This document shows, piece by piece, positions 1 to 64,000 of a DNA stretch of 64,000 nucleotides. The notes under the pieces are model-generated. The model was not told the DNA's origin. It ran no database searches and was given only the letters and a program-made list of their open reading frames with translations. This DNA is from Daphnia carinata (lineage: Eukaryota), in NCBI RefSeq assembly GCF_022539665.2, contig NC_081331.1, positions 7,068,001 to 7,132,000 on the forward strand, in the 5' to 3' direction. Within the stretch, counting starts at the first letter, position 1, and every line of letters begins with the position of its first letter. Made by a program: the position numbers and the translations under genes.

Positions 1-643
1 GGAAAATAATTAACGAACAGCCGGAGGAAACGGTTACTCTTAAATGGGTGGACACAGAACCGTCTCCTGTCAATACAGGGTAAATAATGGACGCAGAATG
101 TTAGGGAATATTACCTATTTACAATCTATTTGGCACAGAGTTCAGTCACCAATCGATGGTCGAAGCTTTACCGGGATATCGTCGATCCGTGTCATGCAGC
201 CACGGGATTTTAAAGGCGAAGGGCAGAGACTATTGCGTTGGACGGAACTGTTCATTATTAAAATTGAGGACAGTGCACACTCATCTTCGAGCAGAATAGA
301 AGATAACGGAGACATCACACGTTTTGCTGAAACTGTCGCTAAGGGGGCGTCTATGGCTCTGGCTGCGAAGCTCGCCAGCCTAGACCCTCATACTTTAATT
401 GGGCTACGTGTTTCACTGGATGGAGATTCGGTATAATTTCAAATTCAATAAACATTTCTTTAATCTATAAATATTTTCTGCGTTGTCTAGGTTGAGTATC
501 AAACTGGAGCTGGTCAAGCTCCTCTTCCTAATACGTGTGTCGAGGAGTTGGATTCGTCTCTAATCCCTATATTACATCGAGAATCTTCAGGTCAAAGTGT
601 TCCGTGTATAATGGAACTTTGGTTTCAAATCGTTCATCCGTAA
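1..643 (+). CDS. Sara: 3' end of Smad anchor for receptor activation (SARA/ZFYVE9-like), C-terminal DUF3480 region; 5' truncated by window. Exons ~1-79, 139-430, 491-643
   Basis: Spliced translation ...WVDTEPSPVNTG|VQSPIDGRSF...LRWTELF...IGLRVSLDGDS|VEYQTGAGQAPLP...ELDSSLIPILH...MELWFQIVHP* resembles the ZFYVE9 C-terminus (SPIDGKS, RWTEVF, LGLRVTLDSDQVGYQAG, LDSALVPVIH). GT-AG introns; TAA at 641-643. Confidence 0.88.
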
Positions 644-1185
644 ATGCAAGATTGCTAATTGACGAGAACGACACTAACTGAAATGTGATTGGCTTTGTAA
701 TATTTGTATAACAATCATGTAGTGGTTCTCCTTTCTGCTACTATCCGAAAATTTTTGTTACGCTGTTGTTATCACCAAGGTTCTATATACTGGTTGCCAT
801 TCCCCTTTTCCTTATCTTTTGAGAGAAAACAATTTCCCTCGTCTAAATACCAATAAACTACGTTAGTCATCTTATCTTTGCATCTATAGCAAACTCGGTG
901 TATTCTACTTCATATTATTGACCCTTGCAGGTTATACATCACGATTCGAATCCGTTTTAGCATACAATCGTGGTTTCATGGAAGTCACAATAAAAAACTC
1001 GACTGCGTATCACAATTATTATTATTATTTTCTTTACTTGCTCTAGTTTTAAACTCAGGATTGCATTATGACTTGAATTTGCGTATTATTTTATACATTT
1101 CCAAAAATTGCCAATGTAGTGGGAGACATCGTAATTCCTAATCACTCCATGCCATCTATGGTCAGACTTGTGCATTTGATTCCAC

Positions 1186-1300
1186 ATGAGCCAATCACAA
1201 AGCGCAGTTGCACAGCCAATGGAAAGCCTTCTTTCACCGAAGGCTTGGGCGCCATTTTTTTTTAAATAAGGGGAAGGGAACTGACAACAGCTTCCCGCCT
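1186..1300 (+). promoter_or_regulatory. Putative cell-cycle-type promoter of Myb: two CCAAT boxes, E2F-like sites and a CHR-like TTTAAA
   Basis: CCAAT at 1191 and 1216, TTGGGCGCCA at 1245-1254, TTTAAA at 1261-1266, TTCCCGCC at 1292-1299. A strong donor AG|GTAAGT at 1526 and an acceptor at 3276 suggest a non-coding first exon. Confidence 0.5.
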
Positions 1301-3288
1301 CGTGCTGCTAGAGCAGACCACTGTGGCGCTCCCAATAGACTGTTCATGGTCGCCATTCCTTAGCCGTGCTTCTTGCGTTGTGTTCGCTTTCTGAAAACAG
1401 TGCTGTATTATTGAAGATACAGTTGTGCCCTACGCTTTCTCTGGATTTAATAGCAGTTTTTCACCATGGTGAGATAAAATATCATCCGTCGAATTTGACC
1501 TTGTCGACAGCAATTCAATTTATAGGTAAGTCGTGAAGTCTGTTTGCTATCTTTTTTTTCCCTCCACAAGTGGTAGTAGACAATTATAGCAACAAAGCAA
1601 ACTTTTCGAGTCGTCTGTCTAGGACCTGTAGTTTTTTTTTCTTTGCCGTTGTTCCCTTGACGAAAGGCATTTACAGAGAAATCTTTGAAACACAAAATAA
1701 AAAGGAAATTAGAAAAAAAAAAAAAAATAAGTCAGATCTGTTGTCAACTTTTGGCGAATCCCCTAGCTCCAGAGGTACGTCCCTTTTGAATGTCTGAATT
1801 CCCAAATGGAGACACAAGGTTTAGACTCTTGTCTACCTCTCTAAACAATGAGTTTTACCTCCATCAATCCAAACCGAAAGAAGTGTCTGGATTCCATTGT
1901 TTAGTCTTTCGGAGCAGCGAGAAAAACCCTGATAGAGTATTCTGTGGTTTGAAGTCAAAGATAAGGAAAATGCCGCTTTTTACTGCAAAATGGTGTCATT
2001 TATCTCGAAATCTTTTCGCTTAAATTCCAAGACTTCTCTCTATTTCGATTGCCTCGTTGTCCGTGGACAAAATTAAGTCAAGCCACTTCCTCTATTACTC
2101 TGCAGTTAGTAAACAACTAGCAAGTTATGGTTTCGGCATAAAACTTCGCTTTTTGTAATGGCGGAAATGGAAAGCAGGCGGCTGTACGTATTTGCTCAAG
2201 GCGTCAAAGGTTAGTCGTCATTGTTCAGTGTCATCTGGCACGGGCCGTACTTAAACTTCAAAAGCACATCTATCGCTTGGATCTTAATTGGTGAATCGGT
2301 TCATTTCTGTGCTGACCACCTGCCTTCTAATTGTGTTAGACCTGGTCTCCCCTCACCATGGGCTGGTTCCACCAAGGGGAAGAGTGACAGCAGCTGCTTA
2401 ATGGCCAAACAGAGACACACCCGTATTGTCTTTACGGGAAAGTACGAGTGCTGAGCAAGTTGGGGCAACCATCGACAAGTCTGAAATTCAAGTAAGGTTT
2501 GAAGTTTGCTGTGGTATATCAGGAAAAGTGGTCAACAGAACAGAGCAAGCGTCGCCGGCTCTTTTTTTTTTTTTTTTTTTTTTTTCAAGTAGAGGACGTC
2601 GAGATGGCCCAAAAATGGAAGTTGCTCTCTTGTGTCGGAACACAAGGGGTTTGCAGCATCGAAGGGGGGAAATGTTTGAATCGTGAGGGGAGAGGGGGCT
2701 AAATTCAGAAGGGGGCAGCTGTAGCAGATGTTCAATGCCGGCGTGCGTACGGCGTCGTAGTAGTAGACTTCCTCTCTTTCTTTCACTCATGGACGATTAT
2801 GAAAGACCTTGTGCCTGTCCCACGGTTATCGATCCGGTCCCCTTCAGTTCTCTTTCTCTCGGGAGATTCTTCAAAGTTCCAGACCGCGCCACCCACCGTA
2901 GAAAAATATTCCTTTATCATGGAAAGAAATGCGAGAACGAATAAGAGAGAGATGGAGGGTGAATTTGGAGACGGAAGAAAAAATTCAAAGACTTGGTATT
3001 GGAGCCAGTCCTATTTTTTTTTTTTTTTTTTTTTTTTTTGTATTCGTCTTTAGTGTGACGGAGCTTGATGTATTCTGGGTCATGCCCCTTGATAATCTCT
3101 CATGTAAGCTTCGTGCCATACACAAGCGTGAACTTTCCCCTCTTGCGCTTTCTATCCATTCATATTCCAGAAACTCTACCATAGAGAATCCGAATGGTGG
3201 AACAGGAGCTATCGTTGACGCATACCTGTATCTTAAGACGTGTCATAATAGTCGTAAAATGGTGTGATTCCGATAGGTCTTGACAAGA

Positions 3289-6200
3289 ATGAACGACTTT
3301 GGTATGGACGCCGACAGCAACAGTTGGGGCTCGGATTATGGTGAGGACTACGGATCGGATTTTTCCGATGGCGAATACCAGCCGAACAGCGCCGCTGCCT
3401 CCAGCAGCGCACAACAGCATCACCAAGCCGGCTCGGCAGCCTCCCGGGTTGCCTCCAAGACCAAAGGCGGTGCCCAAGCTCGAAAAATGGTGAACCGCGG
3501 GAGGTGGACCAAGGACGAGGTTGGCTTGTCTCCCCCGCCCACTACCTACCCTTTCAACCCGCAAATTCACATTCTTCAAGCTTCTTAATGATTTTATATT
3601 TTGCTCTTTCTTAGGATGAAAAACTCAAAGGAGTAGTGGAACGCACGGGTGAAGTTTGGGAAAATGTCGCGTCCTTCTTTGAGGATAGATCGGACGTCCA
3701 ATGCCAACACCGATGGACAAAGGTTGTCAATCCCCAGCTGGTTAAGGGTCCTTGGACCAAGGAGGTAACAAAAGCTACTTGTTGTCGCTTTATTTCACTT
3801 TGTAATTTCTTCTAGCATCTCATGCATGATTCAAAGACTTTATTTCCGGTTCATCTGTGTCACATTTCCTGTCGACGATTACATGACCATTGCGAAGAAT
3901 AGTGGTCCTATCGTAGATCGTACGGTTAGATAATTATCACAAATGTTTTAGTTGTTCGTAGAAAAGAAACGATGTCAACACAAAGAAACGCAAAGAAATG
4001 GAGTGGGGGAAAGTACAAAAAGGAGGGAACTCAGCATGCAGAGAATGCCGGATGCCAGAGGGGGTAGAACAGGAGGGTTTTGAAGAGGGAGAAAAGTGTT
4101 CTTCAACAGGAAACCAAATTTCTATAGAAGTTGAAACAGCGGGGGAATTGTCCAAAACAGAAGATGAAAAGAGCCGCAAGGGTTTAGGCGGCTGGATGGA
4201 ATGAAGAAACCCGTGAAATTATAGTCTAAAGTAACCTGAACTTTCTCCTTTCTTTCAAATCTATAATGGTCGGATCTGCTGTTGTTTCAAAACGAAAATA
4301 CCCTAAAATATCTGTTTAAAAGGAAAAGAAGAACAAGAAAAAAATACTAAGTACGAACTATTCTATCGCATTCACACTTCACTCAATAGGACTTCTTTGG
4401 CTTTAAAAGTTATACATAGACCGACTGAGGTATATCTCTGTGTTTATTTCATTTTCTTCGTTTTTTTTCTCTAATCCAAAAAAGTGGGAGGCCGTTTGGA
4501 CGTCTGAAAATTCCTTTTTATTTTCTACTAAATCATTAATCTCGTGATGTTTTTTTTGTCATAGGAGGACGACTTGGTTGTCCAACTGGTGCATCGGTAC
4601 GGTCCCAAGAAGTGGACCCAGATTGCAAAGCATTTGAACGGACGAATCGGCAAACAATGTCGAGAGCGATGGCACAACCATCTCGATCCCAACATCAACA
4701 AGTCACCCTGGACAGAAGAAGAAGATCGGCTTTTGGCTCAAGCACACGAACAGTACGGGAATCAATGGGCCAAAATCGCCAAACTTCTACCTGGAAGGTA
4801 TTGTGTTGAAAAAAAAAGCTTTTCAGGTTTACGGCAAACCAATCATCCGTCACTTGGGGTGTGACAGCAACTTTGACACTTTTTTCTGTGATCCTCTTTG
4901 ACGTACCCATACACCCGTTAGCTTTTGTTTGAATTCTTTATCCTTCTTTCAGAACGGACAACGCCATCAAGAATCATTGGAACTCTGCCATGAAGAAACG
5001 GTATGAAACAGACGGATCAAGCATTATCGACACTGGGAAACGGCGTGGCCGGAAGAGAGTTCGCCCTCCCGTTGATGACCACCCACAGCATCCTCACCCT
5101 CTCGCTTCAACTCCGGTAAGAATTCCCTAATAGATTAAAAAGAGAACTTTAACTCAGTTATCCGTTTTTTCTACTCACTGCCAATTTGAACAGTCGTGCT
5201 CTGCCGATTATGGGTTAGAGCATCCATCACCCATGTTTGAGCATCAGTTGATGTCGTCGAGACCGTGCAGTCAAAACAGTCGGATGTCGGTGGAGTTAGT
5301 GCCGAACAACTTTGAGCCATCACCGGCATATAGAACCCAACAGCATTCACACATGGGCATGCAACAGGCTAAACAAAACTGTCCTGATGTCTTCAATGGA
5401 GGGAGCTTATCCATGGGTGGCAGTGTTGGTAGCCAGTCAAGAGCCCCTTCTGCTTCATCGCCCGAAGACTTTGCAGATATCTTTTCTCCTCTCAAGTATG
5501 TTGACAGCAGTTGCTTTCATCGCGTCATGGAGAAGAATTGGGATTGACGTTTTGGTTTCTTTGGATTTCTTTTCAATAGATACGTCAACATGGACGAGAT
5601 GAGTAACCCAGAGAGTTTGAGCCCGAATCGACTGAACCAAGCTTTGATCAGTGAAACGTTGTCCGAGTTTCCACATTTTGAATTTGGTTCTACTAATATG
5701 CCAGACCAGCCTGCTGTGGGCCACATAACCGATTCTAACGATCCGAATGAGATGATGTCTATCTATGATACAAACAAACCAGGTATTGTTAACCCGGCAA
5801 TTCGAAAAAAAAATTCAGCGAGTTGGATAATATTCAGGAATTCCATTGTAACAACGAACTTTTTCAAAGAATCTGTCATCATCCTTAGTCATGAAACCAT
5901 TTTCTTTTGGGATCAGTGAATCGTGGAGTAACTTTAATTATAGGTTAGATCAATCGAACTTCAAAACAAAAGGGAGGGATAGTGACATGCTTTGGTTTAG
6001 CTATGCGGCAAAGAGGAGCATTTCTCTGCCTCTGTTTGTTCATAAGATAGTTGTTGCCTTTCTGCAATTTCCTAAATGCGATGCACATTTGTAGTTAAAT
6101 CTTAATGTGCAGGCATATCTCGTAACGCGCAGGCATTGGTGCGCATTACCTATCTGTGGAGCATTTTGAAATGTAGCCGGAAAATTCCCTCCAATCTTTC

Positions 6201-7939
6201 CTACGAATATGTCTGAAAGGCAGGCTTTGTAATCCGATGCTTTGCAAAAACAGTTTATTAAATACGTATTAATGAGTTAGATTTAAAAACATTATTGGAA
6301 AGGTTCTGCGTAGCTTAAATATATTCTAATTTCTGCTTTGAATCAATCAAGGAAATGCTTCAAAGAATAGTAAAAACGGTTCTTCAGACAACAACACGTC
6401 AACGATCAGCATAAAACAGGGCACTCCACCCATACTAAGACGTGGAAGCCGTCGAAGAACACGAGCCGATTCCAGTGGATACGACGGAACTTCGTAAATT
6501 CGTTTTTGTTGCCAACTTCTTTCATTTCATTGTGTGGAATAAGTTGTGCTTTTTATAGTGATCACATGGGGACTTCTAATGAAGAAGCCGTTCCCTCCGA
6601 TCTGGATCTGCGTTCAGAATGCGCAAGCCTAAGCAAGCCGTTCCAGGAAATGCATTTTACTCCACGAAAGAATGCCCACACCCCGATGAAAACGCTACCA
6701 TTTAGCCCTTCCCAGGTAATTCTGTTTTCCATAGTGTTGCAATCTAGGAAAATTTTACTCAAAAAAAAATTATTTTTTTCTTTTTATTGTACCTAGTTTC
6801 TGAGTAATTCGATGTTAGCGCATACGGAAGCTATCATGTCGACACCAGTTTGCCCCTCTGCTCCCAAACCGTCTGCACTTTTGACTCCAGTGACACGCGG
6901 GGGATGCGTTGCAGATTATGTTGCATTACGAACTCCTTCGCGTAGAAATCAAGAACTCATCACTCGTACTCCAACTCCTTTTAAAGATGCTTTGGCAGAA
7001 ATGGAGAAAAAGGGTGGACCTATAAAATATACCGTGAGTTATCCATAGAATTGTTTCCTAAGCATTTGATTTTTACACGTGTTCCTTGTGTTTTCCAGTT
7101 GCACACACCTACCCGGTTTGATGATTTGAACGACATTATCGGCAAGGATGCTGACCCATCCGATTCAACTCTTCATACGCCCGTCCAGGTTTTTCAAAAA
7201 TTCTCCTTTTGTTTATTTCATTGTCACTAACGGTCCTCATGTTCCATTATAGAACTTACATCAAGATAGTGGCTATATGACAGATAAGAGACAAAAAACA
7301 AATGTCGACAGCTCTGCCCCCAGTATTTCTTCCTCCTCAACTACGGATAAAGAGAATATTCCGGGAACGAGAACCGCTGCCCCAGCCACAAATGGTTTAG
7401 TACCGAAATCCCCAAGCCGTAGAGCTCGCAAAGCCCTGCATGCCACATGGAGCACGCCTGGAAATATCCAAGTACCTGGTATTGGTTGCGACTCCATGAG
7501 TTTCTTACCCGAAACACCTGTAAGTCGTTACAAATTGATCGTTCTAGTACATGCATAATTACTTGTCATTATGTACAGAGTAAATCGTTGATCGGAGATT
7601 CGTCGGTCTTGTTTTCTCCTCCGTCCATAATACGAGAGACGCTTCCAGAAACTCAAGACGGTGACGATGCATTTGGACACCCACCACATCGTCCCAACAG
7701 CAGCATCGAAAGCACTGGTTCTCGGAGTCCGTCAGACAAGGTTTGTCTTGTGTACTAAAACTGAGATAGCGAAACACAGCAATTTATGTTCTTCTATATT
7801 GCAGGTGGACGTGAGATGGGAAATGGTTGCGTGCGGACGTACGAGAGATCAAGTCGAATTGACGGAACGAGCCCGCTCCTATTTAGTGATGGATCGGCGC
7901 GGAGGGCAACTTGCATGCAAAAAGAAATGCACCTTTTAA
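3289..7939 (+). CDS. Myb: Three-repeat (R1R2R3) Myb transcription factor, B-Myb/Drosophila Myb-like; ~13 coding exons (3289-3519, 3615-3764, 4565-4797, 4953-5115, ... 7805-7939)
   Basis: GRWTKDE|DEKLK...SDVQCQHRWTKVVNPQLVKGPWTKE|EDD...KQCRERWHNHLDPNINKSPWTEEED...WAKIAKLLPGR|TDNAIKNHWNS. Also the conserved LPFSPSQ and RTPTPFKDAL segments and the C-terminal WEMVACGRTRDQVELTERAR. Middle exon boundaries are approximate. Confidence 0.95.
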
Positions 7940-8769
7940 CTAAATGTCCCACTAGATGGCTAGTAGTTGACACAGTTTTTTTTTAGCATTTAAAATGGGA
8001 TTTTTGGAAATTTAACCTTTTCATCGATGTGCATGAAATTTCACTGTATTAATTAGCGAACACAGCTTATTCCAATTGGGGAAGTTTAGGGTAATGTCTC
8101 GTGTAAATTTCCCTGCGAATGATGGAGCATAATCCGTTGAACGCAAAACCATTACTCAGCAACAAAAATGACGGCGATCAATTTCGAACATGACTTGAAA
8201 CGTGACCTGTGCCGTTAACTGCGGCATTGTTTCTTTTTAACCCCTGGTATAGATTACTGCTGCGAACAAAATAAGTGGATGAATTTTCTCTTCTTTTACT
8301 TGGTACCTTTCGCTAATAAGCTTTAAGAACATGTAATAGCTCCCTGGAATTTCCATGTTTCGTTTATTTTTTGGCTAAAATTTTTTCCCTCCTGGTATTA
8401 TTATTTTTACAGTGAACGTCAGATATTAATCGATATATACCAATGCTTGATTCCGTAGCTTAAATAACTATAATCACAAAATTTTCACAGGAAAACAAAT
8501 CGGCTCTGGTGGAAGAAAAACAAAAATTTGTGTAACTGAAATGAAATGTGTCGTATTTATCGTTTATTTTTACAATGTTTCCTGTGTAATTTGCTCATTG
8601 TCACGACATTTACTCGCAAAATTGATTTTTTCTGTCAGTAAAATTCCATGGAAAATCCACAAAAAAAAAATACATTATATTAAAACCATCTGATAAGAGA
8701 AAAGGTTTTGCATATTAATTAGATACAGATAAAAAGTCCACAGTCCAGTCATTCTGCCCTAATAATTTT

Positions 8770-10230
8770 TTCCTTTTGTCTAAATTTTAAATTCAATTTA
8801 AAGTACATGCTTTCGATTCAGAATTGTATGAAAATCATTGAAATCAAGTTTATTTTCCATTATTTTTACAGTTTTTGAACTAAACGTAAACAAACAATTT
8901 TAATGTTAATTTTATAACGGCTGTTTTAACGAGAAAACCAAAAACTTAATCGAAATCAGCATTCAATTTTGATTATGCCGTATGATTTATCATCGAATTC
9001 CAAGAGATTTCGTTTTTGGCCGATTTTGGTAAAAGTGGAAAGGCTATAGCCTTCTCACTTTTTCATTTTTGGCCAAATTTCAAATTTGGCTTAAAATACA
9101 TTATTTTGATTCAGAATTGAATGCTTATCACGAGAATCAAGTTTATTTTTCAACAGGTCTTATAGTTTTAAAATTATACGTCAAAAACGACAAGTCGGGC
9201 TTATTTTGTCGGTCGGGCTTAAAATTTATACCTGCAAAAATTGACATTCATTGGAATTGGTTGAATATCACAGAATATACTCAAACTTGAATACTGAATC
9301 CGGGAAAATTGTCCAATTTTTCATTAAGTCAACCGTTTTTGTAATACACCGAATATTTGTACTGGAAAAAACTAGCGCGCCAGTAAGCGACACCGCTAGC
9401 GCGATGTAGCACAAATTTTCGTTATATTCCAAAAACGGTTGGTTTAAGAAGAAAACCAATAACTGAATCGAAATCGGCGTTCAATTTGGATTATGCCTTG
9501 TGATTTTCTTCTAATTCCAAGAGATATCGTTTTTGGCCGATTTTGATAAAAGTGGGAAGGCTATAGCCTTCTCACTTTTTCATTTTTGGCCATATTTCAA
9601 ATTTGGCTTAAAATACATTATTTCGATTCAGAATTGAATGCTTGTCACGGAGATCAAGTTTATTTTTCAATAGGGCTTATAGTTTTAAAATTATACGTCA
9701 AAAACACAAGTCGGGCTTATTTTGTCGGTCGGGCAAATTTTGACGATAAGGATTCTGTCTAGATGAGTTGGTATAGACAGCACCGACCTCCTATCTTACA
9801 AAGTTTTCCTCAATAGATGGCGTTAGCTATAATAGAGATTCGACAAAGGTTTGAGGGGTGACAGTAGCGTTAAATAAATTAAAGAGAAATCTAATAACTT
9901 AATCGAAATCAACGTTCAATTCTGATTATGCCGCGTAATTATTGTCAAATTCCAAGAGATTTCGTTTTTGCCGCTTTTAACAGAAGTTGGGAGGCTATAC
10001 CCTTCCGATTTTTTTTGCTAAATTTTAAATTTTACTTAAAATAAATGATTTCGATTGAGAATTGATTGACAATCATGGAAATAAATTTTTATTTTTCGAT
10101 TGGCGTTATAGTTTTTAAATTAAATGTAAAAAAACCTAATATAACATTGAGGAACGAAAAGTACTTTGTTTATTTTGTTTTAAAAACGGCTGGTTTAACG
10201 AGGAAACCAACAGTTTCATCGAAGTCAGTG
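8770..10230. repeat. Interrupted direct-repeat array: ~270-300 bp unit in two close copies (8916-9218, 9434-9734), one diverged copy (~9893-10135) and partial copies at both ends
   Basis: Blocks AATCGAAATC-RYGTTCAAT-GATTATGCC, TTCCAAGAGATWTCGTTTTTG, GGCTATAGCCTTCTCACTTTTTCATTTTTGGCC and CAAGTCGGGCTTATTTTGTCGGTCGGGC recur in the same order. Confidence 0.9.
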
Positions 10231-11627
10231 TTCACTATAACAGTGTGTACTTTTTTTATCCAAGGCTATCGGGAACTTCGCGAACACAGTGAGCCTATGG
10301 GTAGAAGATCGAACCGCGAGCGCGAATGTCATCCTTTCCAAAACAGATCCGCCATCTAGTAGTAAACTCGAACCAGTTTCTTTCTTTTTATCTAAATAAA
10401 ATCCCTCTCGGGAAATTCGAATAATTATTGACTGAGACGAACCAATTTCATAGCTTTCGGTGAAATTAATTCTCCTGTTTTCCATGTATTTTTGGCATTA
10501 CAAAACCCACAAGAATTGAGTTTGCAGTTTTCTCTGCGAAATCTCATTTACATTGATAATAACAGTGCAACTACTATTATCTGCTGTGCGTAATGTTTGA
10601 TACTTTTTCGGGGAGCTCGTTTCCACCATGCAAGTTGAGGAACAGCTTTCCAAAGTAACCTTGGTGGTTTTTCGTTAAGCATTACTCGAGAGCTCTAAAG
10701 AATGGATTTTTATATTGCTATGAACGTCTACACGATACACTTCATGTTATCCTCATTATAGATTCCTCTGGGCAATTCGTTTCCTGTAATAGTTGTTCGA
10801 TAGGATTCTAATTATAGGTTGATCCCTCCCTGTTGCATAGCTGAAGTCAAAATACAGAAAGAAGCGAAATGACACCTTTTATAAGATAACAATACTTTAT
10901 ATAACTCTACCATCTGCACTCTTATCGCTGGTTGCAGACTCAGCCTTCAAATTCCGAATGTCACCTTGGTCCTTATTCAACTTGAAAAAACAAGAAAACC
11001 TTGGATTTACAGTAGGTATTCTTTCGATTGTTTGTTTTTCATTGTTATCAAGTTACTTAATTTGGTCTGGTGAGAACTAATTGTCTTGTGTAAGAAACTT
11101 CCATGCCAAATCCAGAGAAACGGTTCGGCTTGAACAAACGATTTCCGTCATGGTTCAAATGTCTTGGCAACTTGATCATTAGGAAAAGAAGCCGATTTAT
11201 TGCATCCTCTTGTAAAAAAATCTGAACGCAGGACACATCCGCCCACCGATAATTGCAATAAACGCATCGACGATATAAAGAACTAATCCCAAAGATTCAG
11301 TCAACGATGATTCGAAAAAGGAAAATGGTTGAAAAAAAAGACAGAAAGTTCACACAAAAAAAAACTAAAAACGAGAAGTTGAATGCAGCTTATAAAAATA
11401 TCGTCAATTGGAAGAATTCAACTCAAATTGAACGCTATGTGCACTTATGGCGCAATGCAGTTCTGGAAGAAAAATAGATCTGGTCACATTCCGATTGTTT
11501 CCGAACCTGATAAAAATTTGAATGGGACATTCTCTACATGGATCATTATTATTTTTATAAGCCCCTTCATAGGTATGATATGAAATAGAATTTGAATGTT
11601 CAGTGTTAGGCGGCGTCCGAGGCCCGA

Positions 11628-11726
11628 CTAAACCAAGGTATCTTCAGAAGCCTCTGCCACGGCGGCTCGCAGATCTTCATAAGGCCCTGTATTGGTGGAA
11701 GTGGTTGAGTCGGGGCGTGCTAGTCA
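11628..11726 (-). other. Candidate stop-codon readthrough extension of Inx1 (X-LARPDSTTSTNTGPYEDLRAAVAEASEDTLV*)
   Basis: TGA (11726-11724) followed by CTAG, then 31 sense codons to TAG at 11630-11628; a 3' stem can form; ends in a PDZ-ligand-like TLV. Confidence 0.62.
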
Positions 11727-13523
11727 CGCGTTGTTACTTTCATTTGTCTCGACCTTCTTGGACAATTCTGAGACTACTTCTCGATACACTAAGGGTTCTA
11801 GATTGCGTCCCAGCATGTAGAGGATCCACCAGTCACCGACCTCCAATTTGCTTGTGATTCCATCAATAACCTGAATATTTGTAATATAAATTACAGCATT
11901 AGTTATGGTGCCTACATGTTACAAAGTTCAAAATTTATAAACCTCAGACGGAACAAAGCGATTGCGGGCGTGGAGAATCAATGGCCTAACACGAGGAACT
12001 GCTAACAAGATGGCTCTAAAATTAGCGGATAAATGGTAACCAAATGAACATACCACAATTCAAACAATAATTAGATGTACCTGTAGACGACCAGCAATGA
12101 GAGGAGAGTTGCCATAATGATGAACCAAAACCACAAAAAGATGTACGTTTTTTCGTTGATAATGTTTTGGGATAGAACGCACATAGAGTCATGTCGGCTA
12201 ATGGTACCGGACGAACCGAATTTATGGAACGTGCACTTGGTAACCCGTGGGAAGACATAAACCATAGGGTCAAAACGGTCTTCTTGATCAGCATTGGCGA
12301 ATGATAGAACTACAGGGAATTAACATTGAAAGTTATTTTCACTTTGAATAAGCGTTTGTGGCTAATTGTGATTACTAACCTTTAAGACCGTACGAAAAGA
12401 ATTCGCCACCAGTAAAGCGATTCATCAGATAAAGTTGACCGATGACATTTACAAGACAGAGTACTTCACAAAACCAGTAGCGAATAGCGTACATGTTGTG
12501 TTGCTTGAAGTGAAGCAAAAGATAGTCGATCAAAATTCTTTTCTTGACCGTGCGCTCTTCAACCGTCTTCAAGCCAGAGTTCAAGCCCAGGACAATGGTT
12601 TGCATCAAACCACCTAACAAGAGAAATATTATCAGTTTAAATGAAACCTCATCTATTATGATTTTAAAATATATGTGTATGTTATTGAAATTGTTGAAAT
12701 AGTATATCCTACCTTCCCAAGCACTCCAGAGCCATCTAGGGACGTAGCACAAAATGGCCTGGAAAAACAGAATGAAGCAAACCCATTGGTAGTAGGCGTA
12801 GTGTTTCTGATCTTTGCTGTCGTGCAGTCCAGCACCGAGACCTATGACGTAAACAGAACCACAAGTCTATAAACCAAATATTTTTCATTTCTCACACGGT
12901 CATCTGTTTTAATCAATTTATTTATTTTAAAAATTAGCTAGTTAACTTTGAAAAAATACAAAAATCCTATGTCCTACTATAACTATTTTACATATAGTTG
13001 AAGCTTGTACTAGTTTTGGTTCAGATTAAATACTCCCCCTTCCCAAATTTAACTTATTTTTGCTAAATAAGCGTCGAGGCATCCAGTTACAAACTGTTAT
13101 TTCTTGTCTATGAAAACACTGCACTATGCTTAAAAAATTGGCTCTAGTTTGCGATTTATTTTTTTACCTGGGTGAGGAACTTCACTTCCGACCGACCTCA
13201 TAAATGAAGACGGAATGGTAAAAGTAGTAGAGATCCAGCAGTATGTATTGATAACATGGATAGGAATATCATTATCGTTGATGCATTGAATCGGGTTGCC
13301 TACGTACTGCAAATCAATTCAAACGTTACAGACATGTTTCAGTTAAAATGCATTCTGGGCAATCGTGTTAAGCAAAGGTGTGTACCTGGGTGGCCGTCAC
13401 AAGCAATGAAAAGGCAATCAACAAGACGGTGGTGAAAATATAATGGAGTCGAAAGACCACGTTATCCGTCACAATCTCCTGTCGCCGGAAATATTCCTTC
13501 AATCCCGCTAATATGTTATACAT
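11724..13523 (-). CDS. ogre: Innexin 1 (ogre orthologue); 7 exons: 13523-13386, 13306-13168, 12841-12713, 12613-12380, 12309-12081, 12015-11943, 11870-11724
   Basis: MYNILAGLKEYFRRQEIVTDNVVFRLH...TATQ|YVGNPIQC...NTYCWISTTF...YYQWVCFILFFQA...DPMVYVFPRVTKCTFHKFG...EVGDWWILYMLGRNLEPLVYREVVSELSKKVETNESNNA* parallels insect Inx1/ogre. Confidence 0.92.
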
Positions 13524-16500
13524 GGCGGAGTCGGAAAGTTATCGACGATCTGCTAACAATAATGAAAAAAATTTGAATGCACAAGCCATACATACGATTT
13601 ACGCTGTATATGGTAGAAGCAACTGAAACTAGTTCTGTGATTACAGCTAATGAATTGCAATAAATTAGAATAAGAGAATTGTTGTTGAAAGAAACGAGTT
13701 TAACCAACTTGAGCCAATAGCTCGAATCCATAAATTATATGTAAAAAGAAACACGGTGTTATGTTAAACATCGCCGTCCTGTTCTGTGCATAGGGCTTAT
13801 TTTTTGCGAGTTTCGAGTTACCTCTAAGGAAAACAAACGAAAAAGCAACAGGAAGTTCCCGACAATAGACCACTAACCCCACCTGTGACGCAGATAAAAG
13901 ATGCTCATGGCAGAAGGGTACAAATATTTACCGTGCGTCGATATCACCAATGGAAAAAAAACGGCAGCAGGAAGCAGCTAGGCCTAATCTGATACGAAGC
14001 TGGTGAATCCTTCCTTGAGTAATTGTGGAACTGCGACAGCCGACGGGAATGTATCACAAAAGAATGTGATACCAGTACGTTACGCAGAGCTACGGCGAGC
14101 AAGCCGGACTTTGGCTGACTGAGCCGCCACCGACTAGCGACGGCTTCACGTTCCACAAAACCAAGGACTGTTGATGAGCGCCACTTGCGGTATGCACATC
14201 AACTACGTCATACAGAAGGAGAAATTGAGCCTTCAATGGAGGCAAGAAAAATTCTTTTTTAAATAGCGCTAGCTGAATATTTTAATTTTTTTCGAATTTA
14301 TTCATTGAGCCAGGTTCCCTTATTGGGAGAAGTGAACTAAATGATCATTTTAATAGATGTTGACATCGGCAAGAATGGCTCAGGTATTCAATGAATATTG
14401 TTTGATAAACCCGCAAAATCAGTTCCCTATGAGTTGTGGCAAATAAATACAAAACTTTTGGGCTTCGATTTGGCAGAGTGCTTTCCAAATACTGGTAGAA
14501 ATTCTGAGAAGATTGATAAATTTAGAGAAAAAGGGAGGATAAAGAAGAAAAATCGTCATCCACCCTCTTTGGCGTACGTGGCGGAACGTGCTGTGCCCTC
14601 CAGGAAAAACAACCATTTCCTTTTATTTCCCTAACACTAGATAAAATCATTTACATTTTTCGAAAAGCTTTCTAATTTTTTTCCAACCCTTTTATTACAT
14701 ACGAAGTGGTAAACTGAAACGAAGTAAAATATAAAAAAAAAGACGGTGTCACTGACGCAATTCGTTCATGTGTTAAAAATTCATCTTAAATTAATTTATT
14801 ATATGCTATATCATACTGTGAAAAGAAAACACGTTACTAACAGAAATTCTTCTTGAGGCCTTGGTATATGCAACAATTTAAGGGCCGAGTCAAAATTCTT
14901 GGAACTATTGAAAGAAGATGCGTGGACTTGAAGAAAGATATCGTCGGCTGTTCTATGCCCTTAGGGGAAAAGCTTCTTGTCTGTGTACACTCCACTACAG
15001 GTCGATGGCCTCCTTTTTCTTTCTTCCCTCCTCCAGAGACATCCTCTTTTTCATATCTAGTCAGCCTCTTCTTGAGTATTTGTCTTCTTTCGTTACATAG
15101 ATCCCACCGCTAGTTGGCACTAGCTTCCAAGTCACTGTCCCAGACAGTCTTCTAGCCTCCGACTGGGGTAGAAAAGTGTTCCGTGGCCAAACAAAATGAA
15201 AGCTGAGGGGAGGTAAAGTTGAAAGTCACCTTGGTCTGGTGGTAAGCCAGCCAACACAACACAAAGATAAAGACGAAATTCCAATATCCCTGGGCTTTTG
15301 TTTGCTCGCGTCCCGTACTTACTAGCAACGACGAGAACTAACCAAGCCATGTAACGGGATATGACTTCAAGTTATTAATAAGGAAAACTTACTATATACA
15401 CGTTGGGCGATTCGTACTCAACGGAATGAGAACGAGAGGTTTTAATAAACGAATTACAATGTTACATGAAACGCGTTGTGTAAACCGTTAACACCGTTTT
15501 CCAATTCAACGTGCTGTACGCGACTCAAACAGCAATGCTTGAATCAAATTAAAATTTCTAGGCACGATGAAAACATCATGCTCGTTTATTTATTCAACAG
15601 CTCTTAAAATTCATAGTCAGGCACCATCTCTCCCTGCGGAATCCTTTGTTTGTCGGTTGCGTGAGAAAAATGGGGAATCACTGAAACCCAGCTAAAATGC
15701 AGACCAAATTGTTGCAAAAAATGGTGACACTGTTCTTTGTTTCACGTCATAAGTATTTCATAACCGTTTCGGAATAATATCCTCGTTCGGTATCCAACTG
15801 CCTGTAATGTATCCATGCTTGCTAAATAGCTGCAAATTAGTGAGTCACTACCTGTGCTATGTTGACTGTGCAATTAGAATCACGTGGCATTTAATACGAG
15901 ACGTGATAACTCCGAAAGTTCCCCTTTCTGTTTCAAGAATTGCAGACCCAACTAATGAAATAAAGATCAAGTGACGTTTTTATGGGCTTAAGAGAGTAAC
16001 AGCGTTAATATTTCAATTAATAACGAATATCAAACGCCCCTACCGAAGACACTGTGCTACGCACAAATGGTAAACCGAAACACATCCAGTTTTACTCCAA
16101 CAAAATGAAACAGCAATGCAGTCTTCGCGTTATGTAAAATGTTATTGTTACTAGATTTGATTTTACCACGTTTTGTCCTTCCCGAAATTCATTAGTTGCC
16201 AAAAATACTTTCCATTTGTAGTTGCCCCAAAACTTTTAAACAAATACCAGGAGGGAAATGTGAGCATTTCCAATGTTAATTGGATTTCCTTTTATTACTA
16301 ATTCCCACGGCTTATTCAGGGAACGAATTTTACCTTGACACGATTCCAACTCCATCTGAAAACTAAGACTTAACGTAAAGTAATGAAAGAAAACTGAAAA
16401 GACACAAGTTTTAAGGGAAGCACAAAGAAGTGGCTTTCGATATGTTCTACATAATTTCTCGGCCGGTCAGAAAACAAAACTTTGATCCATCGTCAATCCA

Positions 16501-19483
16501 ACGGAAAATGAATAAAGAAAACTCATGGAAATTGAATATAACGGTAAACGGGACGATGAATTTTGTATGTAGGTGCTACGTACAGAATAATTATTTATCA
16601 TGGAGAATTAGCAATCCTGTCCAATCGGTTGAAAAGTCAAAACAAGTTGTCTGCTTCGAAATGCATTGTTCGGAAAATCACATAGCTGAAATCCGATTGG
16701 AGAAAAAAAGAAAGGTTTTAGACATACTCATTAAATTGCAATCACGATTTTCATGAGAAGAAGTAATGAAACGAAACTTTCAGACGATCTTCTACAATTT
16801 CCTTTCTCTCGTACCATCGTTATCGGCTTTCACATCAATGAGTTTTCTAATAATCGAACACATAAAATTGACAACTGTGTAGAACGTTAAAACTCACCAA
16901 GTTGTACTGCAGTAGAAATTCGATTACGCTTTATCCCAAAGTTTTAACATTTTAATAAGGTAAAACTGAAATTTTTCTGTCGCTCACCCATCACAAAGGA
17001 ACGTTCAACCTTTTCGTGATACAAGCATTTTATTTTTTCATCGTTTCAGCATTATGTATTGGAAAAGTTAAGACTGACTATAGCCTTCAGACCCACGTGC
17101 TGTATTCAATGTTGTACCTTTTAAACTTGGACGCTTTCTCTTGTATGTAGTTCACGACTTCACGCTGCATGCCTTCTTTTTGTTTCGGTGAAACGGGTTC
17201 GGCAACAAACGCACCTTTTGGGCGAGAATTGTGCAGAGTCACCTATGTGAATAGACCGTCTACAAAAAACGAACGCCCAAGGGTCAAAGAAAAGAGAGGC
17301 TTATGCAACCTAGGGTTCATTAAACTAGGTTTTAGTTACCTGCCAGCTAAGTCTATTGCCAGGCGGGTTCGATCTTATCATTCGTTGAAATTATTTGACG
17401 AATGCTTTTAATGACTGGTATTCTATTCAAAATAGAGAAATCTGTTCCACTGTAACTGACAACCAACTAGTCTACCGTAATTACTCGCGAAATGGAGAAA
17501 CGATAATAAGTAATTGATTATGGTTTCAATTGCAGCGTCGAAAACGCTTGTAGAAACAACAAATGTGGAAATTTCTAAACAAGGCACCCGTAAGATAATC
17601 GTATCCGTAAGATAATGAAACTGCTAGCCACTAGTAGGTTCGTTTTTACTACTATAGATAAATTTAAAGATATGGTGCGAGCACGACACGTTCGCCATTT
17701 GATTCTAAATCATAAAATCGAAATTTGCATCCGTTTTCAAGCCATTTAGTTTTTATTTGTTTGGTAATTAAAACATTTGAATTTCACCACCAATAGGTTT
17801 CTATTTAAAGAATTAACTCTTAATCAAGGGAAATGAATTGAATTATTTAATAAAGCGATTTTTATTGCGCAACCGGACGTTCTGTTCGTGCAAAAATTTG
17901 ACAATGCGCTCTTGTCATTTAGCTGAATTCCCTCATGAAAGTTCCATCCTGTCTGGCTTAGCTATTAAAGGAGAAGCAAGGGCCTCAATAAGTTATACCG
18001 TTAGACTGTAAATAGCTTTGTGAGTACTGAATACGTGTGTGCGCATTGGAACGGTTGGTATCAATTTATTTTATCGGCAAGTCGGTCAGGTCGGCGGGAC
18101 CAAGAAAACGAAACTGTAATACAGTATGATGGATCGATTTAAAAAGAAACTAAACGCCGTTTCCTTTGAAGCCAATCAACCAGTTTTACCCAAAAAATCG
18201 TCGTGAACTAAAAACCAGTTACAAATAGGTGTGGTCATTGTGGCTCGGTAAAAAAATATTGGGGTTAAAATAAAGCCCTTGATAACGAATTCTACCCATG
18301 TAACTATCTGTCCCCTGAGCTAAAAAGGAGAATGTTTATCACAACTATCGTTTGAATAACGAGTTTTCTGTTTGAAAATTTCAGTTCGAGATGCATAATT
18401 ATCGTAAAATAGCATGAAAGCAGTGGCGTCGTTGCATATCTTTAAAACTAAAAATATAACAATTATTCAAAAAAAGAAAACGCATAAGGCTAACGAATTT
18501 AAGTTTCATGAACATTAGTTTGCGGAGGAGGCATTAGGCTAAATGGGGATGCATCTGTCAACTGTAAGACCGGAATGCGGATAAAGTATTCTTTCAACGA
18601 ACCGTACGCAGATGGGCTTTTCACGCAATGATAGGTACCTCTAAAAGTAGCTCAAATTGTCGTTCCCCAGTTGTACACGTGCGTGCTGTTGCCCTCTTCA
18701 TTACATTTATGGAGAGGCACAGTATTTCGGAGAGACGTGACGTCGTTTACTTCCGCCAACCTTTTGTTGGAAATACTCTGCACTGACGTCATGTTTAAAA
18801 CTCATGCCTGGAATTCGTTTGCATATGGGCTGAAAAACGTTTGCTTTCAGACAAATATCCGTCCTTGTTTTTCCGTTTCCAAAGGCCTTTTTTTTGTGAA
18901 AAATGTTTGATATTCAGTCACAATTTTTCCTTGTTAAAACTGAATTGGACTTTTCCTCTTTAACCGGCTCCAAACCATTGTCAATCAAAGTGACGGATGT
19001 TGGCACTTGAAACGCTTCTCAAGAGGACCATTTTTTCCGCGTCATCGATATGCAGAACTAATCTTAACTTAGGAGGTCATCCAAACTTGTGTACCTCTCT
19101 CATTACGGTCACGAGCCAAACCCAGAAGACATAAAAAACGATTTGCTTTTTTACTAAAATTGTTTATTGTGTATAAGAAAAATAAAAATTAAAAAACGCG
19201 TTACCACACACATAGTTGACCAGGGTTGGTCTTTGCAAGAGAATAAGAAAAATGTCGCACAAAATAAGTCCATGTGAATTGGTATTGTTCATTCAGTATT
19301 GTACGCAGTGACTTGAATTCGTTCGTTGACTAAACCACTCAAGTCTCAAAGACTGGAAAATGTTTTTATTTTAAAATGAAAACTATGAGCTCTAATACGA
19401 GAGACCATGATGAAAGAGCTCACGGTACCCAAAAAATCTTGATTAGAAAAAGAAATCGGTGGAATAAAAAAAATATATGTGAT

Positions 19484-20916
19484 TTAAAAATTTTTTGAAT
19501 CAGCCCTCATCATTGGAGTGGATTCGCTTATATGCCCGGGATGTCCTCTGCCGTATTCGAGTGCTTTGGCCAATTTACCGACAACGTTAGAGAAAACCAT
19601 CGTGTCCATGTTCTTTGACAAGAAATCGACGAGGAGCCAATCACCGATGGAGCAGCGTTGTGTTATGACGTCAGCATCGTCCTTCTGAGGCGCTGAAAGG
19701 CGGCTCCGCAAAAGAAACATTCTCACGGGCGGCATCATGACGATAATAACTCGAACAAGGAAATCGATGCCGGTGATGATGGCCAATATAATGAACCAAA
19801 ACCAGAGGAAAGTATAGATTTTTTCATTTATAATATTCAAGGCCAATATGCAAAGGGCGTCGTGTCTCTGAATTGTACCTGCGTTGCAGAACGTGATTAT
19901 CATATATGATGACTCGACCGGAAGTATATGCAACATTGACGCAATACATACGATAGGTAAATTCAAGATTGGTGGTAACAATTATTTCTTACCGGAAGAT
20001 CCGAATTTGTGAAAGACGCATTTCGTGAGCCGGGGAAACACGCGAGCCATGGGGTCAATACGGGTTTCCGGATCTTGGTCCAAAAATTGCACCACTTCGA
20101 TGCCATAACGCATAAATTCGCCACCAAGAAAGCGGTTGGTCAGAAAGATTTGACCAATGACGTTTATCTGAATAGATTATCCATATCTCTTAGCGCTATG
20201 TTTCGTCAAGGTAGTTATCTTATTATGGCCATGCATAAACTCGTCGGATTGCGAACTGACAAAAACAATTCTTACCAAATTCAAAAGTTCGCATGAAAAA
20301 TAGCGAATGGCCCATCCGTTGTGTTCGTGAAGATTGCTGACAATGTATCCGGTCAATATTTCTTCTTTTTCGTCTCGGACTTCGGCTTTCTCCTTGATAG
20401 TGAAGATGTGCATGCCCTGAATTATGCTACGAACTTTGGAACCTTCCCACATCTTCCAGAGATAGTAGGGCGTGTAGAACATCAGTGCTTGGCCGAACAG
20501 GACAAACGGTACCCTACAGTTTCACGAAATCATTGACGTAGTTACCACAGAAAAATACATAATAGAAACCAGACTTACCATTGATAATATGCGTGATACG
20601 TGACATCGTCTTCTTCAGTGTAAGGACCCAATCCAAAAAGACTAATTTCTCCTTTTGCTATTGGCGTTGTACGAGGAATGGAGAACGTAGAAGATATAAA
20701 GCAATAATTGTTGAGGATTTTAATGGGCACAGCTACTGCATCTTGTATGCATTGAATGTGCTCGCCGATATATTGTCGCGACGTGACCAATATTGAGCAA
20801 GTCAGCAAGATGAGGAACGTTAGTCGATAATGCAATGCGAAGACTGGCGAGGTGATTTTGACCGACGTCGTCTTCAGCTTGACGGCAGCCTTCAATTTGG
20901 AAAACGTCCCCAACAT
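19484..20916 (-). CDS. Inx7: Innexin 7-like; 4 exons: 20916-20579, 20513-20276, 20167-19993, 19878-19484
   Basis: MLGTFSKLK...LHYRLTF...SRQYIGEHIQC...YHAYYQWVPFVLFGQAL...TNRFLGGEF...HDALCILALNIINEKIY. SRQYIGEHIQC and QWVPFVLF resemble Drosophila Inx7. The innexin call is firm; the orthology is less so. Confidence 0.82.
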
Positions 20917-23900
20917 TTCCTGCTTTGTTGAACAACAATATAGTCACTGTAAATCAAATAACTATTCTAAACGAGCAAACGTGCAGAATTTTTCTAGCAA
21001 TAGGCAACAAAATTCACACTGCAGACGACATCCGTTGTCACAACGTCGGAAATAATGAATCACCTTTTCCTAGGTGGCGTAAGTACAGAAGGTAATCGTC
21101 GAGATCAGAAAACCGAGAAAATGTACTCGGAAGCGTGGAGAAAACACTGGAGTGTACAAAGTAGAGCCAACACTTTGACTGTTGGGTGCTGCAGCCACGC
21201 CATGTTCGACTGGGTGATGAATGCCCTTCTTTTCTTTCCACCCCCATCTGGTTCTCCCATAACGTCCATCGTCCACAAACATTTTAATTTGTCCTTGCCG
21301 ATATTAAAGGAATTAAGCAATTATTTCGCTATCCCACAAAATGAGCTTTAATCTATGCTTGTTGATTTATAGTACTCATTTCTCTGTTGCGTCATCAGAT
21401 CTTAATTTTCTCCGATCTCAAATGAATTTCCTAACTGAGTCAAATAGTAGCTGGTTGCGATCCTCTTTCAGTAGCTACCATGTCTTTGTTGGATTTTCCT
21501 ATACACTTAAAGCGATGGGAAATGCGTTGCCGGGAACTGCCAGACCCGGGCCTTCAAATCACCCCCTCGGTTAGTCTCCTCCCCCTCCCTTTCTCTCTCT
21601 CTTTCTCTGTTTCTCCATTCCATGCGTCTCATCTTTCCTCTCTTTTCCCCTCGTTCGCGTTTTTCCTAACATTTGGTCAATCTTACCCAGACAGACATTC
21701 TCCATTTTCTCTGTTTCGAATGCTTTTAATTTTAATACGCAGTTTCAACCGTTACAACGTGTTCGACACCCGACATTTTTTTTTTGTTGAATTTGAGGCC
21801 TGGAAGGTGTCACAGTAATAAACATATTCGTGACAGGCAAGTTGGACATTCTCGAGTTTAACTGTTATATGGCTTTGAACAAGTTATTAAGATATAAAGA
21901 TATATATTTTTTTAATTTCCCAGCCAAAGTCTAAAAATCAAAAGTTGAAGAATTTCCAGGATGTTTTTCATTGACTAAATGAAACATTTTAAGGATAACC
22001 TCCTTTAATCGACCTCATCAACTGCCCGGACGTTGCCTAGTAAAAAACGAACGTTGGACTGCATCACCCCATGGTATTACGTACACATAAAAAACTTCTC
22101 AAGGTTCGCATATTGGAAATTCGATTCGTCGAAACCAAAAACTTTAATTTTCCGGCTGTTGCTCAATGATAAGAATGTTCTTCAGTTCGAGGAACACTCT
22201 TGGCCGAGATGACTACATAATTACCCGCAAGTTATGTACACATATTTTTTTTTTCGTATTTAGAAAGCATCGGGGTCGTCACCCAATACACACTGATCGA
22301 TCCATCAAGGTGTAGTCGAGCTCTTTTTTGAAAAATTTAAGACAGAGAAATGACTCGGTAGAATAGAGTGAAAGTTTCTTATTTTTTTTTTACCTTAAGG
22401 TGGTAAGTGTTTGCCGACGGGAAAAAGAAAATAAGATTCCAACTTGAAAATACGTTTCTTTGACTGTGCCCAGACTTTAGACGACTGGAATCACTTTAGA
22501 TATGTAAAATGATGGGCGTAGTTTTTATTTTTTGCCCCAGAGAAGTGTTATCTTATCTTCTTTTTCTGTTCGTGTCTTAAATATATATCTTCCAGTTTCT
22601 TATGTTTCTCTGCCAATCAGCGTAGCGTTTACCTCCCCCCCACATGGAAATGGAGGTTATCCGAGAACGGACAGAATGGAGGGGAAAACATTTGAAAAAT
22701 ACATCTGTATTTTACCCCTCAAGGGTGTCATTCACCCTCCCAGCTGTTTCGGCAAAATACGTTCTGAAAAAAAAAATGAGGGGAGATGGGTGTCTACGTG
22801 CTTAAGTAGGGGGTTGAAAACAAGGTCACGGCCTTGTCCGGCTAGCAACTGCATCCTCCCTCAATGTAAAAATCACAAAGGAAATGCAGTTTAACATCCA
22901 CTTGGACCAATTGTTTCTGCTGCCGAGGTCATTTAGCCACGACTGTTTGTTTTTACGTTTGGTCAAGATACTATACTACTTACACAGCATTTATTTTTTT
23001 AGCAATGCCTCGTGGTCCAATCGGGACTTATCAGGTGTTTCTTAATTACAATGATCTCTTGAGCTACACCTCTGTTCTTATCCGTTTCCTATGACGTACA
23101 GCTTGTTATAACGAACCTTTAAAAATTGTACCGTTGCGACACTCATGTTGATATGCCACGTAAAATGTCTAACCGTAAATCAACAATGGAAATCTTTAAA
23201 TATGTTTTATCTCTCGTCGTTTTATGTTTGTAGTCTAACTGAAACCCAGAGTTGGAAACGTGTTACAATACAAATTCACTGTATTTTGCCGCCCACGTTC
23301 ATCGAATCGAGACACGCAATTTTTGTATAAAAAATAATCAAAGGAAAGAGAACACACACACCAGAAAAAAAGAGTCTTAAAAAATCACACGCAGAGAAGA
23401 ATTTCTTCTCCGTGAATAAAAAAAAAACAATCGTGTAAACAAAATATGCATTTCCGATTCTGGAGCTTCATGGAAAGTTTTTTTTGACAAGCTTGCAGAG
23501 AAGTAGAGAATAATCAAACAGAAACGGATCAAACAAAAGGAGAAAATAAACTGTCACCCTAAAAAAATGTGGTGGAAAGAATATTGCCAAGAAAATTAGA
23601 AGGTGATAGAAAAAAACGTATGCAAATCTAGACTTGGAAATCCGGAAGAAATGGAAAAAGAAGACTATTTCGGGGACTACACACCTGTGAGATGAAACTC
23701 ATACACTACCAAAAAAATCCTAATCAACTCATATGGAGAATAGCAAAAAAAAATTTTTTTTTTCAAGAAAAACCGTCGGTGTACTTTTTCAGTCCCTGCT
23801 TAAAGTATATTCGTCAACAAACAAATCATTCCCCACGAAAAAAAAAAGAAATATCTACTGAAAGGCATATAAGTAGAATACCAGAACGCGCAAATACATG

Positions 23901-24238
23901 TACGAGGGGAGAACGGTGAGCCCCGCCCGATATCAATTGCAAAATGGTGTTATTAATTACCGGCATGGAAGACTGATTGATTTCATTGGTCCCAAAACTT
24001 GTATCCTCAGTTTGGTCTTTATTCTATCTTGAGCGTTCTCTAGATGGGTGTTTTTTTTGTTTTTGTTAGATGAGTGGGCGAAAATGTAGGGGAAAAAAAT
24101 CTAATCAAATTTGCTGGGAAAAAGAGATGAGGGGGGGAATAAAAAAAAAGATCGCTAGATAACATTGGCTGCAGACAACTCTTGTGAGTTGTGATCAAGC
24201 TGAAAGGAGTCCCACCAATGGCGTCTTGAATATGCTGG

Positions 24239-25385
24239 TTAGACTGGTTCCTTGCCTTCGAATCGGCGGGCCAGATCGCAGATGAGTTCTTTGTAGACAA
24301 GAGGGTCAATGTTCTTGCCGAGGAGAAGGAGAACAAACCAGTCGCCGATCTGGCATTTGCGGGCGACCAATTCGACTTCGCTGCGCGGTGCCAATCGGGC
24401 TTGGGCTCTCAACAGGTACATCCGTGCTTGGGAGCCCAAGACGACGGCCAAGCGGTACAGTAGCGCCAAACCGGTCACCACCGCCAACAAGATGAACCAG
24501 AACCAGAGGAACACGTAAATTTTCTCGTTGACGATGTTCAGGGGGAGAACGCACAGGCCGTCGATACGCGTCGTCGTACCGGAGGGACCGAATTTGTGGA
24601 ACGTGCATTTAGTTACTTTAGGGAACACCTAAACAATAAAAAAATGATTTAAATATAAGCACAAAAGATTACACTTAAATCTCTTTTTTTTTTACTTTGG
24701 CCATGGGGTCAATACGATCTTCTGGTTCCATTTCGGTCATGCTGATAACATCTCGACCGTAGGTGGTGAACTCTCCGCCAAGGAAGAAATCGACGAAATA
24801 AATCTGACCGATGACGTTGATAAAGTTGAGCACCTCGCAGATAAAGAATCGGATAGCGTAGAAATTGTGATTGTGCAAGTTGGTAGCAAAGTAGTCGACC
24901 AAAAGCTTCTTGCGTTCGTTTTTCGTGTCTTCGGCGATGATTGGGCAGTTGAGGTCGAGCACGAGCATCTTCATCTTACCGGCCTCCCAAGTCTTCCACA
25001 GGTAGCGGGGAATGTAGAAGAGAAGGGCCTGGAAGAAGAGAACGAAGCAGACCCACTGGTAGTATTTGTGGTATCGGATGGTGTCGCCGTCTTCCTGTGG
25101 ACGAACTCCAGGATGTGGAACATGTTTTCCAACAACTTCGGAGGCCATCCGATTGGGAATCGTGAATGTAGAATGGATCCAGCAGTACGTGTCCATAACA
25201 TTGCCCGGCACGCCTTCAACGATGCAGTCAATGGGGTCGCCAATATACTGGCGCGATGTCACCACCAGTGAGAAGGCAATCAACACAATAACCGTCGCTT
25301 TGTAGTGAAGACGGAAAATGTTGTTGTCGATGTTAACAGAATCGAGCTTCAGCAAGCCCTTCACCGATCCGAAGACGTCAAACAT
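24239..25385 (-). CDS. Inx2: Innexin 2; 2 exons: 25385-24696, 24628-24239
   Basis: MFDVFGSVKGLLKLDSVNIDNNIFRLHYKATV...SRQYIGDPIDC...YHKYYQWVCFVLFFQA...DPMAK|VFPKVTKCTFHKFGPSG...CQIGDWFVL...RFEGKEPV* is a typical Inx2. Confidence 0.96.
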
Positions 25386-28300
25386 TTTCGACGACTTGGT
25401 GGTGTCTTTGTTTCAAAAAAAAAAAATGTAACTATGCCTTTACAATCGGAAAACAAAAGGTGGCGGAATGAGGTTTTCACGCCACAGCAATTCACTCGTA
25501 CGCGTCCACCGCAGATGAAGACGCGCCCAGAATTTCACTCGATTTAAACGACGTGTCTGATGGACGACGAGCAACGTACACGCGAACCGACACTGCCTAC
25601 AGCTCAGCTCAGTCTGACAACGATGGCACAGTAAAGCGATTATTCGCCGGTAGAGGCGCTTTTTACCCTGAGGTTGTCTGCAGGGAGACACGGAAATAAA
25701 GTCTCGCCACGGGTAGAATGAAAAGTCACGTGATCTTGAATTTTACGTACCAAGTCCTATCCCCCTCCTCTGGGACAGATGGCGTCTGTGCAACCACCTA
25801 TTCTGTGGGACTTTCCGAACGAAGCGTCAGATCATGGGTTTTCTTTTTCCATCTGGATTGACGCAAGACTGTGGCAACCGTAACCTATGCAAATGAAGAA
25901 ACGACAGAAATAGGGACGAACCCAAAACATACCTGTTGTTTTTATTTATTTATGTTGGTTTCTAGACGGTATTACCCTATTTGGAAGGCTCGTATCAAAA
26001 GATGGTTCAAACCCTTGAAAAACGAGAAACCGCCATCTTGGCTCTCATTCTGTTTCCTTTTTTTATTTTCATTATCGTTCTCCATCGAACGTGACGAAAC
26101 CTATAAGATTCCCACGTTTTCTATTCTTTGAAGGCTCACGCGGTTGAAATTGTTGGAAACATAAGTACGGTCTTGAGTCGTTAATATAGGTATTCTTTTT
26201 AGACGAAGCCACCACTCAGCGCAAACAAAGAAGAATATTTCGAATTGCCAGTCTTCGTCTTTCACCCCAATAGTTCTTACGAAACTTACAATAACTAATT
26301 TTGAAACCATAAAAGGAGATTGTCGTAGAACAAGGCCAACCTCAACCACGTCAGTGTAATACAACATTTCGTGGTTGATTCACCGTCATTGGGTTTCCTG
26401 CGATGGCAAAATAATAAATAAATCCCTCGAATGCAATCCTTATTAAGTGTGACGGGAACTGATCTTGGCTTTGACTACTTTTTTTTTTATACTGATAAAC
26501 TGTAACTTAATCCGAATTTCCCTAAAAGTAAAAAAATAAATCTCGAATGGCGCCAACGTACAGACATGGAAAGCTGAAACACCGTGCAAGAAAAACCTGT
26601 CGCAAGAAAACGAGTTTTTTTCCAGTTGATTGTTAACGTTGCGGGCGAGTCCACAGGCAGGGCCGGGCTTTTCCCGCTAGTATAATGTTTTAAATACTCC
26701 AATGGCCTCGGGGTTGTTAAACAGCAAGAAGCTGGTGAATTCCTCCAGACACCTGCCGACCATTGACTCTGCAATGTTTGAATGTGAAGTAAATCATGGC
26801 ATAAATGCAACCGTGGGTACATGGTGGCTTGTGTTGCACGTTGCATCACTGTTAAACTAGGACAGAGATCCAAAGTGAAAGAAACCAACCGAGGGATGAA
26901 AGAGGGAAAAAAAGGTGCAACGGTCACACAATCCTATGGCATACGTACATAGCCTGAGGCTTTTAGTCTCAGCCCCTCGAATTCTCCCCTCGAGGCCGCC
27001 CTCGTAAACAAATGGGAAGCAGACGCGCATTCCCTAGCATCTGCTGTAAAGTTGGTCACACCATAGAATATTTAGAAGTATAAAACGATGAGGTTGTCGT
27101 GGCGTTTAAAGCCATCTTCTTCTCTAGCTTTTTCTACAGGTGAGATCATGATTATATCAAGGTTATTCGTTTCGTTCCGTGGAAAATGGTCGACCCCCCT
27201 GGTATACGTTAGAAACCCAGCCCATGCTCAGTCTAGTAGATGATGATAGTTCAGCAAAGAAGAATTCTCCACTGACAGGACTCATCTATCAAACGTAAAA
27301 AAACAAAAAGCAAGGCAGAGAATGTTAATTTCCTTTTAAAGCTTGACTCGCGAGGGAAGGAAACTTGGTTTTTTGAGGTCTGTTGGTACAAAACCTGGGT
27401 GTGACAGGGCTTTAGCTTAGCCCCCCATCTCTATGCGCTCATTCGCCTATTTTTGTTTTTTGTCTGTAGTTGAGAAAATGCAGATTTCTGTATTATTCTT
27501 TTTCGGTAATGCTGCTCAAAAGCAGAAAAGGCGATTGAATCCCTTTTTTGCTGTTGAAAAAAAAAACGGCTTTAGAAAAAAACTGTCGATTCACCATGAC
27601 CCCTTTGTGAAAGTGGATTCCAAATCGAACTTGTCGTAATAAGGACTTTTTAAATTTATTTAAGCGTTAGAGCTTTTGTACGATGTCAAAGGAGCTTTTT
27701 AAATATCAAAGAACAAAAGAATTAAAAAGAATATGCATGCCTAAACGCCATCTAGGTACAAATTTATGCACTTTCAACACTGAAATCCAAGATAAGTAAC
27801 AGCAATCACAAGGACCTGAGAAAGAAAATCTTCGCAAGGCGAAATTTTGAATTCAATTTAATAAATCGGGAAAAAAAGCAAGCTGTCGGCATAAAATTCA
27901 TAAAATACTATCATGATTCGCTTTGATTTGTATGTCGTGGGAGCGTTTCGACTTCGTGACCAAGCTGAATTCGTGCTTGCCAAGTGATAGACAAATAATA
28001 TCACGACTTTTCTCAACCCCTTGTATTAGGGCAAGAAGAAAGTTCATGGCTCATTTCCATTAACGCAATCTCATCTCGTAGTGCTTTTCAAGGAAGTTGA
28101 ACAGGGTTGTCCCCGTTCCGCTTCGTCTTTAAGTAATGGTTTAAATCCACCTGTTATTTTGCCTTTAACTTTAGCATTGAAAAAAATAGTACGAACTTCA
28201 AATGAAGCTATAACCCGCAAATATAAAATATTCGTATCCTTAAATCGTAAAAGTCGTACGTTGTTCCGAATTTTCACCTAATCCCTATTTCATACCGATG

Positions 28301-28470
28301 ACCAAGTTAATCAAATTATGGCATCGTAGGTGTAAATACATATTTCGAAGTAACATGAACTAGACTAGGTCTGGATTACAAATTTGTATTCGCATTTCAC
28401 AACATGTCAAAATAAAGAAAATCCATTAAGGAAAGCTTCGCCATTGGCCACGGCATGAAGGATCTTGTCA

Positions 28471-31400
28471 TTAACTGCGAAGGGCTTGAAATTGTCGGAA
28501 AGTATCGAGAATATTGCCATCCAAATCATGAGTAAACAGCAGGGTTTCCAATGTCTGACTGTATTTTTCCACCTGCTCGTGATGCTATAGATTTTTTTCA
28601 GCAATCAAATGAATATTTTAGTTATTTCACCAAATAAAAAAAAATATGACAAATATTTACCGCCATGAAAACTTGCTGAAGCCGACCAACAGTCCACTGA
28701 TACCAAAACGTATTGAAATCCTTGCCGTCCGTGTCGCAACGAACGACGTGTTCCGACAAAATCATAATGAAACGCTGTAACATATAATATTACTACCAAG
28801 GTTAACATAAACTGAATATGACAATACGAACTTGAAAGACTATCAGGAACAAGTTCTTTTGATCGGATTGGGCGGCTTCCAAACGTTCCTCCATGCGTTC
28901 AACCATCTCTTCTGTAGGCTGTTCCTCACCATCCTTTGGCGTGTCTTTATTACTGGAGGTTCGGCGACGTTTCTCCCCCGCTTCTATAAGTAATAACCAT
29001 GGTGTTATTGGGTCATGAGAATTTCTTCTACAATATGTACCTCTATTTGGATCATCATCAGACGATTCGGAATCAGAAGGAGCAGCTCTAAGTTTGGCGC
29101 GTGCATCAGCCACCTCTTTCTCTAAGCGGACAACATGCTTGTTCATTTTGCGAATGGTCAAATGCAAGATCTCCCAGATGTAAGAGCGAGTAAATTCGGG
29201 TGCCATGTCTCGTGAAAAGATCCAGTTTGCTACAGCGCAACATTCGACTATTTGTGTCTTTAGCATCTTATCAACCACTACGCCTAAAAATTGTGGATGG
29301 TGTTGCCATAATTCATAAACCTGACGAAGCATACATATTTGTGCTTCCTCATTCTCGCAAATATTCTGCAAAAATTTAAGTAAAGTTCTGTTTAATATTC
29401 ATTAAGCGTTCGGGTAAATTTTTTTTGTTTAACTCACCTTGAAGACTGAATGGTATTTAGCAAGTCCTGCAAATGTATGTGTGAAACTTTTTGACCCTAA
29501 ATGTAGTAAAGTCTGAACAAATACTTCAATCGCTAGGGGATTGTGTGAGGGCTCCATATCCCCGTCATCGTCTAAAAACAGCAATAGATAATCAAAAGCT
29601 TCGAATGGAAAGACGACTCATTGTTCTCACCTTTAAGGGGATTCGGTAATTGCTGGATTAACTCAAGAACCTCTTCGGGCGTTGGCTTCTTTCTCAACAG
29701 CTCAGTTAGAGCCTGCACTTGAGTTGCACCCGGAAGACCACTTCCACCTTCAACTTGGTATTTAAAGTAAGGTTCCGGTTTAGGAGGCAATAGCGGGGAA
29801 TAGCATTCTGGCACCATTTCATTCACGCGCTTAAAATAAGAGAGCCTCAAACATTTTCCAAAGACTTCTGATACAAACTTTGCCTAGAAAAAAAAAAATG
29901 CTTGCAGTTATTGAAAAGCTCTTGATTATCAAATTTCTGTGTTTTGTTTGTACCTTAGGGTGATCTTTCTCAAGTGAAAGGCAGTTCTGCCAATCATCCC
30001 AGCTCCAACGAAATTGGAAATTACTCAAGTGATATGAAAACCAAGAGACAAATCTATCAAAACAGGTGGCGTTCATGGTATCAATTCGTTCATAAAGCAG
30101 TTCTGTGGCCTGTGCCAAAACCTGGTTGAAATTAAGGATTAGTTACAGCAATTCAATGGCATCGGAGAAGCAAACGTTGCGTACTTGGGGCATAGTACTA
30201 GGCTGAAGCTTGCACAGTTCAATTAGTGTGCAGCCATAAGAAATTTCCAAATAACGCGGCGATGGCATATGAAACAGCTCTGAGAAAAGAACTTCAACGA
30301 TCATGTATTCTAGGGGGATTTTGTTTCTCTGCGGAAATGCCAACAACTGGGTAGCTCTATTAGGAAAACATAATTATTAAAACAAGGTCGAACGCTTCTT
30401 ATGAAAGGCACTCACAATTCCTTGCGTTCATTATGATGTCGAGTGACGATCTGGTGTAAATGCTCCTCAATCAAATAGCGCTCCACCGAGTGGGTCCCAG
30501 GTAGAAGAGGGCCGGCCTAAAATAAAATATTAAGTGGTAAGCCAAGGGTAGGAGAGGGTTCAACTGAAAAAATATTGAAACTAGAGCTTCGTGTACTTCA
30601 GGGCAGTCGGTGTAATCAAACATTCTGAACACAACCCACGGAAGTGGATATTGTGTACTAGCTGTATGCGGCGGAGGTAGAATAACTGGAAGATTGTGTT
30701 GAAGGGCCTCTGACAAGATAGAGTCAAATGCTAGATATGGGCGATAGATGTGTCTTTCTTGCCATTCATCTGTTCGCAGTTTTCGTACTTGAGCCCAAAG
30801 GCATTCAAGGTATTCTTCCTTTAAAAATAGACAAAATAATTATTTCAGAAGTGTTTGCTTGCTAATTGGTGTTTATGTTACCTGTGGGTGCGGAGTATCA
30901 CAATTCCAGACGCGAAGAGCAGCAACGTGAGCAGTATTTCTTCGACGAAGATAACCTTCCATGGCCGCCATGATGCGTTCGAGATCGTTTTCTTTTTTCT
31001 CGAAAAGTTCACGTCCTACCCATGGAAGGGCAGTTAACAATGCATACATGTACCTGAATATACAAATGGTATTTTATACTTATGCTTCCTAGTTTACTAA
31101 TACAATGTATGCAAGTACGCAGCACAAATAAAGTAAAAAATATAAATAAACAAAGATAATAAAATTAAACCAATAATAATAGTGTGTTACCAGTCGCGTC
31201 GCACTTGCGGAACTCCTTGTTCCATTGCAGCATCAATGAAGCTGTCATACAGTTGTAAAAGTGAAGAGGCAGAAACAATGTGACAGTTGACCATGTCAGA
31301 TATAAAGCGCACAATTAACCGTGCAGATTCCCACTGCCCTTCACGAATGGCTTCTTTCAGGTTTCTCACAATTTGTTCCACAAACTGGAAATAGAGAAAA

Positions 31401-31824
31401 AAAAAAAACTAAACTTTGTGGCAATCTACAATTAGAACCAAATAACAAACCTCTCCTCCAAAATTATAGTTTTTTGCATTTAGCAGACCAACTAATGTAC
31501 TGTAAATAGTACATTTTTCTGGCATCTGGATAGGGCATTCCGATAAAATACGCAATATTTTGCTTTTGTAGGTGTTCATATCAGCTTCCAAAACAGACGC
31601 AAGCCCTTCTAAATTGCTTTCCAACGATGACGAGGTTTTGTCTCCAACTCGTATTATGAGAGACTCCAGTCGATCTTCTATTTCAGCCTGTTCCGAGACA
31701 ACTCTACGTCTTTTACGATAGCCATGCTCTGTAAAATTTTGCAAGCAAACTTATGTAAAGTATCAAACATTGTTACTGTATCATATTGCTCACCATATCC
31801 ATCATCACGCTTTCTACGACTCAT
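28471..31824 (-). CDS. NCBP1: Nuclear cap-binding protein subunit 1 (CBP80), multi-exon
   Basis: [10 protein letters not shown]...RKRRR...[14 protein letters not shown]...[11 protein letters not shown]...[25 protein letters not shown]...VPQVRRDW...[18 protein letters not shown]...[17 protein letters not shown]...GSKSFTHTF...[17 protein letters not shown]...FRQFQALRS* (TAA 28473-28471). Confidence 0.96.
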
Positions 31825-32112
31825 TCTACAATTTTAAATTTTGGATTTGACGCTTATAAATGAACCACTGTACTGCAACATAAAAACGAAAAACCTTCTT
31901 CCACAAATTACAGGACGTTGCCAGAAAACTTAATATAGCCTTACGACGATAATCACGGCAATTCGTCTTGTAGTACATGATTGAATCACAAGATGCCATC
32001 TTTCTGCTAGCATTGTTTTCATTTGAATTCTTCGAACCAGTGGCAGTAACCACTAGTAGCTGATGTATCTAGAAACTAAAAATTCGAAAGCGAAATTTTG
32101 GTGTCATTAATC
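31825..32112. promoter_or_regulatory. Bidirectional promoter region between NCBP1 and MCM9
   Basis: Divergent start codons (31824 on -, 32113 on +) are only 288 bp apart. Confidence 0.65.
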
Positions 32113-35100
32113 ATGAATCTTACAGATTCAACTGTTGCTTCACGATCTAATTTATCTGGTACTTTTATACTAAAATTTTGTATTTTTTTGTATCTATTAA
32201 CTCTTCTGGGCTTTGTCAACGACCTGTCGGAAACTGAAGAACTTGTGATTGAATACGTGTTGAATCAGCATCGTCAGGATTTGATTTCAATATTAGAGGC
32301 CGAAGATGTCGAGCTACATTATTCTGTTGTAGTACAGTAAGTGTATTTATCCCTAAAGCCAGGTTGTTCCTGTAGTTTTACATTTCATTTGTTTTTAGTT
32401 TTGTGCTACTTCTAGAAACCTATCCTAAATTATGTGAAGCAATTTTATCCAATTCATCAAAACATCTTCCTTTGTTTGATGTTGCGTTAGTTAAAGCAGC
32501 AAAGATACTGCATAAATCCTTGGAATTAGATAAACAAATGGAGCTGATTCCAAAAGACAACATTCATTTTCGAGTCACAGGCCTACCTCACTGTCCTGAA
32601 GTGCACAGATCAACAATGCCTAAACTAAAGGATGATGGAAAATTTCTCTGTATTCAGGGCACAGTCATAAGAACAACACAGCAAAGGGTTCTAGAATATC
32701 AAAAAGAATTCAAATGCAAAAAATGTGGTCATGAATTTCTAGTAAAGGCTGACTATAATCAATATTACATAATCAAAACTCCACCACAATGCCCTAGCCC
32801 TATGAAATGCAAGTCTACTGCGTACCAACCTTTGGAAAAATCAACACCGACGTATCGAAAAGATTACCAGGAAATCAAATTACAAGAACCAGTTCACAAA
32901 CTTGCGATTGGGACCGTTCCTACGTCGCTATGGGTTACCTTAGAAGATGATTTGGTTGACCGGTGCAAACCAGGAGATGACATAATTGTTTGGTAAGCGT
33001 AGAAATACAGAAAAAACTGTAGTTTGCCTTTAAATTAAAAAAAAATAATTATAACAAAAGTATTATAATAATTTATCATAATTATAGCGGTCTGGTGAGG
33101 CGCCGTTGGCAACCCTTTGTCCGGGATCAGCGGTCAGTTTTGGAACTTGTACTCAAAGGAAACTTTATAGAAGTTGTGAACGAAGCAAAGGTTATGAATA
33201 GTGCTGTAAACGAGGAGCTAAACGACGGGTTTAAACTGTTTTGGTTAAAATACGCCGCCTGCCCTCTAGTTGGCCGAAATATCATTTTGTCGTCGTTTTC
33301 CCCTCAAGTGAGATATTCGACGAATAAGTTCTTTTTAACAATCTAGGAAAATTGTTCCATTTACACAGATTTACGGTCTTTACATCGTCAAACTAGCAGG
33401 TAGACCTCATTTCTTTATACATGTATTGGCATCTATTGATATATCTAGGATCGTAGCTGCCTAAGAAAACAATCAAGATCGAAATTCAAGAATTGCCTTA
33501 TTTGTTTTAATTCATTTATTCTTTTACAGCTGCTATTGTTCTTGCTGGTGGAGTTACAAGGAAAGACGATTCGGGAACCAAAGCCAGGGGAGAATCACAT
33601 TTACTTCTTGTTGGAGATCCTGGTATTGTACAAGTTATCAACTTAGGTTTCCGTAGACTTCGCTGAAGCGCTATTCTTTATGTTTAGGAGCCGGAAAATC
33701 TCAAATCCTGAAATATATCTGCAAGCTAAGTCCCCGATCAGTACTCACAACAGGAATTGGAACAACGAGTGCCGGTCTCACGGTGTCTGCGGCTAAGGTA
33801 TCATCAACAAATTAATTTGACTATCTGACACATTTAAAACTGTCACATGGATGATGCTATGTAGGATTCTGGATTATGGCATTTAGAAGCGGGAGCACTT
33901 GTTTTAGCAGACGGAGGTGTGTGCTGCATTGATGAGTTCAGTTCCATACAAGAAAGAGATCGTGCATCGATACACGAAGCTATGGAACAACAAACCATCA
34001 GCGTTGCCAAAGTAGAAATATATTAAATTTGGCTCATATCTAAGATCGTAATTGTGTCATTGTGTTCTTGTAGGCTGGAATGGTATGCAAGCTTAACACG
34101 CGTTGCTCTATTATAGCTGCGACAAATGCAAAAGGGGGTCATTATGACACCAGCCTTAATTTGAGCGTAAATGCCGGGCTGGCAAGTCCTCTGCTTTCTC
34201 GTTTTGACCTCATTCTTGTACTGATAGACAGTAAAGACAATAATTGGGATCAAATTGTTGCTCACCATATACTGAACGGGAACGATACTTCAAGTGGCGA
34301 TACGGCTCTTTGGTCTTTTGAAATGATGAAGTCATACTTTGGCATTATTAAAAATCTCAGGCCAATGCTTACTCCAGATGCTAACCGAGTCTTATCGAAA
34401 TACTATTATGCTCAACGACAGGCGGATGATCGAAATGCAGCTCGCACGACAGTAAGGATGTTGGAGAGCATGATCAGGCAAGAATTGCAAAATATTATTA
34501 GTAGCATGTGGAAAAAACAAATATCTTCTTATTGTCTTGAATTTTTAAATGCAGGTTAGCCCAGGGCCATGCAAGGTATATCCGTTTTTATTGAGTGTTT
34601 TCAGGAAAAAATCAACTAAGCCTTATGATGAATAGACTAATGTTCCGCGAAGAAGTTAACGTAATGGATGCCGTCGTTGTTGTTACTTTAATGGAAAGCT
34701 CAATGCAATCTGCTGCATTGATATCAGCAGACAACTGCCTCCACTCGTCATTTCCAGTAGATGCTATGCTCGAATACCAACATCAAGGTAATTTGTGATG
34801 ACTCCGATTCGGCCATTTTTCTCAATTTTTATATTTCTAGTTGAACTAGTGCTGAAACGGTTGGGATTAGAAGATTTGCTAACTTCTGAAATGGAAAGTT
34901 TGAATGAATTTGCTGCTTTGCCAACCGACAACTATGCAAGTCATCCGTTTCCGAATGGTAAAAAATCGGCTAGCAATGACCTCCATATAGCACAAACCCA
35001 AGCAATTTTAGCGAACATTCAGAGGCAAAATCACAATAAAACCAGCCTCTCTGAAGGTGAACGAAACGAAAGTGGTATTAAAAGGAAACCACTCAATGAT

Positions 35101-35451
35101 AAACAATCGCGATCTAAAAGAATTAAATTTTCGGCGGAGGATATTCCTCCGTCGTCTACTTCAGAAGGCGGGTGCGTTGATAGTCATAAGACAAGTAATA
35201 CCCAAGAAGATATTAGCCATCATTCGAAGACCAGGAAAAACAGGATTGAAATAGACAAACATGATTCTTCTGAAATGTCGAATTACAATGCAGATCAGAG
35301 AAACCAGTCATGGGATGAAATTTCCTCAGTTATAGGATCCCCAGTGATATCTTCTACTATCATAGAAAATTCTTCCTCCAAGTCTAAGTTATCCATTTTC
35401 AAGTATCAAAGAGACGAAAGTGAAGAAGACGATACTATTTTTGATCTTTGA
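32113..35451 (+). CDS. MCM9: DNA helicase MCM9, multi-exon, with one GC-AG intron and a 21-nt micro-exon
   Basis: GTVIRT, CKKCGH...C...C zinc site, [41 protein letters not shown] (Walker A), [82 protein letters not shown]. These motifs fit MCM9 rather than MCM2-8. Confidence 0.92.
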
Positions 35452-36358
35452 TTTCTTGTACGCTACTCGTTGTCTTATTTAGTACTGAAATAAAAATAAA
35501 AATTCCGTAAACAAAATGTCATGTCTAAAATAGTTATGATTTTTATATTCTACTCGATTTCAACTACTATGTTCGATAAATGCTGATAAAGAGAGTACAT
35601 TTCGTGCTGTGGAAGTGACAAAGTGGGATGGCTGTGCTGTCATTGACACCATTAGGACTAGGCCACGCGTTAAATGAGTAAATATTTTGCCGTTTGAACG
35701 GGTAGATGTAATGAGATCAGATCAGTATGTTTTCCCTGTGGGTTCGTCTATTTTTTTCCCTACGCGGTCTCGATCCATAGTTGAAGTATGCAAAAAAAAA
35801 CTGCAAGGTTCGGTACCCAGTTCCAAACCCAGTCCACGCTACTTTCTTCTCGTTTACCATGATTTTTACTTCACAAAATTATTATTATTCAAGTTTTTCG
35901 TGCTAAAAATTGTATTTGTTGATAATAGTCGTGTTTTTTATGGCGTTGTGTAGTTCTGGTTTTCTGGATTATTCAAAACAGCCGCCCCAACTTACCAGCT
36001 TGGGAAGTGGTTTGCACCGGATCGCCCCAGACCGACTTTTTCCTGAAGAAACTATAGGCTCGCAAGGTGTTAGCAAACCGGGGCCGAGCCGTAGTTATAG
36101 AAACCGGTTTCTGTAACTGTATTACTACGAGTCCTACGACGATTACCACGAGCACGAACAAGGCCATGAAGAAGTGAAGCGGTAGGCGAACCAGTGTGTT
36201 TAGGTATTGACCTCGAGGCAATACTCTGGCTATTGTGTGACATGAAATGTTACTGCTGTAAGCAGGCGGCCATTAAGTCTCAATTTTCACAAGGGTTAAT
36301 ATTGAAGTAGTAAAAAGAGTTTTATCCAATCTTTTTGATTACGTGATATTTGTCAAAA

Positions 36359-37831
36359 ATGGGAAGGAAGAAGAAAAAGCCATCGAAACCTTGGTGCTGG
36401 TACTGTAACCGAGACTTCGATGATGAGAAAATCCTACTACAACATCAGAAAGCCAAACATTTTAAGTGTCATATTTGCCACAAAAAACTATATACTGGAC
36501 CTGGGCTATCGATACACTGCATGCAGGTAGAGAAAATTGATTCTTCTTGCGCGCTATTGAAGATGCCCAATATAATTTTTACAATTTTAGGTTCATAAGG
36601 AAACATTGGATAGGGTGCCGAACTCTCTGCCTAACAGAGGAAATATTGAAATTGAAATTTATGGCATGGAAGGAATACCAGAAGCTGATATTAGAGATCA
36701 CGAGGCACAGAAACAAGGTTGAACAAAGCTCCTATTTACATCACATTTTTGTTATGTTAGATAACATGTTAAGGTATTTTTCAGCCGGCAGGATAACAAC
36801 TGCTGCAGGAGCTGACAGTAGTGATGAAGAGGGAGGATCTTCAGCAAAAAGAGCAAAAACAGCTCAACCGGCAGGTCAAGAATCAACTGGTCCAAGCATT
36901 CCATCACTTGGATCCATGCCAATAACCCCAATGCTTGCGTCTCCTTTCATGGGCATGGGTCCCATGAATCCTTACTTAGGGCATTTACCCCTGCCGATGA
37001 TGGGAACAGTGCCACAAATGCCTCTCCCTGGTGGAGCAATTTCCTCACCTCAGACACCATCAAAGCCTCTTTTTGCATCTTCTAGCAGCCCATCCTCCAG
37101 CAATAGTGCCTCCAAGCCAGCATTTGCTGCATACAGGTATATTTTACCAAAACCATGCATGTTTAAATATGAGTATTGTTAGTGGTCTACATATTTAAGT
37201 ATATTATGGTTATTGTCATCAGTTCTTCTGGTGCTGGAGCAACTATTGTTGGAGAATCAACTGTTCCCAAAAAGTCAGGTGTCATTGCCACTCAAGCTGG
37301 ATCCAGCAAAATAATGCACCCAGAAGAGGATCTCTCATTGGCAAGTTTTTAAAATGTCACGCATTTATAACAAATAGTTAATACTTGCTCGTTAGGAAGA
37401 ATTACGGGCACGATTTCCTCGCTATCAAAGAAACTCAGTACCAACAAGCATGCCTCAGATGTCCGTTGCCAGCCCGCAAAATACTACAGTGGGCCCTGTG
37501 AGTACCGTAAACAGTGGGCAAATGGGCTTGCCGATGGGCCATCTTCCCGCCGGTATGATGATCCCTATGCCCATGGCACACATGGCGCTCCCACCCCATA
37601 TGCAAATGGGAATGGGTCCTATGGGACTGCTCCGTGCACCACACATGCCTCCTGGTATTTAATTTTTTATTGTATATTTTTTGTTTTTGTTTTTGTTCGT
37701 GCAGTTTTTTATAGAACTTTTGTGTTAAATGTTAATGATAAATTTTAAAAAATTTTATAGGCATGCCTGGAGGATTCTCTCCATATGGTGCTCCTCTCGG
37801 CTTTCCAATGATGCCACCGCGCTTCCGGTAG
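36359..37831 (+). CDS. ZNF207: BUB3-interacting GLEBS-motif zinc finger protein (BuGZ/ZNF207); ~6 exons
   Basis: [62 protein letters not shown]...[12 protein letters not shown], Pro/Met-rich region, [24 protein letters not shown], ends MMPPRFR*. Confidence 0.97.
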
Positions 37832-40011
37832 GGAATTTGAACTGGACTATTCAAACTTTTGAAATTCCTCATAGAAAATAAAAATATGAACTTCATTGTC
37901 GTTCTTTAATTCTCCCTCGTGATCATGACTAACAATAATTTTTTTAATTTTTTTTTTCTCATTAAAATTTGAATTACTTTTTTTTCCAAATCTTTCATCT
38001 CGTTTCTCTCCCCGAGTATGAGTGGTCTTTGCGGGCGCCATGTAAGTGAGTGTAGACATTTTTTAAAACATTTTTTCTTTACTCTTGATTGATCGGGCTA
38101 TCCGAAACGTTATTTCATAACGGCAATATCAATCACGTAAGTACGTTTAAACACTGATGTGGTCAGTTCTCTTTCTTTTGCTATCACCAATCTCACTCTC
38201 TAGTGTACTATAATTTTAAGTAACTGGGCGTTTATGTGAATGTAGTTGGTTCGTCCTCTCCGTCTCGCTGAATGAGAACAATACAAAGGCAAGTCCCATC
38301 AAACCACATTTTAAATATATTAATCGTAATACAGCATCTATTAGTCCTTGAAAAAAAAGGTAAGGTTTCATGTATGTTGCCTATGCAGCTAAGCCGTTGT
38401 TTATTTTGGTGTCTAGGTGTATTGCCCTTGTGAAACGCCTTTTTTCTTGTTTCGGTTCATACAGGACCATAAATAAAATCTTGAAAATTTAAGATTCATC
38501 GTGAACCGGGGTGCACGATGTCCTCCTTGCTAGACTACTGCAGTGGTGGCTCTGTAAAAGGTCCATTTTTTTATAATAAAAATATTCAAACATATGTTGA
38601 AGGAAGCAAATGAAGAAAAAATAAAAAAAATAATGAGATTAACTGCTGGTTTCTATGATTAGGATATTTTTTCTTCTTCATGTGTTAATTGTCATCGATA
38701 TGTACGCTGCATCGCCGTTTAGTAAAATGGTACAAATATGGTACAGTTAAACTTGCATATGAAAAGGATTGAAATTTTATGAAAGTGTTAAATTCATACT
38801 TATTATTCGTTGATAGTTTCTGGCTGTCATTTTTCAAAACAATGGAAGATCGTACCTTTTCGCACAAAAACAAACAAACTGAACCGGTAGATTGCAAAAG
38901 TTCCAAAACAGATCGCACAAGATCGCCTATTTTTCCGGGAGATCAGATTGGCAATTATAGGGTAAATCGGATCCGTTTACCCGATTACAGCAGATTGAAC
39001 AGTCAACGAACAAATACAACGGGCGAGTTAAGGTACAGGTGAACGAAATAGGGGACGGCCAGATATAAAGGTTTGGCGAGTACAGACAACCGGGTAAGAG
39101 GCAGAATCAAACAAAGTTCGTCGGGCTGAGACTGCGAGCAGGTCGACGGGCAGAGACAGCGAAAGGGTTGACAGGCATAAAAATTAAAATGGTGGACTGA
39201 CAAAAAAAAACCGTGATCCCCGTTCAGGCGCAAATCACGTAGAGATGATCACGGCAAACATATACGTTAGCGCCACGTACCCTCCGGCCTTGAACGAGGC
39301 GAAGGTAACTTGTGCGTATTCCATATGGAATTCGTGCTGTTGTTGAAGTTTGTGTTGAGCAGCTGTGAAGACATAGACAAGACCTCCTCTGTGGACCCTA
39401 TCGTTCGTGGGATATTGCTTGGTGTTTAAAGAATTCAAACCTGGACAACGCTAAAAAAATTAAAATATTGTTGATATACGTAGCTAAATTATATTAATAG
39501 CTAATAAATATTACTAGGATGCCTACTTACTAACCTGCTAGCCGTACGCCCTACTGGTGTGAAAACAAAAACTTTTGGTGTCGAGGAGGGTCACATCGGC
39601 CGATGATTAGCTGCCTGCATCCATGAACCTAGTAGCTATGGGGAGAACTTACGAACAACCTACGAGTTCCGATTACCTCTTCTCTACCTCAGTAGCGATC
39701 TTCAACATGTAGTAAACGGTACTACAGATCGATATGAAACGTCTGTATACGTGTCTTTTGTGTGTATTTTTTGAATGTGCCATTTTTAGCCCCTTTATAG
39801 TAGGCATGGCTCTCCTTTCTTCTTCCTTCTTTTTCTACTTCTTTTTTTCTTTCTTGGTATGATTTCCGAAGCGATGAGGGTGAAGAATCTTGCGAATCTG
39901 TTGCGATGAAGATGCTGAATGTTGCGATGAGATGAATGTCGAGTGGGGAGAGAGGGTGGGTGGGTGGGCGGAGTGGGAGGAGAGCGTGGAGGAAAGGGAG
40001 GGCTAGGAAAT

Positions 40012-40084
40012 TGGAGGTGGCGGGATTTGAACCCGGGACCGACAGAATACAAAGCGTGGGTGATAATCACCGCACATCCCAACC
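40012..40084 (-). pseudogene. Degenerate tRNA-like sequence (most like tRNA-Ala); tRNA pseudogene or tRNA-derived SINE head
   Basis: Minus strand GGTTGGGATGTGCGGTGATTATCACCCACGCTTTGTATTCTGTCGGTCCCGGGTTCAAATCCCGCCACCTCCA. The T-arm/B-box (CGGG-TTCAAAT-CCCG) is intact and the 3' end is Ala-like, but the acceptor, D and anticodon arms pair poorly. Confidence 0.6.
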
Positions 40085-40753
40085 AAATTTTGCTTTGGAT
40101 GTCACCCATTCAAATGGGCAGCTTATGTATATGATAACTAAATAAAGTAATAAGTGCGCTGTGGAATATTGCACGAGTGCCATATAACTTATATTATTAT
40201 TATAACTTATATTATAAAACTCACATCACATTATTTTGGTTTCCAGATTAAACGAAAACCACAATCATGTTCAGGGCGTGTGAGCCGAAATATTAGCGAT
40301 TCCTATTTCCGAAAGATATCGCAAATATACTACTTACGGTAATGTCAGATTCGATATTAAAGCAGTCACAGGTATCCCGATGCTGAGCCGAACCTTATAG
40401 ATCAGGGACCAAGTTCAATTTCCAAAACCAAACCAGTACTAGGGCTCGACAACGATATACCCATGGGTTAGCCGTTACCAGCTTACTATCGGAAGGTACT
40501 GGTGCGAAGGTGGAAAAAATTACTTTTAACGTGTGTCATGTCAGTACCTTCCTGTATTAAACTAGTCACGATCCGAGCCTTACTAAGTACAACTACGGGT
40601 AAGTCCACGTCCAGTCGTCTAGGTCTAGGGCTACGGTCCACGCACTACAGGATATTTTTGTAAAGTAGTGGCAACCTTGCATTGCATGGTGGTGATGTAT
40701 CAAAACAATTTTGATATTTCTTTTGCAGTTAACAGTTGAAACCAAGCAAAATC

Positions 40754-41878
40754 ATGGGTAAACCTCGAGATAAGGCAAGCAGTAACCTTAAAGGCAGAGG
40801 TGTAAGAAAAGGGGAAAACTCTGTGAAATCAGTACGTGGCAGAAAAACGGAATGGTCTGAGCAGTCAGAAGGAGTTTCCGTAGGTTTAGAACGATTGCAT
40901 GTCCATGAGAGTGATGAAGGAAGTGAAAGTGGTAAGAATAAACTTTAACTTTGTTATATTAAACAACCATGATGTTTTCCTTGGTTTTATGTAGGAACTG
41001 ATGATGGATCGTCGTCAAGTAGTGATGAACAGGCCCAATTCCCTGTAGCTATGTGGGACGTAGAGCAGGTGATTTAATCTTTTATATAATGTGTTTGAGA
41101 CTAATTCATTAATGAATTTTAATATATTTCTAGTGTGATCCAAAAAGGTGTTCTGGAAGAAAGCTTTCTCGTTTGGGAATGGTGAAAATTCTGCGCCTTG
41201 GTCAGAGGTTCAATGGTGTTGTTTGCTCACCTATGGGAGAAAAGGTATATTAGTTTATGTGCAAATTAGAATGTTTATTGCAATTTCTTTCATTTAGTGT
41301 GTTTCTCCCTCTGACCACCCTATCATTAATGAGCATGGTGCAGCTGTGATTGATTGTTCTTGGGCCAAAATCAATGAAACACCATTTCATAAAATGAAAT
41401 CTGCCAACCCAAGACTGTTACCGTATCTGGTTGCTGCAAATCCAGTAAACTATGGGAAACCATGTAAACTGTCATGTGTTGAAGCACTTGCAGCAGTATT
41501 CTACATTACTGGTTTTAGATGTTTTTATCTTCTCATATTAATATAACATTTAGAGAAAAATAGCATTTCAATACAGGCTATCAGGATTTGGCAAAAAATT
41601 ACCTTGCAAAATTTAAATGGGGAAAGACATTTATAGAACTCAACCAAGAGCTTCTTGATAAATATGCTGCTTGCAAAGATAGCACAGAAGTTGTCCAAGT
41701 TCAGCAACAACATATGAAGTTGTTAGACGAGGAAAGGAACCGCAACAGAGGTCTCTTAAAGCTTACCAGATTAAATTCATTGATTAAATTTTTTTTTTTT
41801 GTCAATTGTGTAGATGACATTGATTTGCCACCAGAGGTGTTAGATGAAACGAGTACTGATACTGAAGAAGATGAATAA
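40754..41878 (+). CDS. TSR3: 18S rRNA aminocarboxypropyltransferase TSR3, multi-exon
   Basis: [25 protein letters not shown]...SPMGEK|CVSPSD...IDCSWA...[28 protein letters not shown]...[24 protein letters not shown], with an acidic tail. Confidence 0.96.
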
Positions 41879-42149
41879 ACATGTAAATTATGGACTTTTC
41901 TTCTGGTTGGCGATGCATCAAAAATAAACTTATTCCGCCTTTGACAAGTGCAGGTTTTAAGTAGCTCACAGGCTCATAAACTGATTATCAAAGAAAGCTG
42001 CGCTACTTGGCCTAGAAATTAAATAAGATTTCAATTGAACAAACCATCTAGTACTAACAAGCAAATTCAGCAACAAAGCTTATTGATCTTTTTGGCTGAT
42101 CACCTTTTAATTTTTTCATCTTATGTAGCTTTTCCCGAATGTTAAACTT

Positions 42150-42500
42150 TATTTTAGCAGGTATAAGCGTTTGAATTAGGTTATAACAGGTGAGGTTTCA
42201 TCGAATTCCAAGCAAACATTTTTATGTAAATAGTGTAAAATAAGCCCGGCTTTTAAAATTGATTCTTTTTTCTTTTTTTTTTACAAAAACTTAAACTTCG
42301 ATGCTAAACATCATGTTCGTTTTTAATTGGAACCTATAATTTACGAGTTATTGAAATTCATATTGACGGAAAAAGAAAGATTTTATTGGGAATGATCATT
42401 TGGTTAAGGCAGGTTAGGTTTCATCGAATTTCAAATCAAATTTTTTTGCCATTTTAAAAAGAAGTCGGGCTAAAAAAGTCGGCCTTAAATTTGTGCTGTT
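42150..42500. repeat. Degenerate repeat related to the 8.8-10.2 kb array; two internal copies
   Basis: AGGT-AGGTTTCATCGAATT occurs twice (~42188, ~42411). Shares CATCGAATTCCAAG and AAGTCGGGCT...GTCGG motifs with the upstream array. Confidence 0.5.
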
Positions 42501-42835
42501 TCATCCTCATTTTCCCCCACAGAGTTGACAAAAAAGCTCTCCGATTCAGGCGGGCCCGAGTCCTATGTCGTTGCTTAGGCCGTACCTCGGGTGACTTGCC
42601 CCAGAAATTAAAATGGCCCGCTTGATAAGCGAAAAATCGACCCGATCAACATGGGGCCGAGCCCTACCTAACCGAACCTGTGCAATCAATTTTAAAAATA
42701 AGGTTAAGTCAACAAATACTATATCTGACAATGCCTTGTTGACCCATCCTTTGATTTCTTATTTTTTCAGTACGATTTCAATTTTCGTCGAACGTGGATC
42801 TTTGATGTTTTTGTGGTTAGGTCACTATACGGAAA

Positions 42836-44519
42836 ATGTCAGACTCTAAGATTTCGAAGCATAAAGAAACGTGCTCAGTTAAAGTGGAAGAGGCTTGCGT
42901 TAAGCCCGTGACTATGTCTTGGCGACCTTCTAAATCCAATTGTGAAGAAGGTACCCAAGAGTTGTCTAGAGCTCATTCTGGACAATGGATTCTTAAAATT
43001 GATTGGAGCTATAAAAGTCTTAGCTCAGTGCCAGAGTTTCTTCCAAATTACCAGTTGTGCACTACTTTGAATCTATCAGGGAACAACTTAAATGGGGCTA
43101 TTGACTGGCTAATTCACCTGAAAAGGCTTGAATTACTAGATCTGTCAAGAAACAAGTTTTCCAAAATAGCAGATGCTTGTGGAAGTGTTTCAACTTTGAA
43201 ACATTTAGATGTCAGCTATAATTTACTTAGTAAGCTACCAGAATGGATTTTACTTTTGCAAAAAGTAAAGAAGTTGAATATTAGCTGCAACCCACTTGAA
43301 AAGTCATTCCATATTCACTTAAAGAAAGCCAAATGGAAAAGTGTAGAGATATGCAATCTAGAAAATGTGAATTTAGTTTCTATTCCAGATTGCTTACAGT
43401 CAGCCTACTGTCTCAAAGAGTTGTATTTGGGGAATGTAAACAACAAGTATTTCCATAAACCAATGTTTTATCAGAACAATGCTCTTTGGAGAATTCCTGA
43501 ATGGCTGCCATCTTCACTTTCCATACTTGATCTTAGCTATGTCCACTTATCAAATTTTGGGTATGATTGGAAGCAGTTACCAAATTTAAAAGAACTGAGA
43601 GTCAGAGGAAATGTAAACTATATAATTATATAATTAATTTACTCAAATTTCATCATTAAAAAAATATTGACTTCCTGTAGGATTTATTCTGGCCTTCAGA
43701 TGATTTCACCATTTTGACAAAGCTTGAAATGTGTGATTTTAGTTGTTGTAAAATGTTCCTATTGCCCAAAGATTTTGGATGTCTCAGGAACCTTTGTTTT
43801 ATAAATTTGTCTTTCAACAAGTTGACTGTGTTGCCACAGTCTTTTGAACAATTCTACAGCTTGTATCATTTGGATCTTTATCATGCTGGACTTGAAACCA
43901 TTGAATGCAACTTGACCCAGCTACCTAGGTATGTGAGGAAAAAAATGAAGCTCTGCAGGAACTTTACTTCAATGTTAAATTAATTCTTTAAAGACGAAAT
44001 CTATGCTGTTGCGTTTTTCATAGGTTAGTGGAATGTGATTTATGGATGAACTTAGTTGATCCTTTGGGGTGTCTTCCGAATCACTCAGATTTGTGCAGCT
44101 GTCTCCGTGAATGTTTATTTCCTTACGAAAGGGAGATTCGCCTTGATGAGAGAAATAGCCCTTCGGTTGCTTCTGAGGACGTAGAGAGGAGTAGCGAAGG
44201 TAAGATTCGTTGTAGGAGAAATAAACGTTATATCAATTGTTGAAAACCCATAGAATTTGACGCGGAAATTAACGATCCATCTGAGGTGACTGCATCGTCG
44301 ACAGGAACTGGCGTTGAAGAGTCGTGGGATGACGAAGTATTTTGTGATTACGAAGCTGATATCGAACCGACATGGCATGTCCCACAGTTTTCCAGTGGAC
44401 AGAAAAAAAGTGTTAATGACGATTACTTTTTCCTGCCGTCTGAGTTACACGCAGCTTCGTGTAAGCTACCACCGAATCAGTTCAACATTATTCATGGTCA
44501 ATTTGACGACATTGAATGA
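42836..44519 (+). CDS. Leucine-rich-repeat protein of unassigned family; exons ~42836-43612, 43681-43928, ~44024-44199, ~44254-44519
   Basis: Repeated LxxLxLxxNxL units (TTLNLSGNNL, LELLDLSRNKF, LKHLDVSYNLL, VKKLNISCNPL, LCFINLSFNKL) across GT-AG joined ORFs; acidic tail ends HGQFDDIE*. Confidence 0.82.
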
Positions 44520-44654
44520 AAATATACTATGATATGGTATAAATTGGTTTCTATTTGCCAGACTATTTTTAAATTACATACAATAAACGCAGCTTTGCCG
44601 TCGTAATTAAAACGTCATCACTAGGAAAAAGGTCCAGCTTACTTACTTGCTACT

Positions 44655-48073
<3,419 letters not shown>

Positions 48074-49547
48074 TTTCGCTGATCAGCTGCTAAGTCTGCT
48101 AGCGATGTGAATACGGAAAAAACCAACTTCCGACACGATTGTGACGGCAGACATTGCCACATATATTATTTCAACTACTTTTTCCACACGACCAATTCAC
48201 TTGCAATCGCACAACTCTGTTAATTGGCAGAATTGGACAGTATCAACAATTTGCTTACTTTTACATTGAAGGAAAACATAATTTACGACTAATAAACGAA
48301 ACGCAAATCGCCAAGGACACTTTGTTTCTGCCATCCATTTTTAACAGGCTTTTTAACGGATAGTAATAATAATTTTTTTTGGCATTTTTTGAATTTAAAA
48401 TATAACAATATTCTAAATTGTGGAGGGTTTTGCTGCTGATTTTTTGTTAGTTAGTATGTTTTTTTTGCGCTCAGTTAAGGATTTGGTATTGTGTCTAAAA
48501 TTCGATTTGCCTGTTCATAAATAAAAGGTTGGAGAAAGAGGACGCATCTCAGTCTGCAGTGCGATGCTATGGTCTTAGTTTTTTAATGTAGAACCATACG
48601 GAGCGATGGTTTACTTGTGTAAACAATTGACCTATAACAATAAGAGAGTGGCAGATGTTACAAATGGGCTGACAAATACTACATCGTTTTCTGCAGGATC
48701 CAGTATGTTGGACACTACCATATATGTAATTAATCCTGTATTTGCACACACATAAGAGAAGCACAGCAGAACCTTATAGATTTTCAATAGATACAGATGA
48801 TTGACAGAAAGGTGACAGTTAGTATTATAGCAAGTGTTGATGTACACACAGGTGTATGTCATATCATGGCCGTCTGGTGTAGTGGCTGCATCCTTGAACA
48901 GTCAATGCTATGCCGTACTACTCTCACACTATTCATTGCATGAGATTGCCAACTAAATGGTGAAAGATGATGATGTAAGTATACAGCGTACGGAAAATGC
49001 CTCACCCTAACTGACCATCAGATTCGAACACAGCTCTACCACTAAAAAGTATTTATTTTCCCAGAAATATCTTACTTTAAATACTACAACCAAAAACGAC
49101 ATAATTTGCGGCATCATAGCCTACGTTAATGACTGTATATTAATAATAAGGTATACGATGACAAAGCAAAAGACGGGCAAATATGACGGTCACGCATTTC
49201 TAAATAAGGGCACACTAGACAAATTTCAATACAACACAAACAGAAGCATATTTTAAAGCCTTCTAATATTAAGAAGCTTGTATACAGTAAATTATCGATC
49301 CGATTGAAAATAAATAAAATAACTAACATTAAGGTGGTCACGAACATTGACTGAGTTTAAATATACATAAAAGTTTTTTTTTATTTTAGTTTTTTTTCCA
49401 TTCTATGTTAAAAAGCGACCGAACTTTTTATCCTGCGGAGGATCAAAATGTATATATGGAACTGTTATGGGATAACGTTACAAGCGATCTTGACAGACTC
49501 GTTCATAGACGATCTCCAATTGTCTTAAATTGTGCCAGAAAACTAGT

Positions 49548-52388
<2,841 letters not shown>

Positions 52389-55300
52389 TTATTTTTTTTT
52401 TTTAATTGTATTCAAAATTAAATTGCTTATGGGAGTGAAATTGAAAAAAAAAATGGAGTCTCTTCTTATATTTAAGCTTAAAAAATCTGCAACCTAATAA
52501 AAAAACCAATGCAATTCTGCGGTAAGGGGCAGAAATGCTTCTTGTTGTAAATAGATTGCAATTGCCTAGCCGTCGGACGTAGCCAAAAACTCACAGATGG
52601 GACCCAATAGGTTTATAGATTGCTAGGAGATCTTTTGAAGCCCCTATCGATGATCTAAGGATTACACAAGGATGAAGAGGGTTGTGGCAAGCCAGAGATG
52701 ATGACAGCTTGAACGTCATCCCTATAGAAAACGAAAATTCTTCTTTTTCTTTTTTTTTTCATCGTGTCATGTGAATACTGTACAGTCCACTGCGCCAGGA
52801 TTAGGAACCAAGCCTACAATCACTTATGGCGAACTCATCATTTTTCCGTCGGCAGGGCCTATTGTGTTGGACATCGTGGTCAGCTCTGCTTCTTCAGTTG
52901 CCTCGACCTTGATTATATCCCCTAGATCATTCCAATTTCTGAACGTTCTCGCCCTTTTGTACCATTTGGGCTCTACATTAGTAATGAATAAAATCTTCTA
53001 TATAGGTGGAGTAAGATAAAATGGTACATGCGCTGCGTATTTTCGTTCCATTAAATCGCCGACAATGCAACACAACGTTAACCCCAATTTATAACGTACA
53101 TACAGTATATTTTTTTCCAAGTTATTTGTATCGAGCGTTTATTTATTATTTATTTGCCGTCACTTACCCCCACCCGCTTTTTATTATGTAAATTGCAATG
53201 GCCATACCACCACGGTTTTCTTTGTACTACTCCCTAGGACAACTTCCAACTACTGCATAGACTGCAGCGTTTATTGTTATTAGGTAACATACAGCTCTTT
53301 GGTTTCGCCTCCCTTGCGAGAAAGGCCAATTTAGAAACCCTTTGCCACTCGTTTGTCCCCCCTCGTTTTTTTTCCCTCTATTGTATGTTCAGCCCTTATA
53401 CGGATATCAAGGTATCATTGACGATGAATGAATTTGACACTATAAAATGCCAAGCTTTACAGTTTATGATAATCGTCGCAATTGGCTTTTTAAGCAAGGC
53501 ACCCAATCTATCAAATAGCTGAATCGTGTATTAGTGATAGATTGCCCGTCGCTGTCGACGCCGTTGAAAACATGGCTGTCGATTGTCTGCGATCCCGAGT
53601 GTACGACATCTGGCTTTTCGGGCTAGCCCGCGTGCCATACCAGCCATTGTATATTCATTACTTTATCGAGCGAAAATGGGCGTAACCCTGACGACAAGGT
53701 TTCACCTTAAATCCTTGACATAAATAACTGTGAAAAAAAACAACAACTGTACAATACATCAAAACATTATCATAGAAATCGCCTGTTTGCTTTTCTATTT
53801 TCCCTTGCCTTTACTACGCATCTCAGAAAGTTGATTTCAAAGTTGATTTGAGTGGATGGTGATGTATGTCGACTTTAAAATGTGAAAAAAAGAAAGCCTC
53901 GAATTTGGGTCGATTTTACTCGTAGACGAACAAGTTGACCGACTAGTTTTCCTATCCATTGTCTGGCTGCGCAGCTTAGCTTTACTTGTAGACGGGAACG
54001 GAGTCATCGTTTCCGCAGACTCGAGAGATACACTATTGGACCACTTTAACCGATTTCATTTGCATTTGTATGTGCGTCTCAGCTTCTATATGAGCTGCCA
54101 GTGTTTCTTTCCTGCCGGCGTTTGTTAGCTTTCGTACGAACTTGCAACCAGAACCAACTTTTTTGGGAAGCGACACGGTCTGCCACTTAGGTCCGATCAA
54201 ATCATCCTAACCCCTGCTTGATGTGTCTCCGTTTCTTCACTTTTTTTTATACATGTATTTATTTTATTGTGACTCTTTCTGTGTTTGAATGTGTTTGTGT
54301 TAGAAAAGAGGGTTCACAATCCATTATTCTGCGGCGTTCGCGTATCCCCTCGCCCCCTCCCGCACCGCCCCCTTTGCAGTGTACAGTAAAACTGCTGTCT
54401 GTGCTATACACACGGATCAGTCAGTTGAATAGGAGATGTAAAGCCATCCCAGGATTTAAAATCATTCAATCAATCCCCTTCTCACTCCTTCCTGCCTATC
54501 TCTCTTTGTTCACGTCTCCTTTTCTATTTACTCCCTTTTTCCCATTGTATGCGTGTCGACTGTAATGAGTAAATCGATTGATTTTATCATCGAAATAACG
54601 TTAGTTGTAAGCCGAACAGTCAGCTATGTCCACTGCGTTACTTACGTAGGTGCTTTTTAACAAAAGAATTTTGATAAAATACCCAGTTTTTTTTTGTTCA
54701 TTCCTTAACTTGATATTTGGCTGGTCTGAAATTTTTCTTAAATCTGATTTATACCCGAAGCAACTTTAAAAAATATTGCATTTCATTAGATTTCATTAAA
54801 TTCGTTTATCGACAATGATTTTCCCTATCCCGCCAAGAAAAATATAAACTGGAAGATCGCGCATTGACTTTAATAAAACAGTAGCCTACTTCGTTTTTCA
54901 TCCCATCGCTGTCGCTGTACAACAAACAACTCGGTACAATTTAAACTAACCGTTTAGCTGGATAAATGGGTAAACGTTTTTCATCGCTTTAACTGTGACC
55001 CAAAAAGTAAAAGTACATTCATTAAATGCATCTTGTCTTTTTATTTTTAGTATTACATGACTATAAAGATTCGGGTGTGCGACCGACATTTGCAATGATA
55101 TTTCCCCAAAATCCTAATTGGACAAACTAGCTCAGTACATTGATTTCATTTTCTGAATAGATGGAAGATTCACACCGGAATGAAGTGTGTACACTGCTGT
55201 ACTACTAAAGGCGAAGGGAGGTGGAGCATTGGTTGGTTAAGGATATTGAAGAGGATTACTTGGCCTACTCTGTGAATTTGTACGGACGACGTGGTGGGAG

Positions 55301-58300
55301 TTAATAGAATGGAAAGAGCCCTGCTCGGCATTTGGAAGTCCAGTAGCGGGGAGACGGGCCAGGCCATTTGATTGCCGTCGTCGCACTCGATGCAACAAAA
55401 GCTAGATCTATGGGGTACTTGGCCTCTGTCCTACCAGCAGAACCCTGTAACCCTAATGGAGGGTAGGGGGAAAGCTCGCCATCCCTTCCCCCTCTTTATT
55501 TTCAGCGTTCACGGCCGTTTCAAATTCAATTTCCATCAAGAAGCTAATTCGATGACAGCAACTGGACCTTTCTCCGACACTCTGGTTTTCATTTTATTGC
55601 TTACCAGTTATTTCTAGTTTCTACTTTCGTTTCCTTTTCACCGTCATTGTATTTCTTAGTTCTTGTACAGGCCCAACGTGGGTTCACATTGCATTGCTTG
55701 TATAGTTGCGCATCAACTGCATTTAATTTTTCATTTATGTAAAAAAAATTAAAATAGGCGTATCAGAAGATTCTGCTCAACCGATTCTCCCACTATACCA
55801 TAAGTTTTCACCGGAATTTAAAAAAATTCTAAAAAAAAAAAAAAATCAAAATTATACGCATTTTTGTAATATTTTTCGCACTACCTTATCCATCTTCCAT
55901 CCCATCGGAGAAGAAGGCCCTTACTAACTTTTAAACTTTGAAAGGTGAATGGAAAAAAATTACATTTAAAATTTTGTAAAACAGTGTATAACTAGGAAGT
56001 TTGGGTACGCATCCCGTATAGAGAGGTGGACAACAGAACTGAAACAACTGGCAATGTGTCAAAAATGCCCTTGACTGTCGACGAAATTGCATAGTCAAAA
56101 CAAACGATGGCGTCTAACCAACTAGGCCAGCCCAAAACAAAAATATTAGTACGGCACTAGGCGGTTTTTGTTGGATGGAAGTAAATCTAGCTTAATACCG
56201 CAAACTCAAAATCACCCTTTAGCGTATGTCTTATGGCCGGAGCGGCCCAGCATCCCAACTGTTTCATTCTGCGCGCAAAGCCATGTGAATGGGTAACAGG
56301 GGGATTAGGATTGGCGGATGGTTTCGGCCACCTGAACCCACTGATTGCTAGATTATAAGGCATCCGTCTTACTGGCTCTCTCTTTGATTTCGCTGAGCTA
56401 ACTAGGCTTATGGAATTAGAAACCACATGCGCCAGCCTACACTCTGTGCTCTTTTAAAATGCATTTTTTTTTTGTCTTTGACTCACGGCCCACTGTTACA
56501 CCATCACACCAATTCTAACTCAACTGCGCATTAGGATATTTAATACTTGAAATCAACGACTTACCCTTCTTGTTTCTATCCATCGTAAGATGCTGTCCTT
56601 AGGTGTATGGGTGAACCGAGAAGAACTTGAAAAGTAGTCGTTGGCAAATGAATTGATTGCAATGCCAACACGGTGAGGTGCTGCTCGTTGTGTGCGCTGA
56701 TGGAGAATCGGCGGTTGCGATGAGACTGTCAAGTGCCAGAGCAAAGTCTGACTATCTAGGTCCCCGACCTTACCACCGCCACATCCTTTGCCAGTCTCAA
56801 AAATTGGATATGGTTTTCTCTCTCACCCAGTCACCGTGTATGAAATCTCATGGTCTCATCACCCAGACTGTATTCTAGTGGGTGGGCTACATACATACCA
56901 AACCCCTCCCACATCAGGTCTCAAAAAGCTGCCGTGACTCAAGTCGCCACGGCAGCTACAAACTTCGCCACTTGTTCGACGCTGATCGACCTGATTTGAT
57001 CTAGATACGAAGCGAACAAGCACAGCTTTCGTATGTTCTATGTTTTGCATTAGCCAACATTTCAAAAATAATATTTTATGATTGGGAAGACAAACAAGAT
57101 GAGCAATTTTGGCAAGCGTGATTTCTCCCTTCCAACCACAAACTCCGCCCCTCGTGAGCTCCCGCCGTCAAGAGCTGGACGTCAGACCGCAGCGCACGGG
57201 CCACAGGATTGGGTCTCTCCACTTGACGCAAGTTTCCGGCGGCCATCCGCGGAAACCAGCCCGCCCATTGGCTGCCCCCCTTTTCCTTTGATCTTGAGCG
57301 GCTCGACCTCCTATTGGCTAGGGCCCTTCTCTCTTTCAACTTTTCGTCGTAACATCAATTCACTCGCTTTTTTGTGGTCGTTTTGCTTTATTGAAAACTG
57401 AACGCAAACCAAACAGCTAGTTGTTCTTGTTTGAGTTTTTCCTTCTGGCCGTATATTCCTTTTTGAATTGCGTTTTGTTGCAAGGGCTCCCAACCGGCAG
57501 ACACATGTGTAAAGATCTCCCACATTTTTTGGGAGGGGTTGTGTAACGATGAAAGTTCCCAGTTATGCCGACGTCGTTTGTCCTGTTAGTGTCTGTTCCT
57601 TGACGGTTTTATGAGTCACGCTCATCCAAATAGAGAGTCTATCGTCGAACACTTGTGCACTGTACGAGTGTGGCAGTCTGTTGAAACAGAACCTTTAACT
57701 CGGGACGAGTTGCAGTCAACAGTCGAATGAATGGGCTAGTATATTATCTCGAATCACATCTCTGAGCCAAACGAAAGTGCGTGTGATGCGATGCCACTCT
57801 GTCTCTTGTTACATAAATACCTTTTTACCTTTCTAAACGTAATTCGGGCGTTACAGTGTTTTGCTTGTTTACTGTGTCTCTCGGAAATATTTAAGAAATC
57901 TGACGCTTTTAACGTAAACATGCTGCATTTTGAAACAATGTAAAAAATTATCACTTTAGTTTCAAGGAATTGATCAATGTTTTCTTTTGAGCCTTTAATG
58001 CTGTAAAGAGCAAATTTAACATTCGCCAAATTTATTATTCAGAATGTTTTATTTACTTTTGAAGTAGTAATAATAATACAAAAAGAATAATTGCTCGGAT
58101 TGTTACGGATAAATTGTTTATTATGATACTATTATATCAGCTCGTTTGGCTTGAGGAACAATTTCCGTGATTGGAAATTAATCTGGTCGGACCTAGACCA
58201 GTAGGCCACGGTCTAAGCTTACGCACGTTAGTGTCAATCTAACATGATAGAACTAGGAAAATGTAGGAATAAGTGAGGGAGAGCGTCATAGATGCGGCTA

Positions 58301-60091
58301 GACGGACATTGTGGAGTGACTAAGGATAAAGAGGTGGAGGGGGGGGGGAGACGTGAAGGACGATGACAGTCTATTATGTAGGTTACAAGGCAACCGGCGA
58401 TCCGATTAGTCCCATCAGTGAACACATTGATAACATGTGATGACCGGTTTTACGAGTCATCTTACCATCACCAACTAACGGGGTTGCGGCTGCCGGAATC
58501 TCGCCGGATCAATGGTTTCAATGGCTAGGCCCTTCTTTTCATTGACGCTGCTGGGCACTAGCAAGTATGTATGACGGCCGTGGTCAATCAACTTGGGATT
58601 TGATCCCATTTATTTCCAACTGAGCCGCTGTAAATACGTAGGCCATGGCAGAAAAGAATCAGCCAGTTGGAATTAATGACATCCATGTTCCTGTGTTAGT
58701 TCACAGAGATCTAACGCAGTCAATAAGCTCATGCTGTGTAGATACCATTTGCTACGTCTGAGCGTTTACTTGCTTCAGTTTTCAATCATTATTGAAAAAT
58801 TGTTTTTCAAACGACTTATAATAGACGTAGTCCACACAAGCAATTCGAATACAAGCCCAGTGGAGATAGTTGGGAACAATTCCATCCAATCTTTGGGTGT
58901 TGACTGAGTGTCAGTAGTACACACTATAAAAGAACGCCCTTTCTAACCGGAATAAGAAGCCCAAAGCCATTTCCCAACGTTTCGTTCTCGATTGTGGTAT
59001 ACGCAGTTGCGTTGGGCGGAATGATGATGGCATCCTCAGTATTCGGAAGACATGGTTCCAGCATTAGACGAGATTGGATTGTTTGGGGGAAATGGGAGCC
59101 ACGACTATATCTGCAATAAAAGCGCGGAGAGCGGCACTTGAATGATCATTTGTCATATCGATAAAGATTGGAAGGAACTGGAAAGTTGTAAAAGTAATCG
59201 GCGAAATAAATCAAAATAACACTGCAAATAAATGTAACATCCACAATGTGAGTAGTCTGTTTTTCGCTTCAGTTCGCCGCGGTTGATTTATACCGTTCAG
59301 GAACCACTAACTTCCGCGCGTAGCACGTAGATGCATCGCACACTTCATATAGTCGGCAACACAAATGGAACGGTTTTCCAAACTCCGCTCGCAGTCGGTA
59401 CAATCGATAATCCAATAAGGAGGGATGCGCTGCTCTCATAGCCAGCTCTGCACTGTGATTTGGACGGTGCCTTTCTGGCAGTTCCAGGCACTTCACACAA
59501 AAGCCTCTGCAGCAGGGGGTCAGCGGACAACAAATAGGGATGCAAGAAAGCAGGTATAACGCTTTTTATGAAGAAAAAAAGACTATAGGGGTGGAAACAC
59601 AAGCGATTGTCAACATTTATTTTTTTGTCGCCTCCCTGGTGATTCCGGTCCTATTTACGAACTGTCAACTGCAACACACAGTTCGCTGTTTGGTTTGGGC
59701 TTTGTTCTTGGCAGCTCTTTTTTCCCCTGCCACTTCTTCACGTCGATTTGATGTCGACTTCGGAAATCCATTAACAGTTGTCTGAACCTTTATTTGATTT
59801 CATGCTATCTCAAAATACTTCATAAGAAATAGTAGCTTTACATTTTTCGGAATTGTTATTCTAGATTTCCTTTTTCTTTTCACAGATAAATTCAGAAAAA
59901 AAATAGAAGAAACAAAATGGGAAAAAGCATAACATGGAAAACTCTTTATAACCTAAGACTTAATAGCTATATGAAGGTTCTAGAGTTAGCTGGGCAAACT
60001 CAATGACAACTTTAAAAATTTTAATCAAACTTAATACCGCAACGAATGGAAAATACAGGACTTAACTTTGGAAAAATCTTAATGGAATATC

Positions 60092-63000
60092 TCAGTCTTG
60101 ATTGGCCTTTTTTCCCCACGCCGTGTCTCTTAGATATGGGAGTGCGGACGAAGACAGTAATTCGCTAACGAGATGTCTAAGACCTAAACGCGAAGCAAGT
60201 CGATATTTCACTTCGGCATCCGTCAACATGGAGACCAGCCGTGCTAAACGGTCCAATGTTTCCGATTTTTTGCTGAACCCCGATTCCAGCTCAAACGCAG
60301 CGACTACCTCTTCAACGATAGTCGGTGTGATTGTGTGGCGACGGATAAATCGCTCAAGATAATCCTCTCCGTCATTGAGGACATAATGTCGCATTAAGGC
60401 TTTACCCCAAGTAATACTGAAACCGTAACCGCGTGAAACGATTTCCGCTTCTGGATACCTGTCGAAACAAAAGCGATGCAAAGTAAGTAGTAGAAAATGC
60501 CCTGACAAAGAAACTCACGTGAGCGTCTCGCAAATGAGGATGTCTACTTGCGATGCATTCAACCCTAGGATACAATAGATCTGTTGGCTGTCTACGGCAC
60601 GGCTGACTAGATGAATTTGCAAAGCAACCAACTCCGCTTGAAGTGCGCACCGATTAGCGTGATTCAATTTACCAGCCTGTGCCAAAACAACACCTCTAGT
60701 TAACAAGCTTCAATAAATAATGTCGTCGTTAAACTAACCTGTAGAAAGTATTCAGTGGCATGAGCTAAATTATGCATGGCGGCCGTTAGGACCTTTTTCA
60801 TTTCAGCACCAGCTTTAAGCATCGGTAAATTGGTGGAGGTGGGTACGTTTGTTGCCTCAAGTGACCAACTGGTTGATGATCTTTTAACTGGAGACGACTC
60901 CAAGGTTTTAGGTAAAGGTGATCCCGTTGGTTTCTTTGATGTCTTTACAATTGATTTGAACGCTTGACTAATGACTGGCTGGAGCATACCATTGGCCTCC
61001 TCCTGCCACATTAAAGCCACTTCCGCATGCATATGAAAATGAAGTGCTACTAGTCGAAAGAGCTCCCGATTCTCTACACAGTTGGGTCTCAAGAAATCGA
61101 GTAGGGCTTGTCGCAAAAGCGGAAGGCGATCCATCCCTTTGCGCAAAAGGTACTCGAACTGGTCGTGTTCTTTCAGAAGTGCAAAGACGTAGCTCATCTC
61201 GGTATAGCGCTGGATACCGGTAGTGAGTCGAGTGATGAGGATCCATTGTTGGTCAAGAAGAAGTTTGTCGATGAAACTGCGGGCGTGGTTCAGAATTTGG
61301 CCGATGTTTTCCACGTCACAGGCGAGTGTGAAGCTAGAATGGGAAAATATGAGCAATTCCACAGCGACTGGCCACTCATTATTTTCCTCAAGATTTAGCG
61401 CCGCTTCCAAAAGAGCTCGTCCTAATTGAGTGGGATCGGCACAGAGCGTTACCCTAAAATTGTATTTCATTAATTTGAAGCTAATGATTTATGATTCTAT
61501 AGGAATTTTTTATTTTACCAACGATTGAACGTGCCGCGGAGTAGTGACACCACCATGTTGGTTTCGGTGCTCACTTGCCCATAAGCTGAACCTGCAGCTT
61601 CAATGAGCTCGTCTTTAACCAAGTCTACCACTTGCGCCACAGCAATGCGAGATGCGGTGATCCAACTACGAGCCAAGTTGAGGTGTCCGCCGATAGCCAA
61701 TTGGAGACCAGAAGGTTGAGTCGGTGTTTCCAGCAACATCTTCAAGATTGATATGGGCCTTGAATGTTCCACAACATATTCATAATTCAGATCTAAGATC
61801 ACTGCAACTTGGTGGAAAACCAAGAGACGATGACAGAGTACATGTCCGTGCTTCAGCAGTTCATTGTCGATGTATTCAATGACCGATTGTCGATCCTTCC
61901 ATTCGACCTCTTTATCTTTCAGTGCAGTGATCTGCAGTAGTCTACTTTTGACCCTGGACATGTCGGCGTTGTTCTCCACTAGATCAATCATGAAGAGGAT
62001 CAAGAGAAGATCTGGACTTTGTCGGCGAAACATGTAAGAAAGTTTGAGGGCTCCAACCAATTCTTCAGCATCGAGATTTCGACCAATCCATTCAGAGACT
62101 TTCTCCAAAAAGGAGTCGCTGTAATTTGATTGCAGTTGAGCATAGGGTAACGCATCTGCCATTTCGTTTATTTTTTCCATCAGCAGAGGACACATCGGCG
62201 AGTCTGGTTGAAGATCGAGTAGCGAAGAGGGAGTCGAACTATCGAGATCGGCTTCTATTCGCGTCTGCCACCACAACACCTCCAGCTCGACTAGGGCCTC
62301 TTTCCGTATTGGTTTCACAAGTCGCATCCACTTCAGTGCGTGATCTATCATCAGATGAGATTCCCAAGAGGTTTGCGCTTTCGGCAAGACGTCCCGGAAG
62401 AAGGTGGAAGCTAAATCAGGTCGTACATGGTGAACAGTTAAGAGTTGATGACAGCGGTTCCAAAATGCTGTCCTGAAGCGGAGCGAAGACGTTTGTGCCT
62501 CATTTTGATTAGTTTGACTTTCGAACATTGTATGCAGCTGGGTAACAAAGATAGAATCCGCCGGTACATCAGAAATTTTGGCCAACTTTAAAGCTACGTC
62601 AAAGTTACGTTGATCGAGAAGGATTTCAACAACTTTTAAACATTCCTGTTGGAACTGCAAACTGTTACTTCCTTGCATCAAATTGGCAATGTTCACATCG
62701 ATTCCGGAATGGACACACAGCGTCACTATTTCTGCCAATAATCCGAAATCAGGAACTGAAACATCCATGGCCAAACAGTCAAACGGTTGAACATCCGCCC
62801 ACATGGTCAACAGATCCTGCTGCTGATCGGCGTCCTCGATAAGGTAACACAGAGCCCATGACAAGATATGCAAAGCGAAGCGAAAGAGATTCATGGGTTG
62901 GCGGAATAAAATCATATCGTCACCTTCTTCGTACAAGCCAATGGCATCACGGACTAGTTCTAGTTTATCACGTTCGCTTTCACCTTTCATAAAGGAGTCA

Positions 63001-64000
63001 AGCCAGTTGAGCATTCGGCTTAGCCAATGGTGAGGGACGAAGATATTAAAAGCTTCCAAAACAATGTGGAATCGATGTGAGCTCATAGCTTCCAGTACCA
63101 AGTTGCTTAACGTTTCTATATCAGGAATCGCCATCGTTGAGTTGTTCCCCAACATTGGTGAAATTTCGTGTAAATTTAATGAAAGATACACGCAGAGGCA
63201 AGGGTAAATCAGACGAGGTTCCAAAACAGCAGTAACAACTGCAAGTTCGACACTGCGATTGACCAATGAGGAGGTGAGAAGATTAGATGCATTCTCGGTG
63301 GAGCCTTGCAACAGTAATTGGTAGAAGGTTTCGTGTGGAGTAGTCGCATTGATTGCGGAAACGCTACTAGACGTTTGGCTGGTTTCTGCGGAGGATGACG
63401 GTTTCACGGACAATTGCAGATGAAGCTTGATCGGAGATGAAAACTCTCGAATTATTTCTATATATCTTTCAAATGGATAGTTGTAAGTCTGGATGAAAAG
63501 GAGGAAAATCAGCCATTGATTCCGGCTAGCGCACTGACTTAAAAATTTAGTCGGCAGTCCGAGGCTGTAGACGGTGCAGAACTCGATCGCTAGATGCCAG
63601 CTCGCGACGAGCTTAACCGCATCAGAATCATTGGAAGCATTCTTCAACAAGCTATCTTCAAGTAGCTCAATCAGACTACGCGCTGCAAGAGAGTCGATTA
63701 ACAGATCACGGGTGAGCTCCGCAAGATTTTTCCGATCTAACGCCGGATCTTGTGTGAGGCGTTGCAAAACGGCCAGAGTAGTTCTGACGGGATGTGCGTT
63801 GAAACCCAACATTTCAATCAACAAAATGCACGATCGCGAAATGGCATCACTCCACGGATCTTCTAGGCCTATGGCCTGGATTACAAACGGGTAGGTTGCG
63901 ATTTCTTCTTTGGTTTTGACGGTTTGTTGTAGGTGGAAGAACGCTCGGAACGGCCGACTCTGTTTCAAGTAAAACGTCCAATCGAGACACGTCGTTAAGC
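60092..64000 (-). CDS. SPG11: Spatacsin (SPG11), C-terminal part; 5' truncated by window
   Basis: 817-aa exon followed by LGRALLE...VELLIFSHSSFTLACDVENIGQIL...LITRLTTGIQRYTEMSYVFALLKEHDQFEYLLRK...VALHFHMHAEVA...CALQAELVALQI...AEIVSRGY, resembling the spatacsin C-terminal domain. Confidence 0.88.

Follow-up and report, generated by a model that had tools for sequence, protein, structure and literature searches.

A gap-junction gene in Daphnia carinata raises the question of whether its stop codon always ends translation. The gene lies on the minus strand of the window, by which we mean the whole 64,000-nucleotide stretch of DNA analysed; the codons of its last exon run as ...ESNNA up to position 11727, a TGA follows, the next four nucleotides are CTAG (11723-11720, minus strand), and the frame then stays open. 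From these features the initial annotation had proposed a programmed readthrough of innexin-1 (ogre) at UGA-CUAG, giving a tail that ends in a PDZ ligand. It had named the conservation of the stop context, a synonymous bias, frame-preserving indels and a terminal [ST]xV in orthologues as tests of the proposal, and alternative splicing among the outcomes that would refute it. On the minus strand we found the end of the reading frame, the TGA and the CTAG at the same coordinates. The downstream frame was likewise recovered as 31 GC-richer codons closed by a TAG, with a GC content of 0.56; the value is 0.45 for the last coding exon and falls to 0.39 over the 100 nt that follow the extension. The tail had been described as 32 aa long, which is correct if the residue inserted at the UGA is counted; the encoded sense codons are 31. 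The features of the gene and of its end are as follows.

11727..13523, minus strand: coding region of innexin-1 (ogre orthologue), 7 exons, 362 aa
13523-13386, 13306-13168, 12841-12713, 12613-12380, 12309-12081, 12015-11943 and 11870-11727, minus strand: the innexin-1 exons
11724..11726, minus strand: first stop TGA, the predicted readthrough site, TGA in 7/7 cladoceran-type loci
11713..11728, minus strand: invariant 16-nt stop context CG-TGA-CTAGCACGCCC, which includes the CUAG motif, in the window and in loci L001-L006 and L033
11631..11723, minus strand: predicted readthrough extension of 31 codons, LARPDSTTSTNTGPYEDLRAAVAEASEDTLV, with synonymous bias and in-frame lengths
11628..11630, minus strand: second stop, TAG in the window and five loci, TGA in L001 and TAA in L006, always after Val
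11196..11201, minus strand: likely poly(A) signal AATAAA, from the sequence and the L004 contig

The seven exons encode a product identical at 362/362 positions to the protein P0039, annotated as Daphnia carinata inx1-like, on which the Pfam domain Innexin (PF00876) was found with an E value of 7.8e-120. All six introns are GT..AG, there is no internal stop, and contigs from public runs lack the last two introns. The identity to the D. pulex, D. galeata, D. magna and D. sinensis records was 337-352/362, and in a tree the protein was placed with the named Daphnia inx1 and the Artemia inx1-like proteins (support 100/98). The full innexin domain and the tree placement identify the gene as the innexin-1 (ogre) orthologue. 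All named Daphnia inx1 records examined are 362 aa long and end in -NNA, and a conserved second isoform would therefore be missing from those annotations. At the other end of the transcript, the intronless contig L004 stops 5 nt past a hexamer matching AATAAA. Three innexin genes lie in tandem on one strand (window 11727-25412, minus strand), in the order of an Inx2-like gene (about 25380-24239), a third innexin (about 20920-19484), which we take to be Inx7-like, and Inx1; the stop of both neighbours is TAA.

Within the window alone, the features of the extension are just partly unusual. Stop-free windows of 31 codons made up 23% of those in the 1 kb downstream, CTAG follows 5 of the 2,365 TGA triplets on both strands of the 64-kb window, and [ST]xV stands at the end of 0.8% of 3,319 random short stop-free segments. 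It is the conservation in relatives that takes the extension beyond chance.

To this end we consider the distant relatives first. A metagenome scan gave 53 loci, 37 of which had an inx1-type end and were kept; the other 16 (L038-L053) were set aside, being different innexins, matches cut by introns, or not innexins at all. TGA-CTAG was found in seven of the 37 (L001-L006 and L033) and was absent from the other 30, four of which have TAG-CTG and 26 other contexts without a common tail that passed a test. L001, L004 and L006 formed a clade with the named Daphnia inx1 (97/95), with Artemia outside; the tree covered these three and not L002, L003, L005 or L033, and we infer that all seven are cladoceran. 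The 16 nt around the stop were unchanged in the window and in 7/7 of these loci. Over the 30 codons upstream, 14 of the 15 pairs had a pS of 0.7-1.1, the exception being L003/L004 with 0.05; most pairs are hence close to saturation at these silent sites, yet the stop context is invariant. The pN/pS of the extension relative to the window was 0 in L003 and L004, 0.10 in L033, 0.26 in L006 and 0.41 in L001, and in gap-free blocks of six sequences the variation was distributed as 4/3/15 by codon position (p 0.0009). The extensions differ in length by -6, +6 and +33 nt, that is by whole codons only. L002 is the same as the window across the extension; it is thus not independent and adds nothing. 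Around this region (L002:1501-1900) the near-identity to the window starts midway through the last exon and continues for about 75 nt beyond the second stop, whereas over most of the gene the identity is about 79%, so that L002 may have been assembled as a chimera. In L033 an additional intron interrupts what is the last exon of the window (L033:200-235), with the readthrough context and both arms of the stem described below kept. A separate group of termite-like loci (L012-L019) shares an 8-codon frame after TGA-G; it was rejected as a readthrough candidate because of missense changes in the five examined and the loss of the frame in L012.

Close relatives were represented by eight public runs out of 24 listed, the main contigs of which were about 85-95% alike to the window. 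The runs share a V-to-I change seen in D. galeata, which implies that they are close to one lineage and not independent. The changed codons of the extension were synonymous in X1 (9/9), X18 (9/9) and X22 (8/8), all of them at third positions. For X1 against the window the expected synonymous fraction was 0.30 (p about 2e-5 for 9/9), and when the same changes were read in either of the other frames, 9/9 were non-synonymous. When the runs were considered together with L003 and L004 as Daphnia-like sequences, all 12 variable positions of the extension (12/12) were third codon positions. The first indel in the runs was a 1-nt loss at 11608, which is 20 nt beyond the second stop. The libraries of runs X18 and X22 are recorded as RNA, and their contigs lacked the last two introns and were unbroken from 11452 to 11867, with no joint. 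More generally, the spliced or intronless contigs X1, X18, X22, L001, L004 and L006 were continuous through both stops. No change at the first stop was seen in four runs, nor among the rows listed for the four others; no joints were seen in four runs, and those listed in the other four were the annotated introns only, it being a property of assembled contigs that rare forms and variants are dropped, so that rare splicing or editing can be missed. These observations bear directly on the tests named at the outset. The UGA-CUAG was shared by the orthologues, the synonymous bias appeared in our own codon-position counts, the indels preserved the frame as far as the second stop, [ST]xV ended most of the distinct tails, and no alternative splice was seen in the listed joints of the RNA contigs. 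Programmed UGA-CUAG readthrough is thus strongly supported by the conserved context, the synonymous bias, the in-frame indels and the conserved second stop, that is by sequence comparison.

Protein records widened the range of tails. A profile search gave eight proteins, three of which cover the tail, and 14 other members of the main cluster (n=21) were among those listed. Among these matches are entries of D. magna, D. pulex and D. galeata type that carry the same 31-aa tail; three more types of tail also came from them. Five of the seven tails are known from contigs, three of these (P0113, P0125 and P0131) as predicted proteins only. P0111-P0113 and P0119-P0133 have W at the position of the stop, most likely a product of gene callers reading TGA as Trp, and we therefore took these proteins as evidence for the DNA only.

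A leaky-type stop followed by a protein-like, conserved frame suggests that ribosomes are likely to read through it sometimes, and functional readthrough of the innexin-1 UGA-CUAG appears very probable to us. Directly observed are the context, the coding-type conservation, a second stop that is likewise conserved, and a spliced RNA that continues across both stops. The best explanation of the whole, to which we would give a probability of roughly 0.8, is that a conserved UGA-CUAG and 28-42 codons under protein-level selection are used by readthrough to add a tail predicted to dock on a PDZ scaffold. According to this reading, CUAG would give a near-cognate tRNA a chance against the release factor, and in Daphnia a 12-bp stem, beginning 9 nt after the UGA and closing over the second stop, would probably help CUAG. 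In the extended subunit a flexible linker of Ser, Thr and Asn would be joined by P-Y-[DE]-[DE]-L with its short helix, and [ST]-x-V would be left free at the end. Such subunits would co-assemble with short ones, and consequently the place of whole channels, or their turnover, could depend on an isoform that is in the minority.

The predicted stem consists of two separated arms.

11702..11714, minus strand: 5' arm of the predicted long-range stem, starting 9 nt after the UGA, pair probabilities 0.7-1.0
11623..11635, minus strand: 3' arm of the predicted stem, which spans the final Val codon, the second stop and 5 UTR nucleotides; disrupted for the most part in L001 and L006

The arms would form 7+5 bp (11714-11702 with 11635-11623) around a loop of 66 nt. 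Pair probabilities were 0.7-1.0 in the window, in L002-L005 and in L033, in which the loop is longer. The variable fourfold sites numbered 0/3 in the spacer, 0/4 in the arms and 11/15 in the loop (p 0.018 for the arms compared to the loop). The duplex energy in the window, L003, L004 and L033 was -20.9 to -22.9 kcal/mol, which differed from synonymous recoding at p 0.005-0.028 and was borderline against plain shuffles (p 0.045-0.09); against synonymous recoding, L001 (p 0.11) and L006 (p 0.60) were not significant. Folding z-scores for the whole region (-1.4 to +0.8) were also not significant, and a local hairpin within the 60 nt that follow the stop was not supported either (z -1.1 to +1.7). 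In the pair counts 81.9% of the cells were paired and 3/12 pairs had a two-sided change, while many pairs were broken in L001 and L006; L033 has two changes in the arms, with wobble pairs kept. The 12-bp stem is thus likely in Daphnia and unproven beyond it, with modest support in part of the group. Apart from this stem, the invariant stop sequence can fold a 5-bp hairpin straddling the UGA (window 11716-11730, minus strand), which could not persist with the stop inside the ribosome.

A stem after a spacer of 8-12 nt raises readthrough up to 10-fold (PMC3159437), and spacing-dependent stems promote readthrough of the fly dfr gene (PMC13170385). The alphavirus cassette, UGA-C(UA) with a 3' stem, resembles the innexin-1 end in its 8-12 nt spacer (9 in innexin-1) and its stem of 10-12 bp (12 predicted in innexin-1), as well as in the silent-site conservation of two separated arms with a variable loop between them (PMC3159437). 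In contrast to the viral case, innexin-1 is cellular, its predicted loop measures 66 nt, the 3' arm lies over the second stop, and the stem is predicted in the Daphnia-like sequences and L033 only. The Daphnia end would combine a vertebrate-type CUAG motif and a virus-type long-range stem, the latter predicted, in one compact cassette.

What the tail would do is less certain than the readthrough that would make it. The class I PDZ ligand consensus is a C-terminal [ST]-x-hydrophobic, and YxxPhi is a loose tyrosine-based consensus; each has a counterpart in the extension.

11631..11642, minus strand: C-terminal D-T-L-V, class I PDZ-ligand-like
11670..11684, minus strand: P-Y-E-D-L, a conserved tyrosine motif that fits YxxPhi, at the start of a predicted short helix

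The seven distinct tails are 28-42 aa long and have L-A-R-P, P-Y-[DE]-[DE]-L, A-A-V and the final V in common; the P, Y and L and the A-A-V are invariant in ten aligned rows, which hold these seven tails. The tails end in DTLV (three tail types), DTSV, HSTV, SSAV and EKLV, so that Val is last in 7/7 and [ST]xV in 6/7, the exception being the -EKLV of L006, without S/T at -2. Position -1 varies (L, S, T, A), and Thr and Ser are exchanged at -2. There was no Pfam match to the extension, and a low-confidence model (pLDDT 67, pTM 0.28) placed a coil after the stop and a helix at E42-D54. Since the terminal Val codon is inside the predicted stem, the Val may be held at the RNA level. The -2 residue is outside the stem, which together with its switching between Thr and Ser favours protein-level selection. 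The chances that PDZ binding is the selected function of the tail appear about even. The PDZ-ligand end had been the centre of the initial account of the tail; it is plausible, with [ST]xV in six of the seven tails, but is qualified by L006 and by the position of the Val codon, and that account had overlooked both the P-Y-[DE]-[DE]-L motif, present in 7/7 tails, and the predicted stem.

It is possible, though we consider it the less probable reading, that readthrough is real and the selected function resides in P-Y-[DE]-[DE]-L and the helix, as a sorting or phosphorylation site or an intramolecular contact, with the PDZ-like end secondary. The motif is more constant than [ST]xV (7/7 vs 6/7 tails), its order is kept amid flanking indels, the helix is predicted right after it, and the terminal Val could owe its constancy to the stem in which its codon sits. 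However, the -2 position lies outside the stem and is still S/T in six of seven tails with changing neighbours, YxxPhi is loose and the structural model is of low confidence. Moreover, the two functions are not exclusive.

A different view, in which selection acts on an untranslated RNA element and the resemblance to coding sequence is a by-product, could explain why silent sites of the extension are more conserved than those upstream (pS 0.27 vs 0.93, window vs L003), why a stem is predicted, and why the 3' UTR is fairly conserved among the Daphnia-like sequences. However, such an element does not predict that 12/12 changes fall at third positions, that indels are in-frame only until just past the second stop, or that the second stop switches among TAG, TGA and TAA. 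This frame-specific pattern makes an RNA-only element insufficient, and we regard it as very improbable.

Recoding of the UGA by other means, either A-to-I editing to a Trp codon or selenocysteine insertion, seems about as improbable. A 5-bp hairpin is possible across the stop and rare editing would not show in contigs, but the A of the UGA lies in the loop of that hairpin, and no change was listed at 11724 in the RNA or guessed-RNA runs. For selenocysteine, Rfam gave no SECIS match over 9500-12100 at E up to 5, and a SECIS-like core with a stable helix was found by a crude pattern in 0/8 sequences.

We consider it least likely of all that the extension is reached by alternative splicing, with the AG of CTAG as a 3' splice site: CTAG does end in YAG, the phase-1 donors of introns 2-4 would enter the extension frame, and joints are known among those listed in contigs that drop rare forms, but there is no polypyrimidine tract before CTAG, no phase-1 GT donor at least 45 nt upstream in the last exon is common to the six sequences tested, the joints listed are the annotated introns with none in four further runs, the upstream donors would presumably remove transmembrane segments, and the invariant TGA would be left unexplained. 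A separate small ORF in the extension and an antisense ORF over it were rejected, the former since there is no Met and the conservation begins at the stop, the latter since the antisense frames are interrupted by stops.

Having set out these alternatives, we return to readthrough of the UGA-CUAG and its precedents. It is in mammalian cells and viruses that CUAG is established as active, and its role in Daphnia would be analogous. In reporters UGA-CUAG drives readthrough, which is efficient in AQP4, OPRL1, OPRK1 and MAPK10 and about 3.5% in MDH1 (PMC4132726), in agreement with the precedents of vertebrate AQP4 and MDH1 invoked in the initial annotation; lactate dehydrogenase readthrough is also the subject of PMC4359377. 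AQP4, OPRL1, OPRK1, MAPK10 and MDH1 are like innexin-1 in having the same stop and tetranucleotide, clade-wide conservation and coding signatures in the extension. They differ in that the protein and the extension are unrelated and the efficiency has been measured, whereas the crustacean innexin-1 case is known from sequence. AQP4ex lengthens the subunit of an oligomeric channel by 29 aa and is required for end-foot anchoring; the SSV end of canonical AQP4 is the named PDZ ligand, direct binding to syntrophin being not yet shown there (PMC6444679). The parallel to AQP4ex drawn at the outset needs care: it may hold for anchoring by an extended channel subunit but not for the PDZ ligand, which in AQP4 is on the short form, while the PDZ-like end of innexin-1 is on the long form only. 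If the tail binds a PDZ scaffold, it would provide a route for anchoring innexins; the word PDZ is absent from the connexin/innexin review PMC5412853.

Readthrough is abundant in Drosophila and Anopheles and, by a genome-level estimate, in D. pulex (PMC5100048), and the innexin-1 case belongs to the same class of event with the same kind of evidence. Readthrough is known to be abundant in Pancrustacea, and its occurrence in a pancrustacean is unsurprising; the innexin tail with its two motifs would be a new and well-supported case of a known mechanism. The 687-row table of that paper (A. gambiae and D. melanogaster) had 0 matches to ogre, innexin, inx, shakB and zpg, while the controls kel and hdc were found, and no gene-level readthrough list for Daphnia was seen in the parts of it consulted. 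The present locus thus offers a gene-level, testable case of what, in the literature consulted, had previously been just estimated for Daphnia. A 2026 Ribo-seq atlas preprint includes at least two fly innexins as candidates: Inx3, with TGA and a 33-nt extension, in tier 2, and ogre, with TAG and an 18-nt extension, in tier 3 and flagged as not conserved, tiers 3-4 being negative sets (PMC13278127). Neither Inx3 nor ogre is named in the main text of that preprint as consulted. These are innexin-family readthrough candidates like the cladoceran innexin-1, but compared to the latter fly ogre has a different stop, a far shorter extension without conservation, and a negative-set tier. The initial remark that readthrough had not been described for innexins was therefore slightly too wide. 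It stands for the cladoceran tail, of which we found no report in the literature covered, most subscription papers and several supplements being outside it. The terms ogre, innexin and PDZ were absent from the main text of bioRxiv 10.64898/2026.07.13.738141, and the supplement text of Dunn 2013 (8,584 characters) gave 0 matches, to which little weight can be given.

A broader and doubtful proposition is that stop-codon readthrough serves repeatedly as a switch by which gap-junction subunits of invertebrates acquire a tail for anchoring or sorting, with at least two origins on crustacean-type innexin-1, the cladoceran UGA-CUAG tail with its PDZ-ligand end and an unrelated Lys/Leu-rich tail after UAG-CUG (L007-L009 and L011), and that it may also act on Inx2. 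Were this so, the location of entire gap-junction plaques would depend on a small and tunable proportion of long subunits, and the design of AQP4ex would have been reached by convergence. The second, unrelated innexin-1 candidate is seen at L007:655-726 and in L008, L009 and L011, where TAG-CTG is followed by 21-22 codons (for example LLANQRELKRKLKALKLKQRVY in L007) and a second stop that is TAG or TGA. Its variable columns were 3/5/11 by codon position (p 0.024) with a pN/pS of 0.11-0.53; in the tree the group lies near two ostracods (95/92), and all four contigs bear one dataset prefix. In the window itself, the end of the neighbouring Inx2-like gene (24241-24155, minus strand) reads -EPV, then TAA-C and 27 open codons (24238-24158), PAYSRRHWWDSFQLDHNSQELSAANVI. 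The GC content of this 27-codon frame is 0.47, compared to 0.33 after it, and the frame could be another readthrough.
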